44,632 nucleotides of DNA, from assembly GCA_031490075.1 (NCBI GenBank), contig GCA_031490075.1_4354.1. The stretch is one strand, 5' to 3'. Below, piece by piece: positions 1 to 44,632 of this stretch. How positions within the stretch are numbered: the stretch's first letter is position 1; each line of letters begins with the position of its first letter. The notes beneath the pieces are model-generated. The model worked only from the letters and a program-made list of their open reading frames with translations, was not told where the DNA came from and made no database searches. Source of the DNA: a phage. Position numbers and translations under genes: made by a program.

Positions 1-10
1 AAAAAAAAAA

Positions 11-34
11 TCCCGGCTGGGTCAGGGCCGGGAT
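11..34 (-). terminator. Rho-independent terminator after the lysis cassette
   Basis: Hairpin TCCCGGC-N9-GCCGGGA preceded on the plus strand by A10, i.e. a U-run after the stem on the minus-strand transcript; lies just past the endolysin stop. Confidence 0.6.
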
Positions 35-98
35 AAAACTGGAGAGCAGAGGGATGGAGCAGGAGGTGATTTAAGTATCGTCGGATTAGTCTTATGTG

Positions 99-587
99 TC
101 AACCTTTCACCGCGCGCCCGATAGCCTCAGCCTCCTGCCACGGTTTACCGTCGAACAGCGCCAGACGACCGGCGGTACGACGACGCAGTCCAAGTATCGG
201 TTTGCCGTTCTGGTTGATGAACAGCGCCAGCTTAGCCCGCAGAGTCGTGACGTCACCAGAACGCAGTGCCTTACCTGTGCCAGTAGTAGCCGCAATCACA
301 CCGGCACCCGCGTTATACACCAGGTCGCACACTGCGTCGAACTGTGCCTGTGTCAATGAATGGTGTGCTGCTGCGTCAACCGCAGCTACGGCCTTAGCCA
401 TATCACGATTCAGTAACAGGAGTCCTTGTCCCGGGGTGATGGTCTGCCCCGCCTTAACATGCGGGCCATAGCTTCCATACCCAATAGTCAGGTACTTCTC
501 ATTCGGTGTAGCGCGATACGCGGTTCCGCGGAATCCCTCGAACGCGGCAGTGAATTTGATGCCATTATCTGAAATGTTTCGAGACAC
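99..587 (-). CDS. Endolysin, GH24 lysozyme (P22 gp19-like)
   Basis: Motifs NGIKF..EGFRGTAY..TIGYG and QAQFDAVCDLVYNAG..LRRRTAGRLALF resemble P22 gp19-type lysozymes. Start refined to GTG at 587 with GGAGGG 7 nt upstream; the longest ORF extends to 638. Confidence 0.8.
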   Translation of the reverse strand: MSRNISDNGIKFTAAFEGFRGTAYRATPNEKYLTIGYGSYGPHVKAGQTITPGQGLLLLNRDMAKAVAAVDAAAHHSLTQAQFDAVCDLVYNAGAGVIAATTGTGKALRSGDVTTLRAKLALFINQNGKPILGLRRRTAGRLALFDGKPWQEAEAIGRAVKG

Positions 588-837
588 GCTTATGCCCTCC
601 GTACGACAGCCACGACTGACGAATCTGTCGCAGCGCAACTAATGTGATTAATGTCTCAGGTAGCGTAGGTGACATGCTGCCCTGTAACAGGTGGATACAT
701 CCGGCGGCGCAGACAATAGCAGTCAGAATATAAAGCACACGCCCGAACAGCCAGTCGTCCACGTGTTCGTTATACACGTTGAACAGGGACGAAGCGCCCA
801 TTGAAAGCATTACGACAAACCAGAATAGCTCAGTCAT
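565..837 (-). CDS. Putative holin (small membrane protein)
   Basis: About 90 aa with two or three hydrophobic helices, immediately upstream of and overlapping the endolysin; ATG at 837 overlaps the stop of the upstream ORF. Confidence 0.5.
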   Translation of the reverse strand: MTELFWFVVMLSMGASSLFNVYNEHVDDWLFGRVLYILTAIVCAAGCIHLLQGSMSPTLPETLITLVALRQIRQSWLSYGGHKRVSKHFR

Positions 838-1138
838 GCGGTCCTCCTGGGCGGGCAATATCGCCGCCCGATACGATGCCAGAAAGGCGGGAATAGATAT
901 GCATCCAGAGAATAGCAATGATGAATCCGAGGCCAGCTATCTCGCGCTCGCCAGTAATACCAAACCATTGAGCGGCAAGAGGTGCGCCGAAAATGGCGCA
1001 CGCGAAGCCGGTGAGAAGAAATACCAGTCCGTCAATCGGCCCGGATATAGACTTTTTATGTTGTCTTAGTCCGACCAATCCACCGACCAGTGCGGCAGCG
1101 AGAAGCCACCCCGTCACTGTTTCAGTAAATTTACCCAA
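830..1138 (-). CDS. Putative holin/antiholin-like membrane protein
   Basis: 102 aa with about three hydrophobic segments; first gene of the lysis cassette. Confidence 0.45.
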   Translation of the reverse strand: MGKFTETVTGWLLAAALVGGLVGLRQHKKSISGPIDGLVFLLTGFACAIFGAPLAAQWFGITGEREIAGLGFIIAILWMHIYSRLSGIVSGGDIARPGGPHD

Positions 1139-1213
1139 GATGAATCCTCCAGGTGCGTATTAAGTATGCAGTAACTGGAGGATACCACGGGTAGGAATTA
1201 TCTTAATAACGGT

Positions 1214-1552
1214 TTATTTATGACGCCAGATGTATTGTCGTCTCTGCGGTTTAGTCGGAATATCATCGTATCCGAGCGATTTCCAGTAATTAAATAACCG
1301 ATTAGCGATTGCCGCGCGTTCCTGTGTTTTAAACTCTCCTAGATTCACGGCCTTTCCGTTCTGGAATCCACAGGCGCGGATAGCTTTACGCCGTTCTTGT
1401 ATCTCTGGGTACAGCACGTTACGGCGACGCTTGTGTATACGTGTCTTCGCTCTCGGTGACAGCGGCGCAAGGCCGCTTCGTTTCAGGATGTCAGTTGCTA
1501 ACGACATCACTCCACCCCCTCCACATGTGTAACCGACCCACAGTTCGCGCAC
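1214..1552 (-). CDS. Hypothetical basic protein
   Basis: ORF in the minus-strand left arm; Lys/Arg-rich; no family recognised. Confidence 0.35.
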   Translation of the reverse strand: MRELWVGYTCGGGGVMSLATDILKRSGLAPLSPRAKTRIHKRRRNVLYPEIQERRKAIRACGFQNGKAVNLGEFKTQERAAIANRLFNYWKSLGYDDIPTKPQRRQYIWRHK

Positions 1553-1695
1553 TCGACGTAATCAGGGTACTGGTCTTTGTATTTCTGTAACTCAGCTTCA
1601 AGTTTCGCGTAATCTTCGTAAAGCACTAACACGCCCTCAACATCAGGAGTAAACCCGAATATCTGGTCGTAGGTATATCTCTGCACCATAATCAC
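1507..1695 (-). CDS. Hypothetical protein
   Basis: ORF whose start overlaps the stop of the upstream ORF (ATGA). Confidence 0.4.
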   Translation of the reverse strand: MIMVQRYTYDQIFGFTPDVEGVLVLYEDYAKLEAELQKYKDQYPDYVECANCGSVTHVEGVE

Positions 1696-1910
1696 TTCTC
1701 CTGTTTACCAAGTCGCTTAGGTGAGCAGATAGCGCGTACCTCTGAATCGATGGGCTTGTTACCCTGAAACAGGAAGTGCGCGTTCTCTGCGGCGCGTGCC
1801 GCTGACTGGCACGCCTCCATTGAGTAAAACGTTTCTGATGCCGCGAGGTGCATCTGGCCCGCGGACAGTACCCAGATAAATAAGATGCTGGTCGTTTCTT
1901 TAACCCACAT
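1692..1910 (-). CDS. Hypothetical protein with hydrophobic N-terminus
   Basis: ORF translationally coupled to 1507..1695. Confidence 0.4.
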   Translation of the reverse strand: MWVKETTSILFIWVLSAGQMHLAASETFYSMEACQSAARAAENAHFLFQGNKPIDSEVRAICSPKRLGKQEK

Positions 1911-2285
1911 TTAATGCACATACATGGAAACCCGACTCCGTAAAATTGCCATTCGTGTTCACGCTGTTTCTCCTTCCACCGTACCCACATCCGCTGAACC
2001 TCTGGTTCAGCGTAGCCATTGTCTTTCCGGAGCCGGGGTGAACCCAAACCGGCTCCGGAACCATATTTCAAACTGCCGCAAAGTAAGTCTCACTTCCTGG
2101 TAACTTGAAGCCGTTTTCAGTTCTCACCACGTTCTACTCCATCCCGCCGTGGTACACAACCATGTCTTCTAAATCCAGGTCTATAATGGTTCCTACTTTG
2201 AAGATGCCTTTAGTCAGTTCACTGTCTCTTTTTGTAACTTTAACTTCTAACATTTCGTTTTCCTCTGTCTCGTCTGTGTAAATGA

Positions 2286-2314
2286 ATAGTAGCCTATTCT
2301 ATCTTAGTGTGCAA
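2286..2314 (-). promoter_or_regulatory. Sigma70-like promoter with embedded palindrome (TTGCAC-N17-TACTAT on minus strand)
   Basis: Read on the minus strand: TTGCAC, 17-bp spacer, TACTAT; contains AATAG-N4-CTATT at 2285-2298. Confidence 0.6.
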
Positions 2315-2408
2315 GTAAATTTTATTGGTGTTTGTATTGTTGCATTTCCTGCAATAGTCGCTTCGATTGTTGCGTTTGGTGGAATAGAACAAAAATGAGA
2401 AAAATGAT

Positions 2409-2428
2409 ACGCTGCTGTGTAGCAGCGT
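2409..2428 (-). terminator. Hairpin terminator (minus strand)
   Basis: ACGCTGCT-GTGT-AGCAGCGT 8-bp stem, followed on the minus strand by a T-run. Confidence 0.5.
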
Positions 2429-2925
2429 AAGTCACTCAGTAAAATCCCAAACTATTGAACATCACACCTCCGGCGGCTCAGGTAACGGCATCCAGTGCGT
2501 TATATCACCGTGATATAAACTCTTTGCAGGCCCCAGTAGCCATCTGAATTAACACGCATAACCTCACAGCCAACAAAACAATCAGTTACAAGAACGTATT
2601 CATAAGGCTCCGGCAGCATCTCACTACACTTAATCCACTCGCCCATAAATCACCCCTTATTCATCACAGCTTGCACACCAGCTTTCCACGCCCGCCACGC
2701 GAGACGTGTCTTAACGTTCAGGTACTCTTTCTTCGAACCCTTATTAACCGGCAGACCCTCGACGACGGCCCACCGTTCGAATGCTTCTCTCATACCAGAA
2801 CCTCGCATTCATCCCGATACACGAACAATAATGACCCTTTGTACTCAACCATAAAACCATAATGGTTGCTGCTGAACGTCAGAAAAACATCACCTACCGA
2901 GATACCGAAATCTATAAGCCTGCGG

Positions 2926-3165
2926 TCAGTTATTCGAATTTTCATTAACGGCAACCTCCCTCAGAGTCGTCGGCACGAGCATCATGATTAGATGCCGTTG
3001 TGTATATACCGGGACTGTGTATCTTCCTGTCTTAATCCACCAGCCATCCTCACAGGAATCCAGTACATTGAAAACATCACCCACATTTACGCCTATGCTT
3101 TCCAGAGTATCGTCGTCGTCTTTTTCGTAGGAAACTGTGTTATCTGTAATTATGATTTGCATCAC
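2926..3165 (-). CDS. Hypothetical protein
   Basis: ORF with acidic stretch; overlaps the next ORF. Confidence 0.4.
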   Translation of the reverse strand: MMQIIITDNTVSYEKDDDDTLESIGVNVGDVFNVLDSCEDGWWIKTGRYTVPVYTQRHLIMMLVPTTLREVAVNENSNN

Positions 3166-3359
3166 TTCGCCCCTTTGAATTTAAAATTGTTGCCGATGAG
3201 TTTTAACTCATTAGCTTCGTAATAAACCGAAGAAGTTAATCCGTCCCGCCTGATATAACGGATGATATAGGACCCTGGGTATACGACAGACTCTTTTCCG
3301 ACAACACCAAAGCCATATGCTGTTTTCACCAACTGACCCTTCTTAAACATAACCATCAC
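3162..3359 (-). CDS. Hypothetical protein
   Basis: ORF directly downstream of the minus-strand promoter at 3385-3413. Confidence 0.45.
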   Translation of the reverse strand: MMVMFKKGQLVKTAYGFGVVGKESVVYPGSYIIRYIRRDGLTSSVYYEANELKLIGNNFKFKGAK

Positions 3360-3384
3360 TCCTCTGTCTCGTTCCGATAAGTGA

Positions 3385-3413
3385 ATAGTATCCTATTATG
3401 TTGGGGTGTGCAA
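3385..3413 (-). promoter_or_regulatory. Sigma70-like promoter with embedded palindrome (TTGCAC-N17-TACTAT on minus strand)
   Basis: Read on the minus strand: TTGCAC, 17-bp spacer, TACTAT; AATAG-N4-CTATT at 3384-3397. The flanking sequence is closely similar to the promoter at 2286-2314. Confidence 0.6.
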
Positions 3414-3577
3414 GATAATAGTTACGTTGCCGTTGTGATTCTTTTGTTTCTTAAAAGAGTACGCAACGCAGTGGGTGGGCGTTAGCCCACCCCAGCGGAG
3501 TGAAGTACTCTCTACCTTGCTCACGGCAACTATAGAAACTTTTAATTATCAGTGACTTGGATATTTAGGCGGGATTA

Positions 3578-3722
3578 ACAATAGACTTTGACCCTTCCGA
3601 AAGCGTCAGCGGAACTACACTCAAGTGCCTAATGGCACGCGTTGCGTTCCCTGCCGCTCCGCGGTCGCTTGCGATATCTCACAAGCTCAGTGAAGCTTAG
3701 CATATTTTCAAGTAAAAGTCAA
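3578..3722 (+). repeat. Copy 1 of a ~145-bp imperfect direct repeat (partner at 36292..36434)
   Basis: Shared blocks cccttccgaa, gcgtcagcg, aactacactca, cgcggtcgcttg, cacaagctcag, catatttt, aaagtcaa in the same order and orientation. Confidence 0.7.
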
Positions 3723-3769
3723 TACCAGTAGCATCTTTTGTATTTTAGTAACTTTGCGTGGTGTTTTGG

Positions 3770-3798
3770 TTGCTTTTACAAAGTTACCGCCTTATACT
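3770..3798 (+). promoter_or_regulatory. Sigma70-like early promoter (TTGCTT-N17-TATACT)
   Basis: Consensus-like hexamers with 17-bp spacing upstream of the first plus-strand gene; no palindrome. Confidence 0.5.
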
Positions 3799-3827
3799 TC
3801 GATACATATTACACAGGAGAGCGCGAG

Positions 3828-3998
3828 ATGACTATCAATGAAGTTGCAGAATTAATCGGCGTCACCCGCCAGACGATCAATAACTGGATTAAGAGTGGAA
3901 AGTTTCCTGATTGCAGCGTTAAAGTAATGGGGCGCCGTTTACCAGGAACATTTGACCGTAATAAAGTTGAAGCGTGGATTAAGGAGAACGTGAAATGA
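3828..3998 (+). CDS. HTH DNA-binding protein (AlpA/excisionase-like fold)
   Basis: MTINEVAELIGVTRQTINNWIKSG is a typical helix-turn-helix; ATG at 3828 with GGAG upstream. The longest ORF starts at 3738 but that would overlap the promoter. Confidence 0.65.
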   Translation: MTINEVAELIGVTRQTINNWIKSGKFPDCSVKVMGRRLPGTFDRNKVEAWIKENVK

Positions 3999-4285
3999 AA
4001 GGTGTAATTTTCCACGATAAAGAAAATGACAGTGCTTATATGGTCTATTTAGTGCAAGGTGAGTATGCGTTGTGTTTTAACGTTTCCTGTAAACTGGACT
4101 CATATTTGCCGTTTTGCGTTACAGAAGAATTGCAGTTGATTAGTCTAAGAAGACTCAGCACAATGTCGGCTTCCATCGATGTCTCCGACCACCTATCCTA
4201 CGTTTATCAGTATTTCGGGGATGAGATTGTCGCAGATTATTACCGTAAGTACGCGCATTTGATGGAATGTCTGGCTAATAGATAA
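3995..4285 (+). CDS. Hypothetical protein
   Basis: ATGA-coupled to the upstream gene. Confidence 0.45.
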   Translation: MKGVIFHDKENDSAYMVYLVQGEYALCFNVSCKLDSYLPFCVTEELQLISLRRLSTMSASIDVSDHLSYVYQYFGDEIVADYYRKYAHLMECLANR

Positions 4286-4342
4286 AAGAAGGCCCCAGCG
4301 TTAGAGCGCCGAGGCCAAATTACTTGCTGAAGGAAATACAAC

Positions 4343-6628
4343 ATGTCCGATGTAATTTTATCCTACTCGTGGTCACGCCGCAACGCGCGGGCGGGAAAAA
4401 AGGATATAAATGTCAGAACCGCACACACGGCAACACTGGACGACCTGAAAGAGTTAATCCAGCCGCTCGATGCCGTTCGCGACGGGATTAACCCTAAGAC
4501 CGCGCCCGGTTATATCACCGCCGCGTGCGACTCAACGCACAGCACCGTAAAAGACCCGGAAACTGGAGACTTTAAGCAAGCGCGTAAAGGTTTTTTCTAC
4601 CGCTGCGATGCGTCTGTAAGCAAATCGTCGCTGGCCTATCTGGATTTCGACAGCACAACACCGGAAGAGTATCAGGAAGCGGTGCGCCTGGTTAAGCGCA
4701 GCCGCCGGGCTATGTGCCTCTATACTACGGCGTCACATACCGATGAGTCTCCGCGCTTTCGCGTCGTCATGCCGCTGGCCCGTCCTGTTGAAGGCGGCGA
4801 CATCATCCGCGTTCGCCATGGATTGTTGGAACACTTCTTCAAAGGCATGGGCGCTGACCGCAGCGGGTTCACTCTTTCACAACCGATGTACCTGCCGCCA
4901 GTTGGCTCTCAGGTTATCTGGTCACGCCGCAATGACCTGGTTAACCCTGACGAGTTACTGGAGGGCATACCGGATTACGAGGTGAGCAGCGCATCGGATT
5001 ACCAGATACCGGAAGAACTGCGCACCGCGTTTACGGATGCGTTCGAGGCACTCGCGTTCGAGTATGGCGGCGTCATGACACCGCGTGGCCTGAAAATGCC
5101 AGCTACGCCGGAACACGCAGAGAACTACAGCGACCCGACCCCGCGCCCGGATGACTTCCTGCTGTGCTTCCCGCGCGAGGGGTATGAAGCGCCTAACGTA
5201 ACCATGATCCACGACACTGACATCACGGCAACCGAAGGCATGTCGCCGAAAGAGGTGTGGAAATACGTGTGCGATGCGACCGGGCTGCCATTCAGTGAAG
5301 TGGCAGAGGCTATCGGATGGGGGGCGCGTGAATCTGTTTCATGCAGCCTCGACGACCTGGAAGACGACGAGGACCCAGAGGAAGATGAGTTACCGGAACC
5401 GGTAAAGGCTGATTTCGTCGTTGAGGGGTACATGCCGTCGGATTGCATCTGGGATATTGTCGGGGAATCTGGCACGTACAAATCGTTCTATACGCTGGGG
5501 ATGATGTACCTTAGCGCCGCCGGATACAGGTTTGCTGGGGCAGATACCCAGCGTTGCCATCACTTCTATATCGACGGTGAGGGTGGCGCCACCACACGAA
5601 CACGTATTGATGCACTCGCGGCTAAATATGGTGAGGAAGGTAAAGATTATGTACATGTCATCGATATGGGCGAAATACTCGCTACGCATGGTGATAAAAA
5701 AATTCCAGCTCTAATCCGCAGGATGCGCGAAACCGCAGTGGATGAACCTATTGGCATGGTTGCCTTCGACACCCTTAACCAGACGCTGGCCCTGACGATT
5801 GATAAGTTCGACGAGAACAGTTCATCAACGGCAATCGGTATGGGTAAAGTTATCGCCATCCTGAAAGAAGTGCGCGATGCAACTAAAGCCGCTGTCGGTG
5901 TCGTTCACCATACTCCGAAGGGCGGAAAGAAAGCCCGCGGCAGTGGAGCATTGTATGCGGGTGTCGACGTGGAACTGACAATCGAACGCGCTACCGACCG
6001 TCAGATAAACGTATACCACTCTAAATTTAAGCACGGGCCTCAGCAGAAGACGGTTGGCATGGTGCTGGAGTCGGTACAGTTCCGTGAAGCGCCGCCGCCT
6101 AAAGAATACCGAGCGGTTGAGTTCCTGGGTAGCACAGAGGAATACGGCACAATCGTAAACCTGGACCTGCCTGAACCACACAAGGCGCTTGTGTTGATGC
6201 CGTGGGGTTTCGAGCCGTTCAAAACTGACGAGGAGAAAGAGCGGGAAGAAGGGTTGACGAAAGAAGGTAAAGAAAATGTACGTAAAACCGTAGAGAACGC
6301 CGTCAACAGTTCGGAGGCCACGATACTCGCGGCGTTTGAACTGGCGGAAGGAACCTACAACGGCAACGAAGGCATCACAGTCGCCGCGGCGAATAAGCTC
6401 GCACAGTCAGACCCCAACGCAAAGGAGTTTAACTCCAAAGAAGCCATAGAACGCGGGAAGATTAAGAAAATGGTTGAGGCTGGGTATCTTGTTCCGGGTA
6501 CTGACGAAAACAATCAGATAATCCCAGGCCGTTACAGACTGAACACCATGATAACAGATAACAAGATTCCGAAGACAATATACGAACCGAATGAAATGCT
6601 GACAGTGACCGAGGAGGATTTGGAATGA
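4343..6628 (+). CDS. Replication protein with RecA-like ATPase domain (putative primase/helicase)
   Basis: 761 aa; Walker A-like GESGTYKS and downstream Walker B-like acidic motif in the C-terminal half; N-terminal domain of primase-like size; position in the replication module. Confidence 0.6.
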   Translation: MSDVILSYSWSRRNARAGKKDINVRTAHTATLDDLKELIQPLDAVRDGINPKTAPGYITAACDSTHSTVKDPETGDFKQARKGFFYRCDASVSKSSLAYLDFDSTTPEEYQEAVRLVKRSRRAMCLYTTASHTDESPRFRVVMPLARPVEGGDIIRVRHGLLEHFFKGMGADRSGFTLSQPMYLPPVGSQVIWSRRNDLVNPDELLEGIPDYEVSSASDYQIPEELRTAFTDAFEALAFEYGGVMTPRGLKMPATPEHAENYSDPTPRPDDFLLCFPREGYEAPNVTMIHDTDITATEGMSPKEVWKYVCDATGLPFSEVAEAIGWGARESVSCSLDDLEDDEDPEEDELPEPVKADFVVEGYMPSDCIWDIVGESGTYKSFYTLGMMYLSAAGYRFAGADTQRCHHFYIDGEGGATTRTRIDALAAKYGEEGKDYVHVIDMGEILATHGDKKIPALIRRMRETAVDEPIGMVAFDTLNQTLALTIDKFDENSSSTAIGMGKVIAILKEVRDATKAAVGVVHHTPKGGKKARGSGALYAGVDVELTIERATDRQINVYHSKFKHGPQQKTVGMVLESVQFREAPPPKEYRAVEFLGSTEEYGTIVNLDLPEPHKALVLMPWGFEPFKTDEEKEREEGLTKEGKENVRKTVENAVNSSEATILAAFELAEGTYNGNEGITVAAANKLAQSDPNAKEFNSKEAIERGKIKKMVEAGYLVPGTDENNQIIPGRYRLNTMITDNKIPKTIYEPNEMLTVTEEDLE

Positions 6629-6939
6629 ATATTTACGATTTTATAGATAACCCGTTTAAAGCAGTGAAGGCAGGATACCGCCCGTCATACCTGACATGTG
6701 TTTCCGCTGTAAGCAACAACTGGTGGACTTTTTGTGTGTATGCAGCGGGGATTTTTGCGGAGTTTAAAGACATTTTAGACATGACGCTGGCAGAGATTAT
6801 AAAGTGCCTTTTCAAATTAATTATATCGATAACTATTGTTATAAGTTTTCCTGTAAGTGCGTGGTTTCTCGCCTGGATTCAGTACCTGAACGTGCAACAC
6901 ACTATTAAGAATTTGGAAGAACTCGATAAGTTGCTATAA
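6625..6939 (+). CDS. Small membrane protein
   Basis: ATGA-coupled to the upstream gene; hydrophobic segments; AT-rich codon usage unlike its neighbours. Confidence 0.45.
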   Translation: MNIYDFIDNPFKAVKAGYRPSYLTCVSAVSNNWWTFCVYAAGIFAEFKDILDMTLAEIIKCLFKLIISITIVISFPVSAWFLAWIQYLNVQHTIKNLEELDKLL

Positions 6940-6944
6940 AAAGA

Positions 6945-6963
6945 AAGGGGCTTTAAGCCCCTT
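6945..6963 (-). terminator. Hairpin terminator, probably bidirectional
   Basis: AAGGGGCT-TTA-AGCCCCTT with a T-run on the minus strand; sits between the convergent genes 6625..6939 and 6953..7168. Confidence 0.5.
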
Positions 6964-7168
6964 CACCTAACGCCAGCCACTTGGCGTCTACTTCCAGAAC
7001 TTCCGCCAGTTTGAACAGCGTTGCCGGGCGGACGTCCTGAGTTACTCCAAGTGCCAGTTGGTTAATCGCGCCCTGGGAAACGCCGGTCAGGGCCGCCAAA
7101 CGGCGCTGGGAGATGCCGAGTTCTTTACGGCGTTGTTCTACACGGATACCTAGTTCAGATGGTTGCAT
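6953..7168 (-). CDS. XRE-family HTH transcriptional regulator (Cro/CI-like)
   Basis: GISQRRLAALTGVSQGAINQLALG is a canonical HTH_3 motif; 71 aa; divergently transcribed from the early operon. Confidence 0.8.
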   Translation of the reverse strand: MQPSELGIRVEQRRKELGISQRRLAALTGVSQGAINQLALGVTQDVRPATLFKLAEVLEVDAKWLALGEGA

Positions 7169-7198
7169 GTCAATTACTCCTTAGTCAGTTGATATGTG

Positions 7199-7228
7199 AA
7201 TAGTACCATATTAATTATTTTAGAAAAG
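7199..7228 (-). promoter_or_regulatory. Putative promoter of the XRE regulator gene with imperfect palindrome
   Basis: Minus-strand -10 TACTAT with weak -35; imperfect site AATAG-N4-ATATT at 7199-7212. Confidence 0.35.
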
Positions 7229-7232
7229 CCCA

Positions 7233-7261
7233 TTGACATGTGAATAGTTCGCTATTATAGT
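7233..7261 (+). promoter_or_regulatory. Sigma70-like promoter with embedded palindrome (TTGACA-N17-TATAGT)
   Basis: TTGACA, 17-bp spacer, TATAGT; spacer contains AATAG-N4-CTATT (7243-7256). Confidence 0.65.
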
Positions 7262-7289
7262 TAGCCCATACCAAACGAGAGGGGCGGAT

Positions 7290-7517
7290 ATGAACACAAT
7301 AACGGGAGCCATAGCTAAAGGTTTTCTAGCAATTTTCGGAGAATCGCAGGAAGTGTGCACAAAACATAAATTTGTACTTTCTTGCGTAGTCGGGGACGAG
7401 TTTGATGGGTTCGATAAACTTGTTGTCTGCGACCATTGCGGGCAAGAAGCTATTCAACACCCAAACGGTAAATTTGAATTAATAGACGATAGCCTTACAG
7501 AAGGCGACGGCGAGTAA
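7290..7517 (+). CDS. Hypothetical Cys-containing small protein
   Basis: GAGG upstream of ATG; CxxxxxxxC and CDHC suggest possible metal binding. Confidence 0.45.
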   Translation: MNTITGAIAKGFLAIFGESQEVCTKHKFVLSCVVGDEFDGFDKLVVCDHCGQEAIQHPNGKFELIDDSLTEGDGE

Positions 7518-7541
7518 CCCAAATAAACAGGAGAATAAATA

Positions 7542-8051
7542 ATGTTAGAGAAATTCTTAGTATTACTGGAACGTTTCGTAGTTGCGCATGAACTGATTGC
7601 TGCGAACAGTGCACGCCGTACTGAACTGCCGAAGGCTATCACGGCGCCATATGGTAAAGACGTCGACAGTGGTGTCGCAGAAACTGCAACAATCACGCCT
7701 ACTGTTGTAAAAGAAGAAACAAAAGAAATCCCGGTCGAGGGTGAAGACGTAGTTGACACTAAACCGGCGGAGGAAGATAAGCCAAAACGCAAGCCGCGTA
7801 AAGCTAAAGTAGAGGAACCTGCGCCAGAACCGGAAGAAGAGAAAGAAGAAGTCGATTACAAGTCTCTGCGTGACCAGATTCAGGCCATCGACGATGCAAT
7901 TAATGAAGGTCCTAGCGATGCCGCGTGCGATGATTCTGATGAACTGCTGGAAGAGTTCACAGGTAAGAAGATGAAGATTGCCGCGATTAAAGACGAAGAC
8001 CTGGTTGAGTACCTGGAACGCCTGACAGCAATCAAGAACAAGTATTTCTAA
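7542..8051 (+). CDS. Highly acidic hypothetical protein
   Basis: AGGAG upstream; long Glu/Asp/Lys-rich low-complexity region. Confidence 0.5.
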   Translation: MLEKFLVLLERFVVAHELIAANSARRTELPKAITAPYGKDVDSGVAETATITPTVVKEETKEIPVEGEDVVDTKPAEEDKPKRKPRKAKVEEPAPEPEEEKEEVDYKSLRDQIQAIDDAINEGPSDAACDDSDELLEEFTGKKMKIAAIKDEDLVEYLERLTAIKNKYF

Positions 8052-8067
8052 GAAGAATAACTATCTC

Positions 8068-8090
8068 GCGGCCTTCGGGCCGCTTTAACT
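8068..8090 (+). terminator. Hairpin terminator
   Basis: GCGGCC-TTCG-GGCCGC followed by TTTAACT. Confidence 0.45.
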
Positions 8091-8103
8091 GAGGGTCGGA
8101 ATT

Positions 8104-8376
8104 ATGATTTACCAACTCTACCGAGCCGTCGACAGGTGGGATAACACAGAGGCGCTATGGCTATTGCGTGCTCCGTCCGGTGCGCACCAGATGGAAGAGA
8201 TGGCGTACTTAGGAAAAGTACCACGGCCTAAAGATATAGGCCGTCACGTGTCGCGGATTAAACGCACGACATTCGCCAAGCCCGACTTTTATGTCTTCGA
8301 GTCGATGTATGGATGGGCCTTACATTGCGACCACAAGACACGGCATTTAATTGACCAGTGGGAGAACAGAGCATGA
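8104..8376 (+). CDS. Hypothetical protein
   Basis: ORF; stop overlaps the next start (ATGA). Confidence 0.4.
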   Translation: MIYQLYRAVDRWDNTEALWLLRAPSGAHQMEEMAYLGKVPRPKDIGRHVSRIKRTTFAKPDFYVFESMYGWALHCDHKTRHLIDQWENRA

Positions 8377-9614
8377 TTCTAAAAGAACGAGGCGGCAATA
8401 ATGATGTACACGCCTTACTGTCACCGTCAGGCGCTAAAAAGTGGCTGTCATGCGCTGCGTCGCTGGCGTGTGAAAAAGATATCCCTAACACGTCGGGTAA
8501 AGCCGCGGTATTAGGAACCGCCATGCACACCATAGCTGAGGTCCATCTCAACGCCTATATCCGCGGCACTGCGTTGCCGTTGGAGCGTGAAGTCGGCGCT
8601 TACGTACTGGATGAAGGCAAAGGTCAGATTAAGGCGCTAATCAGCCCGATGAAAGGCGCGGTACTGATTACGGCGGACATGATTGAGCAGGTGCGCAAGT
8701 ACACCGACTACTGCAAAGCGATTATAGACGTAGCGACTTACGCCAAGCTGGAAATGCGTGTCAATCTTACTGAGGTATTGCATCCGGGGTATGAAGGCGT
8801 TGAGACGTTCGGAACCGCTGACCTCGTTGCTGTCCAGGAACTGGCAAACACTGACGAGCACATGCTCATTATCGGCGACCTGAAAACCGGGCGGCATCGC
8901 ATCGAAGCGAAAGAAAACAAGCAGCTTATGCTTTACGCTCTCGGTGTTTATCGTCGACTCAAGAGACGTTATAACATAACAACCGTTCGTCTGGTCATCT
9001 TCCAGCCTTACGCTGGGGGCGCGACAGAGTGGGACATCTCGGTTGAAGGACTGGAACTGTTCGCTAAGTTCGCACAGAAACGCGCGCTGTTAGCGCTTGA
9101 TGCGTATTTCCGTGGCAAGAAGAACCTGAAAGCGTCGGACTTCAAGCCATCGGTAGATGGTTGTCAGTGGTGCCGGTTCTCTGAACAATGCGCTGCGCGT
9201 ACAAAGACGGTTAATTCTGTACTGGCGGAAGAACTGGAGGACGACTTTGCGCTGGAACTGACGCCTGAACAACTCGTAGCTGAGTATGAGAAGTTGCCGT
9301 TGTTGCGCCAGCACATCGACAAGGTTGAGAAAGCGATGGCGGCCTCGTTGCATTCCGGTAAGAAAGTGCCGGGGTACAAGCTGGTTGAAGGCCGCCCGGG
9401 TAATCGTGCGTGGGAAGATGCAGAGAAAGTGGCTGGCAAGTATGGCATAGCGCTAATGAAGCAAGTGCTCATGACGCCAACCGAAGCGGTTAAAGTCATA
9501 CCGGAAGAAGAACTGAAAGACTTCATTACCCGTAAGCCAGGCGCACCATGTGTTGCAACGGCAGACGACAAACGTCCTGAGTGGAATAGGGTAACAGAGG
9601 AGGATTTAGAATGA
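8373..9614 (+). CDS. PD-(D/E)XK exonuclease, Cas4-like
   Basis: GDLKTGR and QLMLYAL motifs; N-terminal Cys plus C-terminal CQWCRFSEQC (C-x2-C-x5-C) typical of the Cas4/AddB-type Fe-S nuclease domain. Start placed at ATG 8373; the longest ORF starts at GTG 8358. Confidence 0.75.
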   Translation: MILKERGGNNDVHALLSPSGAKKWLSCAASLACEKDIPNTSGKAAVLGTAMHTIAEVHLNAYIRGTALPLEREVGAYVLDEGKGQIKALISPMKGAVLITADMIEQVRKYTDYCKAIIDVATYAKLEMRVNLTEVLHPGYEGVETFGTADLVAVQELANTDEHMLIIGDLKTGRHRIEAKENKQLMLYALGVYRRLKRRYNITTVRLVIFQPYAGGATEWDISVEGLELFAKFAQKRALLALDAYFRGKKNLKASDFKPSVDGCQWCRFSEQCAARTKTVNSVLAEELEDDFALELTPEQLVAEYEKLPLLRQHIDKVEKAMAASLHSGKKVPGYKLVEGRPGNRAWEDAEKVAGKYGIALMKQVLMTPTEAVKVIPEEELKDFITRKPGAPCVATADDKRPEWNRVTEEDLE

Positions 9615-9814
9615 TTCAAGTAAATGAAATGCCCACAGATAAAGATTTTGTGATGATATGGCGCTGGGGCGGTTATATCCATTCGGAATCGTTTACGTTC
9701 CTGAACGGCACGATGGTGCGATACAACCATGTGGAGGATGAATTCGAACCCGTTGATATGAATGATTTCGAGAACATAGTCCGTATTGCGAAATTTTATT
9801 TGACACCTGAATAG
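9611..9814 (+). CDS. Hypothetical protein
   Basis: ATGA-coupled to the nuclease gene. Confidence 0.4.
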   Translation: MIQVNEMPTDKDFVMIWRWGGYIHSESFTFLNGTMVRYNHVEDEFEPVDMNDFENIVRIAKFYLTPE

Positions 9815-9828
9815 TTAGCTATTATAGT
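9800..9828 (+). promoter_or_regulatory. Sigma70-like promoter with embedded palindrome (TTGACA-N17-TATAGT)
   Basis: TTGACA, 17-bp spacer, TATAGT; AATAG-N4-CTATT at 9810-9823. Confidence 0.65.
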
Positions 9829-9896
9829 TCTAATCACTGACCGGGCAGCTTCCCGGAGTAAACTTTGAAATATAAACTGAAAAGCGAGAAATCACG

Positions 9897-10523
9897 ATGG
9901 GTATTAAACTGAATCTGCGTAAAGTAAACACTGCTTGGGTTAACGTATTCGAACGCGAAAAAGACCGTGAAAACGATGATGGCTCAATCACTAAAGGTCA
10001 GTACAGCGCAACCATTATCCTGCCGTCCGACCATGCTCAAATCGATGCGCTCTACGACACTGTTTACGCTGTAGTTGAAGAAGCGTTGGGTGCTGCCGCT
10101 GCCGAGAAATGGATGAAGTCCAACTACGGCGAAGGTAAGCACATGGATAAATGCGCGATTAAAGACATTGCCGAGCGCGACAATCCATTTGAAGACTTCC
10201 CGGAGGGCTTCTACTTCAAAGCGAAAGCACAAAAACAGCCGCTGATTGTAACCTCTAAAAAAGGTGAGACTCAGGTAGAACAGGACTTCAACGTAGACGG
10301 CGAACAGATTGAAGGTGAACAGGTTTACAGCGGATGCTTAGCTAACGTAAGCGTTGAAATCTGGTTCAGCCAGAAATACAAAGTCCTCGGCGTTAACCTG
10401 CTGGCGATTAAATACGTTGGCGAAGGCAAAGCGTTCGGCGGTTCTAAAGTCGCTGCGAGCGTCAATGACCTGGAAGACGACGAAGAAGATGAAGCACCGC
10501 GCCGCGAACGTCGTCGCCGCTAA
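9897..10523 (+). CDS. Putative ssDNA-binding protein (DUF2815-like)
   Basis: Position between a Cas4-like nuclease and a family A polymerase is a recurrent phage module; acidic C-terminal region. Family call is from memory and tentative. Confidence 0.45.
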   Translation: MGIKLNLRKVNTAWVNVFEREKDRENDDGSITKGQYSATIILPSDHAQIDALYDTVYAVVEEALGAAAAEKWMKSNYGEGKHMDKCAIKDIAERDNPFEDFPEGFYFKAKAQKQPLIVTSKKGETQVEQDFNVDGEQIEGEQVYSGCLANVSVEIWFSQKYKVLGVNLLAIKYVGEGKAFGGSKVAASVNDLEDDEEDEAPRRERRRR

Positions 10524-10542
10524 TATCTTAATCAATTTAACT

Positions 10543-10565
10543 AAGGCCCTTCATTGGGCCTTTTT
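10543..10565 (+). terminator. Rho-independent terminator
   Basis: AAGGCCC-TTCATT-GGGCCTT followed by TTTTT. Confidence 0.6.
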
Positions 10566-10734
10566 ACTAAGGGTCGAAAATAATGTTTTTCTGTAAACAC
10601 GTTTATCGCTATATGAAACCGCTTCCTTGGTACGCGGATGAGTACCGGGCCGGGTACAGGCATGTGTGGATTTGCCGTGATTGTATGAAAATAAGACTCA
10701 GCGAAACGAAGGCACTGGATTTAAGGAAAAAGAA

Positions 10735-12906
10735 ATGAGCTACTTATACCTGGACTTTGAAACATTCTCCGAAGCCGATTTAAAGAAAGTCGGTTCCTAC
10801 GCTTACGCCGAACACCCAACCACCGAAGTGCTTATCTGCACATATGCTTTTGACGACGAGCCTGTACAGGTATGGGATTGCACAGACGGCAGCGACATGC
10901 CGGGGGATTTGCACCGCGCACTGCGCCGCCTGGTGAAGCCGAACAGTCGTATTAAGACGGTGTGGCACAACGGCTCAATGTTCGACAGGCTCATCATGAA
11001 ACACTGCTGGGGCTTTGATATTCCCGTAAGCAACACCATTGATACGATGATTTGGGCGTTTCGTCACGCGCTGCCGGGTTCACTTGACGCATTGTGCGAA
11101 GTGCTTGGCGTGTCCGCCGACAACGCGAAAGACAAACGAGGCAAGGCGCTGATTCAGCGTTTCTCTAAACCGACGCCGAAGAACTACAAAATCCGCCGCT
11201 ACACCGCTGAAACACATCCCGATGAGTGGGCGCTGTTCATCAAGTATGCCGTTAGCGACATTACTGCGATGCGTGAAGTCTTCCATAAGCTGCCGCGGTG
11301 GGGTAACTCGGAGTTCGAAGACCGTGTACTGGAACTGGACCAGTTAATCAATGACCGTGGGTTTAAGGTTGACGTCGCGCTGGCGGAAGCTGCAATTGAA
11401 GCTGTGGAGAAACACAAGGCGCAGTTACAGGAAGAAGCCCAACGCAAATACGGCGGCTCACTTACCGGTAAAGACTTTCTGCCTATTCTGCGTGAACTCG
11501 CCCCCGCGCACCGCATCCACAATGCACAGAAGTCGACGCTGAATGACCTTCTTGCTGATGATGATTTACCGGACGACGCCCGGATGATTATCGAAATGCG
11601 CCTCGGGGCCGCGTCAACAGCGTCCACGAAATATAACCCGCTGCTGTTAGGCCGCTCGTCGGACGACCGACGCCGCGGTTGTATCCAGTACGGTGGGGCA
11701 AAGCGTACGTTACGGTTCGCGGGTAAAGGCTTCCAGCCACAGAACCTGGCGCGTGGGTACTATCACGATGATGAACTGGATAAAGGCATTTCAGCGTTAC
11801 TTAAGGGCCGGGCGCACCGCCGATTTGACGTAGCCAAGCTGACGGCATCGACCGTTCGTAGCTGCATCATACCGGAAGCAGGGCATAAGTTTGTCGTTGC
11901 CGATTACTCTAACGTCGAAGGCCGCGGTCTTGCGTGGCTGGCGGGTGAAGACGATTTAATCGAAGTATTTGTAAACGGGGTTGATGTGTATAAGAAACTC
12001 GCATCAACGGTGTTCAATGTTGCATATGAAGCCGTAACAAAGGACCAAAGACAAATAGCCAAAGCAATGGTTCTGGGACTCGGCTACGCGGGGGGCGTCG
12101 GTGCTTTCGTCACGTTTGCTAAAAACTTAGGTCTTGATTTGAATGACATGACTAACACTTTAGACGGTACATTCCCGGACCATATTTGGGCCGCTACCGC
12201 ACGCGGATACGAATGGGCGCGTATTCAGGAAGCCAAGCGACCACCACGTCCTGGTGAAAAAGATGACCGACCCTCATATATCCTTGATAAGAAAGTTTGG
12301 CGCACCTGTGACGCTTTAAAGCGCATGTACCGGGAAGCTAATCCTGCAATAGTCCAATTCTGGCGCGATATTGAAGACGCAGCTATGGCAGCAATCCGTA
12401 ATCCGGGGAAAGAGTTCACCGCTGGCCCTCGCGGGGTTAAGTTTTCTCGCAACGTAGAAACAGACAACAACGGCAACAAAGTCGCTGGTTGGTGGTTGCG
12501 CATGACGTTGCCGTCAGGTCGCGTTATGTCATACCCGGGCGTCGGATTAAGTGTGTCGAAAGAGACAGACGAAGATGGAAAGGTGTCTACTAACGTGCGC
12601 ATCAAGTACCAGGGCGAAAACCAGTTAACCCGGCAGTGGGGCTTCCAGTACACCTACTCTGGTAAACTGGTGGAAAACTGCACTCAGGCGTTGTGCCGTG
12701 ATTTGCTGGCCAACGCGCTGCTGAACGTAGAAGCAAACGGTTATCCAATTGTACTTCATGTCCACGATGAGATTATCTGCGAAACTCCAGATACGCCGGA
12801 ATACAATGTCGCAGAGCTTGAGCGATTGATGTGCGAATTACCAGAATGGGCGGAGGGGTTCCCTCTTGTAGCGGAAGGTCAGGAGTTAAAACGCTATGCT
12901 AAGTAA
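10735..12906 (+). CDS. DNA polymerase, family A, with 3'-5' exonuclease domain
   Basis: LDFETFS (exonuclease motif), DYSNVEGRGLAW (motif A), RQIAKAMVLGLGYAGG (motif B), VHDEI (motif C). ATG at 10735 with AAGGAAAAAG upstream; the longest ORF begins at TTG 10681. Confidence 0.9.
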   Translation: MSYLYLDFETFSEADLKKVGSYAYAEHPTTEVLICTYAFDDEPVQVWDCTDGSDMPGDLHRALRRLVKPNSRIKTVWHNGSMFDRLIMKHCWGFDIPVSNTIDTMIWAFRHALPGSLDALCEVLGVSADNAKDKRGKALIQRFSKPTPKNYKIRRYTAETHPDEWALFIKYAVSDITAMREVFHKLPRWGNSEFEDRVLELDQLINDRGFKVDVALAEAAIEAVEKHKAQLQEEAQRKYGGSLTGKDFLPILRELAPAHRIHNAQKSTLNDLLADDDLPDDARMIIEMRLGAASTASTKYNPLLLGRSSDDRRRGCIQYGGAKRTLRFAGKGFQPQNLARGYYHDDELDKGISALLKGRAHRRFDVAKLTASTVRSCIIPEAGHKFVVADYSNVEGRGLAWLAGEDDLIEVFVNGVDVYKKLASTVFNVAYEAVTKDQRQIAKAMVLGLGYAGGVGAFVTFAKNLGLDLNDMTNTLDGTFPDHIWAATARGYEWARIQEAKRPPRPGEKDDRPSYILDKKVWRTCDALKRMYREANPAIVQFWRDIEDAAMAAIRNPGKEFTAGPRGVKFSRNVETDNNGNKVAGWWLRMTLPSGRVMSYPGVGLSVSKETDEDGKVSTNVRIKYQGENQLTRQWGFQYTYSGKLVENCTQALCRDLLANALLNVEANGYPIVLHVHDEIICETPDTPEYNVAELERLMCELPEWAEGFPLVAEGQELKRYAK

Positions 12907-13027
12907 ACTGATTATCGCGGTACTGGCGGGATTTGCCGCAGGTGTCTACTGTCACGAGGGTCAATACGGCATGATGGTTGCCATATTGGGCATGTTCATC
13001 GCAATTTATCTGTGGGTGCTGGAATGA
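12896..13027 (+). CDS. Small hydrophobic peptide (43 aa)
   Basis: First of a chain of ATGA-coupled small ORFs leading into the VRR-NUC gene; below the 60-aa cutoff of the ORF track. Confidence 0.35.
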   Translation: MLSKLIIAVLAGFAAGVYCHEGQYGMMVAILGMFIAIYLWVLE

Positions 13028-13113
13028 AAATTTACCGGTTCTACGAAGAAGACTGTCGAATCTGCCCGCGCTGCGGTATTGAGCATACCAAACGTGAGGG
13101 GTGCGTGTTATGA
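13024..13113 (+). CDS. Small zinc-ribbon-like peptide (29 aa)
   Basis: CRICPRC...C motif; ATGA-coupled on both sides. Confidence 0.3.
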   Translation: MKIYRFYEEDCRICPRCGIEHTKREGCVL

Positions 13114-13262
13114 GAATGTTTGTATTCGGGTCGATAGTAACCATGCTCGCACTGTTACTCGGTGCGGGAATAGCTGCTATGTTCTGTTACGGCCTGTTCT
13201 TTCAGTTTGCCGGTGTTGCCCTTCTAGGCGGGGCTTTCCTTACCTGGATGCCGCGGTCATGA
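13110..13262 (+). CDS. Small hydrophobic peptide (50 aa)
   Basis: ATGA-coupled on both sides; predicted membrane helices. Confidence 0.35.
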   Translation: MRMFVFGSIVTMLALLLGAGIAAMFCYGLFFQFAGVALLGGAFLTWMPRS

Positions 13263-13543
13263 CTAAAGAGGGCCGCATCCAGAAATACGCAAAAGAGCGA
13301 TTTGAGGCCCTTGGGGGCCTCGTTCGTAAACTTTCCTACGAGGGGCGTTCCGGCGCTCCCGACCTGCTGGTAATTCTCCCTGGCGGCATCGTCTGGTTCG
13401 TCGAGGTGAAGAAAGACGAAAGCACGAAGCCTGACCCGCACCAGTTACGAGAGCACGAGCGGATGCGTAAGCGTGGTGCAAATGTTTTTGTAGTTGGTTC
13501 GTTCAAACAGGTTGACACCCTAATAGCGAACTATTATAGTTAG
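13259..13543 (+). CDS. VRR-NUC domain nuclease
   Basis: PDLLVIL...VWFVEVKK matches the PD-(D/E)xK core of VRR-NUC; size about 95 aa fits the domain. The longest ORF (from 13079) overlaps the coupled small ORFs. Confidence 0.7.
   Translation: MTKEGRIQKYAKERFEALGGLVRKLSYEGRSGAPDLLVILPGGIVWFVEVKKDESTKPDPHQLREHERMRKRGANVFVVGSFKQVDTLIANYYS
13512..13540 (+). promoter_or_regulatory. Sigma70-like promoter with embedded palindrome (TTGACA-N17-TATAGT)
   Basis: TTGACA, 17-bp spacer, TATAGT; AATAG-N4-CTATT at 13522-13535. Confidence 0.65.
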
Positions 13544-13573
13544 CCATACACCAACAATATAAGGAATTGAGAA

Positions 13574-13765
13574 ATGAAACACGAATATGACCGCAAGCCA
13601 GCACGTGACATCGTACCTGGCGACATGATTTTCAACGTTAAGACCCGCCAGCCTGTTGCCGTTGATACGGTGTTCGTCGAGTCGAACGGTAAACTGGTTA
13701 TCGAAGATGTAACTGGTAACGTTACGGCGTTCGGGCGTAAAGAGCTGGTGCTGGTGGCAAAATGA
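13574..13765 (+). CDS. Hypothetical protein
   Basis: AAGGA upstream; ATGA-coupled to the next gene. Confidence 0.45.
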   Translation: MKHEYDRKPARDIVPGDMIFNVKTRQPVAVDTVFVESNGKLVIEDVTGNVTAFGRKELVLVAK

Positions 13766-14445
13766 TTGTCTGGTCATTGTTTGACGGTTCGGGCCTTATG
13801 GCCCAACCGTGGGCAGAAGCGGGCCATACTTGCTATTGTTTCAACTACGACGGTGCCGACCACGGCGACTACGCGCGATTGGGCGCAAAAGTTGAACACG
13901 AGAACATCCACTATATAAACGCGTGGATTGATAATAAGTTCGACTTCGAGGTTTCGCCAGATATTATTTTTGCGTTCCCTCCTTGCACAGATTTAGCCGT
14001 TAGTGGTGCGGCGCATTTCGAAACGAAGCGTAAGAAGAACCCAACGTTTCAGGTAGAGGCTGTTATCACATGCAAAGTGGCGGCACGCCTGGCTAAAAGG
14101 TATAACGTACCTTATATGATTGAGAACCCAGTTAGCGTCCTCTCGTCTTTGTGGCGTAAGCCCGATTATGTGTTCAATCCTTACGAATACGGCGGCTATC
14201 TACCGGAAGACGATACGCATCCAATGTTCCCTGAATACATAAAACCCCGAGACGCGTACCCTAAAAAGACATGTCTTTGGACGGGTAATGGTTTCGTAAT
14301 GCCGGTTAAGTCAGGTGTTGCCGTGGGTGATGGGTATTCTGACCAGCACAACAAACTTGGCGGTAAATCAGTGCGGACAAAAACAATCCGCAGCCTTACT
14401 CCTCGGGGTTTCGCAAAAGCAGTTTACGAGGCTAATCATGTCTAA
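13762..14445 (+). CDS. Short C5-cytosine methyltransferase-like protein
   Basis: SLFDGSG (motif I-like), FPPCTDLAVSG (PC motif with Thr in place of the usual Gln), MIENP (ENV-like); only 227 aa, so no room for a normal target recognition domain. Confidence 0.55.
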   Translation: MIVWSLFDGSGLMAQPWAEAGHTCYCFNYDGADHGDYARLGAKVEHENIHYINAWIDNKFDFEVSPDIIFAFPPCTDLAVSGAAHFETKRKKNPTFQVEAVITCKVAARLAKRYNVPYMIENPVSVLSSLWRKPDYVFNPYEYGGYLPEDDTHPMFPEYIKPRDAYPKKTCLWTGNGFVMPVKSGVAVGDGYSDQHNKLGGKSVRTKTIRSLTPRGFAKAVYEANHV

Positions 14446-15862
14446 GTTTCAAAGACGCGAGTACCAGAAGCTCATGACCTCGTTCATGCTGCAACACCCG
14501 CGCTGTAATATCTGGTGCGGAATGGGGGGAGGTAAAACCTCCTCCACTATGTGGGTGCTCAACCGCCTGTTCCGCAACGGGCAGCTTACGGAAGAGGACC
14601 GCGTGTTAATCCTTGCCCCGTTACGTGTTGCGTCCGGTACGTGGCCCGCTGAACAAGAGAAATGGCAATTCCCTTGTCTGCGTGTCGTAGATGCAACTGG
14701 TTCGGAGAAGCGCCGCATCGCAGCGCTGGAGTCAGATGCTAACGTGGTGTGCACTAACTACGAAGTTATCGAGTGGCTAATTGACTACTACGGCAAAGAC
14801 GACTGGCCTTTTACGGTTATCGTTGCCGATGAAAGCACGAAGCTTAAATCGTTCCGCAGCCGTTCGGGTGGTAGCAAGCGGGCAAAGGCGCTCAGCAAGG
14901 TTGCGTTCGGAAAGGTTAAGCGTTTCATCAACCTGACAGGCACACCGTCACCAAACGGCCTCAAAGACTTGTGGGGTCAGAACTGGTTTATCGACGCTGG
15001 CGAGCGCCTCGGCTCTTCGTACACAGCATTCACCGACCGCTGGTTTAACTCGGTACAGAAAGGTAAATCGGCTATGGCCCGCGAGTATCATGCACGACCG
15101 GGTGCGGATAATGAGATTCATCAGAAGATGAAAGACATCAGCCTGACCATAGACCCTGCCGAGTGGTTTGGTTGTGAAGCGCCTGTTATCGTACCGGTGG
15201 AAATAGACCTGCCGAAGAAAGCGCGTCAGGCGTACATAGATATGGAGGAGAAGTTATTCGCAGAACTGGAGAGCGGGGAAGTTGAAGCGGCTAACGCTGC
15301 GGCGAAGACCTCAAAGTGCTTGCAGATTGCATCTGGTGCTGTATATGTATCCGGGCCAGACGGCGAAGCAACCAAAGAATGGGAGAAAGTGCACGACACG
15401 AAACTGGATGCGCTCGAGTCGATTGTTGAGGAGTTGCAGGGTGCGCCGTTGCTGGTAGCCTATCAGTTTAAACACGAACTGGAGCGTATCCTTAAGCGAT
15501 TCCCACAGGCACAGGCGTTCGCCAAAGGCGCCAGGGGGAACAAGCAGATGGAAGCGTGGAACCGTGGGGAAATCGAGATTTTATGCGTGCATCCTGCGTC
15601 AGCCGGGCATGGTTTGAATTTACAGGACGGGGGTCATCATCTGGCGTTCATCTCGCAAGGCTGGAACCTTGAGCACTATTTGCAGGTTGTTGAGCGCATA
15701 GGCCCAGTCCGCCAGAAACAGGCGGGTCACGAGCGCCCGGTGTTCCTTTATCACATCGTTGCTAAAGACACTCTGGACGAGGTTGTCGCCGCGCGTACCG
15801 ACGAGAAGAAATCGGTACAGGAAGAGTTGCTTAATTACATGAAGAGACGAGGTAAGAAATGA
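14438..15862 (+). CDS. Superfamily 2 helicase (SNF2/DEAD-like)
   Basis: Walker A GMGGGKTSS, DExx box VADEST, C-terminal helicase motifs; ATG at 14438 overlaps the upstream stop. Confidence 0.8.
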   Translation: MSKFQRREYQKLMTSFMLQHPRCNIWCGMGGGKTSSTMWVLNRLFRNGQLTEEDRVLILAPLRVASGTWPAEQEKWQFPCLRVVDATGSEKRRIAALESDANVVCTNYEVIEWLIDYYGKDDWPFTVIVADESTKLKSFRSRSGGSKRAKALSKVAFGKVKRFINLTGTPSPNGLKDLWGQNWFIDAGERLGSSYTAFTDRWFNSVQKGKSAMAREYHARPGADNEIHQKMKDISLTIDPAEWFGCEAPVIVPVEIDLPKKARQAYIDMEEKLFAELESGEVEAANAAAKTSKCLQIASGAVYVSGPDGEATKEWEKVHDTKLDALESIVEELQGAPLLVAYQFKHELERILKRFPQAQAFAKGARGNKQMEAWNRGEIEILCVHPASAGHGLNLQDGGHHLAFISQGWNLEHYLQVVERIGPVRQKQAGHERPVFLYHIVAKDTLDEVVAARTDEKKSVQEELLNYMKRRGKK

Positions 15863-16374
15863 TGGATTTCGAAGAGTTTCTACTTAAAGCTCATCTGCTG
15901 GCGCGTGGGTTTGACGCTGACCGTCTCCAGGTAGTCTTAGCCCCTGGAGTAGCTACGTTTTACCTGTGGGGGTTTGACGGTAGGCTTCGCGGATACCAGC
16001 ATTACAAACCACATGCCGAAAAGAACTGTAAAAACCCTAAAGACGCGCGGTACTTTACCAGAACAACAAGGCCGTGTTTATGGGGGCTTGAGTATTTGCC
16101 GGAAAGCGGGGTGGTATTTGTTACCGAAAGCATATTCAAAGCCGTAGCCTTGATGAATTGCGGGTTCAATGCTGTAAGCGCACTGGGGTCAAATATATCA
16201 ACAGACCTACGGCAGCAAATGTCACTTTTGCCGTATGACTGGGTGTGCGCTGGCGACAATGATAAAGCTGGATTAAAGTTCAGCAAAACATTCACCAGAG
16301 GATTTGTATCTAACGACCTTGATGAACTTTGTGAAGAAGAAATAACGTATCTTGCGAGGAAATTTACCAGATGA
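15859..16374 (+). CDS. Toprim domain protein (primase-like)
   Basis: VFVTESIFKAV ... AGDNDKAG resemble Toprim acidic motifs; ATGA-coupled to the helicase. Confidence 0.55.
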   Translation: MMDFEEFLLKAHLLARGFDADRLQVVLAPGVATFYLWGFDGRLRGYQHYKPHAEKNCKNPKDARYFTRTTRPCLWGLEYLPESGVVFVTESIFKAVALMNCGFNAVSALGSNISTDLRQQMSLLPYDWVCAGDNDKAGLKFSKTFTRGFVSNDLDELCEEEITYLARKFTR

Positions 16375-16508
16375 ACATCATAGCCCCAATTCCGGCATTG
16401 CAAAAACGTATCAAGGAACTCGAAGAAGAGGTTCTGCGGCTACGTCAGCAAAGAGACGCCGCTAATGCGCAACTGGCGTTTGTACTGGAGAAGTTATCAG
16501 AAGAGTAG
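16371..16508 (+). CDS. Small coiled-coil peptide (45 aa)
   Basis: ATGA-coupled; last gene before the convergent terminator. Confidence 0.3.
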   Translation: MNIIAPIPALQKRIKELEEEVLRLRQQRDAANAQLAFVLEKLSEE

Positions 16509-16514
16509 AGAAAA

Positions 16515-16540
16515 GGCCCCGTTTGGGGCCTTGTTTATTT
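16515..16540. terminator. Bidirectional rho-independent terminator between early and late modules
   Basis: GGCCCC-GTTT-GGGGCC flanked by AAAA on one side and TTGTTTATTT on the other. Confidence 0.7.
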
Positions 16541-18875
16541 AACTGTTTGTCAGGGTAGCCACTAATGTCTCAAGCGCTATAATCCTTTTCTCTAACTGAG
16601 CTGCTTTACGTCGCTGTAACGCAGCCTCTAATATCAATACCTCATCATAACGAATACCATACCACTCCCCTGCCGCCGTAGCTTTTGCTAATACTTCCCC
16701 AGATTCCTCATCAATAATTTCCGGAGACGCTTCCCACTTATTGTAGCACAGGAAACCGTACTTAGTCGCGTCCAACCCGTGCCGGGTAAACGCCTCAATT
16801 GCTCGTTGGGCTACTACTCCAAAGTGCCACCTAGCTGCATCCTCCCCCTTCTCTGCAACCCTATCCAGGTACTTATATTGAACTAAATTAACCTCGGCCC
16901 AAGCGTCTAACATAGCGTCAGTTAATTCCAGGGGTAGTGTCTTGGCTCTCTCGTCAGACGTAACCGTAAACGATGTTTGAGTGAATCCGCCGGACAAAGC
17001 GTGACTTGCCGACCCGATAGCGACGGTGTTTGCGCTGGATGGTGTAATAGCCGTCGGGGCTATTTGAATATACGCCGATGCGTCAGAGGCTAAGCGTAAA
17101 TTACCATTAACCAGAGAAATAGTTCGAGAAGTACTATCAGATGTGAGTAATTTTATCTGAGAGGTCGTACCTCCACCAATAGCCAAAGATGTAGCCCCAT
17201 CGGAAATTAGTCTGAATTTATCAGCTGTCACAAAAGGCAATGCAGAAGTATTTATATACTTAGTGAACCACTCAAACCTACCGGACATGGACCCTATGTA
17301 TTGTCCTATAGCGGGGGCGTGTACCACGTTACTGGTGGTAGTACCATCAATGCTAGAGGCCCCGGTTATAGTAGATAGTGAACTAAGAAGACTGTTCTTG
17401 GGTCCAGGGTGCTTTACTTCCACAAAGTTACGGGTAGTCCCTGTCTCTAGTGTAACAACCCCGGAAGCACTATACATAGGGAAAACCGATGCGTAGTTAT
17501 TACTAGCTCCGGCTAAAAACCTAATAGAAGTCGCGGTTTGCGTTTGCTTTAAACTATTAGTTCCGCTGCACCCAACCATTAGAATATTATCAGCGGCATT
17601 ATAGTTGCCTTGTAATGTAACGCCGTGTGCTTGCGTGGCCTCGGAGGAGGAGTAATCAGCTACAACATTTGTCACCAGATTACCTGAACCCTTGCCGGTG
17701 ACCACAGCGGCATACTTAGCGTTATTAGCAACAACATTACTGATAATATTACTGCTAGGGGCATTGGTCGTCTTGGTGCCATTATAAACAACGTGCTGAC
17801 AGCTTTGCCCAATGACGCCACTAACAACATTACATTTAGCATCTGTTTTCAACTCAACCGCCCCGAATTGGGGGTAGTTTCGGGCGATAACATCGTTGAT
17901 TATAGTATTACTTGCGGACTCAAACAGCACGCACCCCGCTGTTTTATTTGTAGCATACCCGGAGTAGTCGCCCCGTATGCCGCTTACAATGTATCCAGAC
18001 GGACCCCCATCATTAGGGTATGCTATTAAACTAAATCCAGTTCCCTTTGCATTTTTAAAATCAATACCTTTAATAGTAACGTCCTGCCCACCGGCGAAGG
18101 AAACCTGATGACCCTGTGTGAGGTCCGTTGCCTTATTTCCTACAATACTCAGGGTGCTAAGTAGCCCTCCTGCAGGTTTATCAAAGATTAAGTGGTTTCC
18201 AGAATCGTTTGATTGTTTTAAAACCCCACCCCCTGTTCCAAATAGAGAGCATGTCGGGTGGGAGAGTAGCGACGTACTATACTCCCCTTGCGGTACAAGC
18301 ACCCCGTTACTAGCTGTAAGCGCTCGGTTAAGGGCGTTTGTGTAATCAGGGTCAGTACCTAAATAGAAGTCCAGAACGGAAACTACTTCTCTATTTTTAT
18401 CGTGTTGCGTCCTGCCGACAGCGTCGGTAAATGGCTGTCGGACGCCGACCATGGCATCACCTAATGTCGCATTGTCTGTGCTGGATAAATCATTGCACAA
18501 ATCCGAGTCAGTCTGCGGCTTCCAGTTAGCGCTACCAACCGGGTTAAACGATGCGGGGACAACAACCGGCAGAGTCCCGGTATACGAGTACCACGTCTTG
18601 CTTACAGGGTCATACACCACTTTGTCGCGGTCATTAGCGGTTAACGTACCACCAGTGGAAAAGTCCCATGACACCGGAGAAAAACCAGCGTCACGCAACA
18701 CGGCTGGTAACGTCTTTTGGGTCTGTCCAGTAACCTGATTTGTCGCGTAATCGATATCAGCGCCACCAGCAACACCGCCGGATTTGCCGGTGATAACCTC
18801 GGCTTCGAAAATCTGGTGTTTCTTGGCGGTCTGTAAATCCGCCAGGCTTAAAACGTCACCGCATCCGCTTGACAT
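16539..18875 (-). CDS. Tailspike/tail fibre with C-terminal intramolecular chaperone (peptidase S74-like) domain
   Basis: 778 aa; Ser/Thr/Gly/Asn-rich central region typical of beta-helix spikes; C-terminal TSDERAK...ARWHFGVVAQRAIE...YGFLCYNKWE matches the self-cleaving chaperone domain of endosialidase-type fibres. Confidence 0.75.
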   Translation of the reverse strand: MSSGCGDVLSLADLQTAKKHQIFEAEVITGKSGGVAGGADIDYATNQVTGQTQKTLPAVLRDAGFSPVSWDFSTGGTLTANDRDKVVYDPVSKTWYSYTGTLPVVVPASFNPVGSANWKPQTDSDLCNDLSSTDNATLGDAMVGVRQPFTDAVGRTQHDKNREVVSVLDFYLGTDPDYTNALNRALTASNGVLVPQGEYSTSLLSHPTCSLFGTGGGVLKQSNDSGNHLIFDKPAGGLLSTLSIVGNKATDLTQGHQVSFAGGQDVTIKGIDFKNAKGTGFSLIAYPNDGGPSGYIVSGIRGDYSGYATNKTAGCVLFESASNTIINDVIARNYPQFGAVELKTDAKCNVVSGVIGQSCQHVVYNGTKTTNAPSSNIISNVVANNAKYAAVVTGKGSGNLVTNVVADYSSSEATQAHGVTLQGNYNAADNILMVGCSGTNSLKQTQTATSIRFLAGASNNYASVFPMYSASGVVTLETGTTRNFVEVKHPGPKNSLLSSLSTITGASSIDGTTTSNVVHAPAIGQYIGSMSGRFEWFTKYINTSALPFVTADKFRLISDGATSLAIGGGTTSQIKLLTSDSTSRTISLVNGNLRLASDASAYIQIAPTAITPSSANTVAIGSASHALSGGFTQTSFTVTSDERAKTLPLELTDAMLDAWAEVNLVQYKYLDRVAEKGEDAARWHFGVVAQRAIEAFTRHGLDATKYGFLCYNKWEASPEIIDEESGEVLAKATAAGEWYGIRYDEVLILEAALQRRKAAQLEKRIIALETLVATLTNS

Positions 18876-18887
18876 ATAGAGTCCTCT

Positions 18888-21455
18888 TTAATTAAAACCA
18901 TTGCTGAATCCGTCGGAGAAACCGCTACCGTATGGAGCGACGCCGTCGTATTTATAGAATCCGTCGTCATAGTTGTAGCCTGTAATCTTGACCGTGCGGT
19001 CGTCGCCCGGGTCGATTGAAGAAACAACTATCTTCTGTGCATTATGCCTTGCTTCGTTGCCGAATGAAAACTCAGTTTTTAGTGCGCTATTCCCCGTGTA
19101 TATTGCTTCCTCCGGCGCGGAGAGCATAATCACTTCGCGGTCGTGGCTTCCTTTGATAACAGAAATACTCTGCACAGAGCCGTCGCGCTTCTTAAGAATG
19201 ATGGAATGGTCATCACCAGGAGTAAACGTAACAGGCTGAGACAGCGTCAGCGTAAGGCCATTGACGGCAACAACATAACCATCCTGCGGCGCGATACGCG
19301 AGCCTTTAACCACACTGATTACGCCGCCGGGAGTAGCGAGAGCGCCTTCTTCGGTAGCTTCGAACTCTACGACAACTTTACTTAACGTGTTGCGCTGGTA
19401 GCGACGCCACGCCAGCCAGTACGCTTGCTGATAGTTACGTACACCCTTCGATTCGTACTCCTCGGTGTTCGCGCCGAGTTCTTCCGGGATATAAATCGTC
19501 TCCTGTACGTTTGTATCCGGGTCAATGTACGAGAACGACAGGCTATCGTAGGTTGTCGAATCGTTGAACGTGCGCGTCCATTTCTCCGTACCGGTAGTTT
19601 TGCTGCGGTGGGTGAAAACCATCTCAGGCCCCGCAACAGGACGGTCGAATCGCAGCATAATATCAGCACCTTTACGGTATGCCGTACAAAACACGGCTTC
19701 CGCGATGGTCTGAACGATGTCTTGCATGGTTGTGTCGTAGTCGTCGAATGTGTAGCAGAACTGCCCGGCTAATTCACTGCCAAAATATGACTCAATCTCT
19801 TCCTGCACCGCAAGTAACTTGTCCATATTTGCCGTTGTCAGTTCCAGATTACCCACCACAGGGTCACGCGCCAGCCTGATTAGCGACTGCACGGCCTGAG
19901 TGTTCGGTGTCATTACCGTATCGAATACGCCGTTACCTAAGTATTTGTAGCACATCTCGGTAGCAATCATGCGCAGTTCCGGTTCTGACACCTCGGCTGC
20001 ACGTGGGGTTTGTTTACGGGCGCAGTGTACGGTAGTACGGTTGCCGTAGTGGGGGGTTGTGTCCAGCGACTGCCCATACAGATTAGTGAAAGTAACCTCG
20101 TCGCTAACAGTACCTTCAAAATCTTTATCGGTGTCCGAAACACGACGCATACGGGCGCGGAATCTGGAAGCAGTTGGTAAACTTCCGTAAAGAGTAATCC
20201 CTGTGTAATCCGTGTTCCGACCTGTTACGGTTCCTCGTACGGTAAATATGTCACCTACAGGCTGTTTCAATTCATCTACCATCTGGTATTGCAGTTCGAC
20301 TGTCACTGAAGCGCGGTTATAGTCGCCGTTGTATTTGTACATGCCGTTGCTGGCAGCCACATTGGCTACAACACGGTCGACGGTTCCGCGGGTGATGTAC
20401 GCCCATTCAGAGAGGGAAGCCGCGTAAGTATCCGCCGGGCCTATAAGATGGTTGCCCTCTTCACCTATAAACCATACAGATGTTCCTAGCTGGTTCCATA
20501 TTGATTGATTTGTACTGACGTCCACAATAAGGGTCGTTTCACTAACAGAAAGAACCGTGTACCTCCCGTCCAGGTTAACCTCATTACCCAAAGACCCTGG
20601 GGTTGTATCTGCATATACGTTATCGAAGTATGCCAGGTCCCCGACCGCCAAAAACTCATCGAAACCAGCGTCATCGCCTACTACAACGCCGGTTGTTCCC
20701 TGCCGCTGGACAGTGTAGTCCTGCACGTCTATAGCGATATCATTAGGGGCGGGAAGAACAGCGCCATCGACATCGGCGTTTTTAAATGTAACGTACAATT
20801 TCTGGTCTATAGGGTCGCCGATATGCAATTGTGGTGTGCTGGTGTTATTCGGCGAAGTGTAAGGAGAATACACCGTCACCGACGAGCCAGTTATCTCGCT
20901 GATTCGGGTATCTGCCTCAGTTACACCGTCTTCCTCAATATGCAGATACCCTCGACCGGCGTCATAGTACGCATATTCAATAAGCGCCCCCGTGGCGTTA
21001 AACACCTTATACGTCTGCATCAGGTCATTGGGTATAGTCTGCACTGTCCCGCAGATGTCATAAGAACGTTCATAAGGACGTGGCTTGTTCGAGCGGTCAG
21101 TAAGACTGTTGTTAGGCGACGTAGCCTGATTGTTGGTAGCGGAATAATTAGCGTTAGCTGCTGTGTTTAGCCCGAACAATTTGGCAATTGGCTTAAGGAT
21201 GAAACTGAATACACTACCGATAGCGTCGCCGATACCACCGCCTGCACCCTCGATAATGTGGTACACGGCGTCCTCGTCTTTGAGCGCATTGAAGTCGTCT
21301 GTTACATCTGTATCATCGCCAATCTCACCGAGATAGACGCGCACAGGCACGCCGTAGGGAATACGGTTAACGACAAACTCCATCGGCATCCCGACGTGTT
21401 TTGTACGGTCGAAAGCGCCTTCAGCGTTTCGCGTGTAGTGCAGGATTATCGCCAA
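18888..21455 (-). CDS. Tail tip / central fibre protein (gpJ-like)
   Basis: 855-aa protein between the tail assembly genes and the tailspike; call is by size and position. Confidence 0.55.
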   Translation of the reverse strand: MAIILHYTRNAEGAFDRTKHVGMPMEFVVNRIPYGVPVRVYLGEIGDDTDVTDDFNALKDEDAVYHIIEGAGGGIGDAIGSVFSFILKPIAKLFGLNTAANANYSATNNQATSPNNSLTDRSNKPRPYERSYDICGTVQTIPNDLMQTYKVFNATGALIEYAYYDAGRGYLHIEEDGVTEADTRISEITGSSVTVYSPYTSPNNTSTPQLHIGDPIDQKLYVTFKNADVDGAVLPAPNDIAIDVQDYTVQRQGTTGVVVGDDAGFDEFLAVGDLAYFDNVYADTTPGSLGNEVNLDGRYTVLSVSETTLIVDVSTNQSIWNQLGTSVWFIGEEGNHLIGPADTYAASLSEWAYITRGTVDRVVANVAASNGMYKYNGDYNRASVTVELQYQMVDELKQPVGDIFTVRGTVTGRNTDYTGITLYGSLPTASRFRARMRRVSDTDKDFEGTVSDEVTFTNLYGQSLDTTPHYGNRTTVHCARKQTPRAAEVSEPELRMIATEMCYKYLGNGVFDTVMTPNTQAVQSLIRLARDPVVGNLELTTANMDKLLAVQEEIESYFGSELAGQFCYTFDDYDTTMQDIVQTIAEAVFCTAYRKGADIMLRFDRPVAGPEMVFTHRSKTTGTEKWTRTFNDSTTYDSLSFSYIDPDTNVQETIYIPEELGANTEEYESKGVRNYQQAYWLAWRRYQRNTLSKVVVEFEATEEGALATPGGVISVVKGSRIAPQDGYVVAVNGLTLTLSQPVTFTPGDDHSIILKKRDGSVQSISVIKGSHDREVIMLSAPEEAIYTGNSALKTEFSFGNEARHNAQKIVVSSIDPGDDRTVKITGYNYDDGFYKYDGVAPYGSGFSDGFSNGFN

Positions 21456-21811
21456 AATTCAATCTCCGTGTACGTGTCTCTGAGGTCCACCAGCCTGTCA
21501 AGCCGTACCTGACGGGATGCAAGCTCGCAATGACTCACCATCCCGTCGAAGTAAACTCCAGCGTGCCACACGATACGACCCCCGCGGCGATAACCCATAA
21601 GCACCGCGCAGAAGTTTTCAGGCTTATCAATTTTTGTAAGCCCCTTCGTGTCACGGTGGCCTTCGTCAAACGCTTCGTTAATTGCCGTTGGGCTTGTAAC
21701 GTCGAACGCAGGGGTTTCTAACCCGGCATCCGCGCGGACAATGCGCACGTGATGCCAGCAATTGCGCTTGCGAAAGTCGTAAGGTATGCCCGTGTAGTCG
21801 TTAATATTCAT
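21446..21811 (-). CDS. Tail assembly protein, NlpC/P60-like signature
   Basis: NCWHHV and later His residues consistent with a Cys/His hydrolase fold; position as in lambda K. Confidence 0.4.
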   Translation of the reverse strand: MNINDYTGIPYDFRKRNCWHHVRIVRADAGLETPAFDVTSPTAINEAFDEGHRDTKGLTKIDKPENFCAVLMGYRRGGRIVWHAGVYFDGMVSHCELASRQVRLDRLVDLRDTYTEIEFWR

Positions 21812-22338
21812 GTGGTCAACAGGCCGCGTAATAACGGTATCTCTTTAGGTGTCATCAGTATACCAGTGCTTCGCTGGTTCAGCATAGGTGTACCAACATC
21901 CGCGGAGAACTCGCCCTTCTCCTGGTTGATGGCCTGCAACTCATACATGACAGGACCGTCAGCCGGATAAGACAGGTCTGTGCTGACGTAACGACGGAAG
22001 ACGAACTTCGGCAACTCGGTGTTACTCATAGGGATTTTATCCATCTCATCGTCAAGTTGATTGAGAATATCCGGTAAAGTAAACGTAGTCGTCTGGTCCA
22101 TATCACTGTTGTTAGCCGCCCCCGACGCCTCCATCGGGGTTGGCTCGAACGTGATAATTTCGCCTGTCTCCAGTGTTGCCGTGAGTTCCTGTAACCCGCG
22201 CACAAGATAGTACGTCTTAGACAGCAACGGGTGGCTGATTTGCAACGTGACGTAGTCCATCTCGCCGTCGGGATTTGAGGCCAGCTTACGGCGATAGGCG
22301 GCTTCTACTGATTCCTGACTCATTGCATAGGGTCCCAA
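21808..22338 (-). CDS. Minor tail protein
   Basis: Position after the tape measure gene; overlapping gene junctions. Confidence 0.45.
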   Translation of the reverse strand: MGPYAMSQESVEAAYRRKLASNPDGEMDYVTLQISHPLLSKTYYLVRGLQELTATLETGEIITFEPTPMEASGAANNSDMDQTTTFTLPDILNQLDDEMDKIPMSNTELPKFVFRRYVSTDLSYPADGPVMYELQAINQEKGEFSADVGTPMLNQRSTGILMTPKEIPLLRGLLTT

Positions 22339-22820
22339 ATTCGTGGAAACGATGATTGTGCGGTCCCGTAGGCTTTAAGGAAACATCCCAGCCCGTCGCC
22401 ATAACAACCATACAAATCCGGCAGATTGTTAATCAGGCACTGGTTCTCAAGGTCCTGGAACGGTGATTTCTCGGCGGTTGCTGTGAAGGTAATTGTCCAG
22501 TTAATCCCGTCTTCGGTGGATTCCGCGATGGTTGACGTAATTGTTACCTGATAATCCTCGATACCCATGCCGAAGTCGTGTGCCATCCAGAAACTTGAAG
22601 CACCGCCGTCGACTTTCTCGAGGAACGACAGAAACGCCTGCCGCCCCATTGCGGATGTAATCAGGGTTACGCTTATCGGAAACACGTCGTAATATGTGTC
22701 ACGGCCCTGACGCACCCCGCCACCGGCTAAATCTACACTCCAGACGTTGTTACGTCTGGTCATTGAGTAGCCTTTCGATACCACCGGCTTAAGGCTACGT
22801 GGGAAATATAAGTCACCCAT
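22320..22820 (-). CDS. Minor tail protein
   Basis: First gene downstream of the tape measure gene on the minus strand. Confidence 0.45.
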   Translation of the reverse strand: MGDLYFPRSLKPVVSKGYSMTRRNNVWSVDLAGGGVRQGRDTYYDVFPISVTLITSAMGRQAFLSFLEKVDGGASSFWMAHDFGMGIEDYQVTITSTIAESTEDGINWTITFTATAEKSPFQDLENQCLINNLPDLYGCYGDGLGCFLKAYGTAQSSFPRIWDPMQ

Positions 22821-22894
22821 TATTAGAACCTCGATAGATTGGATGTTAAGGTCAATGTTACCATGGTGGGAAGCATAGCGTCACCGCGTTTAAG

Positions 22895-22929
22895 TTGCCA
22901 AACAGCGCGTCGTCGAATAGCATGCTATT
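22895..22929 (+). promoter_or_regulatory. Putative promoter with palindrome upstream of the endonuclease gene
   Basis: TTGCCA-N17-TAGCAT with AATAG-N4-CTATT at 22916-22929. Confidence 0.45.
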
Positions 22930-22952
22930 AAAACAAGGCGAGCGAGGTAGGT

Positions 22953-23699
22953 ATGAGCGTTAAAATTGGTTGGGAAGAACGGAAGAAAATGGTCGAGTTA
23001 GATTTAAAGAAACACGGCGGGAAGTACACAATATCCACAAGTTATGACGGTAGTGAGTACATCGACTCGACTAGCAAGATTAGACTTATTTGCCCATCCC
23101 ACGGTGAATTTTCAGCTATAGCCCGTAGCATCTCTGGAGGACATGGGTGTATGAAATGCAGTCGAGAAGCTGCGGCTGCTGCATACCGCAAGAATACAGA
23201 TGCCGTTATTGAGCAAATAAAATCCGCGGATGCTCGATATACGTTCGTTGGTTTTGAAGGCGGCGCGTACCTAAACAAAAACTCCAAAGCGATACGTGCA
23301 TGTAATGACCACGGGTTGTTTGGTACAGGGGTTAATAATATTTTAGTGCACGGGCATGGTTGCCCGTCGTGCGCCAGACACGGCTACGATTCTAACAAAC
23401 CAGGGTACATTTACGGACTTCTTTCTGCATGCGGTAAATATCTTAAAATAGGTATTACTAACAAGTTAAAGCAACGACTTGCTCAACTGGAGCGCTCCAC
23501 TCCATTTGAGTTCCATGTGCTTAGTGTATACCGAGACGCTAATGGTGCTCGTTGCCGTATGTTGGAGCGATACTTTCACCGCGCACACATATCGGCGGAG
23601 CTAAGCAACTTTGACGGGGCCAGTGAGTGGATGGTGGCTAATAGCGAGATAATAGCCGAGTTCACGGAGCTATGTAACGGAAAAGTGCGCAATGAGTGA
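22953..23699 (+). CDS. GIY-YIG / T5orf172-like endonuclease (homing endonuclease-like)
   Basis: PGYIYGL...YLKIGIT...R matches a GIY-(about 10 aa)-YIG core; N-terminal duplicated Cys/His motifs; opposite strand to the surrounding tail genes. Confidence 0.6.
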   Translation: MSVKIGWEERKKMVELDLKKHGGKYTISTSYDGSEYIDSTSKIRLICPSHGEFSAIARSISGGHGCMKCSREAAAAAYRKNTDAVIEQIKSADARYTFVGFEGGAYLNKNSKAIRACNDHGLFGTGVNNILVHGHGCPSCARHGYDSNKPGYIYGLLSACGKYLKIGITNKLKQRLAQLERSTPFEFHVLSVYRDANGARCRMLERYFHRAHISAELSNFDGASEWMVANSEIIAEFTELCNGKVRNE

Positions 23700-23724
23700 A
23701 TTATGGCCCGAAAGGGCCATATTA

Positions 23725-26013
23725 TTACTTGAAACCCGGCGCATTTCTTGTGGCCTTGCGGGCCTTGCTAATCTTACTGTTACTGTTCTGCAAAGAGGCA
23801 GCCACTTGCTCCTCGATGATGATACGCAAACGGCCTTCATCATCCTGCTCGGTGGATACGTTGCCGATTTGCGAACTCGTGTTGTTTACGATGGTAACAT
23901 TAGACGGTCCGGAAGAAGACCCGTTTTGCCCCATAATTTCTTTCATCTGCTGTGCGGTGCGTACACGTGACGCACCAGCGGGCATGATAACTTCTGGTTT
24001 ACCGCGTTCGGCGATGGTTGAAGCCTGCCCCGCGGATAACTGTCCGCCCTGTTCACGTGCGGACCTGATAGCGGAAATCTGCGCCATACCCGCCCCAACG
24101 GCAGCAGCGGCAGCTACAGGAGCCAGGAACGGGCCAACTACAGGGATAGCCGCCGTGGACTTGTACGCCTCGATAGCCGCGGTGTAAGTGGCTATGGTGG
24201 CCTGTACGATAGCGAATGCCTTATACGCACCAGAGGCCTCGCCCAACGCAGACCCGATGTTTGAGGCCATGTTACCGAAGGCGGTTGCCGTTGCGTCGGC
24301 ACGCTTGGTTGCGTATTGCTCATTGATGGCGTTAAGCGCGGCCTGATACTGCTTCTCACTAATAAGACCCTGCTCACGGTACTTATCGGCTACCGCCAGT
24401 TTCTGCTGTTCCTGGATGTCGAGAAGCTCAAGCTCAGTAGCGTTCTGGCCCATAATCTGAGCCATGAAGTCGTCGCCTTTCTGCTTTTTCTCCTGCCGTT
24501 CTTTCTCGCGCTTATCCAATTCATCTTGCCGTTTTTGCCCGGCTTCGAGGACGATAGCTGTTTTAGCTTGTTCATATTCTTTCAGGGACAACGCGCCCTG
24601 GCTGTAGAACTCTTTTGCCTTAGCCAGTTTCTGCTGTTCCTGCGCGTCGATAGCCTTTAACTCGTCGTTGTTCTGACGGGCCAAAGTGTCGAGGTAATCT
24701 TGCGCCTGATTCCGCAATTGCTCTGCTTTCTTGGCGGCGGCTTTTGCTGCTTTATCGTCGGCGTTTCCGGTGCTGCCAGTTCCGCCCTTTTTATTAACAA
24801 GGCTGGCTAAGTCAATTTCTTGCTTCTTACGCTCGTCGTACTGCTTGCGCTGTTCCTCAATTTCTTTCTTACGCTGCTTAGACCTGTCGGTAATGGCTTG
24901 GGATTCGGCCTCTGCACGTTTTATACTGGCGTCGTATGCGGCATCAGCCTCTGCAGTCAGTTTTTTAAATGTGAGCGCCGCCGTTTTGCTCGGGTCAAAC
25001 ACATCAGCAAGGGTCTGGCCTAACGCTACCGCGTAGCCGTCAATGCGCTGGAACCACGCAATAACCTCGTGGAATGTCTGCTGGATATCCGGCAACCACT
25101 CACGGATGGCATCCGGTATATCCCCCAGCGAGTCGGACATATCAACAGATTTGTCCTCGGTATCAAATGCCAGGTCATTCAGGGCATCAGAAATAAACTT
25201 GAACGACTCATTGAACAGTGTCACCCAATCCTGGAGCGTGGCGGAGATCTCATTGGACGCGATGGCGTCGGTGAGTGCGGTGATAGCATCTTCCGCTGTT
25301 GCCGCTTGTTCGCCTACGGCATCGCCAAAACCGGATTGCGCTACTGCAAGAACAAGACCATCGAAAGAGTCCGCCAGGCTGGATAACTGACCGTCTAAGG
25401 TCTTCGAGCGCGTCTCCATCGCCCCAGCGAAATCAGTGTTACCGATGTTTAGCAGGTATTTCTGAATCTCTTCGGAGTTCTTCTTAACAGTAGTCGTTAC
25501 GCCACGGAACGTGAAAGAAACCGTATCCGCCTGTTGCGACGACTTGATGCCGAACTCTTTTAAGCGCTCAAATTCAAATGTACTGGCGTCGGCAACTGCC
25601 TCAATCATCTGATTAAGGTCTTTACCCATAGCAGCCGCGGTGTTGCCGTAGGAGATTAATGCCTCTTTGCTGGGGTTCAGGCCGAGGGCTACAAGTTTAG
25701 TGAAGCCCTCAACCGCCTGGTTAAGCCCGTATGGAGTCTCTTTTGCGAACTGTTGCAGGACGCTGAAAGCCTTAGCCGCGTTCTCGGCGCTCCCAGTCAT
25801 TGTGATGAGGCCGGAGTTCAGTTTATCGAAGTTGCGCTGGGAGTCCACCAGCGCACTGAACACCTGCTTCGCGGTTTCCAGACTGACGACGGCAGCAGCA
25901 GCGGCCCCAGCCGCCTTAGTAAGCCCGTTCAGTTGTGATGTGGTTTTATCGACGCCGGTCGATGATACTCGTACTATCAAGCTAGCGGTATCAGCCATGA
26001 TTTCTACCTTCAA
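23725..26013 (-). CDS. Tail tape measure protein
   Basis: 762 aa, Ala/Gln/Glu-rich coiled-coil composition; position downstream of the chaperone pair. Confidence 0.85.
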   Translation of the reverse strand: MKVEIMADTASLIVRVSSTGVDKTTSQLNGLTKAAGAAAAAVVSLETAKQVFSALVDSQRNFDKLNSGLITMTGSAENAAKAFSVLQQFAKETPYGLNQAVEGFTKLVALGLNPSKEALISYGNTAAAMGKDLNQMIEAVADASTFEFERLKEFGIKSSQQADTVSFTFRGVTTTVKKNSEEIQKYLLNIGNTDFAGAMETRSKTLDGQLSSLADSFDGLVLAVAQSGFGDAVGEQAATAEDAITALTDAIASNEISATLQDWVTLFNESFKFISDALNDLAFDTEDKSVDMSDSLGDIPDAIREWLPDIQQTFHEVIAWFQRIDGYAVALGQTLADVFDPSKTAALTFKKLTAEADAAYDASIKRAEAESQAITDRSKQRKKEIEEQRKQYDERKKQEIDLASLVNKKGGTGSTGNADDKAAKAAAKKAEQLRNQAQDYLDTLARQNNDELKAIDAQEQQKLAKAKEFYSQGALSLKEYEQAKTAIVLEAGQKRQDELDKREKERQEKKQKGDDFMAQIMGQNATELELLDIQEQQKLAVADKYREQGLISEKQYQAALNAINEQYATKRADATATAFGNMASNIGSALGEASGAYKAFAIVQATIATYTAAIEAYKSTAAIPVVGPFLAPVAAAAAVGAGMAQISAIRSAREQGGQLSAGQASTIAERGKPEVIMPAGASRVRTAQQMKEIMGQNGSSSGPSNVTIVNNTSSQIGNVSTEQDDEGRLRIIIEEQVAASLQNSNSKISKARKATRNAPGFK

Positions 26014-26323
26014 AGATTGCTTCTAAGCCCATGATAATGTCTATCTCGAAAAGGCTAAGCTGTTTTTGCGTAACATCGAGATAGGCTTTCAGGTCTTGCC
26101 ACGTAACGGATTCTCTTGCGAACAATACTACAGCGTCCTCGCGCACGTGTCGCGTAAACTTAATGTCACAGTACGTCTCAAAGGTGGATATAAAAAGGGG
26201 CGGGCATTCTGGCCCACCCCGTCGCGCTGCACGTTTTTTCTTATCGATTACACCCATCGCGATAAGCGCCTGTTCGTGTCCGTCGGCTATAGAATCAAAC
26301 TCTCTGATTTTATGCTTATCCAC
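25991..26323 (-). CDS. Tail assembly chaperone, downstream frame (possible frameshift extension)
   Basis: Open frame is -1 relative to 26356..26775 and stays open across the junction; the only start in the track is a GTG. Confidence 0.5.
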   Translation of the reverse strand: MDKHKIREFDSIADGHEQALIAMGVIDKKKRAARRGGPECPPLFISTFETYCDIKFTRHVREDAVVLFARESVTWQDLKAYLDVTQKQLSLFEIDIIMGLEAIFEGRNHG

Positions 26324-26355
26324 AAACTCGTAGGTGGCGAACCTGTACAGCGCGT

Positions 26356-26775
26356 CTACTTTTCCTGTAATGCTTTACGTTCAGCGTTATGAAACGCCGC
26401 TACTTGTGTCCCAAGCCCTTTGAACTGGTCGAGCAATTTGTTAAACGCTTCCTTAGAGAAAGGCTCGTCGTCAAAGCTCCAGCCGTTTACGACTTCTGCC
26501 GCGAGTTGTCGGTTGAGGTCTTCCGCCAGTTCGTTAACCGACAGGTTGTACTCAGTATAGTCGCCGGATTCTTTGGCGGCTTTTTCCAGTTCTTCAAAGC
26601 GCGCCAACCCGCGACGGTACGCGATAATGAAAGCACGCCCCGCTTTAACGGCAGCATCTGCATCCGGGCTTACAACATTAAGCCACTCGCCAGAGTCTTC
26701 GCCGTTTGGTAGCAGAATCGGCATCTTCTTGCCTACCAGTGCTTTCTCTTCGTAATAAAAATCAGAAAGTTTCAT
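26356..26775 (-). CDS. Tail assembly chaperone (gpG-like)
   Basis: Position between the major tail gene and the tape measure gene; ends in GGAAAAG-TAG. Confidence 0.55.
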   Translation of the reverse strand: MKLSDFYYEEKALVGKKMPILLPNGEDSGEWLNVVSPDADAAVKAGRAFIIAYRRGLARFEELEKAAKESGDYTEYNLSVNELAEDLNRQLAAEVVNGWSFDDEPFSKEAFNKLLDQFKGLGTQVAAFHNAERKALQEK

Positions 26776-26884
26776 TCTTTAATCCTTTGGTTAAGAGGTT
26801 ACGGGTTAACGATAAATGCGCCAGACGGGAACCACCCGCTTTTCGTGTGCGACACTAGGCGCAAAAATTATTCTACCACAATAC

Positions 26885-26913
26885 TTGCACACCCCAATAT
26901 AATAGGGTACTAT
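26885..26913 (+). promoter_or_regulatory. Sigma70-like promoter with embedded palindrome (TTGCAC-N17-TACTAT)
   Basis: TTGCAC, 17-bp spacer, TACTAT; AATAG-N4-CTATT at 26901-26914; GGAGGGG SD follows. Confidence 0.65.
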
Positions 26914-26943
26914 TCACTTACACCAACAATGGAGGGGTTTAAA

Positions 26944-27135
26944 ATGTCCAGTTTACCAGTTTCCTTAATTCTGTTTGCACTGCTCGCTTATTTCGCGCCT
27001 TTCCTGGTTGCGTATTTCCGTAACCATAAAGCGAAATTAGCGATATTCATGGCTAATCTGTTTCTTGGATGGGTTCTGCTGCCGTGGGTATTTATTTTAA
27101 TCTGGGCTTGCAACTCGAATGTCAAAGAGAAGTGA
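26944..27135 (+). CDS. Small membrane protein (two predicted helices)
   Basis: 63 aa, mostly hydrophobic; start placed at ATG 26944 downstream of the promoter (the longest ORF from 26845 would include the promoter). Confidence 0.5.
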   Translation: MSSLPVSLILFALLAYFAPFLVAYFRNHKAKLAIFMANLFLGWVLLPWVFILIWACNSNVKEK

Positions 27136-27172
27136 GCTAGTATAGGACAAATCCTAAGCACGAGGAATAAAC

Positions 27173-28303
27173 ATGGCCCGGAAGAAAATAACCGACGAAC
27201 AGTTGCAGGAAGAATTGAACGCCGGTATGAAGAATGTAGATATCGCCCGTAAATACGGCATCTCAGACCGCGTAATTCGTATCCGTAAAGCGAAGCTGGC
27301 TAAGAAAGGCGTGGGCCACGGGCGCGACGTTAGCCACCTTGTGCCAGACGGCTACAAGATTAAAGGAACGTCGTCACTTGTGGACGAGTTCGGCAACACT
27401 AAGTTGCAATGGGTTAAGACTGATACCGACGCCGAACGTCAGGTTGAATTGATGAAAGCCGTAATAGAGGGCATGAAGTCAGAGATTACGCCCGTTGCGC
27501 CTGTTAAAGCGGCGCGCGCCAAACGTGACGACAAGCTACTCAATCTTTACACTGTATCTGATTTCCATCTCGGTATGCTGGCATGGGCCGATGAGAGCGG
27601 CGACGACTGGGACATGAAGATTGCAGAAGACCTGTTCTCTCGGTGGTTCGACGCGGCGTTTCAGAAAGCACCGGATGCAGGAACAGGAGTTATTAACCTG
27701 CTTGGGGACTTCGCACACTTCGATAGTCTTGATGCCGTTACCCCCGAGTAGCGCCATGTATTAGATGCGGATACTCGCTATCAGAAACTGGTACGTTACA
27801 TGATTCGTATGGTCCGCCGTGTTGTTGATATGGCGCTGGTTAAGCATCACACAGTAAAACTTTTAATCGTTCAAGGTAACCACGACCCTGTTGGCTCCGT
27901 ATGGCTTGCTGAAATGTTCACGGTTTTATACTCAAACGACAGCCGAGTGATTGTTGATACGTCGCCGGATGTTTACAAGATGGTGCAACACGGCAAAACG
28001 ACGCTGTTCTTCCATCACGGGCATAAAGCACGATTCGACGCTATCGAACCGGTTATGATTGCCAAGTTCCGTAAAGCGTTCGGCGAGAGTGTTTACAGCT
28101 ACGCCCACGTAGGCCATCTGCACCACCAGAAGATTGTAGAAAGCCGTAACATGATTGTTGAGCAACACCGCACCTTAGCGGCTAAAGACGCCTACGCCTC
28201 TCGCGGCGGATGGATGTCGGGCCGCAGTGCAAATGTAATTACTTATAGCGCCGAATATGGCGAGGTCGCACGTTTAACTATTTCACCGGAGATGCTGGGA
28301 TGA
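27173..28303 (+). CDS. Calcineurin-like metallophosphoesterase with N-terminal HTH-like region, interrupted by an in-frame TAG at 27749-27751
   Basis: Track ORFs 27173..27751 and 27800..28303 are in the same frame with a single TAG between them. Motifs SDFHLG and LLGDFAHFD lie upstream of the stop; QGNHD, HHGH and GHLHH lie downstream. Confidence 0.65.
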
Positions 28304-28788
28304 AAGATATTGTAATTTTCGATTTAGACGGGACATTGGCCGACGGTACCCATCGCTTACACCTGTTACCAAAAGATAACTACGGAGAAACGTGGGCGTG
28401 GAAGCCATTTAACATGGCCTGCAAAGATGACGCTCCGATATACGACAATATCCATTTGTGTAGCGTACTGTGGCATTCCGGACTTACTATAATTATCCTT
28501 ACCGGGCGAAGTGATGACGCTGAGGAGGAGACTCGCGAATGGTTACGAGAGAATAACGTTAGGTTTGACACGCTAATCATGCGCAGCAAACACGACAACA
28601 GAAAAGACATCGTAATTAAAGAAGAGGTGTTGCGTGCTTTCGGACTGGAAAGAATCTTGTGTGCGTTCGACGACTCTCCAGCGGTAATAAAGCATTTCCG
28701 TGACCTCGGCATAACCGCACACGCAGTTACCGAATACGACTGTAACGGGAACTCTACACACTTAAAACCACACGGGAGCGATAAATAA
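28300..28788 (+). CDS. HAD-superfamily phosphatase (nucleotidase or polynucleotide 3'-phosphatase-like)
   Basis: N-terminal FDLDGTL is the HAD motif I; start overlaps the upstream stop. Confidence 0.7.
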   Translation: MKDIVIFDLDGTLADGTHRLHLLPKDNYGETWAWKPFNMACKDDAPIYDNIHLCSVLWHSGLTIIILTGRSDDAEEETREWLRENNVRFDTLIMRSKHDNRKDIVIKEEVLRAFGLERILCAFDDSPAVIKHFRDLGITAHAVTEYDCNGNSTHLKPHGSDK

Positions 28789-29342
28789 TGGCTAAGGTAA
28801 TTATTCTTAATGGCCCTGCGGGTTGCGGGAAAGACACGCTTGCTATGGCGCTGGTAGAAATGGGCTTTGCGAAAGGAACTACCAGTTTCAAGAATCCAAT
28901 GTTCAATATTGCTTTGGCAGCGTTAGGCCAGGATGCTTACCACGAATTTCTCGACGGCTACGACGACCGGGCGCGGAAAGAAAAACCAGAGGGTTTTCTT
29001 AATGGGTTGTCCCGCCGCCAGTTAATGATTGCCATTTCTGAGCAATTCATTAAACCGGTATTCGGCGATGATTATTTCGGTAAGTATCTTGCTGAAAACT
29101 TGCCTGACGGCGACGAAGTTTTTGTAGTGTCCGATGGTGGATTCGCCAGTGAAGTTGCCCCTATCGTCGCCGCGGGGCATGACGTGCGAATCGTCCGCCT
29201 CCATCGTGACGGCTATACGTTCATCTGCGATAGCCGTGGCTATCTGTACGATGTTAGTGGTGTAAAAGATTACGACACCTACATCATACCGGGTGACGTT
29301 AAATCGAACGTTATAGACATTGCTTTAAAATTAGGTTTGTAA
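28788..29342 (+). CDS. P-loop kinase (dNMP kinase-like)
   Basis: N-terminal VIILNGPAGCGKDT Walker A with the GKDT variant, which I recall from T4-type dNMP kinases. Confidence 0.55.
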   Translation: MAKVIILNGPAGCGKDTLAMALVEMGFAKGTTSFKNPMFNIALAALGQDAYHEFLDGYDDRARKEKPEGFLNGLSRRQLMIAISEQFIKPVFGDDYFGKYLAENLPDGDEVFVVSDGGFASEVAPIVAAGHDVRIVRLHRDGYTFICDSRGYLYDVSGVKDYDTYIIPGDVKSNVIDIALKLGL

Positions 29343-29348
29343 GAAAAA

Positions 29349-29370
29349 GGCCCCGAAAGGGGCCTTAGTT
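29349..29370. terminator. Bidirectional terminator
   Basis: GGCCCC-GAAA-GGGGCC flanked by A-run and T-run; between convergent genes. Confidence 0.7.
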
Positions 29371-30543
29371 TTATGCGTAGGTGATACGTTGAATTACGAT
29401 AGACGACTGGTACTGATTGCCGGTAGCCTGGCCTTCAATGGACTGAGTGATTGACTCAGGCCCACCAATCTCAGGTGTAACCGCCGTAAGCTCTGCACGT
29501 TTCAAACTGAAAGACATAGCCCCGTTTACCCCTGCCAGAATAGAGTTAATCTCTACCTGCTGCTCGTTGATAAACTTCTGAATCATCGCCATGTCGTACA
29601 GCTTGCCAGAGATAGAGAATGTGTTAGCTGCGCGTCCACGTTCGACGAACGCCACGCTACTGTTACCGAGTTCGAACTGCGCGGAAGCTCCGTTGTCGTT
29701 GGTGATGGTGAGAGTATCGCAACGCAACGGCGTGGAGCCATCGAACACCGACACATCTACCGACGAGAACGGCTCATCGGTGAACGTAACCTGAGAGAAA
29801 TCAGAGCCAGACGGCTGCGCGGTAAGAATCTCCTGACTCAGGCCGATGAACGGGAAGCTGCCGGTGACCATGGCGTTAACCGCCTGCTCTACGGTAAAGC
29901 CAGAGATTTCCACACCTTTGGTCAGCATGTACGCGTCCGGGTTACCACGCCGGCCCTTGAACCACGTCAGGATGGAGAACGTCTTACACGCGTTACCGGT
30001 TTCCAGCTTGTCGCCAGTTTTTGCGTCAGTGGTTACTGTCTCTGCTGTCAGCGTGTGCTGAATACCTGCGCCCGTAACTACCAGAGCGGAAACCGCGGTC
30101 ACGATAAACGGTTTTGCGTTGTCGCCGGCTAAGTCGGTGAACGCAATAAGGTCGCCAACTTCTACACCGTCAGTAATGAAGCTACCAGCAGCGCGGGTGA
30201 ATGTTTTACCTGCTGGGGTGACCGTAATTTCGGCGCCAGTAATCTCTACCCCAGCTTGCCACGTAGAAGCCATCGCTCCCGCAAGGAAATCATCCTGGCT
30301 ACGAGAGCTAAGTTCGATGGCGTACTCCCCGCTAACCTGTTTGTTGCCGGTTCGGATGGATGTAGTTTCACGGCTGCCGTCCAGTTCGTTGGAAGTCAGT
30401 GCATCGCGGGTTACAGCGGGAACGCCGCCCGTGTTACGCAACGGCGACCATACCGGGTTAGTCGGTGTTACGCCAGGGGTATTTTCCGCCACATAGAATT
30501 GCGCGGTATTCGCGCCCTTAAAAGGAGTTGTAGCCATATTCAC
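29371..30543 (-). CDS. Major tail protein
   Basis: 390 aa, Thr/Gly/Ala-rich; position immediately upstream (in transcription order) of the chaperones and tape measure. Confidence 0.65.
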   Translation of the reverse strand: MNMATTPFKGANTAQFYVAENTPGVTPTNPVWSPLRNTGGVPAVTRDALTSNELDGSRETTSIRTGNKQVSGEYAIELSSRSQDDFLAGAMASTWQAGVEITGAEITVTPAGKTFTRAAGSFITDGVEVGDLIAFTDLAGDNAKPFIVTAVSALVVTGAGIQHTLTAETVTTDAKTGDKLETGNACKTFSILTWFKGRRGNPDAYMLTKGVEISGFTVEQAVNAMVTGSFPFIGLSQEILTAQPSGSDFSQVTFTDEPFSSVDVSVFDGSTPLRCDTLTITNDNGASAQFELGNSSVAFVERGRAANTFSISGKLYDMAMIQKFINEQQVEINSILAGVNGAMSFSLKRAELTAVTPEIGGPESITQSIEGQATGNQYQSSIVIQRITYA

Positions 30544-30956
30544 AGCCTCTTGGTGAATGCAATAAAGTTAATTGACAATGGTCGTTTGGCCCATCCGTTT
30601 TCTACAATCAGCGGCCCCAGGCTAACCGATTGAACCTCGGCGCAGATGTCGTTACGCGAAAATGCCTTACCTGATTTAAACGCCGTGTTAAGTAAGTCTG
30701 CCATTTTATTGATTGGCGCGCTACCTTTCACCGATGCGTAGTTAATGTCTATCTGATAGACACCGGCGCGTTGTTCCGTGAAGAATAAGTCAGCCTGCTC
30801 GGTATCCGCCAGCAACATGTAACTTGCCAGATACGGCGTATCTGTTGACGTCGGCGCGTCGATGTTTTCAAGCGCTACCTTGATGCCGTTGGTGGTTCCG
30901 AAGGCTACCAGCGGCACATCAAACGCTTTTGTTAAGTCCTCAAAGTAGCCCATCAT
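30540..30956 (-). CDS. Tail terminator / tail completion protein (by position)
   Basis: Gene immediately preceding the major tail gene; overlapping junctions. Confidence 0.45.
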   Translation of the reverse strand: MMGYFEDLTKAFDVPLVAFGTTNGIKVALENIDAPTSTDTPYLASYMLLADTEQADLFFTEQRAGVYQIDINYASVKGSAPINKMADLLNTAFKSGKAFSRNDICAEVQSVSLGPLIVENGWAKRPLSINFIAFTKRL

Positions 30957-31348
30957 CTCACCTTGCTAGCTTCTTCGTTAATGAGTTGCTGGAAGCGGGA
31001 CACGTTAGTCCTGACGAATCCTTGCGGGGCCTGTTGCGACCAGCCATACTCAAGCCGTTGTGCATACGGCAGGTTATTTGTCAGCGTGAACTCATGCCAG
31101 TCGGTGGCTTTCAGCACGAAACTTGTAGCGTTTCCGGTTGCTGTGTTTCCTGATTTATCCGTAGCATCCGTAATCCCGGAAGCAGGAGTACCGCCAGATG
31201 CCATCCAGTTCATGCGAAACCGACCAGTATCTACCGGACTCGCCTTTATAATAGCGGAAAACAGCTTGATAGACACCTGACGCATCACCTTCTCAGGGTT
31301 CTTCTTCGCCTTTTCCACGAACTTAGAGACGTCCAGCGCGAAACTCAT
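30953..31348 (-). CDS. HK97 gp10-like neck/tail completion protein
   Basis: SPVDTGRFRMNW resembles the conserved P-x-DTG-x-LR motif of the HK97 gp10 family. Confidence 0.55.
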   Translation of the reverse strand: MSFALDVSKFVEKAKKNPEKVMRQVSIKLFSAIIKASPVDTGRFRMNWMASGGTPASGITDATDKSGNTATGNATSFVLKATDWHEFTLTNNLPYAQRLEYGWSQQAPQGFVRTNVSRFQQLINEEASKVR

Positions 31349-31704
31349 TTTCTCACCTGAATAAAGTAGGCCACAACATCATCGTTAACCACCTTCTTCT
31401 CAATGGCTACGACGGACCATTGCTCGCCGCCGAATTGCACCTTGTCTTCCATCTTCGGAACTACGCTGTAATCGGCTTTAACAATCATGTCACCCGCCTG
31501 AATCGTCGTACCGTTCACCAGTCCCACGTTTACAGGAACCGGAACGGCCTTCAACGGCAACACTTCATCCGCAGACCAGACGTATTCACCGAGAACTTCA
31601 TCCCACACTTTCGAGCCAGCGCGAACAAGAGACACCGTACTACCGAATTTGGTTAGCAGGCGTGTGCCGACGCCTTGCATACGTTTACTGAAAGCGGTGC
31701 TCAT
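31345..31704 (-). CDS. Head-tail connector protein (by position)
   Basis: Start placed at ATG 31704, coupled to the small ORF upstream; the longest ORF extends to 31791. Confidence 0.4.
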   Translation of the reverse strand: MSTAFSKRMQGVGTRLLTKFGSTVSLVRAGSKVWDEVLGEYVWSADEVLPLKAVPVPVNVGLVNGTTIQAGDMIVKADYSVVPKMEDKVQFGGEQWSVVAIEKKVVNDDVVAYFIQVRK

Positions 31705-31832
31705 GTTGACTCCCCGCAAACCGCTAAAAATATAATTAGAGCTGTTGTTGATACCAGCGCAAACACTGATACCAAAAATTCGTACTTCCACAAAAAATCA
31801 GAGTTAATCCACATATTAATTATTTTACGCAT
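31701..31832 (-). CDS. Small hydrophobic peptide nested between neck genes
   Basis: 43 aa; start overlaps the stop of 31832..32446 and its stop overlaps the ATG at 31704. Confidence 0.35.
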   Translation of the reverse strand: MRKIINMWINSDFLWKYEFLVSVFALVSTTALIIFLAVCGEST

Positions 31833-32446
31833 TACACGGCCTCCAGTCTCGAAATAACCAGTAGCGCGGACGGTGCCGTGCCCCATGCAGTTACAGTAGC
31901 CACCTGCGGATATACGCCTCCGAAGTTAGTCCCGGCGCTATCTCGCATAATCTGAACGGCGAATGTTTGCCCGGCGGTTGGGTTAATCACTACACGGGAT
32001 TCAATAGGGATGGTGGTTTCCGAGCTAACAAGTTTCGTAGCTGCTGGTGAGCCGTACTGAGCGCCGTTAATGAGGATACGCGACAACAGGATAGGCGTTC
32101 CGCTAGCGCCGGAGCGACCGGCCTGTAACTTGATGCGAACGGCATAGTTACCCGCGGTGTTGAATGTAACCAGCCCCGCAGCATTAATCATTACCGGGTC
32201 AGATGCACTACCCTGAGCAGAGCCGAACGATACCTGCAACGCCGTATCTACTGCGGTAGGTGCTTGCGCTACTGTCGACGCAGCGCGGAGAACTTCAACC
32301 TCTTTAACACCCGGAGTGGCGTAAATAGGTGAGTCAGCCATCTGGGTTAATACCCCGCGCAACTTCGCAGGCGTAATAAGTCCGGTCGTGTTGTCCGGTA
32401 GCTCGGAACCGATTAGCGTGAATATCTCTGATTTAGTCTTCGCCAT
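31832..32446 (-). CDS. Structural protein of the head-tail junction (unassigned)
   Basis: Position in neck gene block. Confidence 0.4.
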   Translation of the reverse strand: MAKTKSEIFTLIGSELPDNTTGLITPAKLRGVLTQMADSPIYATPGVKEVEVLRAASTVAQAPTAVDTALQVSFGSAQGSASDPVMINAAGLVTFNTAGNYAVRIKLQAGRSGASGTPILLSRILINGAQYGSPAATKLVSSETTIPIESRVVINPTAGQTFAVQIMRDSAGTNFGGVYPQVATVTAWGTAPSALLVISRLEAV

Positions 32447-32448
32447 TT

Positions 32449-32961
32449 TTAACCCCGGTACACGTTAAACGAGAAACCATTGTTAAGACCGCCACACAAT
32501 AACGGGCGTAAAGCGTCGTCAGCAGCGGTAATCGCGGTCGTAGCGCCACTGTTGCCATTGTTGAAGTAGGTCACTGTTACCGCACCCTCGACACGCTCAG
32601 TCTGCACGGCGCGACCGTCTGAGTTAGCCCGGACTTCGGTGCCCTCGCCATATGTAGCGGCAGCGATTACCTGCGCAAGAATCACCTGTTTCGGAATGGC
32701 GTTGTTGACCACCGGGAACCCGTTTAACGTAACGCCGGTGCGGGGGTATGCAAGAGACTGTTCGGCGGATACTCGACGACCGCACATCTGCGGTTCTGCA
32801 AGCCCTACATAAGTAGCACCGTTGCGTAAGGCCACCTCTGCTGCGGTATCGTCTTCCGGCAGCTCAAGGCCATAATTAGCCGCTAACGCGCGGGCGTCAG
32901 CCAGACTAATGTAACTGTCGGCATTTGGGACGATCACCCCAGTTTCCACGATTAGCGGCAT
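32449..32961 (-). CDS. Structural protein of the head-tail junction (unassigned)
   Basis: Position in neck gene block. Confidence 0.4.
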   Translation of the reverse strand: MPLIVETGVIVPNADSYISLADARALAANYGLELPEDDTAAEVALRNGATYVGLAEPQMCGRRVSAEQSLAYPRTGVTLNGFPVVNNAIPKQVILAQVIAAATYGEGTEVRANSDGRAVQTERVEGAVTVTYFNNGNSGATTAITAADDALRPLLCGGLNNGFSFNVYRG

Positions 32962-33180
32962 AAATTATTCCTCTGACTTACGGCGACGACGCTTAGTACC
33001 ACCGCCGTTGTTGTGCGCTTCTTCATTGTCTGGTTGGGTTGCAACCAGTTCATCCGCTTCTACCACACCGCGAACAGGCATCACCTGTCCGTCAACGATA
33101 TCAACGTGGGTATACTTTTCGCGGATTACGTAATTATCTGCCATGACCTTTCCTTATTACAGCCCCGAAGGGCCGTTGTA

Positions 33181-33531
33181 TTAAGACACAGTTGCTACGG
33201 TGCTGCTGGAGATAATATTACCATACACATCGTGAACAACCACTTTATACGTGCCTGAATCTGCGGTAGTAGTGGACGCCTTCGCATAGGTAGCTGCGGT
33301 GGCTCCGTCGATGGCGTTGTTATCTTTGTACCACTGGTAGGAATACGGCTCCAGACCGCCAGTTACCACTACGGTAAGAGTCATAGTCTGCCCCACCTTA
33401 ACTGCGGTGGTAGCCGCAAGCGCGGTAGAAAAAGACGCTGGCGAGATATTCGCCATATCGATTTCAACCTGACCATCGGCAGGAGAATCATCAGAAACAC
33501 CGGTAATGCGACGTTTGATTACATCAACCAT
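33181..33531 (-). CDS. Ig-like domain protein (possible capsid decoration)
   Basis: LEPYSYQWYKDNNAI...DSGTYKVVV resembles immunoglobulin-like (I-set type) repeats. Confidence 0.5.
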   Translation of the reverse strand: MVDVIKRRITGVSDDSPADGQVEIDMANISPASFSTALAATTAVKVGQTMTLTVVVTGGLEPYSYQWYKDNNAIDGATAATYAKASTTTADSGTYKVVVHDVYGNIISSSTVATVS

Positions 33532-33565
33532 TTTTAAGCTCCTTTAGCTTACAGTTCCTGCGTCT

Positions 33566-33790
33566 TTAAGCGCAGTCACCAGATTTGCTACGGTAGTGCG
33601 CAGCGCGGTAACATCGGTTCGGAGTTTGTTGTACCCCGGCGGCGGCGGTAATGGCCGCAGGTGCAGCCACAGTAGCTGACTTTTTAACCCCACCAACTAC
33701 GCTGGTAGTAGCAGGCGTGACTGGGATATCAAAGTCACCGAAGTCGACATTCTGAAGGCTGCGCGGCAAGCCTTTTCCGGTCTTAGCCAT
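33566..33790 (-). CDS. Hypothetical small protein
   Basis: ORF just downstream of the capsid gene. Confidence 0.35.
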   Translation of the reverse strand: MAKTGKGLPRSLQNVDFGDFDIPVTPATTSVVGGVKKSATVAAPAAITAAAGVQQTPNRCYRAAHYRSKSGDCA

Positions 33791-33849
33791 AATTTACCTC
33801 TTAGTAAATGAAAAGAGGGACCGAAGTCCCTCTCGATTATAGCTTAACC

Positions 33850-34899
33850 TTAAGCACCAACACCAGTTACCAGGAAGGCAATCGGTACGTGCTTGCGGTC
33901 AACCACACGGTTCCAGTTGGAGGCGTTCGCCAGGTCCTGCCAGGAAGCAGAGCGCGGGGTAGTCTCGGTGCCGTTGCCAGTGATTACTGCACTGGTGAAG
34001 CTGTAACCAAACGGATGTAGCAACCAGGTCTTACGGGTCCACAGGGTTTCAACGCCGCCGCCGTTGCCGCGGGACGCTTCGCGCTCGTATTCCAGCGGGT
34101 TGGACGGAGAACCTTCACCGTAACCGATAGCGCCGTTGCCGAAGATGATGGAGATGAACTTACTGGTCGAGCCAGTGACGACTACGGTCATGCTGTCGTC
34201 AACAATCACGCGGTAGCCCTGGTAGGTGGCGAACATGGTGTTGTTGTCCGCGTCACGGATGAAGTCGATAAGCTGCTGCTTACGTGCCTGCGCATAAACG
34301 AAGCTATGCATCGCGATAGCCCCCCGCACTTCACCGCCGTTGCCCATCAGAGCATCGCCCATAGTCTGGGTAGCGTCGATGAACGCGCCCGCATCGAAGC
34401 CCAGAGTAGCAGACACGTCGATTACCATGTCATTCCGCTCGTGGTATGCGTCGGTAGCGGCTACGTTGTCATTGTACAGCCCGAGCGCGGTAGCAATCAG
34501 ACGGCGTTGTGCCTGACGCTGCCAGAAGTTATCCAGACGTGACGCTACGGATTGCAGCGGGTTCTGGCTGGTCAGTTCAACGGTCAAATCCGCCTGACCG
34601 AAACCTTCGTTCAGGTACGCAACGCGCGCCATCATCTCGCCGGTCTGCACGTTACGCGGGGTGGCGATGTCCTGGTATACGTCGTTCGAGTAGTTCGGCT
34701 CGATAGAGGTATCAATCGCTTTCCAGAAAGGAATATTAGCGACGTTGGACGGGCCGCGGGCAATCTCGGCAGCGTACGGGGTCGGGGTCAGAATACCAGA
34801 CTGGAAGAACGCGGTTTTTTCTACCGGGTCCTCGGTCATATAAGACGCCAGGACCGGGATGTTGCCAGTTACGATATCGCCGATAGTGGTAATTGCCAT
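33850..34899 (-). CDS. Major capsid protein
   Basis: 349 aa, directly after the scaffold-like gene; GAGGAAA SD; composition typical of capsid proteins. Confidence 0.65.
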   Translation of the reverse strand: MAITTIGDIVTGNIPVLASYMTEDPVEKTAFFQSGILTPTPYAAEIARGPSNVANIPFWKAIDTSIEPNYSNDVYQDIATPRNVQTGEMMARVAYLNEGFGQADLTVELTSQNPLQSVASRLDNFWQRQAQRRLIATALGLYNDNVAATDAYHERNDMVIDVSATLGFDAGAFIDATQTMGDALMGNGGEVRGAIAMHSFVYAQARKQQLIDFIRDADNNTMFATYQGYRVIVDDSMTVVVTGSTSKFISIIFGNGAIGYGEGSPSNPLEYEREASRGNGGGVETLWTRKTWLLHPFGYSFTSAVITGNGTETTPRSASWQDLANASNWNRVVDRKHVPIAFLVTGVGA

Positions 34900-34901
34900 T
34901 A

Positions 34902-35603
34902 TTATTTCCTCAGGGCTTTAAGTTGCCGTTCAAATTCGGCAGGGTTCGATTTATACAGGGCTAAACGCTCTGCTTCACTCATGTCTTTAAACGCTGGTGC
35001 GGCCCCGCCGCCTTTGCTACCGGAAGCCCCGCCGCCGGAAGCTGCATTTGCTTTGATCAAATGCGAAAACGCCTTGTGTTCGCGCAGGTATTTGCGGAAC
35101 TGTTCCGGGTCAGTCGTGATTACGTTACCGTCTGCACCAACAAACTTAGTAACCACATCATCGCCTTCGAACTCAGTCTTAACGAACGGCGCAAGAATGT
35201 CCACTGCTTCTGGGGTAATAAAGTCACCCGCGAAAGAGCCTAGCACCGCTTTACGTTCGCTGCCGAGGATACGCTCTGCCATTCTGGAGATGCGACCGTC
35301 TTTCTCGGCTAACACAGGGTCGTACTGGCTACGAATCGTCTTTTCGAACTCATCCATCTTACCAGCGGCTTTTAACGCCTCCTGGTGCGCGCGCTGCCGT
35401 TCTTCTTCGGCCTCTTTTGCTTTGCGAGCGGCTTCTTTCTTCTCCGCCAACAATGCTTCCTGATTAGCCTTAAGCCCGGCAACTTCTTTCTCAATCAGCG
35501 CCTGAACTTCTTCAGCGGTGAACATTTTAGGAGCGTCACCGCCACCAGCTTTATCTTCTGCCCCAGCTTCTTCCTGGAACGGATAACGTAAAAAACGATT
35601 CAT
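34902..35603 (-). CDS. Head scaffolding protein
   Basis: Glu/Lys/Ala-rich coiled-coil protein immediately upstream of the capsid gene; ATG 35603 with GGGGA SD. Confidence 0.55.
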   Translation of the reverse strand: MNRFLRYPFQEEAGAEDKAGGGDAPKMFTAEEVQALIEKEVAGLKANQEALLAEKKEAARKAKEAEEERQRAHQEALKAAGKMDEFEKTIRSQYDPVLAEKDGRISRMAERILGSERKAVLGSFAGDFITPEAVDILAPFVKTEFEGDDVVTKFVGADGNVITTDPEQFRKYLREHKAFSHLIKANAASGGGASGSKGGGAAPAFKDMSEAERLALYKSNPAEFERQLKALRK

Positions 35604-35685
35604 AGTCAGTATGTCCCCTGGACGTTGGAACCCGGGCCACCCGGATTTACATGTCAAGAATAAATTATTCCAACATGCAAGGCAA

Positions 35686-35949
35686 CTATTCCAGAATATT
35701 CCTCACGTAATCCTGCAACATGAACACTTTCAGCCGCAGCTGCCGTACGCATTCAGCATTCTGAACGTCGACGGCCAAATCCTCATCAGCGTCGCTACTT
35801 GGCTGCGCCAGTTTGCACGGCGGCTGCATCATCGTCGTATCCGGGGATGGAATTGGCGTTGGCGACGGCGCGGGACTTGAGCTGCACGCGCTCAGGGTCA
35901 AAAGTGCACACGCTGCGACCAGGCGTTTTAATGTACTTAACGACTTCAC
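35686..35949 (-). CDS. Outer-membrane spanin component (Rz1-like lipoprotein)
   Basis: Signal peptide ending in the lipobox LSAC, then a Pro-rich segment; starts inside the Rz-like gene in a different frame. Confidence 0.5.
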   Translation of the reverse strand: MKSLSTLKRLVAACALLTLSACSSSPAPSPTPIPSPDTTMMQPPCKLAQPSSDADEDLAVDVQNAECVRQLRLKVFMLQDYVRNILE

Positions 35950-36181
35950 GGGTAATCACCTCTGATTTCGTCTTGCCTTCGTTGTCAGCGGCGGCGGCCT
36001 TCGATTCATCCTGCTGCTGCCGTTGTGTTTTCTTCGCTAACTCAGCCTGTGCTTTCTGCTGTTGCTGCGAAACGAGATTAGCCCGGCCTTCGTTCCATCC
36101 GCTGCGATACTGGTAGATGCCGTGTGCGTAAACCAGGATGATGAAACATGCTCCTGCTACGACAGTTGCTTTAAGATTCAT
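35795..36181 (-). CDS. Inner-membrane spanin component (Rz-like)
   Basis: N-terminal transmembrane helix followed by a Gln/Ala/Lys-rich coiled coil; contains the lipoprotein ORF. Confidence 0.55.
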   Translation of the reverse strand: MNLKATVVAGACFIILVYAHGIYQYRSGWNEGRANLVSQQQQKAQAELAKKTQRQQQDESKAAAADNEGKTKSEVITREVVKYIKTPGRSVCTFDPERVQLKSRAVANANSIPGYDDDAAAVQTGAAK

Positions 36182-36291
36182 GTTTCCCCTTTCTCGATAA
36201 GTAAAGCCCCGCCATAAAGCGGGGCGCTAGTCCTTATCATTTAAACATAGAAACGGCGTAATCTCAGTAAACCAGTTACTTTTTACACAAG

Positions 36292-36434
36292 CAATAGAGT
36301 ATGGCCCTTCCGAACGCGTCAGCGTAACTACACTCAGGACTTACGTCCCGCTCCGTTACCTGCCCGCGCCGCGGTCGCTTGTTCATACTTCACAAGCTCA
36401 GGTGGAGCTTATCATATTTTTAGTGAAAAGTCAA
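36292..36434 (+). repeat. Copy 2 of the ~145-bp imperfect direct repeat (partner at 3578..3722)
   Basis: Same conserved blocks in the same order as copy 1. Confidence 0.7.
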
Positions 36435-36500
36435 CTATTCGAATAGTTTATTCCAACATTTACAATTTAGTGGAATAACTGGAATACATAAACAAATAGT

Positions 36501-36529
36501 TTGCGCACCCCGATATAATAGGGTACTAT
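36501..36529 (+). promoter_or_regulatory. Sigma70-like promoter with embedded palindrome (TTGCGC-N17-TACTAT)
   Basis: TTGCGC, 17-bp spacer, TACTAT; AATAG-N4-CTATT at 36517-36530; GAGGAGG SD follows. Confidence 0.65.
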
Positions 36530-36556
36530 TCATTCTATCGAACCGAGGAGGCCGCC

Positions 36557-36637
36557 ATGTTAGTCGTTATTTCAGTAGTAATTGCAGTTGATGCGGTGAT
36601 GTTTCTTTGGGCTTGTAGTGGTATTGGTGAACTATGA
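36557..36637 (+). CDS. Small hydrophobic peptide (26 aa)
   Basis: Strong SD; stop overlaps the lipoprotein start. Confidence 0.3.
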   Translation: MLVVISVVIAVDAVMFLWACSGIGEL

Positions 36638-36978
36638 AATATATTAAATTAGCAGTAGCGGGTGTTGTAGCCGTCTGTTTGAGTGGTTGCGTAAGGTCGT
36701 TGCCAGACCCAGCTTTACAGGTTTATCAGGCAGGGGATACAACGGCAACATGTAATCAGTTACTATCGAGAATCGCCACGACAAAACAAGCTCAAGCCAA
36801 CGCTACGCACCGTGTTAATAAGCAAATAGGTACTAACGTTGTACTCGGTGTTACAGGCGCATTCCTGATTGTTCCGCTGTTCTTTATGGACACGGGCGCC
36901 GGGCCTTCTATGGACGAGATGACAGCCGGTAATCGTCTGTCGCAGTTACAACAAACATACGACGAGAAATGCAAATGA
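36634..36978 (+). CDS. Lipoprotein with additional hydrophobic segment
   Basis: Signal peptide with lipobox LSGC; later hydrophobic stretch VVLGVTGAFLIVPLFF; plus strand inside the minus-strand head module. Confidence 0.65.
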   Translation: MKYIKLAVAGVVAVCLSGCVRSLPDPALQVYQAGDTTATCNQLLSRIATTKQAQANATHRVNKQIGTNVVLGVTGAFLIVPLFFMDTGAGPSMDEMTAGNRLSQLQQTYDEKCK

Positions 36979-37051
36979 CAAATAGTGTGATGTTTTATGT
37001 TGTTTTGTTGGTATCGGCTGCGGTTATCACCGCGATGTTCATACAAAAATA

Positions 37052-37073
37052 AAGCCCCGTAAGGGGCTTTTTA
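37052..37073 (+). terminator. Rho-independent terminator
   Basis: AGCCCC-GTAA-GGGGCT followed by TTTTT. Confidence 0.6.
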
Positions 37074-37096
37074 TCATTCCGGCTTTTTATCATTCC
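37065..37096. repeat. Tandem duplication of a 16-bp unit (GGCTTTTTATCATTCC x2)
   Basis: Two identical adjacent copies; the first overlaps the terminator stem and the second reaches the stop codon region of the minus gene 37090..37551. Confidence 0.7.
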
Positions 37097-37551
37097 GGCT
37101 TAGTAACCTTCGCCGCTTTACTGACGGCCTCTACCCCATCGGCATCAGTAACTTTAACGAAGCATTCGCTGACCGCATTAACCGTCAGAGACAGAGCCTC
37201 CTCAGGCACATTCACCACTTCCTTACCGTCTTTGTACCAGGTCAGAGAATACGGCGCTTTGCCTGCCTTAACCTCGACAGTGATGGTTGCGCTGCCGCCC
37301 GCCAGTTCAGCGTCCTGCGGTTGCGCAGAGAAATACACGTCGCCAGCGTCCGCCAGATACGGAATTTCATAAAGCATACCGGCGGCGGGCAACGCAATAC
37401 CGGTTTTATCTGCAAACGGCATATCATCTACCGGTGTACCGAGTACACTTTCGTCCCCAATAAATACCACGTTCTCGCCAGAGCCAGACACGCGGGCGTA
37501 CTGGACTACGCGACGAGACGGTACGTCAGTTACTTTGAAAAAGCCCATCAT
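37090..37551 (-). CDS. Hypothetical protein with C-terminal Ig-like region
   Basis: APYSLTWYKDGKEV resembles Ig-like repeats; downstream of the head morphogenesis gene. Confidence 0.45.
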   Translation of the reverse strand: MMGFFKVTDVPSRRVVQYARVSGSGENVVFIGDESVLGTPVDDMPFADKTGIALPAAGMLYEIPYLADAGDVYFSAQPQDAELAGGSATITVEVKAGKAPYSLTWYKDGKEVVNVPEEALSLTVNAVSECFVKVTDADGVEAVSKAAKVTKPE

Positions 37552-38594
37552 TATTCCCCTTTCAGATAATCAGCAACACGTTTATCGAGTTCCGCCATCT
37601 GCTTAAGCGTGAGCGGATTCCCGAAACCATCTACAGATATTACGCGAAACTCTTCCGGCGATATACCGCTGTTACGGAAAATCTTACCTCGCACCGGGCC
37701 GAGCGCCTGGTCCTGAAACCACGCCGGTTGTTGTTTAAGGAACTCATAATAGGTGGTATCTGCGCTTACCTGAGTACCTCCGTCCGCACCCTTAGCCGCG
37801 CGTTTTGCACCTTTATCGAGGAAGTCGAACCCCGAACTGATTACTGGCGCAGTAGTACTCCGGCAATTCGGATGTGCTGGCGGCATCGGCCCCTTACCGA
37901 TTTCCCACGTCATTCCGTCTCGGGCCCTGCAAATCGTACTGGTGCGGCTATCCAGCGTTGACACCCACTCGTACTTCTCGATGATGTCGTCGTTCTGGCG
38001 GTACGTCTCGTTACGGGCTTCGTTGGATACATGCGACAGCGCAGTGCGGATTACTGTAGCCGCATATTTCTCAGACACGTCAGCAAGCCCACCCTTACCT
38101 ACTACTTCTTTAACAATCTGCTGTGTAGTCTTGCCCTGAACAAAGCCCATCTTAACGCCAGTTACCAGGCGCGCGACTTCTGTTTCACCCCAACCTGACA
38201 TCAGCTTGGTGAAATCGACGGGCTTGTCACTCAATGATAGTGGCTGAAACTCGGCAGCGGCCCACACCTGTTCTGCGGTAGGCGTAACAAATTCCGCGTT
38301 AACGTTGGCGGTAAGTGTCTTTACGTTCCACTCTGCTTCATACGCCGCCAGTTCCTTAAGGTCTTCTGTCAGCTTTGTCTGCCAGTCACCTGTAAGTCCG
38401 GTTAGTGCTTCTTCGAGGTCGCGTAACAGTTTATTCAGCCGCGCGGTGCTTCGCCCGTCGTCGCCGAATAACAGCACCTGCCGTTTGATTTCGTCCCGCA
38501 TTTCCTGAATGAACGGTGCTAGGTCTTTCACTTCACCAGATGCGGTGCGTTGCAGCCAAATCTGGTGGCTGATTAGTGATGTCAGTAAGCTCAT
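37551..38594 (-). CDS. Head morphogenesis protein (Mu F / SPP1 gp7 family)
   Basis: WVSTLDSRTSTICRARDGMTW...PPAHPNCRST is the characteristic conserved region of this family. Confidence 0.85.
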   Translation of the reverse strand: MSLLTSLISHQIWLQRTASGEVKDLAPFIQEMRDEIKRQVLLFGDDGRSTARLNKLLRDLEEALTGLTGDWQTKLTEDLKELAAYEAEWNVKTLTANVNAEFVTPTAEQVWAAAEFQPLSLSDKPVDFTKLMSGWGETEVARLVTGVKMGFVQGKTTQQIVKEVVGKGGLADVSEKYAATVIRTALSHVSNEARNETYRQNDDIIEKYEWVSTLDSRTSTICRARDGMTWEIGKGPMPPAHPNCRSTTAPVISSGFDFLDKGAKRAAKGADGGTQVSADTTYYEFLKQQPAWFQDQALGPVRGKIFRNSGISPEEFRVISVDGFGNPLTLKQMAELDKRVADYLKGE

Positions 38595-38675
38595 ATACCC
38601 TCCTGTTTCGATATGACAATCATATCAGTCGGTAACGTATTGGCATAATCATACGCATTTAAGGTTAAAAAGAGC

Positions 38676-38708
38676 TTGATTAAATTCTACATTCAAATGT
38701 AGAATTTA
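38676..38708 (+). promoter_or_regulatory. Promoter with perfect 12-bp inverted repeat operator
   Basis: TTGATT, 18-bp spacer, TAGAAT; TAAATTCTACAT-TCAA-ATGTAGAATTTA (38681-38708) overlaps the spacer and -10. Confidence 0.55.
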
Positions 38709-38736
38709 AACGTACACTTAAACAGGAGAAATACAC

Positions 38737-39390
38737 ATGAAACTGCAAACATTAGAGTTCCCTTATGGAGAAATCACTTTTGACCGTGAAAACTTTATTA
38801 ACGTAAACGAGCTGGTTGACCAGATGAACCGTTGGCGTTTAGACAACGGCATGGGGGCCAGAGAGCTTCGCCAGGTCATGGCAACGGATGGCTTCAAGAT
38901 TTTCAAGGAGGAATGCGAAAAACAACTCGGAATCGAGAATGCCATAAGGGCGACGAAAGGCCGAAACGGTCGCACCTTTGCATGTCTCCATCTGGCAGTA
39001 TATATTGCTGAGCAATACAGCGCCTATTTCCATTTCCTCGTTATAGACCGCTTTATCACACAACGGCAGGTAGAACTACGAAACATTGGCGCGGTGAGCT
39101 TTGTCGAGCTTAACGCTGCCGTTAGTCGAATGATCGAGCGCACGGAGGGAAGAATTGGCCACAGTGGACACTTCATACAGGTGGCTAAAGCGGTAAAGGA
39201 ATCCGTAGATATCCGCGACGTAACGGGTTTCGATACATGGGACTCTCAGGATGCGAAGACCAATCAGTTGCGAAGTGACATCCAGAAAGCTCTGGTGACG
39301 CTTCTTGACATGGAGGCCGTTAATACATGGGGTGAACTGAAAGAGGCGATACCTCGGGTTGTGCGTAAATGTGCGGCTAATATACGTTAA
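38737..39390 (+). CDS. KilA-N domain protein
   Basis: N-terminal GEITFDRENFINVNELVDQMNRWRL resembles the KilA-N pattern (FDENGR...N...L...RFDNWLRL) of P1 KilA-type proteins; GGAG SD. Confidence 0.55.
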   Translation: MKLQTLEFPYGEITFDRENFINVNELVDQMNRWRLDNGMGARELRQVMATDGFKIFKEECEKQLGIENAIRATKGRNGRTFACLHLAVYIAEQYSAYFHFLVIDRFITQRQVELRNIGAVSFVELNAAVSRMIERTEGRIGHSGHFIQVAKAVKESVDIRDVTGFDTWDSQDAKTNQLRSDIQKALVTLLDMEAVNTWGELKEAIPRVVRKCAANIR

Positions 39391-39396
39391 AACTAA

Positions 39397-39420
39397 GGCC
39401 CCTAGCGGGGCCTTTCTATT
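39397..39420 (+). terminator. Rho-independent terminator
   Basis: GGCCCC-TAGC-GGGGCC followed by TTTCTATTT. Confidence 0.6.
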
Positions 39421-40889
39421 TACTCCTGTTGTTGCGCGGACTGCGGAATTTCTCCTGCTACCTGAGCAACCGCACCCAACGGCAGCGGTGCGTCCCCAAT
39501 AGCGTTCTGAATGTCCTCATCGGTCCAGTCGGTTACGCCAGCCTTACGCAACGCGGCGTAGTAAGCAGTAGCCGGTAGCAGGCCAGCGTTAATGTCCACC
39601 ATCCACTGAGCGCGGTCCTGAGCTGTCATCGGTTGCAGGAAGAACTCCATGTTCAGCTTGAATTCAATCTCTGTGTCTTCGCGCAACCCTAGCATCGCCG
39701 CTACCCAGCGCAATGCCTCGGTATACGCCATACTTACGTTACGTGCGATTGTCGCCATAACAGACGTATCCGCGCCACGTTGCAGGCGGGCGGATTCGGC
39801 GGTGATTTGCTGCGTCGGGGTGATAAGCTGCGCACCAATCTGAATGGCCTGATTCTCTTTATCCAGCATATTCTGTTTGGCGAGGTTGTTCTCTCCTGCC
39901 TGAACAAGAAATGCATTGCCGCCGTAACCGATGTTATGGCCCGAACGCGACCCCATGCGCACGCCGTGAGGGTTGGCTTCTTTCCACTGTTCCATGCTCA
40001 TGTTCTCGCCAGGGGCGATGAACAGAGTAGGCTGGCCCACAACGAAGCTGGATTCCTCGTTGTCCGCGCTGTTGCGGAAATGCCCGATATTAAGCTCAGC
40101 TAACGGCAGCAAAGGTGCATCATCAATGGTCACATCGTTGTTGCTTGCCCCAATGAACGTGAACGGGATTTTGCCCCGTAACTGTTCGCCAAGTTCCGGG
40201 AATATTTCGATTACATCATCCTGAGCGCCACCTTCGGCATCGAAGCGATAGATTCGCTGGCGGTAGCGCCCGTCAATCAAATCGAGAACGCGGTATTGTT
40301 CACCGAACTTTGTTTCGAACTCAGCGCCTGGTTCCGAGTATTCCCACACCTCACGTAACACGACCATCGTCACACGGTTCACTGAGCCGATGCGGGTCAG
40401 TCGCCAGTTGATGATGTTCTCAGCAGTGTAGAATGCAATGACCGGGTTTAGTAACCCCGCGTTCTGTTCGGCTGCCGTTGCCGCGGCTGTCTCCGGGGCG
40501 TCCACCAGCAACCCGCCACGACCCACCGAATCAATCTCCATTAGCGTATCCTGTGCGTGCTGCCACAGCCCGACACCAGAACCGTCCGCGTTACGTAACA
40601 GGTACTCCAGTTCAGGCGGTATAATCTGCTCGGGGTCTTTGTGCATGACACTGCCGACCATCCCCACCAGCGTGCGTTTGGTGAAATTGTAACAGATAGC
40701 GCCGTTCTCGTATTCTTCCTGGCGCTGTGCCGCGTAGGTCGGGTCCGGCTCATTCTTCCCAACGTTGCGCAGATAGCGGATAAGGTCGCCTTCCAGCGCG
40801 TGGCGCACCTTCTGCCATTTATCGAAGTGATGCAGCCATTCCCGGTGTTTTGTCTTAACACCCTGATTCTGACCGTTCATAGTTAACAT
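39420..40889 (-). CDS. Portal protein
   Basis: 489-aa protein immediately after the large terminase gene; size and position. Confidence 0.75.
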   Translation of the reverse strand: MLTMNGQNQGVKTKHREWLHHFDKWQKVRHALEGDLIRYLRNVGKNEPDPTYAAQRQEEYENGAICYNFTKRTLVGMVGSVMHKDPEQIIPPELEYLLRNADGSGVGLWQHAQDTLMEIDSVGRGGLLVDAPETAAATAAEQNAGLLNPVIAFYTAENIINWRLTRIGSVNRVTMVVLREVWEYSEPGAEFETKFGEQYRVLDLIDGRYRQRIYRFDAEGGAQDDVIEIFPELGEQLRGKIPFTFIGASNNDVTIDDAPLLPLAELNIGHFRNSADNEESSFVVGQPTLFIAPGENMSMEQWKEANPHGVRMGSRSGHNIGYGGNAFLVQAGENNLAKQNMLDKENQAIQIGAQLITPTQQITAESARLQRGADTSVMATIARNVSMAYTEALRWVAAMLGLREDTEIEFKLNMEFFLQPMTAQDRAQWMVDINAGLLPATAYYAALRKAGVTDWTDEDIQNAIGDAPLPLGAVAQVAGEIPQSAQQQE

Positions 40890-40901
40890 TGAATAATCCT
40901 C

Positions 40902-42173
40902 TTAAAGTGCGAAAGTCACCGGGACATTAATAACTGGTTTGCGAATCGGCATTTCATACGCGATAGGATATGTGGTCCCGTCGTTCTGGTGGTCCACACC
41001 ACCCGATTTATCCGGTTCGCCGTTCTTGTCGTAAGCCTGTTGCTCCAGGCATCGCGCGGTAACCGGGCAAGCCTGCTCATTAATCATGACCATACCAGAT
41101 TCAAGCGCCTTATTCATCGCCGCTACGCGGTCTTTAACCGGTGGGTTTGTCGATTTAGCGCGCACTTCGAAGCCGGCCTGCTGTAACTGGGCAATATCAG
41201 ATGTGCTGGCGTTGTTACTTTTACGGTTTTTACCGCTTGCGTCGGGGTACATAACGATATAGTGACCCTTACTTTTCCAGCGCTCTGTTACGGCTCTCAC
41301 CACATCGGGCGTATCGAACATATCCACCAACTCGGCGACTGCATGCCAGACTTTGCCACGTTGCACGTAAACTGTACTAGCCATGTGGCCTACGTTAAAG
41401 TCCTGCCCGATATACAGAGTCTCGCCTGGTTTTATTGTTTCGCGGCTGCTGTTTTTCCTGCGGTCATAGGCGTAATAGACAGTCCCCGCCGTCAGGTTGA
41501 CGAACTCGCCGTTGATGTAGGCGTCAATCAACTGACCTGGGTATGTGTCGCGTAACGACTGCACATAATCTTCTGGCAGGAACGGGTTAGACAGGGTGGA
41601 CGCCTGAATCATCTCGTAGCCTGGATTCTTTTTGACTACCCAGCGGTCATGTACGAAACGGAATCCTTCCGGGGTAGTGAACACGGAAACGGTATTAGCA
41701 GGTTTCGGTGTAATAGGTTTATATGTCCGCGGCAACTGGCGGTTACGGGCGATGACTTTGTTCCACGCGTGCTCGGCGTGCTCCATGTTAAGGGTGTCCA
41801 ACTCGTCGATTTTCGCACGAAACGATTCGTAGCCAACGATTCGTGCTGGATTATCAAGTGTACGCAGAACAAAATCCCCAAATTGCCCGGAAGACGTATA
41901 GATTATGTTGTCAGACTTGTTGTATTTGTACCGGATACCCCAGTCGGTGAGCTTTTCTTCCATACGCGGTGCAAGGATGAGGCGCACCAGGTCATAAGTC
42001 GGCTCATACATGGCGATGATAGAATCGCTACCACCTTCCATGCTGTCGAGTAGTGCAGAGTTGCACATAACTTCGGATTTACCCGTACCGAAGCCAGCTA
42101 CGAATGCCGGAAACTTGCAATGCATACCGAGAAACGCGCCTTGCGGCTCCGTTGCCGTGATATTAACGTTCAC
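40902..42173 (-). CDS. Terminase large subunit
   Basis: N-terminal Walker A AGFGTGKS; C-terminal nuclease-like region with conserved acidic residues (YPDASG); 423 aa. Confidence 0.85.
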   Translation of the reverse strand: MNVNITATEPQGAFLGMHCKFPAFVAGFGTGKSEVMCNSALLDSMEGGSDSIIAMYEPTYDLVRLILAPRMEEKLTDWGIRYKYNKSDNIIYTSSGQFGDFVLRTLDNPARIVGYESFRAKIDELDTLNMEHAEHAWNKVIARNRQLPRTYKPITPKPANTVSVFTTPEGFRFVHDRWVVKKNPGYEMIQASTLSNPFLPEDYVQSLRDTYPGQLIDAYINGEFVNLTAGTVYYAYDRRKNSSRETIKPGETLYIGQDFNVGHMASTVYVQRGKVWHAVAELVDMFDTPDVVRAVTERWKSKGHYIVMYPDASGKNRKSNNASTSDIAQLQQAGFEVRAKSTNPPVKDRVAAMNKALESGMVMINEQACPVTARCLEQQAYDKNGEPDKSGGVDHQNDGTTYPIAYEMPIRKPVINVPVTFAL

Positions 42174-42672
42174 CGGACACCACCTTAATTGTTACTTCGC
42201 TGATTGGCTCGTCGCGTACTTCTTCGGCGACAACTGTTTTATTCAGGCCCAGTTTCGCGGCAGCAAACGTAGCAGAGATGCCCGCGGCCCCCGTTTCAGT
42301 GAAGTATGCCTCTTCCAGCGCCTGTGCTGTCTCCCAGGCTTCTGCAAATGCGGGAATCTCACGCAGCCAAAGCTTAATAATAGGGATAGTGACGCCGATG
42401 TGTAAGGCGAAGCGGGCCAGTGACGGGGGTTTATCCTGAATCAGCGGGCGTTCGTCACCCTTAGACGTAGGCACAAGCTCCCACGACGTGCGGTCGAAGA
42501 ACTCGATTAGTGCATCGCAATAGCCCGGGTCCCACAACGCGGCGGAATTACGGGATGATTGATAAAGGCTCTGTTTACCGCGCGGTCGTTTACGGCGACG
42601 GTTTGCGCTAACAGCTTCTTCATGTGCAGCTTGTACCACCTCTGGCGATGGCTGCTTAAGTTTCAGCTTCAT
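42163..42672 (-). CDS. Putative terminase small subunit
   Basis: Overlaps the start of the large terminase gene; basic N-terminal region; ATG 42672 with GGGGA SD (the longest ORF extends to 42711). Call is by position only. Confidence 0.45.
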   Translation of the reverse strand: MKLKLKQPSPEVVQAAHEEAVSANRRRKRPRGKQSLYQSSRNSAALWDPGYCDALIEFFDRTSWELVPTSKGDERPLIQDKPPSLARFALHIGVTIPIIKLWLREIPAFAEAWETAQALEEAYFTETGAAGISATFAAAKLGLNKTVVAEEVRDEPISEVTIKVVSGER

Positions 42673-43117
42673 AGAATCCCCTTGCATATGCGTCTGACCA
42701 TCAGAGCGCACCAGACGCGCCCTACGCGTCTAAAGGGATTATATAAGGGGATTGGGCGGGATGTACAGAAAAGCCCTCCGTAGAGGGCTTGTATCAGTTA
42801 TATAGGCCGTGGCGTGGCGCTCGTTTACCGTCGCCGCCGTAATGGTCGTTAGCTACAGCGATAGCCCAGGCATTCGGAAAGACTAAAAGTTGCATTAAAT
42901 TCCTCAAGGTCTATTTTACGAATACATGGTGAAAGGCAATCAGCGAAAACCAACTCACCAGAATCGATAACGACGAATCACCAGCCTTTGAATATGTTCT
43001 CGGAAATACCCTCCGCAACTTCGCGTACATTAGGCATGTGTTCTGGGAAATCGTGGAAGTTTCTGGACAAAAATTCAAGTGCCTCACACCGGTTTATGTG
43101 GTAGTTATCATATTCAA

Positions 43118-43378
43118 TCATTCCCCGCTCTCCTCTCGCGCAATGCGTTGCTCTGTTTTAGTTATACCCCGGCGCGTGAATAACACCGGGCTTGTCTTAA
43201 CATGTGTCATCAGACGGTTGTTATAAATTACGTGGCGCTCGCAGTTCACGTCGTTGCGGTACTTGGCAATCGTCATTTCGTTGATGCCGGTTTGCCGACA
43301 TGTCTCCGCCATCGTGCCAAATTCTTTAATCAGGTTCGGAATGCTGGTAATCATCCTAAGAAATTCCTTGTTGTCCAC
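43118..43378 (-). CDS. Hypothetical protein with HTH-like segment
   Basis: GTMAETCRQTGINEMTIAKYRND resembles a helix-turn-helix. Confidence 0.35.
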   Translation of the reverse strand: MDNKEFLRMITSIPNLIKEFGTMAETCRQTGINEMTIAKYRNDVNCERHVIYNNRLMTHVKTSPVLFTRRGITKTEQRIAREESGE

Positions 43379-43607
43379 ATCGCATTCGGATATTTGTTAT
43401 CACGGTCCTGCACCACAGCAATCATGTTGCCGCGTTGCACCAGGCAGAAGTGCCGCTGCTGCTCTCCGTTGTAGCGGCGCCAGATTGCCTCTTCGATTGC
43501 TGCGTTGATGTCACTGAACACTGTCTCTACCCCACATAAACCCAATCAATACGCCGATAAAATAACCTGCTGCTACAAGGCCAATAACCACCTCGAGACT
43601 CATACTC

Positions 43608-43808
43608 TTACCCCACTATCTCATCACCGAGCCACGCCGTTTCTCGTATATCGTCTACCACACAAGCGGCGTGCTCTCGGCTAATTGCAAAAATGTAGAA
43701 GCTGAACTTCTTCCCGTCGGCGTCGATGTGGTTAACCGAGTAAGGTTTCCACAGGACGCCATCAATAACTACCGGCTTAGGCGCTTTCATCTTCTGGTCC
43801 GACAACAT
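43608..43808 (-). CDS. Hypothetical protein
   Basis: ORF in right-arm minus-strand block. Confidence 0.3.
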   Translation of the reverse strand: MLSDQKMKAPKPVVIDGVLWKPYSVNHIDADGKKFSFYIFAISREHAACVVDDIRETAWLGDEIVG

Positions 43809-43826
43809 TGTCGTACAGCGGGATTA

Positions 43827-44078
43827 TCACATCAGCCCCATCCTTTGAAGCTGCGGTTGCCGTGTTGTGTAATAAGCCAGCGAAGAACTGTCTTCACCGA
43901 CGAACAACCCCGCGTACACGTTCGGTTCTTGCGTCTTAATAGCCAGTAACTCCTTAAACGCCTCCAGTTGAAACTCACCGTTAATTGACAGTTGCCCGCC
44001 TAACGTCTGTTTCTCTGACTCAAGGACCAGAATACGACGCTCAAGTGACGCGATTGTGATTTTAGGCATTGGTATCAC
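43827..44078 (-). CDS. Hypothetical protein
   Basis: ORF; stop overlaps region of next gene start. Confidence 0.35.
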   Translation of the reverse strand: MIPMPKITIASLERRILVLESEKQTLGGQLSINGEFQLEAFKELLAIKTQEPNVYAGLFVGEDSSSLAYYTTRQPQLQRMGLM

Positions 44079-44247
44079 CTTTGTTCAGGTTGAAGCGGTT
44101 AATCAGTTCACGGCGTGTCTCGTAGAGCGACTCTACCATTTGCTCGGCTACCGCGATTTTAGTATTCAGGACGTGCATCACGTGGCTAATGTCTACGCCG
44201 CCTTTAACGGCCTCAACCATCATCTTTTCGTATTCACGGTCAGTCAT
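44062..44247 (-). CDS. Hypothetical protein
   Basis: ORF coupled to a 52-aa ORF upstream (start near 44402). Confidence 0.35.
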   Translation of the reverse strand: MTDREYEKMMVEAVKGGVDISHVMHVLNTKIAVAEQMVESLYETRRELINRFNLNKGDTNA

Positions 44248-44398
44248 TCTTTACGCTCTCCCCACATGCGATTGAGATACTTGTTCTTGTCTGGCCCAGG
44301 GAAACTGTTACGTTTCATCCGTTCCTCGCGTGTCGGGAACGGGGTGTGACTGACTTTATGGCCTACTCGTAATGGTTGGCTTACTTGACCTTGTTTGC

Positions 44399-44547
44399 TC
44401 ATTTCTTCTCTCCTGCATAAGCTGCTTTAAGTGTCTGCATCGCAGCGAACCAGAACGCGTCCGCTGGAATGCTGTTGCTCAGGTTACTAACTGCGATGCG
44501 CGCCATCAGTTGCGCGTCTTTGAATGCTTCGGTATCTGTGATTTTCA
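44399..44547 (-). CDS. Hypothetical small protein (49 aa)
   Basis: GGAG SD upstream of ATG 44547; first gene after the right-end minus-strand promoter; below the ORF-track cutoff. Confidence 0.35.
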
Positions 44548-44581
44548 TTTTCTCTACTCCGTTCTCGTTGTCGATGAAGTA

Positions 44582-44610
44582 AATATAATAGGGTCGAGGA
44601 TAATAGTCAA
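44582..44610 (-). promoter_or_regulatory. Sigma70-like promoter (TTGACT-N17-TATATT on minus strand)
   Basis: Consensus-like hexamers with 17-bp spacing reading leftward into the small-gene block. Confidence 0.5.
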
Positions 44611-44632
44611 CTAGTCATCACAGAAAATAGAT

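What the first reader, a model, noticed from the sequence alone, without database searches (positions are those of the whole stretch)
27173..28303. Metallophosphoesterase catalytic motifs are split by a single in-frame amber codon
ORFs 27173..27751 and 27800..28303 share a reading frame and are separated only by TAG at 27749-27751; the intervening codons are sense. The motifs D-x-H (SDFHLG) and G-D-x-x-D-like (LLGDFAHFD) lie upstream of the stop, while GNHD and the His-rich GH motifs lie downstream. This is therefore one gene that is either a recent pseudogene, a sequencing or assembly error, or a case of programmed amber read-through or suppression. The upstream fragment alone would retain an HTH-like N-terminus without a complete active site.
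Basis: seen in the sequence. Interest (0 to 1): 0.7.

Follow-up and report, generated by a model that had tools for sequence, protein, structure and literature searches.

The report
Amber nonsense mutation in phage phosphoesterase gene
One base change (TCG serine to TAG stop), seen only in this assembly, cuts a common and normally intact phage nuclease-like gene in two; it is an ordinary knockout or a base-call error, not programmed read-through.

Summary
TAG at 27749-27751 interrupts, in frame, a single 376-codon gene (27173-28303). The gene encodes an N-terminal helix-turn-helix plus a metallophosphoesterase (MPE) domain. The window is a Kagunavirus (Guernseyvirinae) genome identical to Logan contig SRR24751126_53.

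The closest relative, phage vB_EcoS-22664BS2, differs in this gene by two bases. One is C-to-A at 27750 (TCG Ser193 to TAG). All 74 other homologous loci examined have a sense codon there (71 Ser, 1 Cys, 2 His) and none has an internal stop. The 192-aa product is on record for one contig only.

Recoding is not supported. The window has no tRNA gene, TAG ends 10 of 78 mapped genes, no RNA structure follows the stop, and ATG 27800 has no Shine-Dalgarno sequence.

The family (phrog_704, "DNA repair exonuclease") is in about 2,000 GenBank phage records, nearly all full length. The model's nearest solved folds are PolD DP1, Mre11 and SbcD.

Best reading: a very recent private nonsense allele that inactivates an accessory gene. 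An assembly or base-call error is the main rival and needs the reads to settle. Interest is low. Side note: the same gene is independently broken in several other public assemblies, and this window has two more private gene-breaking changes.

The parts
27173..28303 (+). Whole interrupted gene: HTH + metallophosphoesterase, 376 codons plus TGA (phrog_704, annotated 'DNA repair exonuclease' or 'calcineurin-like phosphoesterase' in relatives)
   Evidence: It differs by 2 nt from the intact CDS of vB_EcoS-22664BS2.
27162..27166 (+). Shine-Dalgarno-like GAGGA, ending 6 nt before ATG 27173
   Evidence: Read from the sequence; upstream 25-mers printed.
27173..27751 (+). Upstream ORF: 192 codons plus TAG. 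The predicted product is the HTH, a beta-hairpin/helix linker, and MPE motifs I and II only.
27194..27304 (+). N-terminal three-helix HTH region (residues 8-44)
   Evidence: Helices at 8-16, 21-28 and 32-44 in the AF2 model. Weak GerE/LuxR-type HTH match below Pfam's threshold. Weak match to the GerE structure 1fse.
27560..27568 (+). MPE motif I, D130-F-H132
   Evidence: D130 and H132 are invariant in alignment A2.
27704..27724 (+). MPE motif II, G178-D179-F-A-H182-F-D184 (GDxxH, as in Mre11-type nucleases)
   Evidence: G178 and D179 invariant; H182 and D184 at least 90% conserved.
27741..27745 (+). C5 homopolymer four bases upstream of the stop codon
   Evidence: Sequence. PHROG fragment family phrog_20703 matches residues 1-193 only.
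27749..27751 (+). In-frame amber codon TAG at codon 193. Base 27750 is A here and C (TCG, Ser) in the closest relatives.
27752..28303 (+). Untranslated remainder of the gene, in frame: 183 codons plus TGA, carrying motifs III-VI
27800..27802 (+). First in-frame ATG after the stop. The 25 nt before it (TCGCTATCAGAAACTGGTACGTTAC) contain no Shine-Dalgarno sequence, and there is no promoter-like site nearby.
27875..27886 (+). MPE motif III, G235-N236-H237-D238
   Evidence: N236 and H237 invariant.
28013..28024 (+). MPE motif IV, H281-H282-G283-H284
   Evidence: H282 invariant; H281, G283 and H284 at least 90% conserved.
28112..28126 (+). MPE motifs V/VI, G314-H315-L-H317-H318
   Evidence: G314 and H317 invariant; H315 at least 90% conserved.
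26944..27135 (+). Context: upstream 63-aa superinfection-immunity-like gene (PF14373), first gene of the same-strand module
28300..28788 (+). Context: downstream HAD-type polynucleotide kinase/phosphatase-like gene (PF25109 HAD_PNKP, phrog_415). Its ATG overlaps the MPE gene's stop codon.
28788..29342 (+). Context: P-loop dNMP-kinase-like gene (phrog_139), last gene of the module. A bidirectional terminator-like hairpin follows at 29347-29366.

Best explanation
A single, very recent C-to-A substitution at 27750 turned the conserved Ser193 codon (TCG) into an amber stop. The gene is an otherwise intact accessory gene of a Kagunavirus. It encodes an N-terminal HTH fused to a nuclease-type metallophosphoesterase (phrog_704). 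In an ordinary non-suppressor E. coli host, translation ends at codon 193. The product is a 192-aa fragment holding the HTH and MPE motifs I-II but lacking motifs III-VI, which supply most of the metal ligands, so the enzyme is null. The downstream 183 codons are not translated to any useful extent because they have no ribosome-binding site of their own. The phage tolerates this because the gene is dispensable, at least under the conditions the sample came from. Shown here: the substitution, its derived and private status, the loss of the motifs, and the absence of any recoding apparatus. Inferred: that the base is real in the sequenced population, that the fragment is inactive, and that the gene is dispensable.
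For: The gene differs from vB_EcoS-22664BS2 by 2 nt only, 27750 A/C (stop) and 27910 (synonymous). All 74 other homologous loci have a sense codon at this position (71 Ser, encoded by both TCN and AGY codons; 1 Cys; 2 His) and no internal stop, within the conserved block VTPxSGHxLDADT. The 192-aa product is on record for one contig only, Logan SRR24751126_53, which is identical to the window. Motifs III-VI are invariant and lie downstream of the stop. The AF2 model (pLDDT 88.7) has an MPE fold that spans the stop. There is no tRNA. TAG terminates 10 of 78 mapped genes. No Shine-Dalgarno sequence precedes ATG 27800, whereas the four other gene starts examined have GAGGA/GGAG-type sites. No RNA structure lies near the stop (z -0.78). 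Other independent loss-of-function alleles of the same gene exist in otherwise syntenic phage contigs: a 263-bp deletion in SRR31850215, in-frame internal deletions in SRR27718716 and SRR32125630, and a frameshift in ERR4406720. This argues the gene can be lost. Across 20 collinear genes compared with 22664BS2, differences are 138 synonymous, 29 non-synonymous and 1 stop. That pattern suggests most differences in the contig are real evolutionary variation rather than random error.
Against: No reads could be inspected, so a consensus or assembly error cannot be excluded. The contig is an automated Logan assembly seen in one sample. It also carries two further private gene-breaking changes, an opal at 42978-42980 and an AC duplication at 43866-43867; these could point either to relaxed selection or to imperfect sequence. 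The family is intact in about 98% of GenBank phage hits, so purifying selection is normally strong. Dispensability is inferred and was not tested.
Confidence: 0.68

Rival explanations
1. Sequencing, consensus or assembly artefact: the phage in the sample really has TCG and an intact gene, and the A at 27750 is an error or a minority variant picked up by the de Bruijn-graph assembler.
For: The allele is seen in one automated Logan contig only. It is absent from IMG/VR, GenBank phages and complete E. coli genomes. The same contig has two other private disruptive changes. At least one GenBank relative, M01 (OR061069), shows a cluster of local indels in this gene that looks like sequencing error. 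C-to-A is the typical oxidative-damage artefact in Illumina libraries (background knowledge).
Against: The contig appears to close on itself: it is 44662 nt against the 44632-nt window, a 30-nt difference that I take to be the k-1 overlap (inference). That would imply good coverage, where the majority path normally wins. Differences from relatives are dominated by synonymous changes, 138:29:1. All three private disruptions fall in small accessory genes and none in the large essential genes, which fits tolerated real mutations better than random errors (inference).
Confidence: 0.22
2. The amber is real but is suppressed, either by an amber-suppressor host used for propagation (supD would restore Ser; supE, supF and others would insert another residue) or by basal near-cognate read-through. 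Some full-length enzyme would then be made.
For: Many laboratory E. coli K-12 hosts carry supE44 (background knowledge). The base after the stop is C, a comparatively weak termination context in E. coli (background knowledge; sequence). Position 193 tolerates His, Asn, Gly or Cys in distant family members.
Against: Nothing in the sequence indicates a suppressor host, and the sample metadata were not available. The second private nonsense codon is an opal, which amber suppressors do not read. Ten genuine genes end in TAG and would be extended in a strong suppressor.
Confidence: 0.07
3. Programmed amber read-through or stop-codon reassignment: TAG is decoded as a sense codon by design.
For: Only the bare fact that a single in-frame stop is flanked by sense codons.
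Against: The stop is absent from all 74 other homologous loci. No suppressor tRNA is present. This is the only in-frame TAG found within a well-aligned gene. TAG is used as a terminator in 10 of 78 genes. There is no stimulatory structure. The allele is 2 nt from an intact relative.
Confidence: 0.01
4. A functional two-protein arrangement: an HTH-containing 192-aa regulator plus a separately initiated 167-aa C-terminal half (re-initiation at ATG 27800) that reassemble or act independently.
For: An in-frame ATG lies 48 nt after the stop. PHROGs holds small families matching only the N-terminal (phrog_20703, residues 1-193) or C-terminal (phrog_20762, residues 259-374) parts.
Against: No Shine-Dalgarno sequence or promoter precedes 27800. 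The stop cuts through the single MPE beta-sandwich domain of the model, between motifs II and III. Homologues are single polypeptides. The PHROG fragment families are most simply frameshifted annotations (inference).
Confidence: 0.02

Closest known systems
phrog_704 'DNA repair exonuclease' / calcineurin-like phosphoesterase of Guernseyvirinae and many other siphoviruses (e.g. QZI78527.1 of Escherichia phage vB_EcoS-22664BS2; homologues in Jersey, K1G, T1-like, Webervirus and Vibrio phages)
   Same: Full-length match with E 1.9e-162. The window's gene equals the 22664BS2 protein except at codon 193. It has the same genomic position, between the tail-tube gene and the tail-chaperone/tape-measure genes, alongside the Imm, PNK-like and kinase-like genes.
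   Different: Here the reading frame is closed at codon 193 by TAG. The family's biochemical function has not been established experimentally as far as I could find.
Mre11 / SbcD nucleases and the PolD DP1 proofreading exonuclease (nuclease-type metallophosphoesterases)
   Different: Sequence identity is only about 12-17%. The profile search of PDB is not significant (E >= 0.2). There is no Rad50/SbcC partner gene next to it. An extra N-terminal HTH and a family-specific TPxSGHxLDxD block are present. Generic phosphodiesterases and phosphatases (LpxH, MJ0936, Rv0805, GpdQ) score only slightly lower, so nuclease activity is an inference.
Classical phage amber mutants (for example lambda Sam7 or T4 am mutants) and ordinary nonsense pseudogenes
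   Same: A single-base change converts a sense codon to UAG in an otherwise intact gene. The phenotype would depend on host suppressors.
   Different: There is no evidence that this allele was selected or engineered. The gene is probably non-essential, so no suppressor host is needed.

Membership tests
Metallophosphoesterase (calcineurin-like) superfamily | Motifs I-VI: D-x-H, G-D, G-N-H-[DE], H, G-H and G-x-H metal-ligand motifs, in order | tested here: met
   D130/H132, G178/D179, G235-N236-H237-D238, H282 and G314-H315-x-H317 are invariant or at least 90% conserved in a 40-sequence alignment of 33-50% identical relatives.
Metallophosphoesterase (calcineurin-like) superfamily | MPE alpha/beta-sandwich fold | tested here: met
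Metallophosphoesterase (calcineurin-like) superfamily | Pfam Metallophos / Metallophos_2 gathering score | tested here: not met
   PF12850 scores 22.0 bits against a cut-off of 27; PF00149 scores 17.2 against 21.5. The family is too divergent for the Pfam models; membership rests on motifs and fold.
Metallophosphoesterase (calcineurin-like) superfamily | Complete active site encoded in one translated polypeptide (for this window's allele) | tested here: not met
   TAG at codon 193 separates motifs I-II from III-VI.
Mre11/SbcD nuclease family | Significant sequence similarity to Mre11/SbcD | tested here: not met
   Profile search against PDB: Mre11/SbcD hits only at E 0.2-0.84. Single-sequence search: none.
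Mre11/SbcD nuclease family | Adjacent Rad50/SbcC-type ATPase partner | tested here: not met
   Neighbours are the Imm_superinfect, HAD_PNKP-like and dNMP-kinase-like genes.
Mre11/SbcD nuclease family | Nuclease activity on DNA ends | not testable with these tools
   Needs biochemistry. Supported here only by structural neighbours and by the annotation name.
Programmed stop-codon read-through / amber reassignment | Stop codon conserved at the site in homologues | tested here: not met
   None of the 74 other loci has a stop: 71 Ser, 1 Cys, 2 His.
Programmed stop-codon read-through / amber reassignment | Phage-encoded suppressor tRNA, or genome-wide in-frame TAGs with TAG avoided as a terminator | tested here: not met
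   No tRNA. TAG ends 10 of 78 mapped genes. This is the only in-frame TAG inside a well-aligned gene.
Programmed stop-codon read-through / amber reassignment | Stimulatory downstream RNA structure | tested here: not met
   MFE z-score -0.78 against shuffles for 27735-27860.
Recent nonsense (loss-of-function) allele / nascent pseudogene | Sense codon in the closest relatives, one mutational step from the stop, with the rest of the gene undecayed | tested here: met
   TCG to TAG. Only one other difference in 1131 nt, and it is synonymous.
Recent nonsense (loss-of-function) allele / nascent pseudogene | The variant base is real in the sequenced DNA | not testable with these tools
Only the assembled contig is available.

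The most novel reading that the evidence does not exclude
Loss of this HTH-metallophosphoesterase may be recurrently favoured rather than accidental. Besides this amber, at least four other public assemblies of related phages carry independent knockouts of the same gene: a 263-bp microhomology deletion, two in-frame deletions that remove the catalytic core, and a frameshift. This could reflect escape from a host immune system that senses the protein, or a fitness cost in some hosts.
Probability: 0.08. Interest if true: 0.5.

Novelty: already known. Interest (0 to 1): 0.15.

Why it matters
It matters little in itself. For annotation, 27173-28303 should be called one disrupted gene (a pseudogene or an amber allele of a phrog_704 metallophosphoesterase), not two hypothetical proteins, and it should not be listed as a recoding candidate. 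If the base is real, this phage is a natural knockout of a very widespread phage gene of unknown function, present in about 2,000 GenBank phages. Such a knockout could be compared with near-isogenic intact relatives to learn what the gene does. The scatter of independent knockouts in public assemblies hints that the gene is dispensable.

Tried and rejected
- Exact 40-mer around the TAG in IMG/VR: no match. Complete E. coli genomes: no match.
- Literature searches for the run accession, for Kagunavirus or Guernseyvirinae with phosphoesterase, and for phage escape mutants with metallophosphoesterase found nothing on this gene. A search inside the Stokar-Avihail escaper preprint also found nothing relevant.
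- Sequence searches of PDB gave no significant hit.
- I tried to display a second contig that carries the identical tape-measure protein, to see its allele. The tool hides it as 'similar', the intact protein could not be looked up, and the neighbouring 139-aa protein turned out to be unique to this contig.
- Considered and rejected: stop-codon reassignment; structure-stimulated read-through; an internal promoter or RBS for the second half; a meaningful antisense ORF at 27536-27757 (no homology support, and it changes Arg to Leu only).
- IMG/VR contig IMGVR_UViG_3300045988_026856 has the same length (44632) as the window, but this is a coincidence. It carries TCG and is only 98.4% identical in this protein.

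Full report
**What the window is.** Megablast of the locus and of both halves of the window finds Kagunavirus / Guernseyvirinae phages of E. coli (K1G-like siphoviruses). No GenBank genome is near-identical overall; the best matches are about 92-96% identical and mosaic. The 192-aa upstream product is on record for a single contig, Logan assembly SRR24751126_53 (44,662 nt), and the fetched stretches of that contig are exact substrings of the window. The window is therefore that automated assembly, 30 nt shorter, which I take to be the k-1 overlap of a contig that closes on itself (inference).

**The observation.** TAG sits at 27749-27751. ORFs 27173..27751 and 27800..28303 are in the same frame. 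Translating straight through gives 376 sense codons with one internal stop...SLDAVTPE*RHVLDADT....

**One gene, and what the codon used to be.** The closest relative for this module, Escherichia phage vB_EcoS-22664BS2 (MZ234010), annotates a single 1131-nt CDS at the same place. The window differs from it by two bases. One is 27750, A instead of C (TCG Ser to TAG). The other is 27910, which is synonymous. Phage Bas71 also has TCG, and phiEc4 has AGT.

I fetched 71 IMG/VR loci encoding relatives at 42-99% identity and combined them with three GenBank loci. None of these 74 has a stop in the gene. The aligned codon is Ser in 71 (both TCN and AGY codon families, so the amino acid itself is selected), Cys in 1 and His in 2. 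It lies inside the conserved block VTPxSGHxLDADT. In a wider alignment of 40 representatives at 33-50% identity, the position is mostly Ser, sometimes His, and rarely Asn or Gly; the neighbouring T190, L197, D198 and D200 are invariant or nearly so. The amber is thus a derived, one-step, very recent change, and the rest of the gene shows no decay.

**Is it programmed?** The evidence says no.
- The stop is absent from every relative.
- ARAGORN finds no tRNA gene in the window.
- TAG is the natural terminator of 10 of 78 homology-mapped genes, against 35 TAA and 33 TGA.
- The only other in-frame TAG flagged lies in a poorly aligned tiny ORF.
- The RNA around and after the stop folds no better than shuffles (z = -0.78).
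- The second half has no translation signals of its own. The four other gene starts examined have GAGGA, GGAG, GGGAG or GGAGG upstream, whereas ATG 27800 is preceded by ...AAACTGGTACGTTAC. No promoter-like site lies nearby.

**What the gene is.**
- PHROGs places the intact protein in phrog_704 'DNA repair exonuclease' (E 1.9e-162, full length).
- Pfam gives only sub-threshold Metallophos/Metallophos_2 matches and a weak GerE-type HTH match.
- The family is large. There are 3,768 clusters at 90% identity with E <= 1e-10 and 4,584 clusters at 50% identity with E <= 1e-3, almost all 370-420 aa long.
- tblastn finds the gene in 2,005 GenBank phage records, 1,959 of them near full length. These include Kagunavirus, Jerseyvirus, T1-like, Webervirus, Dhillonvirus, Vibrio, Rhodobacter and Campylobacter phages.
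- The alignment shows the canonical MPE ligand motifs: D130-x-H132, G178-D179-x-x-H182, G235-N-H-D238, H281-H-G-H284 and G314-H-x-H317.
- An AlphaFold2 model built on that alignment is confident (mean pLDDT 88.7). It shows a three-helix N-terminal HTH (residues 8-44), a beta-hairpin/helix linker, and an MPE sandwich from about residue 119 to the C-terminus.
- Sequence-level similarity to any solved structure is not significant.

The protein is therefore a member of the MPE superfamily by motifs and fold. It is nuclease-like by nearest neighbours and by its GDxxH motif II. It is not demonstrably an Mre11/SbcD family member: there is no significant sequence match and no Rad50/SbcC partner gene.

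It sits in a four-gene same-strand module, consisting of a superinfection-immunity-like protein, this gene, a HAD-type PNK-phosphatase-like protein and a dNMP-kinase-like P-loop protein. The module is embedded between tail genes on the other strand and ends at a bidirectional terminator-like hairpin.

**Consequence of the stop.** Codon 193 lies 9 residues after motif II. The 192-aa product keeps the HTH and motifs I-II and loses motifs III-VI, which means it loses most of the metal ligands and more than half of the sandwich. It cannot be an active phosphoesterase (inference from the established MPE mechanism). Whether the fragment folds or still binds DNA is unknown.

**Real mutation or error?** This cannot be settled without the reads.

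Points in favour of a real mutation:
- The contig appears complete and closed on itself.
- Across 20 collinear genes (15,054 nt) shared with 22664BS2, the differences are 138 synonymous, 29 non-synonymous and 1 stop. That is the signature of genuine evolutionary divergence rather than random error.
- Loss-of-function alleles of this very gene occur independently elsewhere.
  - Logan SRR31850215_110 has a 263-bp deletion (27489-27751 in window coordinates, flanked by a CGCC microhomology) in a nearly identical allele.
  - SRR27718716_2929 (P0122) and SRR32125630_94 (P0156) have in-frame deletions that remove the catalytic core; from the junction sequences I read these as deletions between short repeats.
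  - ERR4406720_767 has a frameshift near codon 228.
  - Pantoea phage LIMEzero has the gene annotated in two overlapping pieces.

Points in favour of an error:
- The allele is unique to one automated assembly.
- The contig carries two more private disruptive changes (see below).
- GenBank phage M01 shows how sequencing errors can mimic a split in this gene.

I put about 0.7 on a real allele, about 0.2 on an artefact, and the remainder on suppression or leaky read-through that yields some full-length protein.

**Other things seen.**
- A 90-aa hypothetical gene (43121-42852, minus strand) has CGA to TGA at 42978-42980. It is intact in four relatives, and the truncated product is unique to this contig.
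- A 96-aa gene has an AC duplication at 43866-43867 that shifts the frame.
- The 99-aa 'virion structural protein' gene is 53 nt shorter near 33638, and its conserved C-terminus is out of frame. The resulting 74-aa product is also on one other contig, so this is a lineage variant rather than a private lesion.
- PHROGs holds small fragment families matching residues 1-193 and 259-374 of this protein. A C5 run lies four bases upstream of the stop and may be a frameshift hot spot (inference, untested).

**Verdict.** This is an ordinary private nonsense allele, or a base error, in a known and widespread phage gene. It is not recoding. Interest is low. The only mildly interesting thread is the recurrence of independent knockouts of this gene in public assemblies, which was not tested for enrichment.

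Noticed in passing
window 42978-42980 (minus strand; gene 43121-42852): A second private nonsense codon: CGA (Arg48) to TGA in a 90-aa hypothetical gene that is intact in four relatives. The 47-aa truncated product is on record for this contig only.
   Followed up: partly
window 43866-43867 (minus-strand gene 44069-43780): A 2-bp AC duplication (TTATTACAACACGG to TTATTACACAACACGG on the coding strand) frameshifts a 96-aa hypothetical gene that is intact in 22664BS2, SHAK7858, JSSK01 and SGP009.
   Followed up: partly
window about 33620-33650 (minus-strand gene starting at 33790): The 99-aa 'virion structural protein' gene next to the major capsid gene is 53 nt shorter than in all 12 top GenBank hits listed. 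A GC-rich GCCGCCGCCGGGG replaces about 65 nt, which puts the conserved C-terminal 29 residues out of frame. The 74-aa product also occurs on one other contig, so it looks like a lineage variant rather than a private lesion.
   Followed up: partly
L079 (SRR31850215_110), L086 (SRR27718716_2929), L087 (SRR32125630_94), L091 (ERR4406720_767), L084 (GenBank OR061069, phage M01), L085 (LIMEzero): The same HTH-metallophosphoesterase gene is independently broken in other public assemblies. The lesions are a 263-bp microhomology deletion, two in-frame deletions of the catalytic core, a frameshift near codon 228, a cluster of local indels in M01 (probably sequencing errors), and a frameshift near the C-terminus. 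Whether knockouts are enriched in this gene was not tested.
   Followed up: partly
window 27741-27745; PHROG families phrog_20703 and phrog_20762: PHROGs contains small 'unknown function' families that match only residues 1-193 or 259-374 of this protein. A C5 homopolymer lies four bases upstream of codon 193, and an extra C there would give an out-of-frame tail of about the right length. This suggests a recurrent frameshift or annotation-split site. Members of these families could not be listed.
   Followed up: no
window 22953-23699 (+): A 248-aa ORF with weak T5orf172/MUG113-type matches lies on the opposite strand between the tape-measure gene and a 166-aa tail gene. In relatives a 465-aa protein occupies this place, and only its first 162 residues match the window. 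This may be a homing-endonuclease-like insertion or replacement.
   Followed up: no
window 29374-30537 (minus strand, 388-aa tail tube gene): Compared with 22664BS2, this gene has 7 non-synonymous and only 2 synonymous codon differences, unlike the rest of the shared genes (138 synonymous to 29 non-synonymous overall). This may reflect a small recombinant patch or diversifying change.
   Followed up: no

Follow-up and report, generated by a model that had tools for sequence, protein, structure and literature searches.

An overlapped spanin gene pair of the 'Jersey' family in the head gene block of a Kagunavirus genome, and the conserved elements upstream of it

The stretch of DNA analysed here (the window, 44,632 nucleotides) is a complete, circularly permuted genome of a Kagunavirus phage (Guernseyvirinae), and it carries on its minus strand two overlapping genes with the features of a two-component spanin. 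The first-pass annotation had described an Rz-like open reading frame together with a lipoprotein frame bearing an LSAC lipobox and a Pro-rich segment, and both are found in the ORFs and on reading the sequence. The i-spanin (Rz-like) gene occupies 36181..35795 (minus strand), starts with ATG and encodes 128 amino acids. Its product has a predicted N-terminal transmembrane helix at about residues 5-23 (ATVVAGACFIILVYAHGIY, Kyte-Doolittle mean of 1.85), with Lys4 on the N-terminal side and an Arg/Glu-rich stretch following. The remainder, predicted to be periplasmic, includes a long helix and only one cysteine, Cys92. This corresponds to a type II inner-membrane topology with a single N-terminal transmembrane domain, and the curated i-spanin homologue is annotated with 'TMHMM predicts single transmembrane domain'. 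A single-sequence AF2 model has one unbroken helix from residue 3 to residue 63 (pLDDT 75-92) and another at residues 69-79, while residues 80-128 have pLDDT values below 50, that is, low confidence in the C-terminal half; two helices and a beta-containing linker have been predicted for the i-spanins of this subfamily (Kongari 2018, PMC6139136). The protein matches the PHROG profile phrog_2536, 'Rz-like spanin', over its full length (E=4.8e-57), and it is 100% identical to its counterpart in Bas71, 96.9% to that in K1ind2, 91% to the curated i-spanin of Shashou, and 63-78% to those of SETP3 and other jerseyviruses.

The o-spanin (Rz1-like) gene (35949..35686, minus strand) starts with GTG in the +1 frame relative to Rz and encodes an 87-amino-acid precursor. 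It overlaps the Rz gene by 155 nt and runs 109 nt beyond the Rz stop, so that its class is 'overlapped' and not 'embedded'; the overlapped spanin arrangement proposed earlier is thus upheld, while the idea that the lipoprotein ORF is contained in the Rz ORF is not. A Shine-Dalgarno sequence, GAGGTG (35957..35962, minus strand), lies within the Rz coding sequence, 7 nt before the GTG, and the Shashou record has an annotated ribosome-binding site at the corresponding position. The N-terminus reads MKSLSTLKR-LVAACALLTLSA-C22-SSS and comprises a signal peptide with a hydrophobic core (Kyte-Doolittle mean of 2.3) and the lipobox LSAC, with Cys22 as the predicted lipidation site, Ser as residue +2 and no Asp. 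The mature protein would be short (66 amino acids) and Pro-rich, with 8 Pro within its first 25 residues, and it ends in ...LQDYVRNILE; Cys45 and Cys67 of the o-spanin and Cys92 of the i-spanin are periplasmic cysteines that could form homotypic disulfides. Two PHROG profiles match, phrog_1267 over residues 9-86 (E=3e-21) and phrog_5672 over residues 41-87 (E=2.4e-30), residues 37-87 are 80-99% identical to relatives, and the curated o-spanin of Shashou, which is equally long, is annotated 'Contains N-terminal lipobox'.

Comparison with related phages covered 56 loci, with i-spanin identities as low as about 46% (Hafnia TS33) and with the dhillonvirus Envy among them. In all of them the gene order is MuF, Hoc-like, spanins, scaffold, capsid, which puts the spanins between the Hoc-like and scaffold genes. 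A missing lipoprotein frame in related phages had been named beforehand as evidence against the pair; it was looked for, and the frame is kept, open and with a signal peptide and lipobox Cys, in 56/56 loci. Its upstream 39-40 codons always give a basic n-region, a hydrophobic core and the lipobox Cys, and the lipobox sequences themselves diverge (LSAC, LASC, LSGC, LNGC, VTGC, ITGC, LFGC). The two genes remain adjacent, with overlaps of 173, 158, 155, 152, 107, 98, 14 or 8 nt among relatives. Within the overlap, codon-position variability follows the Rz frame, and beyond the Rz stop it follows the Rz1 frame, with a value of 0.27 at codon position 3 against 0.10 and 0.04 at the others. The third reading frame of the locus is packed with stops. 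The pair of ORFs is not a product of chance, given that every locus keeps an open +1 frame with signal peptide and lipobox and that stops fill the third frame.

Judged by the sequence similarity of both proteins to listed members, the pair belongs to the published 'Jersey' family of overlapped spanins and is in that sense already known. The 'Jersey' i- and o-spanin families include K1G, K1H and K1ind1-3, as well as Jersey, SETP3 and HK578. For these families the overlap has been reported as 155 bp in Jersey and 8 bp in FSL_SP-031, and Cys45 and Cys67 of the o-spanin as constant (Kongari et al. 2018, PMC6139136); all three features were reproduced here. The pair shares with the family the 155-nt overlap, the two o-spanin cysteines and the site between head/decoration genes and scaffold, it shows no substantive difference, and it is another kagunavirus allele. 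It is present in about 660 phage records and annotated in hundreds of GenBank records. Pfam and NCBIfam gave sub-threshold matches only, to DUF2514 (16.8 bits, cutoff 26), P2_Rz1 (17.3 bits, cutoff 27) and LppU, and were dropped as a basis for membership, and PADLOC returned nothing meaningful for the spanins or the adjacent inserts. A search of the literature found no Jersey-family spanin with a genetic or biochemical test, and neither the lysis paper on jerseyvirus S10 nor the BASEL paper holds spanin experiments.

As in lambda Rz/Rz1, a predicted type II inner-membrane protein, whose periplasmic part is modelled as helical in its N-terminal half, is combined with a small Pro-rich protein encoded in the +1 frame and predicted to be an outer-membrane lipoprotein, both with periplasmic cysteines and with a presumed role in the last step of lysis; however, the lambda Rz1 gene is fully embedded whereas the gene here is overlapped, and sequence similarity to lambda Rz/Rz1 is undetectable beyond the PHROG/Pfam twilight zone. 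In lambda, the S-R-Rz/Rz1 cassette opens the late operon and Rz/Rz1 are its last genes, while here the pair lies 8.55 kb from the other lysis genes and heads a predicted scaffold-capsid unit. The overlapped architecture is shared with LysB/LysC of P2, to which the weak NCBIfam P2_Rz1 match points (E=0.004), but this match is below the cutoff and does not place the pair in that family; lysB and lysC of P2 lie within the lysis cluster beside holin and endolysin, unlike the pair here. PseT.3/PseT.2 of T4 belong to the separated class, are located among early/middle genes of a large myovirus and are unrelated in sequence to the pair, yet they are the textbook example of spanins that function although unlinked (PMC6139136, Fig. 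8 legend).

Downstream of the spanins, the next cistron is the head scaffolding gene (35603..34902, minus strand, ATG at 35603; phrog_206, E=3.4e-55), and the major capsid gene (34899..33850, minus strand; phrog_247, E=3.6e-118) and a terminator found by terminator scan (33834..33813, minus strand) follow. Upstream of the spanins, the plus-strand lipoprotein insert described earlier is real and lies at 36634..36978. The holin-like genes and endolysin that had been placed at 99-1138, next to a terminator, are likewise confirmed by profile matches and by the terminator sequence. There are two holin/antiholin genes (1138..830 and 918..565, minus strand; phrog_2359, E=9.7e-32, and phrog_2508, E=3.9e-31), whose homologues are curated in Shashou as class I and class II holin/antiholin, and an endolysin of the phage lysozyme family (maximal ORF 638..99, minus strand; Pfam PF00959, E=1.7e-25, and PHROG endolysin families), which in relatives starts about 36 nt further in. 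The strong intrinsic terminator after the endolysin, CCCGGC-N9-GCCGGG followed by T10, straddles the window start (about 35..1, minus strand) and is annotated in Shashou as well. An ORF at 38737-39390 (plus strand) with the PHROG label 'amidase (lysis)' was rejected as a lysis gene, having no amidase domain, no sequence relative in the PDB and only a sub-threshold KilA-N match.

In this linearisation the spanins are about 35 kb from the holin and endolysin, as the first-pass annotation had remarked, with the caveat that the genome ends might fall near the window edges. The caveat was correct. The window end (44546-44632) aligns to bases 2661-2748 of the circular genome of SZH-1 and the window start (4-107) to the adjacent bases 2749-2852, and since the window ends are contiguous in this relative, the distance of 35 kb (35.5 kb) is a product of the point at which the record was opened, just past the endolysin gene of a circular map. 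Packaging in these phages is headful, without fixed termini (PMC6763661, PMC6776780, PMC6776784, PMC6753286, PMC9409062). Measured across the junction, 8,550 nt separate the endolysin stop from the Rz ATG, and the interval contains about a dozen small ORFs, terS, terL, the portal gene, the plus-strand insert, MuF, the Hoc-like gene and at least one terminator. The Hoc-like gene is followed by a bidirectional terminator (37051-37070), which would end the unit upstream of the spanins. The lysis genes thus do not form a contiguous holin-endolysin-spanin cassette of the lambda type, being 8,550 nt apart with a terminator and packaging/head genes between them. More generally, apparent long distances in linearised genomes of headful phages should be measured on the circle.

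The earlier view that the split is notable is weakly supported, although the separation is real: the position in the head block is the invariant, published and ordinary arrangement of the subfamily, fixed throughout Kagunavirus and Jerseyvirus and seen in Dhillonvirus too. Spanins apart from holin and endolysin are described explicitly for the kagunavirus Schulenberg (PMC6763661), and the gene numbering of SeF1 shows the same pattern (PMC9409062). In a kagunavirus transcriptome, the lysozyme, MuF-like and capsid genes fall into one temporal class (PMC12645636). That paper, on K1B4, leaves the spanins unannotated and uses coarse time classes, and the support it gives to co-expression is weak. 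Contiguity with holin and endolysin is in any case no requirement for being a spanin.

We consider it highly probable (about 0.9) that the two genes make up a functional spanin of the two-component kind, belonging to the 'Jersey' family, and that they head the scaffold/major capsid transcription unit, an assignment of function drawn from homology and architecture. By analogy with the lambda/T4 paradigm, the N-terminal helix would hold the i-spanin in the inner membrane, from which a largely helical domain would reach into the periplasm, while the o-spanin would be translated from the GTG inside the i-spanin gene, processed at LSAC, lipidated at Cys22 and, given the Ser at +2, delivered to the outer membrane. 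The C-termini of both proteins would bind to give a complex that spans the periplasm, and Cys92 of Rz and Cys45 and Cys67 of Rz1 would probably stabilise it by forming homotypic disulfides. After release of the endolysin by the holin and destruction of the murein, this complex would become free to fuse or disrupt the inner and outer membranes as the last step of lysis. Spanins do no harm as long as the wall is intact, so they need only be made alongside the virion proteins, and linkage to holin and endolysin is unnecessary. The finding bears out that in Guernseyvirinae the spanins belong to the capsid operon.

Other readings of the pair have to be weighed against this one. That the second frame gives a soluble product of 47-48 amino acids or nothing, only the Rz-like gene being real, is very improbable. 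It would agree with most GenBank records, in which a 47-amino-acid product lacking signal peptide and lipobox is annotated as a CDS of 144-147 nt from an internal ATG (Golestan gp08, Bas71_0009 and many others), with the 47 positions of the phrog_5672 profile and with the variability in the overlap, which tracks the Rz frame; yet the codons upstream of this ATG keep the signal peptide and lipobox in all loci despite divergence, the GAGGTG precedes the GTG whereas no comparable Shine-Dalgarno sequence is seen ahead of the internal ATG, and specialist curation takes the 87-amino-acid form (Shashou, SETP3 ORF8). Gene callers systematically miss or truncate o-spanins (Kongari 2018), and for this large, therapeutically used phage group the correct o-spanin appears to be the 87-amino-acid, GTG-initiated lipoprotein, which most public records truncate. 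The location between head morphogenesis/decoration genes and scaffold in every relative might instead suggest a head-assembly or virion-associated membrane factor with a merely topological likeness to spanins, but membership in a spanin family at the sequence level and the conserved pattern of periplasmic cysteines typical of spanins go beyond topology, the pair is the only combination of a lipoprotein and a type II membrane protein in the genome, which holds no other spanin candidate although the host is Gram-negative, and T4 demonstrates that unlinked spanins work (PMC6139136); we regard such a factor as highly unlikely. As to the notion that the separation is purely an artefact of the opening of the record, the spanins in truth abutting holin and endolysin as a normal cassette, its probability is close to nil: contiguous window ends and headful, circularly permuted packaging do make the 35-kb figure an artefact, but the gene map already refutes the rest, with the 8,550-nt gap on the circle occupied by terS, terL, portal, MuF, Hoc-like and two terminators, and with no holin or endolysin gene closer than 2.5 kb to the spanins among 48 loci on viral contigs (0/48).

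A further question of interpretation concerns the hairpin at 36206-36225 that the first-pass annotation had seen ahead of the spanins, which proves to be real and conserved with compensatory changes. It is part of an extended stem-loop (36195..36239, minus strand) with inner, middle and outer stems, located 13 nt upstream of the Rz Shine-Dalgarno sequence. The G+C-rich inner stem (36225..36206), found by terminator scan, has 8 pairs, 7 of them G-C, and one pair occurs as CG, GC, AU and UA among relatives; the outer stem is TGATAAG/CTTATCG here and, in the 36 distinct relatives in which the hairpin folds, GATAAG/CTTATC in Kagunavirus as against TATACG/CGTATA in Jerseyvirus. The tail contains 6/9 T in Kagunavirus (TTTACTTAT) and 4/9 T in Jerseyvirus (TTAGCGTAT), and the hairpin is terminator-like but not canonical. 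It is unlikely to be an ordinary intrinsic terminator of the upstream head-gene transcript, with the spanins made by leaky read-through, even though the 8-bp G+C-rich stem, the T-containing tail and its detection by the scan would fit. The upstream unit is already closed by the better bidirectional terminator at 37051-37070, a conserved promoter-like site and a conserved leader of 200 nt lie between that terminator and the hairpin, and the T-tract is poor, yet the outer stem is maintained by compensatory changes; moreover, the scaffold and capsid genes downstream need high expression, and the hairpin is not called a terminator in the curated Shashou record.

The spanin and scaffold-capsid genes are preceded by a series of conserved elements, from which the promoter and the boundaries of the transcription unit are predicted by consensus promoter and terminator matches. 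Promoter-like site A (36406..36434, minus strand) is a consensus match with TTGACT, a spacing of 17 nt and an extended -10 element, TGaTAAGCT, and it is conserved in Kagunavirus and Jerseyvirus with the consensus ..GACTT..N..T.TG.TA.GCT; PVP-SE2 has a promoter annotation at the corresponding site. Directly upstream lies an operator-like block (36436..36487, minus strand) of direct and inverted TATTCC/GGAATA (GAATA/TATTC) repeats, which is also conserved in both genera and, at loci with the moron insert, remains on its spanin side. The GAATA/TATTC motif forms two clusters only in the 44.6-kb window, here and at 35658-35702. Between promoter A and the hairpin preceding Rz, the core of a leader RNA of about 120 nt (copy A, 36285..36405, minus strand) is predicted to fold into a hairpin, P1, and a long irregular stem-loop, P2-P3-P4, followed by a single-stranded GGAAGGG. 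Independent minimum free energy folds of 10 variants share one architecture. Covariation in the leader is strong: in a realignment guided by the covariance model, and thus fitted to that model, 93.7% of cells are paired compared with 30-39% in slid controls, and double changes occur in 11/29 pairs. RNAalifold on sequence-only MAFFT alignments under-called the leader, giving the closing stem and fragments only, because variable hairpins are misregistered in those alignments. Rfam 15 has no relevant match at E<=1 for 35500-37200. An ORF of 36 amino acids within the leader (36386..36276), listed as a hypothetical protein in several records, is not a gene, being broken in relatives by 1-nt indels, an 11-nt deletion and loss of the start.

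The promoter pattern has one other match in the window, copy B (3722..3694, minus strand; TTGACTTTTACTTGAAAATATGCTAAGCT), and directly behind it lies a second copy of the leader core (copy B, 3694..3572, minus strand), which heads a minus-strand unit that includes small ORFs and extends as far as the holins and endolysin; downstream of the core is a G+C-rich hairpin (3492..3473, minus strand). The covariance model scores copy A at 148 bits and copy B at 102 bits, and Rfam 15 has no match at E<=10 for 3350-3800. The two copies are 76% identical pairwise, and the central hairpin GGGAC/GTCC of copy A becomes GTGCC/GGCAC in copy B. Copy B is present in Shashou, where blastn missed part of it and nhmmer and the covariance model recovered it, and in some IMG/VR contigs; an exact-pattern scan of viral contigs returns mostly copy A and misses diverged B copies. 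It is absent from SZH-1 and SETP3, and a shared promoter and leader as a universal link of both lysis units was rejected on the ground that these two phages have the spanin copy alone and phages of the TO17 type have neither copy.

The leader RNA is previously undescribed and is the only lead here worth following. Tentatively, and with the odds against the proposal as a whole, the spanins may open the scaffold-capsid operon under an undescribed module of GAATA operators, sigma-70-type promoter and a leader with the long non-canonical hairpin at its 3' end, in which the leader would be cis-regulatory and set the timing or level of both lysis units. It would do so as a cis-acting RNA, for example through put-like antitermination or as a processing or stability signal. 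Analogies for the leader are the pR'-6S RNA-tR' region of lambda with Q antitermination and the put RNAs of HK022, of which putL and putR head two operons. The arrangement here would resemble the former in having a strong promoter, then a transcribed leader of some 200 nt with a hairpin at its end, and lysis/head genes immediately downstream, and the latter in that a promoter-proximal structured RNA heads two predicted operons, both copies lying directly past near-identical promoters and consisting of a hairpin and a long stem-loop, with hairpins and internal terminators beyond. Unlike these systems, however, the leader shows no sequence or Rfam relation to them, its hairpin has no good U-tract, no Q-like gene was identified in this genome, and copy B is missing from many relatives. 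If the proposal holds, the paralogous leader would explain how a split lysis system is coordinated, and an RNA that controls late or lysis expression would be a new class of phage cis-regulatory RNA in a tractable family of E. coli and Salmonella phages.

A second regulatory-looking block (35604..35702, minus strand) spans the last Rz1 codons (AGG AAT ATT CTG GAA TAG) and the Rz1-scaffold intergenic region. It contains the GAATA/TATTC inverted repeats at 35658-35702, a TTGACA at 35657..35652, a small hairpin, CCGGG-NGG-CCCGG, at 35644..35632 and the Shine-Dalgarno sequence of the scaffold gene. Between Kagunavirus and Jerseyvirus the block is nearly invariant, at synonymous sites too, whereas the codons just upstream of it vary.

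The two minus-strand ORFs read as a spanin pair in the first-pass annotation are both present. The Rz-like i-spanin (36181..35795, 128 aa) matches phrog_2536 ('Rz-like spanin') over its full length (E=4.8e-57), and the Rz1-like o-spanin (35949..35686, 87 aa, +1 frame), matching phrog_1267 and phrog_5672, starts with a GTG that follows GAGGTG by 7 nt. Near its N-terminus the i-spanin is hydrophobic (residues 5-23, Kyte-Doolittle mean 1.85), and a Gln/Ala/Lys/Glu-rich region comes next; in a single-sequence AlphaFold model residues 3-63 form one continuous helix (pLDDT 75-92) and the C-terminal half is without resolved fold. The o-spanin N-terminus, MKSLSTLKR-LVAACALLTLSA-C22-SSS, forms a lipoprotein signal whose +2 residue is Ser, and 8 Pro occur among the first 25 residues of the 66-aa mature protein, bearing out the LSAC lipobox and Pro-rich segment proposed for it; its cysteines are Cys45 and Cys67. 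The lipoprotein ORF had been described as lying in another frame within Rz, which is correct as to the frame but not as to the containment: it overlaps the i-spanin ORF by 155 nt and then runs 109 nt past its end, and the arrangement is therefore 'overlapped', not 'embedded'.

By its sequence the pair belongs to a known family. A published survey assigned Jersey, SETP3, K1G, K1H, K1ind1-3, HK578 and others to the overlapped-class 'Jersey' i- and o-spanin families, with an overlap of 155 bp in Jersey and 8 bp in FSL_SP-031 and with o-spanin cysteines constant at positions 45 and 67 (Kongari 2018, PMC6139136); the 155-nt and 8-nt overlaps and Cys45/Cys67 were each recovered independently here. 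Identity of the i-spanin is 100% with its counterpart in Bas71, 96.9% with K1ind2 and 91% with Shashou, whose curated record resembles the window in its 128-aa i-spanin, 87-aa o-spanin, 155-nt overlap and remark 'Contains N-terminal lipobox'. Our literature searches turned up no Jersey-family spanin that had been studied experimentally, and the mechanism proposed here follows the lambda and T4 paradigm, by which one subunit in the inner membrane and a lipoprotein subunit in the outer membrane would bridge the periplasm, and the complex would disrupt or fuse the membranes after the endolysin has removed the murein.

The reality of the +1 frame was assessed in 56 related loci, comprising 48 IMG/VR contigs retrieved with the i-spanin and GenBank records of Kagunavirus, Jerseyvirus, TO17-like phages, Hafnia phage TS33 and the dhillonvirus Envy. 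The frame is open in all 56, each encoding a basic n-region, a hydrophobic core and a lipobox cysteine, while the lipobox itself varies (LSAC, LASC, LSGC, LNGC, VTGC, ITGC, LFGC). Among 47 distinct sequences, the third Rz codon position varies most where Rz alone is encoded (0.27 vs 0.14 and 0.11), and the third Rz1 position varies most past the Rz stop (0.27 vs 0.10 and 0.04); in the stretch that both genes share, the pattern follows mainly the Rz frame, as would be expected where the partner encodes only signal peptide and linker. The third frame is full of stops. Loss of the lipoprotein frame in relatives, which would have spoken against a spanin, is thus not what the open frames, lipoboxes and codon signature display, and together with the PHROG matches and Jersey-family membership this conservation upholds the overlapped two-component identity. 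In a genome-wide scan only three ORFs carried lipoprotein-type signals, the o-spanin alone being paired with a type II membrane protein, and no spanin-like genes were found beside the endolysin.

In most GenBank/RefSeq records of this phage group the o-spanin is a 47-48 aa product from an internal ATG, without signal peptide and lipobox, such as Golestan gp08 (4887-5030 of locus L001) and Bas71_0009 (5283-5429 of locus L002), equivalent to 35686-35832 in the window; the phrog_5672 profile was built on this truncated form, and i- and o-spanin labels are swapped in some records (PVP-SE2). Within the same family the overlap ranges from 173 nt down to 8 nt (relatives' loci L007 and L103 (TO17), and L045; window equivalent 35795-35949), the o-spanin signal peptides have no sequence relationship, and this range reproduces the overlapped-to-separated transition treated in Kongari 2018.

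The holin-like genes (1138..830 and 918..565, minus strand), the lysozyme-family endolysin (638..99, minus strand) and the adjoining strong terminator at the window start were confirmed, and Rz had been placed about 35 kb from them. That gap is real but its size is not: the 35.5 kb from the Rz start to the endolysin in linear coordinates is an artefact of writing the map as a line, and in circular form 8,550 nt separate the endolysin stop (99) from the Rz ATG (36181). A caveat about genome ends proved apt, since the last 87 bases of the window (44546-44632) map to 2661-2748 of the circular SZH-1 record and its first bases (4-107) to the directly adjacent 2749-2852; the 44,632-bp window is therefore a complete genome, with its circular map cut open immediately past the endolysin terminator. 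A query of 4.9 kb that included the spanin locus matched 485 phage records, best of all Escherichia phages vB_EcoS_SCS44 and Golestan (94% identity), placing this phage with Kagunavirus, subfamily Guernseyvirinae. Headful (pac) packaging was predicted by PhageTerm for four curated kagunaviruses and one jerseyvirus (PMC6763661, PMC6776780, PMC6776784, PMC6753286, PMC9409062), and here too headful packaging, with fixed genome ends absent, is predicted.

The genes concerned (holin, endolysin, terminase, head and spanin) all lie on one strand, in the order holins, endolysin, terminator, small ORFs, terS (42711..42163), terL, portal, a plus-strand insert, the MuF-like head morphogenesis gene, the Hoc-like gene, a bidirectional terminator, a variable slot, Rz/Rz1, scaffold and major capsid. 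The order MuF, Hoc-like, spanins, scaffold, capsid holds in 56/56 loci, Envy likewise having its spanins between the MuF and scaffold genes, and a holin or endolysin occurs within the spanin flanks in none of the 56. The remaining separation is known and does not vary within the subfamily: hundreds of records annotate it, it has been stated in print for the kagunavirus Schulenberg (PMC6763661), and it is smaller than it first appeared. Unlinked spanins have their classic precedent in T4 (PMC6139136). Spanins are inert until the wall is degraded; they therefore need only accumulate late, and selection does not require them to be linked to holin and endolysin. In a kagunavirus transcriptome the lysozyme, MuF-like and capsid genes form one temporal class, the spanins being without annotation there (PMC12645636).

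Judging by conserved consensus signals, a scaffold-capsid transcription unit probably has the spanin genes as its first cistrons and is served by a promoter, repeats resembling operators and a structured leader of its own, a reading in keeping with spanin biology. A non-coding block conserved between Kagunavirus and Jerseyvirus directly follows the terminator of the Hoc-like gene, upstream of a hairpin, and in genomes that carry a moron here it is found on the spanin side of the insertion. It holds, on the minus strand, TATTCC/GGAATA repeats (36487..36436), a sigma-70-like promoter site (TTGACT, 17 nt, TGaTAAGCT; 36434..36406) and a leader of ~200 nt with a structured element of ~120 nt (P1-P4), repeats, promoter and element spanning 36285-36487. 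The hairpin noticed upstream of Rz is real: its inner stem (36225..36206) is conserved with compensatory pairs, one pair appearing as CG, GC, AU and UA, and is nested in a T-tract-poor stem-loop (36239..36195), not called a terminator by curators, whose outer stem is GATAAG/CTTATC in kagunaviruses but TATACG/CGTATA in jerseyviruses. Outside this block the genome has a single further cluster of GAATA/TATTC motifs, in the last Rz1 codons (AGG AAT ATT CTG GAA TAG) and the Rz1-scaffold intergenic region. There, 35604-35702 (minus strand; last five Rz1 codons, stop and intergenic sequence) is nearly invariant across the two genera, synonymous sites included, and combines the inverted repeats found upstream of the promoter with a small hairpin, CCGGG-NGG-CCCGG; it probably acts as an operator or in the control of translation, and it overlaps the codons for the C-terminus of the o-spanin.

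Ten distinct leader variants, folded independently, all fold alike, with a 5' hairpin followed by a long irregular stem-loop (P2-P3-P4) and then by GGAAGGG in single-stranded form. When 52 copies (26 distinct) were re-aligned with a covariance model built from the leader, the model-fitted alignment had standard pairs in 93.7% of pair cells vs 30-39% with partners slid, both-sided changes in 11 of 29 pairs, and a covariation score of 0.215 vs 0.090 in shuffles, 0/500 of which reached 0.215. The leader has no match in Rfam, and this promoter-leader module with its covarying RNA is previously undescribed. A 36-aa ORF in the leader (36276-36386, minus strand), annotated as a hypothetical protein in several relatives (Shashou_007, Bas71_0007), is probably not a gene, because 1-nt indels disrupt it and jerseyviruses have lost its start through a deletion.

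Elsewhere in the window the promoter pattern recurs exactly once, on the minus strand at 3722..3694, where it is followed by a paralogous leader (3694..3572; block 3572-3722) that is 76% identical to the spanin copy, its central hairpin changed from GGGAC/GTCC to GTGCC/GGCAC, with a G+C-rich hairpin downstream (3492..3473). This second copy heads a unit running through small ORFs to the holins and endolysin. The spanin copy occurs in every Kagunavirus and Jerseyvirus genome examined, the second in the window, Shashou and some metagenomic contigs; the second is absent from SZH-1 and SETP3, and TO17-like phages, Hafnia TS33 and Envy have neither. A general coupling of the two lysis loci through the second copy is therefore ruled out, since that copy is not universal; candidate roles for the leader RNA include a cis-acting antitermination, processing or stability signal.

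The plus-strand lipoprotein insert near the spanins is part of a two-gene moron (36557-36978) that occupies the variable slot separating the Hoc-like gene from the spanin leader; its products are a hydrophobic peptide of 26 aa and a lipoprotein of 114 aa (lipobox LSGC, Cys19; phrog_13472) with an additional hydrophobic helix at residues 67-85. The moron was found in only 11 phage records, all with at least 99% amino-acid identity against 92-94% identity for the backbones, a contrast suggesting that it spread horizontally not long ago. With its lipobox and transmembrane domain the lipoprotein formally resembles a unimolecular spanin, but its periplasmic segment is only ~47 aa; our guess would be a role in superinfection exclusion. 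A second opposite-strand insert (38737-39390, plus strand), between the portal and MuF genes and followed by a terminator (39395-39414), encodes a 217-aa protein matching phrog_6095 ('amidase / lysis', E=9e-121); that label looks wrong, as the protein has no amidase domain and no sequence relative was found in the PDB, its sole Pfam match being a sub-threshold KilA-N (DNA-binding). In Shashou the same slot holds instead a sliding-clamp-like gene.

Follow-up and report, generated by a model that had tools for sequence, protein, structure and literature searches.

Phages of the Guernseyvirinae keep a fixed slot for accessory genes between their head genes, in which a conserved promoter and a bidirectional terminator enclose exchangeable cargo. 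We describe this slot in the genome of a Kagunavirus, a lytic phage of E. coli (assembly GCA_031490075.1, contig GCA_031490075.1_4354.1); the whole stretch of 44,632 nucleotides is referred to as the window. Here the cargo is a mini-operon in which a lipoprotein, placed by its sequence in a large, unannotated family of Gram-negative lipoproteins, is flanked by two small hydrophobic open reading frames (ORFs). As to function, we favor exclusion after adsorption, at a probability of about 0.4: the cassette would block the entry of rival phage DNA into a cell to which the rival has already adsorbed, rather than mask a receptor.

Table 1. Features of the slot, its cargo, and the related promoter copies in the window.
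Feature	Position	Strand	Details
Third copy of the promoter motif	3382-3413	-	Precedes a series of small genes like those of early regions
Second copy of the promoter motif	26885-26916	+	Precedes the 63-aa PF14373 Imm-like membrane protein
PF14373 "superinfection immunity" Imm-like membrane protein, 63 aa	26944-27135		Downstream of the second motif copy
Perfect 14-bp palindrome	36434-36447	.	ACTATTCGAATAGT; between divergent promoters
Slot promoter motif	36501-36532	+	TTGCGCACCCCGATATAATAGGGTACTATTCA; TTGCGC-N17-TACTAT, internal TATAAT
ORF1, 26-aa hydrophobic peptide	36557-36637	+	MLVVISVVIAVDAVMFLWACSGIGEL; strong Shine-Dalgarno GAGGAGG
Lipoprotein precursor, 114 aa	36634-36978	+	phrog_13472
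Signal peptide and lipobox L-S-G-C19	36634-36690	+	MKYIKLAVAGVVAVCLSG, then C
Most conserved family element, N68-D86	36835-36891	+	NVVLGVTGAFLIVPLFFMD; invariant alignment columns
ORF3, 25-aa transmembrane micropeptide	36975-37052	+	MTNSVMFYVVLLVSAAVITAMFIQK; 27 aa from an upstream ATG at 36969
Bidirectional intrinsic terminator hairpin	37051-37070	.	Ends the cassette and the convergent Hoc-like gene
Exact 16-bp tandem duplication	37065-37096	.	GGCTTTTTATCATTCC, twice

The unit occupies the plus strand at 36501-37096, and its flanks, spanin and Hoc-like head-decoration genes, lie on the minus strand. A sequence-only reading of this DNA had presented it as an accessory insert in the head module, transcribed independently and on the opposite strand, and that picture stands. 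Every element it listed (promoter, 26-aa ORF, lipoprotein gene, terminator, and duplication) is found at the position it gave; the inventory was incomplete in that a third gene had been overlooked. The G+C content of the cassette is slightly low (0.40-0.50 vs 0.51-0.56). An Rfam scan of 36100-37200 returned nothing near any gathering score.

Comparison with related phages separates the slot from its contents. Relatives retain the promoter and the terminator while the cargo differs, being a methyltransferase, an acidic 67-aa protein, other proteins, or nothing. Of 181 related records, 11 carry the cassette, and about 94% of relatives with this set of head genes lack it; the lipoprotein mini-operon is the cargo in the window phage and in nine other distinct relatives. 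The term moron, as defined for lambdoid phages, denotes a gene that has been inserted between conserved genes and has a promoter and a terminator of its own. The cassette fits this description, with the promoter and terminator being fixed parts of the slot, and it further resembles morons in its opposite strand, variable presence, and slightly low G+C. The slot differs in that its promoter and terminator stay put and only the transcribed cargo is swapped, and in that its host is a virulent phage. Whatever the lipoprotein does, the Guernseyvirinae slot should serve as a site for engineering and repay a search for conflict genes.

The slot promoter belongs to a recurring class. Its motif occurs three times in the window, and no shuffle contained 2 or more matches. 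A generic sigma-70 scan misses the copy at the slot because just 3 of the 6 positions in its -35 hexamer fit. In the annotation published for phage fBC-Eco01, this motif is marked repeatedly as a "phage promoter." In relatives, the motif is kept upstream of differing cargos. The promoter is thus a part of the resident slot and not of the cargo, and it is of the early-type class served by host RNA polymerase. One of the other copies lies upstream of the PF14373 Imm-like gene, which is followed by DNA-metabolism genes. The "shared palindrome" of the sequence-only reading proves to be only an imperfect inverted repeat (ACCC...GGGT around TATA), although it does lie inside the recurring motif. The perfect 14-bp palindrome nearby was considered as its source and rejected, since it has a single exact copy in the window; it is kept in all aligned relatives and is a possible operator. 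At the other end of the slot, the folded terminator region has an energy of -17.3 kcal/mol (z = -3.2).

The cargo genes are tightly coupled, with an ATGA overlap at both the ORF1-lipoprotein and the lipoprotein-ORF3 junctions; at the second, the start of ORF3 overlaps the lipoprotein stop. The 26-aa peptide reported earlier is present in the window but is not conserved among relatives: it has 33 residues in fBC-Eco01 and K-02, where a 21-nt in-frame indel accounts for the difference, and the divergent L106 cassette lacks it. ORF1 is an optional leader or accessory peptide. ORF3 is the overlooked gene. Between the window and L106, its frame has 9 synonymous and 7 non-synonymous codon changes, against 2-3 vs 14 in the other two frames, and in the lipoprotein frame as well synonymous changes outnumber replacements, unlike in the other frames. 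On this codon pattern, we take ORF3 to be under purifying selection, and its product is predicted to insert into the membrane. This conserved 25-aa gene is missing or mis-annotated in the deposited records examined. Scans of ORF1, the lipoprotein, and ORF3 against Pfam, NCBIfam, and PADLOC gave no significant match.

The identity of the central gene as a lipoprotein, proposed from its lipobox LSGC, is borne out. The precursor has a classic signal peptide of the kind cleaved by signal peptidase II, with n-region MKYIK, h-region LAVAGVVAVC, and lipobox L-S-G-C19; C19 is invariant across 123 homologues. The mature protein has Val at position +2 and, by the E. coli rule, would be sorted to the outer membrane. 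The protein matches phrog_13472 over residues 3-114 of 114 (E = 1.2e-44). A family profile (A1) retrieves 1464 representative clusters at E <= 1e-3, and recovers P0001, the 98%-identical cluster representative of the window protein, at E = 4.7e-40; the alignments A1 and A3 both include the window's lipoprotein among their sequences. Family members share the lipobox Cys, a Cys pair, and the motif NxxLGVTGAFLIVPLFFMD. We tested for a Cys at the start of helix 1, a C-terminal Cys, and N-x-x-L-G-x-x-G-x-F-x-x-V-P-x-F-F-M-D, and the window lipoprotein carries all of the invariants, as C19, C40, C113, and N68-D86. The family has no Pfam entry and is called hypothetical in every source, and a literature search found no study of it.

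The conserved motif coincides with the later hydrophobic segment that had been noticed in this protein, a second hydrophobic stretch at residues 69-85. This stretch has a summed value of +2.4 kcal/mol over 19 residues, and topology prediction does not call it a membrane-spanning helix. Across the family, the net charge is +1.2 before it and -2.0 after it, which speaks against a membrane span of N-out/C-in topology. AlphaFold2, run with 21 and with 123 sequences, gave only a helix-loop-helix, each time with a pLDDT of about 59. In this low-confidence model, N68-D86 may form a hydrophobic tip between two helices stapled by C40 and C113. A Foldseek search of the PDB with the poor model returned only generic helical hairpins (E > 3), and a profile search of PDB sequences returned nothing.

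Homologues of the lipoprotein reside in diverse genomic settings. In P22-like prophages, the homologue directly follows ejection gene 16 in all 11 places examined and precedes immI genes or the tailspike, the region that holds sieA in P22; P22-type SieA, tested as type A only, was found in none of these 11 places. In other prophages, homologues adjoin repressor/Cro genes, and in the strictly lytic T7-like Aeromonas phages they lie in early regions. One homologue is located on a conjugative element, after traH/traG and before a restriction-modification system, and another on a small resistance plasmid. Many are chromosomal and have no mobile-element neighbours, including those of obligate intracellular bacteria. 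Across 80 bacterial loci, the only conserved neighbours reflect lineage-specific synteny, in Rickettsiella-like genomes. The micropeptides are absent from the P22-like and chromosomal homologues. Since many members are chromosomal, without mobile-element or conserved neighbours, the ancestral role of the family was probably a cellular envelope function.

Superinfection exclusion had been put forward as a candidate function, and it remains a reasonable one on two grounds: the settings of the homologues in other mobile elements, and the promoter shared with the PF14373 protein. The slot itself is uninformative on this point, since it also holds cytoplasmic cargo (the methyltransferase and the acidic 67-aa protein), and gene position points to exclusion only weakly, as "guilt by position." In the mechanism that we propose, the cassette would be expressed early, from a promoter of the class used by the phage's Imm-like protein. 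The lipoprotein would be exported by Sec, lipidated at C19, and held in the periplasm, anchored to the outer membrane according to the +2 rule. There it would fold as a helical hairpin with a C40-C113 disulfide staple, and its invariant hydrophobic tip would contact the membrane or a partner protein, while the ORF3 micropeptide would reside in the inner membrane. The infected cell would be made refractory to further phage genomes, most likely after adsorption, through disturbance of a periplasmic or inner-membrane step of DNA delivery.

Known exclusion systems offer partial parallels. SieA of P22 acts at the inner membrane, where it blocks DNA delivery mediated by the ejection proteins (PMC10883804). 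The homologues occupy the same region of P22-like prophages, from gene 16 to tailspike gene 9, and the proposed point of action is the same, after adsorption and during DNA delivery. The proteins are nevertheless distinct: SieA has 3-4 membrane spans and a cytoplasmic FxRYPxEAxxFNK motif, whereas the lipoprotein has no true membrane span, lacks the features that define SieA, and matches it in BLASTP only at E = 6. Gene orientation at the locus is also opposite. A second parallel is the exclusion pair of T4, Imm at the membrane and Sp in the periplasm, envelope proteins expressed early by a strictly lytic phage; the Imm-like gene of the window shares the promoter motif of the cassette, and Sp has no similarity to the lipoprotein. 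Cooperation between the Imm-like locus and the lipoprotein cassette is our conjecture. Third, the exclusion genes traT and traS of the F plasmid lie downstream of traG, and one homologue, a single instance, lies directly after traH/traG. TraT is an outer-membrane lipoprotein; the window lipoprotein has no sequence similarity to TraT or TraS. If exclusion is the true function, the family would represent a receptor-independent exclusion factor of over a thousand sequence clusters, spread across Gram-negatives and their mobile elements. It would also bear on therapy cocktails composed of Kagunavirus phages, in which one phage might shut out another.

The lipoprotein may instead be a general factor of envelope physiology, for example one that stabilises or modulates a conserved envelope machine, with the mobile copies adjusting envelope integrity, lysis timing, or host fitness; phage copies may exploit an envelope function for something other than exclusion. 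Precedents would be Bor and TraT, lipoproteins through which mobile elements make their hosts resistant to serum. The broad chromosomal spread of the family, which reaches small intracellular genomes without conserved neighbours, fits such a role. So does the hydrophobic motif, identical in phage and cellular members, which suggests a conserved cellular partner and not a variable phage protein. The cassette also adjoins the spanin genes, the phage's own Rz/Rz1 pair, but this adjacency follows from the fixed slot, where relatives carry unrelated cargo. Long-term host fitness traits bring no gain to strictly lytic phages, and the repeated placing of homologues at the immunity/exclusion loci of temperate phages and after traG speaks for a conflict-related role. 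We consider a general envelope role somewhat unlikely.

A change in the surface glycan is an alternative that we rate as quite unlikely. The lipoprotein, the micropeptides, or both would inhibit a component of O-antigen or capsule assembly or export and so alter the glycan receptor. A precedent exists in Pseudomonas phage D3, whose 31-aa Iap peptide inhibits the O-antigen polymerase, and the cassette likewise contains short transmembrane peptides. Two groups of homologue carriers, Kagunavirus and P22-like phages, both recognise glycans via tailspikes, and in two prophages the homologue adjoins the tailspike and is followed by an ORF of 509-525 aa on the opposite strand. The proteins, however, have no homology to known glycan-modifying or inhibitory proteins, and glycan already on display would probably not be cleared within the short span of a lytic cycle. 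The distribution of the family also argues against glycan remodelling: the P22-like and chromosomal homologues are the ones that lack micropeptides, and T7-like Aeromonas phages and a conjugative element carry homologues as well.

The sequence-only reading had likened the gene to Cor and Llp, and this part is not supported. In that model, the lipoprotein would attach from the periplasmic side to the outer-membrane protein that serves the phage as receptor, and neither this phage nor its relatives could then adsorb. It shares a good deal with Llp of T5, Cor of T1 and phi80, and Rtp45, lipoproteins of lytic or temperate enterobacterial siphoviruses: all are small, exported to the periplasm, dispensable, and expressed apart from the late operons, and the combination of small size, a signal for outer-membrane sorting, and a lytic siphovirus as carrier recalls Llp and Rtp45 in particular. 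The mature window lipoprotein is larger (96 aa vs about 60 aa) and is predicted to be a helical hairpin with an invariant tip; it has no sequence or profile similarity to these proteins, and its family is mostly bacterial. A weak PHROG match to Cor (E = 0.29) spans only residues 1-37, the signal peptide, and is not significant; beyond it, Pfam, PHROGs, NCBIfam, and PADLOC gave no match to Llp or any other known exclusion family. The gene lies in the head module, away from the receptor-binding protein. Cassette and tailspike type assort independently among relatives, such that an identical lipoprotein occurs with different tailspikes and the window's tailspike occurs with other slot cargo. Kagunaviruses are reported to depend on O-antigen or capsule, surface glycans and not an outer-membrane protein, and to have no tailspikes other than those that target glycans (PMC11990801). 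Lastly, homologues on conjugative elements and chromosomes have no phage receptor logic. Blocking of the phage's own receptor thus finds neither profile homology, nor coupling to the tailspike, nor a reported protein receptor, and we regard it as very unlikely.

That the lipoprotein is a structural component of the virion is scarcely credible: the gene lies among head genes and its homologue in HSE2, gp35, is annotated "putative structural protein" in one GenBank record, but that label is annotation only, with proteomics absent from the HSE2 paper, and the gene has a lipoprotein signal peptide, the opposite strand, its own early-type promoter, and no counterpart in about 94% of relatives with the same head genes. 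A lysis or spanin-related role for the cassette was rejected because the slot holds unrelated cargo in relatives. A unimolecular spanin of the T1 gp11 type was rejected as well, since the hydrophobic stretch lies inside the protein, ahead of a conserved helix and Cys, and is not a predicted membrane span, and since the phage already has an Rz/Rz1 pair.

Exclusion after adsorption also admits a broader form, to which we give a low probability. The family would then be a widespread new envelope barrier to incoming DNA, in which the invariant hydrophobic tip of the stapled hairpin jams the periplasmic or inner-membrane DNA-delivery conduit built by phages and, perhaps, by conjugative systems. Capture from a cellular ancestor would have happened separately in virulent phages, prophages, conjugative elements, and plasmids, and in Kagunavirus the 25-aa inner-membrane micropeptide would serve the lipoprotein as a dedicated partner.

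The right edge of the slot carries a trace of its own. The 16-bp tandem duplication takes in the T-tract and the 3' half of the terminator stem, and the Hoc-like gene ends within it, with its stop codon in the second copy. It may be a scar of slippage or recombination, and it is polymorphic: the window and K-02 have it, and fBC-Eco01, Bas70, and L106 are without it.

Accessory envelope lipoproteins are already known in phages as candidate exclusion factors, and the cassette is of this kind. New are the following features: its lipoprotein belongs to a large, previously unstudied family that is absent from Pfam; members of this family recur at a consistent group of loci in several mobile-element classes; and in the Kagunavirus cassette the lipoprotein is accompanied by a conserved micropeptide, within a slot whose promoter and terminator are fixed.

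All elements that the sequence-only reading listed for the unit exist in the sequence. Its two-gene description is incomplete: a third ORF, the transmembrane micropeptide gene ORF3, was overlooked. Its shared palindrome stands, at best, as an imperfect ACCC...GGGT inverted repeat within the promoter motif; the perfect palindrome is not shared, occurring once in the window. The motif is readable as TTGCRC-N17-TACTAT, with TATAAT embedded. Shuffled sequence never reached even two matches, and the record of the related phage fBC-Eco01, independently, marks this motif as a recurring phage promoter; a generic promoter scan misses it because the -35 hexamer fits at only 3 of 6 positions. The terminator region folds at -17.3 kcal/mol (z = -3.2). 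The stop codon of the Hoc-like gene sits within the second copy of the 16-bp duplication, which is polymorphic among relatives.

Features of the lipoprotein cassette and other regions of the window
Feature	Position	Strand	Remarks
Promoter motif, TTGCRCACCCCRAYATAATAGGRTACTATTCA	36501-36532	+	32 nt
Promoter motif, second copy	26885-26916	+	upstream of PF14373 gene
Promoter motif, third copy	3382-3413	-
ORF1 (26 aa)	36557-36637	+	GAGGAGG ribosome-binding site upstream
Lipoprotein (114 aa)	36634-36978	+	textbook lipoprotein signal at start, MKYIKLAVAGVVAVCLSG before the C
ORF3	36975 (or upstream ATG 36969) to 37052	+	encodes MTNSVMFYVVLLVSAAVITAMFIQK
Terminator	37051-37070	both	G+C-rich hairpin, then T residues
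16-bp tandem duplication, GGCTTTTTATCATTCC	37065-37080 and 37081-37096		exact repeat
Rz/Rz1 spanin pair	35686-36181	-	phrog_2536 and phrog_5672; one flank of unit
Hoc-like head-decoration gene	37090-37551	-	phrog_3945; other flank of unit
63-aa PF14373 (Imm_superinfect) protein	26944-27135	+	two-helix membrane protein
Divergent-promoter region	36201-36532
36-aa ORF	36276-36386	-	within divergent-promoter region
Perfect palindrome, ACTATTCGAATAGT	36434-36447		single occurrence
ORF, N-terminal half of phrog_704	27173-27751	+	profile positions 2-205
ORF, C-terminal half of phrog_704	27800-28303	+	profile positions 224-389
Second variable slot	38595-39420	+	between head-morphogenesis and portal genes

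The 1.2 kb around the unit match 181 phage records at 90-99% identity, nearly all from Kagunavirus and Jerseyvirus (Guernseyvirinae) siphoviruses of E. coli and Salmonella. Beyond the immediate flanks lie scaffold and major capsid genes on one side and head-morphogenesis and portal genes on the other. Alignment with relatives shows conservation through the final base of the promoter motif and again from the terminator onward; the interior can differ. The unit is not a self-contained insert: promoter and terminator are conserved parts of a slot with exchangeable cargo. The lipoprotein cassette fills it in 11 records (nine distinct phages). Other cargos are an acidic 67-aa protein without a signal peptide (Bas70 group), a 179-aa protein (VSt10), a 173-aa "sliding-clamp-like" protein (fFiEco02), and an adenine methyltransferase (Jerseyvirus S103); K1ind1 carries almost nothing. 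The other two motif copies drive small genes of the early-region kind and the 63-aa PF14373 protein (E = 7.5e-13; 48.6 bits, gathering cut-off 27.9), which also matches phrog_1039 "immunity to superinfection" and is followed by exonuclease, polynucleotide kinase, and dNMP kinase genes. Given this company, the cassette is likely expressed early, by the host polymerase.

Both junctions, ORF1/lipoprotein and lipoprotein/ORF3, are ATGA stop-start overlaps, as is usual for translationally coupled genes. A divergent cassette, whose lipoprotein is 82% identical in protein sequence, is present on L106, a metagenomic Kagunavirus-like contig. There, ORF3 reads MTNSLGFYAVLWVTAAVITGMFI and is conserved at just 69% nucleotide identity. 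Between the two, its own frame holds 9 synonymous-only and 7 replacement codon changes, and the other two frames 2-3 and 14; the lipoprotein has 42 and 22 in its own frame, and 6-10 and 59 in the others. Conservation with an in-frame excess of synonymous changes marks ORF3, by this codon pattern, as a real gene. By a simple hydrophobicity sum, its product is predicted to be membrane-inserted (-2.3 kcal/mol over 19 residues). ORF1 is missing from L106, in which a strong ribosome-binding site and then the lipoprotein come straight after the promoter, and a 21-nt in-frame indel makes it 33 aa in fBC-Eco01 and K-02; judged from these relatives, ORF1 is optional.

The lipoprotein matches phrog_13472 (function unknown) over its full length (E = 1.2e-44) and nothing in Pfam, NCBIfam, or PADLOC. 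The family profile finds 1464 clusters at E <= 1e-3 among 1.84 billion representative proteins, 713 of them at E <= 1e-10; a second database yields 1047 proteins, each labelled hypothetical or "lipoprotein." Alignments of 21 and of 123 members agree on the invariant positions: the lipobox cysteine, a cysteine opening the first helix, another two residues from the C-terminus, and the motif N-x-x-L-G-V-T-G-x-F-L-I-V-P-L/W-F-F-M-D. Sequence and fold searches of the PDB were both empty. A low-confidence AlphaFold2 model (pLDDT about 59) has long helices at 40-72 and 93-113, joined by the hydrophobic motif. The two non-lipobox cysteines lie at the base of this predicted hairpin, making a stapling disulfide plausible. 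At 17 residues, with a proline in the middle, the hydrophobic stretch is short. It scores +2.4 kcal/mol over 19 residues and across the family is preceded by net positive and followed by net negative charge, which argues against a membrane span with a cytoplasmic C-terminus. From this and the helix model, we infer that the lipoprotein probably lies entirely in the periplasm, as a lipid-anchored helical hairpin whose tip is hydrophobic. With Val at residue +2, it would be sorted to the outer membrane under the E. coli rule.

Homologues occupy a recurrent set of places. In P22-like prophages of Citrobacter, Kluyvera, and related enterobacteria, the gene lies about 70 bp past the ejection gene 16, with Arc/Mnt/antirepressor genes after it or the tailspike gene directly after it (all 11 places examined). 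The accessory region after gene 16 is where P22 carries sieA (PMC10883804). P22-type SieA was found at none of the 11 loci with a type A query, which types B and C might escape; P22 itself has no copy of the lipoprotein gene. The P22-like gene is solitary: it lacks micropeptides and has an AT-rich upstream region and a terminator of its own. In other prophages, the homologue adjoins repressor/Cro genes or the N antiterminator. Two prophages carry an unrelated ORF with an apparent lipoprotein signal peptide beside the family member (L111, 4322-4795, minus strand, 157 aa; L114, 1869-2306, plus strand, 145 aa), a hint that envelope lipoproteins cluster at lysogenic-conversion loci. In Aeromonas T7-like phages, the homologue is in the early region, and an identical Citrobacter protein is present on a small TEM/Tn3 plasmid. 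In a Seleniivibrio conjugative element, it follows traH and traG, the exclusion-gene position in F-like plasmids, and precedes a helicase/methyltransferase restriction system. This element is integrated in the S. woodruffii chromosome (L015, 933-12405); the restriction-type system comprises an SNF2 helicase, DUF4391, and an N6/N4-methyltransferase.

We tentatively favor, at a probability of about 0.4, a role in which the lipoprotein would block superinfecting phage after adsorption, with an outcome comparable to that of SieA, T4 Imm/Sp, and Ltp of phage TP-J34. Exclusion is supported mainly by three things: the gene has been captured repeatedly at the classical sites of prophage-expressed exclusion genes, it has also been captured at early loci in lytic phages, and the cassette is co-regulated with the Imm-like gene. 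A block after adsorption fits better than the Cor/Llp-type masking of the phage's own receptor proposed earlier because that model fails three tests.

The main rival, which we consider rather unlikely, is a cellular envelope function that mobile elements exploit for another purpose. Many members are chromosomal, in Proteobacteria (Rickettsiella, Legionellales, and Wolbachia among the chromosomal carriers), Deferribacterota, Nitrospinota, Planctomycetota, and Omnitrophota, with no conserved neighbor past lineage-specific synteny; Rhizobium megaplasmids also hold members. The most conserved element is identical in cellular and phage members, and so a conserved cellular partner fits better than a variable phage target. 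Less likely than either of these readings are the rest, beginning with glycan remodelling by the cassette, which is improbable.

Receptor masking is highly doubtful. No homology to Cor/Llp proteins was found in Pfam, PHROGs, NCBIfam, or PADLOC, and the cassette shows no linkage to a receptor-binding protein. The window's 778-aa tailspike recurs over its full length in 11 records (eight distinct phages), none with the cassette; fFiEco02, the sole slot read among them, carries a different cargo. Conversely, the lipoprotein is 99-100% identical in protein sequence among the nine cassette-bearing phages, and in the six of them recovered by the tailspike search, the only shared part of the tailspike is its N-terminal anchor. 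Kagunaviruses are reported to depend on O-antigen or capsule, with tailspikes that target glycans only (PMC11990801), and known exclusion lipoproteins act on a protein receptor from its periplasmic side (PMC12685063). A structural role in the virion is barely credible; no proteomics underlie the "putative structural protein" label in HSE2.

Other observations concern the surrounding genome. The divergent-promoter region, which holds the 36-aa ORF and the unique palindrome, keeps 94-98% identity in records from both E. coli Kagunavirus and Salmonella Jerseyvirus. Its matches spread wider over both genera than those of the adjoining Hoc-like gene, pointing to a possible conserved regulatory hub or RNA; Rfam gave no match. 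Rz1 is embedded in Rz, and the pair lies inside the head module, with no holin or endolysin gene seen in the stretch around it. The phrog_704 exonuclease gene (390 profile positions) is, as read from two adjacent ORFs, split or interrupted by a frameshift or small insert. The second opposite-strand slot encodes a 217-aa protein that weakly matches KilA-N (phrog_6095, labelled "amidase"). The slot's promoter region is its own and contains the palindrome ATTCTACATTCAAATGTAGAAT; a GGCCCC...GGGGCC hairpin comes after the stop codon. In relatives, this slot holds a "sliding clamp-like" gene (fBC-Eco01), a 94-aa ORF (K-02), or nothing (Bas70). The lipoprotein slot also occurs in "plasmid pC16EC0033-2" (CP088689.1; 44,086 bp, circular) from a clinical E. 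coli blood isolate. Across the 10 kb examined, its gene order (terminase, portal-like DUF4055 protein, minor capsid protein, Ig-domain protein) agrees with that of a Kagunavirus. The record probably represents a phage that accompanied the isolate or was assembled together with it.

Follow-up and report, generated by a model that had tools for sequence, protein, structure and literature searches.

The window, by which is meant the whole stretch of DNA analysed here (44,632 bases), belongs to a Kagunavirus (Guernseyvirinae), a siphovirus of Escherichia coli. Its right half (24.6 kb) aligns over 80% of its length with vB_EcoS-22664BS2 (22664BS2 below) at 96% identity, and a local segment of 1.2 kb is 94.5% identical to phiEc4. 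A prophage or host origin was considered and rejected, since nothing matching the region is found in 5,426 complete E. coli genomes and the repeat junction has no match in GTDB genomes. The region harbors a short series of plus-strand genes converging on a minus-strand gene, with a predicted terminator and a 16-bp tandem duplication between them, and its features are the following:

36501 to 36532, plus strand: conserved promoter-like motif, …CCCGATATAATAGGGTACTATTC, at the left boundary of the exchangeable cassette.
36557 to 36637, plus strand: first cassette gene, a 26-residue hydrophobic peptide, coupled by an ATGA overlap to the lipoprotein gene.
36634 to 36978, plus strand: middle gene, a 114-residue predicted lipoprotein (signal ...VCLSGC, lipobox LSGC; phrog_13472, E = 1.2e-44).
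36975 to 37052, plus strand: last cassette gene, a 25-residue hydrophobic peptide, MTNSVMFYVVLLVSAAVITAMFIQK, found by direct reading and kept in nine relatives.
37051 to 37070, both strands: predicted bidirectional intrinsic terminator, AAAGCCCC / GTAA loop / GGGGCTTT, from a terminator scan.
37065 to 37080: copy 1 of GGCTTTTTATCATTCC, made up of the last 6 nt of the terminator stem 3' arm, the T-run and a 'ghost' repeat of the 7 nt that end the Hoc-like gene.
37081 to 37096: copy 2 of GGCTTTTTATCATTCC, with the functional TGA stop (37090-37092, minus strand) followed by an in-frame TAA, and the last Glu codon.
37097 to 37101: partial third copy, GGCTT, in the Pro-Lys codons of the Hoc-like gene.
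37090 to 37551, minus strand: gene of a Hoc-like head-decoration protein, 153 residues with an Ig-like domain (phrog_3945, E = 2.5e-83).

The three plus-strand genes are joined by ATGA overlaps and form a cassette that converges on the Hoc-like gene, the lipoprotein being placed between two tiny hydrophobic peptides. The 114-residue lipoprotein has no match in Pfam, and phrog_13472 is a family of unknown function; by its context only, it would be a candidate moron for superinfection exclusion or envelope modification. No family match was obtained for the 25-residue peptide, which ends in a TAA stop (37050-37052) sharing 2 nt with the start of the terminator stem. On the other side of the terminator, the Hoc-like protein gives a weak Pfam match to Ig_3, and the gene located upstream of it (37551-38594) is of the Mu-F/SPP1 gp7 head-morphogenesis type. 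To the left of the cassette, an embedded pair of spanin genes lies on the minus strand (35686-36181) and comprises a 128-residue Rz-like i-spanin (35795-36181) and, in another frame, an 87-residue ORF with a lipoprotein signal (35686-35949), in agreement with the spanin annotations of relatives.

The cassette occupies a slot between the spanin and Hoc-like genes (36533-37050) that is hypervariable, as it accommodates at least 12 unrelated cassettes among 48 sequences (loci L005-L049). Every one of them lies between the conserved promoter-like motif and the conserved terminator, with boundaries at 36532 and at about 37051-37081, an arrangement from which the slot reads as a moron-type exchangeable module. 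The slot of 22664BS2, the closest relative genome-wide, holds a different cassette, with a 67-residue ORF. The motif at the left boundary recurs in the window with 87-94% identity at 26885-26916 on the plus strand and at 3382-3413, 2281-2303, 7197-7213 and 7241-7259 on the minus strand, and its equivalent in fBC-Eco01 has been annotated as 'phage promoter2' from a PHIRE prediction. This recurrent CCCGATATAATAGGGTACTATTC motif probably marks a set of phage promoters.

The right end of the slot is formed by the hairpin at 37051-37070, which the terminator scan calls on both strands, with eight pairs (five of them G-C) and a 4-nt loop. It sits between the convergent genes with T-runs on either side, the downstream tails being TTTTTAT on the plus strand and ATTTTTGTAT on the minus strand, and the equivalent site in phage fBC-Eco01 is annotated as a terminator on both strands from an ARNold prediction. 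This hairpin recurs ahead of the Hoc-like stop in 48 sequences, made up of the window, 11 loci from GenBank phages and 36 from IMG/VR, although their 300 nt upstream of the hairpin sort into 12 clusters with no relation to one another. Across the 31 distinct hairpin versions in this set, 95.6% of the cells are paired and the five G-C pairs of the stem are invariant; the sixth pair is G-C in 21 versions, A-U in 6 and a mismatched intermediate in the other 4. The loop has no fixed sequence (GTAA, ATAGC, TTAAC, GAAA, TTTC and others). Covariation support for the hairpin is modest, coming from one pair only, and its conservation behind unrelated cassettes, together with the free variation of the loop, fits the predicted terminator. 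Hairpins of the form AGGCCCC-loop-GGGGCCT are also present at 16514, 29348 and 39396 (and at 36206-36225), and look like a terminator type shared throughout the phage; among them, only the one at 37052 has the A-T variant of the sixth pair. A known RNA family at the repeat was rejected, as Rfam gave no family match anywhere in the window.

The sequence GGCTTTTTATCATTCC is present twice, exactly and without any intervening base, at 37065-37080 and 37081-37096, as found both by direct reading and by Tandem Repeats Finder, so that the layout across 37060-37110 is ...AAAGCCCCGTAAGGGGCTTTTTATCATTCC / GGCTTTTTATCATTCC / GGCTTAGTAACC... The program reports 37065-37101 with a period of 16, 2.3 copies and 100% matches, and the score of 74 is its highest in the 44,632-base window. 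There are 21 consecutive matches at an offset of 16, the match extending to 37101. An exhaustive scan of the window found no second case in which a unit longer than 8 bases is fully and exactly duplicated in tandem, none with a period of 16 or more arose in 300 first-order Markov simulations, and calculation gives an expected number of about 1e-8 for 21 matches at a single offset. Chance is thus very far from accounting for the exact repeat of 2.3 copies. Nothing resembling GGCTTTTTATCATTCC occurs elsewhere in the window when up to three mismatches are allowed, and the two other tandem repeats reported by the program are imperfect (39796-39832, period 18, 2.0 copies, 84% matches; 42573-42602, period 15, 1.9 copies, 86% matches).

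The exact 16-bp tandem duplication at 37065-37096 that had originally been proposed from the sequence is confirmed by these readings, as is the statement that the copies span the downstream half of the terminator stem and the T-run: copy 1 begins within the stem 3' arm, with GGC at 37065-37067, and includes the T-run. The repeat had also been described as running up to the stop-codon region of the gene at 37090..37551, which is correct as to the location but needs amending in one respect, because copy 2 actually contains the stop codon. Besides the Glu codon, it takes in a single nucleotide of the Pro codon, so that the last four coding nucleotides of the Hoc-like gene fall within copy 2. The partial third copy, GGCTT, corresponds to the downstream member of the 5-bp microhomology that bounds the unit in single-copy relatives.

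The distribution of the duplication was examined with a query of 90 nt across its junction, which matched 147 GenBank phage records. Both copies were aligned in only two of them, phiEc4 (MZ576218) and K-02 (PQ436005), whereas the remaining 145 align from the second copy onward and are single-copy. The 37 IMG/VR relatives with a readable site are all single-copy as well, and a degenerate pattern of the junction had no matches in IMG/VR, JGI metagenome contigs or GTDB genomes. Direct inspection found a single copy in BUCT823, phiSD1, SZH-1, HSE2, SCS44, Golestan, fBC-Eco01, Bas70 and 22664BS2, and the same holds for a different Kagunavirus that is 88-95% identical here and has another cassette (L028, IMGVR_UViG_3300045988_026856). 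In all 45 single-copy sequences examined, the spacing between the hairpin and the stop is otherwise without indels. In phiEc4 and K-02 the flanks differ by 3-8% from those of the window and the two copies differ from each other by one base (…TTCT on the gene side versus …TTCC), a C/T difference at the synonymous third position of a Pro codon.

The closest single-copy relatives read GGCTT, 11 nt, GGCTT, i.e. a 5-bp direct repeat at a spacing of 16 nt. BUCT823, phiSD1, SZH-1 and HSE2, which have the same cassette in the single-copy form, read GGGGCTTTTTATCATTCCGGCTTA with this 5-nt repeat at an offset of 16; in full, the reading is GGGGCTTTTTATCATTCCGGCTTA, with the same stem variant as the window. 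Most other relatives read GGGGCCTTTT..., with a repeat of 3 nt only, and none of them is duplicated. The length of the repeat depends on the stem: the majority variant, GGGGCCTT, leaves 3 nt of it, and the variant with an A-U sixth pair (GGGGCT) therefore creates the longer GGCTT microhomology. Possession of the longer repeat is not always accompanied by duplication, as five relatives (L006, L014, L022, L030 and L033) have the 5-nt repeat at an offset of 16 and yet are single-copy.

The reading that we consider likely is that the 16-bp duplication is genuine and heritable, and that it arose from misalignment at this 5-bp microhomology, either by replication slippage or by an equivalent short-homology unequal exchange. 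The proposed model starts from the single-copy arrangement, in which one GGCTT would be placed in the 3' arm of the hairpin and the other among the final codons of the Hoc-like gene, at a distance of 16 nt downstream. If a nascent strand extended past the second GGCTT re-paired with the first, the 16 nt would be copied again. The neighbouring hairpin-forming palindrome probably promotes the stalling and dissociation of the polymerase, and slippage at a single-stranded template bearing a hairpin is described for archaeal replicative polymerases in vitro (PMC4134008). Copies that abut head to tail, a single-copy allele in relatives and a flanking direct repeat of matching spacing, which characterize slipped-strand events, are all found at this site. 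The repeat, its rarity, the microhomology and the unchanged protein and terminator context are observed directly; slippage, the role given in it to the hairpin, the effect on termination and the near-neutrality of the repeat are what we infer.

That such length changes do occur here is indicated by a second one in the same genome. The cassette of the window has a unique in-frame deletion of 21 bp (junction 36624/36625) between TGGTGA repeats, and the missing sequence, TGGTGACATTGACACGGGTAA, is present in all nine relatives with the cassette, so that the first cassette peptide has 33 residues in 9 of 9 relatives versus 26 in the window. This deletion of seven codons is microhomology-mediated as well, a mirror-image product of the same kind of misalignment. 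A mobile-element footprint or target-site duplication was rejected as the source of the 16-bp repeat, given that the copies abut and that there is no copy at the left cassette boundary (36532).

The original prediction had named slippage as its first option for the repeat, and the single-copy relatives, together with the GGCTT repeat exactly 16 nt apart, speak for that view. Its proposal that relatives be compared for single versus double copy has a clear outcome, since nearly all are single-copy and only phiEc4 and K-02 share the duplication. Its description of the event as recent requires a qualifier, because both of these phages also carry the duplication, with flanks 3-8% apart and copies differing in one base; for this reason, the duplication is either not very young or arose more than once. 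The haplotypes around the site bear on this choice. The loop of the window is GTAA, and its 55 nt beginning with copy 2 (37081-37135) are those of the single-copy phages BUCT823, phiSD1 and HSE2. Conversely, phiEc4 and K-02 have the loop ATAGC, as in the single-copy BUCT823, phiSD1 and HSE2, with a different right flank. As the flank haplotypes differ, at least two events are needed, i.e. two gains, a gain and a loss, or a gain and a recombination. A single event followed by clonal descent does not explain this distribution, which appears to require recurrence, reversion or recombination; the flank SNP patterns are finely mosaic, and single and multiple origins are alike compatible with them.

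The consequences of the duplication for the genes at its sides seem to be limited. The boundaries of the repeat lie outside the coding sequence or in synonymous register with it, by which the Hoc-like protein would be left unchanged, and its C-terminus (...KVTKPE*) is indeed identical with one or two copies, the gene ending in both cases in ...AAG CCG GAA TGA TAA. Each terminator keeps its hairpin and U-run unaltered, together with 16 nt after the U-run on the plus strand and 16 nt before the hairpin on the minus strand. When RNA with one and with two copies was folded on both strands, the 8-bp terminator hairpin was retained in the minimum free energy and centroid structures, with the exception of the one-copy minus-strand centroid, which has seven pairs in a slightly shifted register. 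The only extra fold due to the duplication is a weak 4-bp CCGG/CCGG stem, and a second terminator or alternative hairpin provided by copy 2 was rejected, because this stem has a 12-nt loop and is without a U-run. The idea that the doubled TATCAT/TGATAAAAA motifs had given rise to a new promoter was rejected likewise, the consensus scan calling none on either strand at 37060-37100.

The sole molecular change is therefore the distance from the Hoc-like stop to the hairpin, which goes from 3 nt in the single-copy form to 19 nt in the duplicated one; the Hoc-like transcript would have a 3' UTR that is 16 nt longer. In E. coli reporters, termination at tR2 is almost fully repressed when the terminator is located a few bp past a stop codon, reaches efficiencies of 0.12-0.8 at 17-18 bp from the stop, and attains its maximum of about 0.9 beyond 30 bp, an effect that has been ascribed to occlusion of the hairpin by the ribosome (PMC4824070). 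With a spacing of 19 nt, the terminating ribosome is predicted to occlude the 5' arm of the hairpin to a lesser extent, and minus-strand termination to be somewhat higher. Since the distance to the stop codon affects the efficiency of tR2 (PMC4824070), the duplication could raise minus-strand termination modestly, and this is the only functional effect that seems plausible by analogy. The second option of the original prediction, a duplicated terminator tail that tunes termination or the 3' end of the converging gene, would be a hypothetical role of this kind.

A minus-strand ORF of 32 residues (36995-37093), starting at the ATG of an ATGA overlap within the repeat, was treated as spurious. 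The same antisense ORF appears in K-02 (L002, PQ436005) as a 'hypothetical protein' of 100 residues (1814-2116 of the locus, minus strand). It crosses the terminator and lies antisense to the lipoprotein gene, and its length differs between the window and K-02, its frame being set, as read from the sequences, by the loop length and the copy number. Because this length is not conserved, the ORF is probably a spurious gene call.

The duplication is most likely a near-neutral or slightly deleterious, tolerated polymorphism rather than a designed element, given that the compact form is kept by about 185 relatives, against only three genomes with the duplication, although its persistence across a flank divergence of 3-8% could hint at tolerance or even benefit. 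With just one or two copies among these relatives, a position in the 3' UTR and an unchanged protein, the repeat does not have the character of a contingency locus.

Other explanations of the repeat have to be weighed against misalignment within one genome. A sequencing or assembly error, which would concern the window only, could be favoured by the GC-rich hairpin and the homopolymer run adjoining the site, as both raise error rates on some platforms. Nevertheless, the 37-nt repeat is far shorter than any read, assemblers do not create such repeats, the microhomology predicts the very register in which the exact copies lie, and the identical structure exists in the records of phiEc4 and K-02, two phages that diverge in the flanks both from the window and from one another; an assembly artefact thus seems unlikely, and an error of either kind hardly credible. 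It could also be argued that the repeat is a recombination scar, left by an out-of-register crossover between the terminators of two co-infecting Kagunaviruses and not by slippage within a genome. Its position is suggestive in that sense, being exactly at the right-hand mosaic boundary of the promoter-cassette-terminator module, where one and the same terminator follows at least 12 different cassettes, and the similarity to 22664BS2 and Bas70, the closest relatives genome-wide, ends at 36532 and restarts at 37081. Moreover, in phiEc4 and K-02 the cassette-side copy ends in ...TTCC, which is the BUCT823 type, and the gene-side copy in ...TTCT, as in most Hoc-gene sides, and their right flank has two or three of the variant positions of SZH-1 and fBC-Eco01, differences that would be expected if the copies came from two parents. 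In the window, however, the copies are identical and the right flank is that of the single-copy BUCT823 type with the same cassette, so that a second parent is unnecessary, and the C/T site is a synonymous third position that varies freely (C, T, G and A are all seen), which makes a later substitution an equally good account. As a crossover would need the same 5-bp microhomology and differs from slippage only in involving two DNA molecules instead of one, it was kept as a separate reading, and a rather unlikely one.

An adaptive role has been considered too, in which the spacer was retained because the change from 3 to 19 nt relieves ribosome occlusion and tightens termination of the minus-strand portal/head-morphogenesis/Hoc transcript, with less antisense transcription into the lipoprotein cassette. 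This change falls on the steep part of the distance-efficiency curve measured in E. coli (PMC4824070), the three duplicated genomes all have the same lipoprotein cassette, and the presence of the duplication on two flanking haplotypes could mean recurrence or retention. The association with the cassette is nonetheless accounted for by mutational opportunity, as the GGCTT microhomology is found in all three carriers; the 3-nt spacing is kept in 9 of the 12 genomes with this cassette and in all other relatives examined, by which the compact form seems favoured; and tighter termination might be costly, given that minus-strand genes further downstream (spanins, scaffold, capsid) might need read-through. 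Selection for the spacer is accordingly regarded as improbable. A further elaboration, for which the likelihood is put marginally lower still, proposes a ribosome-gated terminator: the 3-nt spacing, shared by nearly every Kagunavirus examined, would let translated head-gene transcripts read through to the spanin, scaffold and capsid genes, and the duplication would act as a recurrent, selectable one-step uncoupling switch that tightens termination and shields the lipoprotein cassette from antisense transcription.

On balance, the sequence comparisons present the duplication as genuine, and as an indel polymorphism of an ordinary kind, mediated by microhomology and located at the conserved bidirectional terminator of this Kagunavirus. 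It has little importance beyond bookkeeping, but it provides a clean natural example of slippage by microhomology plus a hairpin, with the one-copy and two-copy alleles both available in sequenced phages. These alleles also constitute a natural pair with stop-to-hairpin distances of 3 and 19 nt, usable for studying the effects of stop proximity on an intrinsic terminator in a phage. Finally, it is a warning for annotation, in that spurious antisense ORFs can be called from the ATG that the ATGA overlap places within the repeat, as exemplified by K-02.

Several known systems resemble the one described here. In the moron concept of Hendrix and Juhala, and in the PeSL cassettes of T4-type phages, exchangeable genes are bracketed by conserved regulatory sequences. 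The terminator carrying the duplication is similarly the conserved right end of a hypervariable slot with at least 12 cassettes, the difference being that the duplication is a small indel at the boundary and apparently not part of the machinery of cassette exchange. Bidirectional intrinsic (Rho-independent) terminators between convergent genes are pervasive in bacteria and phages, and the present one shares with them a GC-rich 8-bp stem, a 4-nt loop, an A-tract upstream and a T-tract downstream, in addition to the convergent genes at its sides. It differs in being very compact, as the plus-strand stop overlaps the stem by 2 nt and the minus-strand stop is, in nearly all of the relatives, 3 nt away. 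In ribosome-repressed terminators (Li et al. 2015, NAR 44:2554, PMC4824070), the variable is the same, i.e. the distance from the stop to the hairpin, the measurements having been made with lambda tR2 in reporter plasmids, from which the direction and size of the effect at the present site would be extrapolated. It is this compact layout that the duplication loosens, and it does so on one side only.

Slipped-strand mispairing of the Streisinger type underlies rearrangements between short direct repeats in E. coli lacI and ampC and in phage T4 rII. The likeness to these cases lies in the exact head-to-tail copies, the unit bounded by GGCTT, the nearby palindrome and the companion deletion at TGGTGA. 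Nothing essential separates the present duplication from them, except for its unusual landing place between a stop codon and a terminator, neither of which has been damaged.

Follow-up and report, generated by a model that had tools for sequence, protein, structure and literature searches.

The segment from 38676 to 39414 of the window, i.e., the whole 44.6-kb stretch of phage DNA analysed here (44,632 nucleotides), is an autonomous accessory cassette, or moron. It is made up of a promoter, a palindromic putative operator, a ribosome binding site, a single ORF for a KilA-N protein and a terminator. This conclusion is drawn because the slot is empty, or filled with other cargo, in related phages, and because the mobile unit has the same limits. 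The new result of the analysis is a covariation, found by comparing related cassettes, between the palindrome and a short patch of the DNA-binding domain. The best reading, which we hold with somewhat more confidence than doubt, is that this mobile cassette encodes a dimeric repressor of its own promoter.

Organization of the cassette

The KilA-N gene (38737..39390, plus strand) was taken from the ORF list; it encodes 217 amino acids and belongs to PHROG 6095. The ribosome binding site AGGAG (38724-38728, plus strand), read by eye, lies 8 nt 5' of the ATG and is kept in relatives. A consensus scan places a sigma-70-like core promoter upstream on the same strand with 9 of 12 matches, consisting of TTGATT (38676-38681) and TAGAAT (38700-38705) separated by an 18-nt spacer, and a promoter is annotated at the corresponding place in phages AG11 and Jersey. 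The putative operator is a perfect, strand-neutral palindrome, TTAAATTCTACATT-CA-AATGTAGAATTTAA (38680..38709), which starts at the end of the -35 and stops 4 nt beyond the -10. Its arms (38680-38693 and 38696-38709) are 14 nt each, 100% complementary and 2 nt apart, and its core, AAAT...ATTT, spans 26 bp (38682-38707). The sequence-only reading had described this inverted repeat as 12+4+12. The repeat is real and perfect, but it is larger, 14+2+14, and encloses the version first noted.

No other perfect inverted repeat in the window with closely spaced arms is as long as the palindrome. When the window was simulated 100 times with matched composition, the longest arm had a mean length of 9.2 nt and was never above 12. 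A minus-strand promoter within the palindrome was considered and rejected; the mirror -35 matches at only one of six positions.

At its other end the cassette is closed by a G+C-rich hairpin terminator (39395..39414) with 8 pairs, 6 of them G-C, which is usable on both strands (-15.4 and -16.8 kcal/mol) and is located between the stops of the KilA-N gene and the convergent portal gene. A similar hairpin follows the portal gene even in one relative with an empty slot, and for this reason the terminator is probably a shared or bidirectional one.

To the left of the cassette is a Mu-F / SPP1 gp7-like head morphogenesis gene (37551..38594; Pfam Phage_Mu_F, E 7e-14) and to the right a portal gene (39420..40889; Pfam DUF4055, E 4e-24), which is annotated as portal in relatives and is followed by the large terminase gene. 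Both flanking genes are on the minus strand, so that the cassette is oriented against the late packaging and head genes. The initial description of a KilA-N gene with an inverted repeat between portal and head genes is borne out, as the ORF, the repeat and both flanks were all found. The promoter, operator and terminator of its own that it was said to have are all present at the consensus level, and the promoter-operator layout is kept in relatives. Outside the cassette, and part of its context only, a weak promoter-like site, ATGCCA-16-TATGAT with a TG (38619..38646, minus strand), precedes the head morphogenesis gene, supported by a consensus match only.

Mobility of the cassette

Over this region the identity is 95.7% with Escherichia phage EcoPhCCP1 and about 84% with many genomes of Jerseyvirus. 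By comparative placement the window is a Guernseyvirinae-type phage, i.e., a member of a virulent siphovirus group. No match to the region as a prophage was found in complete E. coli genomes.

The KilA-N gene is present in the corresponding slot in hundreds of Jersey-like phages, and roughly 370 phage records in all contain it. In phage Henuyfy11N this slot is empty, the portal and Mu-F genes being only 36 bp apart, a distance taken up by a hairpin and about 20 flanking bases; a promoter scan found no head-gene promoter in this relative. Other relatives carry alternative plus-strand cargo in the slot: Sciku has a clamp-like gene there, and 22664BS2 an ORF of 129 aa. The cassette also occurs elsewhere. 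In Macdonaldcampvirus a copy with 76-78% nucleotide identity is found on the other strand; its neighbours are the tape-measure gene and a small hypothetical ORF, which is itself followed by the minor tail genes. In a third background the cassette is located upstream of the small terminase gene. Three observations thus uphold the claim that the gene had been inserted: an allele with an empty site exists, the slot can carry different cargo, and other phages have the cassette at other sites.

The mobile unit reaches from about 10 nt 5' of the -35 to the terminator, in agreement with the interval 38676-39420. With its own promoter and terminator and its presence/absence polymorphism among relatives, the cassette has the hallmarks of a moron. 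These comparisons document a mobile, and probably self-limiting, cassette that passes between unrelated siphovirus lineages, akin to endonuclease-like mobile genes.

Fold and family of the KilA-N protein

The protein consists of two domains. The N-terminal part (aa 1-108; 38737..39060, plus strand) is a DNA-binding domain of the KilA-N/APSES fold, and within it a variable patch (aa 40-83; 38854..38985, plus strand) occurs in discrete types that pair with operator types, which suggests a role in specificity. The C-terminal part (aa 111-217; 39067..39387, plus strand) is a nearly invariant helical domain, predicted to be involved in dimerisation or to be a second DNA-contact domain.

On its own, the window protein scores below the threshold of the Pfam KilA-N family (PF04383; 20.4 bits, with the cut-off at 23.8; E 4.6e-4 over aa 13-105). 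However, 34 of the 50 homologues in the alignment, gathered by profile search with E down to 1e-23, match KilA-N at E <= 0.01, the best with 7.1e-18, and P0040 with 31.1 bits and P0076 with 26.7 bits exceed the cut-off. By profile comparison the protein is therefore a KilA-N member by transitivity through its homologues, and the original assignment, which a profile search might have rejected, stands. The structure model, built from 50 diverse sequences, has a pLDDT of 92.8 and shows an Mbp1/APSES-type N-domain followed by a DdrC-like helical C-domain, i.e., the N-domain has the predicted APSES/KilA-N fold. An earlier model from 20 close sequences had a pLDDT of 72.8 and was discarded.

PHROG 6095, which matches the window protein along its full length, is labelled "amidase". 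No amidase-type Pfam match is found in the window protein (E <= 1) or in the 50 homologues (E <= 0.01). An amidase or endolysin identity was rejected, as the protein contains no amidase, CHAP or peptidase catalytic domain and its fold is a KilA-N domain with a helical bundle. The label has been carried over into many phage records, and the present assignment corrects this annotation in hundreds of genomes of Salmonella and E. coli phages, among them phages used for biocontrol. NCBIfam has no family for the protein, and no paper on the gene, the palindrome or their expression was found among the searchable literature.

Longer homologues contain a GIY-YIG, MUG113 or T5orf172 domain N-terminal to the KilA-N and C-terminal domains. 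In the window protein no GIY-YIG-superfamily nuclease domain is matched at E <= 1, and the ORF opens directly with KilA-N. The 217-aa protein is thus equivalent to the DNA-binding portion of endonuclease-like proteins of the GIY-YIG/T5orf172 kind, minus the nuclease. Distant family members are found between nrdA and nrdB, between TerL and Mu-F, after the capsid gene and after the DNA polymerase. As is typical of homing endonucleases, the genes are free-standing between conserved genes and patchily distributed.

The coding sequence is under purifying selection, with pN/pS of 0.02-0.3. Close homologues hardly differ in residues 84-217, and they have discrete variants of residues 40-83.

Covariation of operator and protein

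The covariation was studied by reading the upstream DNA of about 25-30 loci, to which 21 further phage records (>=95% identity) were added in which the type-1 operator and the type-1 patch occur together. Metagenome and genome scans contributed just 4 more loci. Type 1, with the half-site AAATTCTACAT and the patch GMG[AT]RE[LI]RQVMAT, is found in the window, EcoPhCCP1, Kenya-K47 (with one imperfect arm) and many Macdonaldcampviruses. Type 2 combines the half-site AAATGGTATAT with the patch GMGFKHLRQLMTT and is found in Jersey, SETP7, FSL SP-101, SI2 and sam, as well as in SB28, a Macdonaldcampvirus. Type 4a (half-site AAATACTAC, patch GMGTKNLSQLLAT) is present at loci L044-L046 and type 4b (half-site GAATACTAT, patch GMG[VE]KNLSQLLST) at L017 and L049. 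Types 1 and 2 are each found in Guernseyvirinae and Macdonaldcampvirus alike. The pairing between palindrome type and the variant of residues 40-83 is strict, with no exception among the loci read, and is drawn from a small number of truly independent combinations of type and background.

The geometry is constant across these types. The palindrome measures 26 bp between its outer edges AAAT...ATTT and begins 55-57 nt 5' of the ATG. The -35 (TTGAnn or TTGCAA) adjoins the left arm, and the right arm always contains the -10 (TAGAAT, TACCAT/TATACC or TAGTAT). In L046 the arms reach over the -35 and give a symmetric promoter. The central spacer occurs both ways round in different phages (CA/TG, CTAT/ATAG and GTCTGGAT/ATCCAGAC). 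The two orientations fit a symmetric dimer that would read the arms alone, and they argue against a strand-specific RNA signal.

Identities between and within types show how the covariation is distributed. Operators of one type in different backgrounds have an identity of 0.92, compared with 0.64 for different types in one background. For codons 40-83 the identity is 0.74 when the type is shared across backgrounds and 0.66 when the background is shared across types. The 5'UTR and codons 1-39 instead track the genome background (0.79 when the type is shared, 0.86 when the background is), and codons 84-217 likewise do so. Between types, codons 40-83 have a pN of 0.20, compared with about 0.04 for the other codons, and synonymous sites are almost saturated (pS 0.4-0.9). 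On these comparisons the covariation is split and does not form a single linked block: the operator and codons 40-83 follow the type, and the segment between them follows the background. Operator and patch are about 170 bp apart, and some co-inheritance is expected by linkage.

Within type 1 the patch differs at many residues and the operator is unchanged, which would confine the specificity to a few candidate residues (41-43, 47, 49, 67-68 and 72). To our knowledge, DNA reading by phage KilA-N domains is almost unexplored. In this family, protein variants and 26-bp operators form a natural matched series, which makes a KilA-N recognition code directly testable.

In AG11-like phages two tandem copies of the promoter are located upstream of a type-2 protein. 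The type-2 operator has an intact TTGACA, and the neighbouring type-1 palindrome has a damaged -35. Type 3, found in the SE2-like phages that are the largest Jerseyvirus group, has only a dyad with 6-7-nt arms and a different spacing. Homologues at 25% identity have other perfect palindromes (e.g., with the half-site TTATTATAA), 52-56 nt before the ATG and enclosing TATAAT. Arms of at least 8 nt within 90 nt before the ATG are found in 10 of 13 lineages vs 3.7% of control windows. At the distant homologues L027, L029 and L060 the palindromes are weak or absent.

A model for autorepression

The covariation points to the KilA-N protein itself as the binder of the repeat. As would be expected of an autorepressor, the dyad overlaps the core promoter of its own gene, in a layout kept in relatives, and operator and DNA-binding domain change together, with linkage as a possible partial cause.

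We suggest the following mechanism. Host RNA polymerase would initiate at TTGATT-18-TAGAAT, presumably early in infection. As the protein accumulates, a dimer would form on the half-sites AAATTCTACAT and ATGTAGAATTT. These overlie the spacer and the -10 hexamer, and the bound dimer would occlude the promoter. Such negative autoregulation would keep the protein low and at a fixed level. The conserved wing (RGRNG) may contact the conserved AAAT edges, and the half-site positions that vary (5-6 and 9) may be recognized by the variable patch. In the profile alignment with Mbp1, a non-significant match (E 0.18), the patch coincides with helices A and B and with the strand that precedes the conserved GRNG wing.

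The operator appears to be unique. In the window no extra copies were found above chance (half-sites with <=2 mismatches, dyad with <=3 mismatches). A near-perfect copy is absent from complete E. coli genomes, in a search that is blind to copies with several mismatches. As the window has no other operator-like site and E. coli no near-perfect copy, the sequence-specific activity seems to be reserved for self-control. The only specific site found in the phage is the protein's own promoter, which argues against a regulon of phage genes. Any further role would probably be exerted through the invariant C-domain, and an accessory function under tight control, as first proposed, is plausible. The system is of interest for its series of protein variants with matching operators, and for the part that the invariant C-domain may play.

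Alternative explanations

One alternative is that the palindrome is an operator for some other regulator, either a host factor or a general early regulator of the phage, and that the variation of the KilA-N protein is unrelated to it. The phage does encode or use at least one promoter-proximal regulator, as indicated by a separate regulon in which a promoter motif, TATAATAGGGTACTATTCA, occurs at 7 sites in the window with its dyad after the -10. However, this motif is different and is missing from the KilA-N promoter, which confirms the proposal in the sequence-only reading that the repeat is an operator distinct from the palindrome regulon. Moreover, the KilA-N palindrome is kept with the cassette in at least three unrelated genome backgrounds, and in IMG/VR (2.9 million viral contigs) type-1 and type-2 palindromes are found exclusively beside this KilA-N gene. 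There is one protein type per palindrome type, and a host factor is difficult to reconcile with four palindrome types among phages of one host, Salmonella. We regard control by another regulator as unlikely.

Alternatively, the gene could be the decayed remnant of a homing endonuclease that has lost its GIY-YIG domain, is selfish and useless to the phage, and whose operator is a relic of the recognition site. The longer homologues with N-terminal GIY-YIG, MUG113 or T5orf172 domains, the location of family members between conserved genes and the existence of an empty-site allele all fit such an origin. However, purifying selection on the protein is strong, hundreds of phages have the gene intact, and the C-domain hardly varies, which is not a pattern of decay. 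We therefore find a useless remnant improbable; such a reading is compatible with autorepression and not opposed to it.

Quite unlikely, in our view, is that the protein is a factor for competition or exclusion between phages acting on DNA, with the palindrome as a neutralising or sequestering "self" element. The precedent is BstA, a KilA-N-like abortive-infection protein of prophages, which has a cognate aba DNA at its own 5' end in variant-specific pairs (PMC8585504). The parallel is formal: both proteins have a KilA-N-like N-domain and a second domain, with a short cognate element at the 5' end of the gene. As in a system of this kind, discrete cognate protein and DNA types coexist among close relatives, and 14 of the 50 homologues match the PADLOC defence candidate PDC-S22. 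Yet comparison with BstA of BTP1 gave no detectable sequence similarity, with an hhalign probability of 0.1 and a BLASTP E-value of 0.056 over 28 residues outside the equivalent domain. In addition, aba consists of terminal direct repeats overlapping the start of the ORF, whereas the palindrome here exactly covers the core promoter, so that repression is the simplest explanation of its position. Finally, BstA is prophage-borne, and the gene in the window belongs to virulent phages.

By analogy with BstA and aba, it can further be speculated that the cognate KilA-N/palindrome pairs form a self/non-self recognition system of virulent phages, an idea to which we give very little weight. If it were true, the invariant C-domain would enable the protein to attack or silence related phages that infect the same cell, the palindrome of the phage itself, amplified by replication, would titrate or disarm the protein, and diversifying selection would drive the specificity types.

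The palindrome as an RNA-level signal, i.e., an opposite-strand intrinsic terminator or a processing hairpin and not a protein site, is hardly credible: its RNA can form a 13-pair hairpin on either strand (about -12 kcal/mol, z about -4) and would be included in late minus-strand read-through transcripts, but the stem is A+T-rich without an adjoining U-tract, the minus-strand T-run beginning 9 nt past it, the predicted plus-strand start is downstream of the palindrome, and the register to -35/-10 and ATG is constant across sequence types. That it might prove to be a simple terminator for the opposite strand had been raised at the outset; terminator scan and RNA folding led us to reject this, the stem being A+T-rich, without an adjacent U-tract on either strand and uncalled by the scan.

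Comparison with known systems

For the dimeric autorepressor that we favour, the closest working analogue is the autorepression of I-TevI, the GIY-YIG homing endonuclease of T4, which represses its own promoter via its DNA-binding domain (PMC2988022). Both are phage-borne mobile or free-standing genes with a DNA-binding module on an operator, here putative, that overlaps their own promoter, and relatives of the window protein carry GIY-YIG-superfamily domains. However, the window protein itself is without a nuclease domain. The modules are also different, a zinc finger, helix and HTH in I-TevI vs a KilA-N domain with a helical bundle in the window protein. The operator of I-TevI is an asymmetric site at a T4 late promoter, whereas the window has a symmetric, palindromic one at a promoter of the sigma-70 type.

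CapR of the Vibrio satellite PLE is a nuclease-free repressor derived from T5orf172 homing endonucleases (PMC8096241). By description, the window protein is likewise a nuclease-free DNA-binding derivative of the T5orf172/GIY-YIG lineage. The targets differ, as CapR acts on the capsid operon of the helper phage, and the only specific site in the window is the protein's own promoter.

Structurally, the predicted model of the window protein resembles in its overall architecture DdrC of Deinococcus radiodurans, a dimeric DNA-binding protein, although the sequence identity is only 10-13%. DdrC is a break sensor of a bacterial damage response whose DNA binding is not sequence-specific, and no operator is known for it. 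The fungal APSES/KilA-N domains of Mbp1 and Bqt4 (PF04383), in turn, bind short asymmetric sites and belong to large factors, whereas the small window protein appears to read a 26-bp dyad.

Symmetry and duplication of the operator

The central spacer of the operator upstream of the KilA-N gene (38694–38695 in the window) occurs in both orientations, differing by phage. Between the operators of the window and of the related loci L002, L004, L019, L044 and L046, the spacers pair as CA versus TG, CTAT versus ATAG and GTCTGGAT versus ATCCAGAC. The difference is an inversion of the spacer between perfect arms, the outcome that template switching through a hairpin or cruciform would be expected to give. 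In the related locus L042 the centre is TA, giving a 26-bp palindrome without a gap. A 56-bp palindrome upstream of the KilA-N gene of L046 (1431–1486) has 24-nt arms that take in the -35 (TTGACT), and the promoter is therefore mirror-symmetric. Such a promoter could fire both ways, also towards the head morphogenesis gene.

Phage AG11 (L001, 3370–3470), like many Salmonella phages resembling it, has a tandem duplication of the promoter region in which a 27-nt flank is repeated. The distal copy carries a type-2 operator and TTGACA, and the proximal copy carries a type-1 operator and a damaged -35. The duplication resembles a scar left when phages with two different operator types recombined.

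A promoter regulon separate from the operator

Seven promoter-like sites in the window share TATAATAGGGTACTATTCA, while none would be expected by chance. Each pairs a -10 hexamer with the dyad AATAG-N4-CTATT downstream of it; the sites lie at 2283–2301, 3382–3400, 7197–7215, 7241–7259 and 9808–9826 on the minus strand, and at 26898–26916 and 36514–36532 on the plus strand. They form a regulon distinct from the KilA-N operator, and are presumably early promoters with a single regulator in charge.

One promoter of this type (36514, +) belongs to a second mini-cassette (36500–36978, +), embedded in the minus-strand head/lysis block, with a small hydrophobic ORF (about 36558–36638, +) and a lipoprotein-like ORF starting MKYIKLAVAGVVAVCLSGC (36634..36978, +). 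Upstream of it lies a perfect 16-bp palindrome, AACTATTCGAATAGTT (36433–36448), and the type-4 operators of L046 and L047, another related locus, are likewise flanked by arms of the AACTATT/AATAGTT form.

The portal/Mu-F slot and its surroundings

In phage Sciku (L003), the slot instead holds a clamp-like gene, whose promoter carries the identical TATAATAGGGTACTATTCA motif (about 1595–1615). In Escherichia phage Henuyfy11N (L056, 1669–1704) the junction is empty, its sole content being the hairpin AAAGCCCCTTTCGGGGCT, which is identical in stem and loop to the terminator that the cassette has in Macdonaldcampvirus. The slot is a natural boundary that bears a terminator and is a hot spot for varied cargo.

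The product of 38737–39390 is named "amidase" in many GenBank/RefSeq phage records, a name derived from PHROG 6095 that neither sequence nor fold evidence supports. A Jerseyvirus-type copy of the KilA-N gene (73% identity, type 3) is also found in a Bacteroidota assembly, on Taishania pollutisoli scaffold NZ_JACVEL010000022.1 (L043), probably because phage DNA contaminated that assembly.

The Mu-F head morphogenesis gene adjoining the cassette in the related locus L049 (1–1322) contains an intein (Intein_splicing), as has been reported for phage Snoke (PMC6776784). Within the head gene block of the window, overlapping Rz/Rz1-like spanin ORFs (35686–36181, -) have the scaffold gene on one side and the decoration/Mu-F genes on the other. 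A lipoprotein signal ending in LTLSAC is present in the second ORF, and relatives carry the same annotation.
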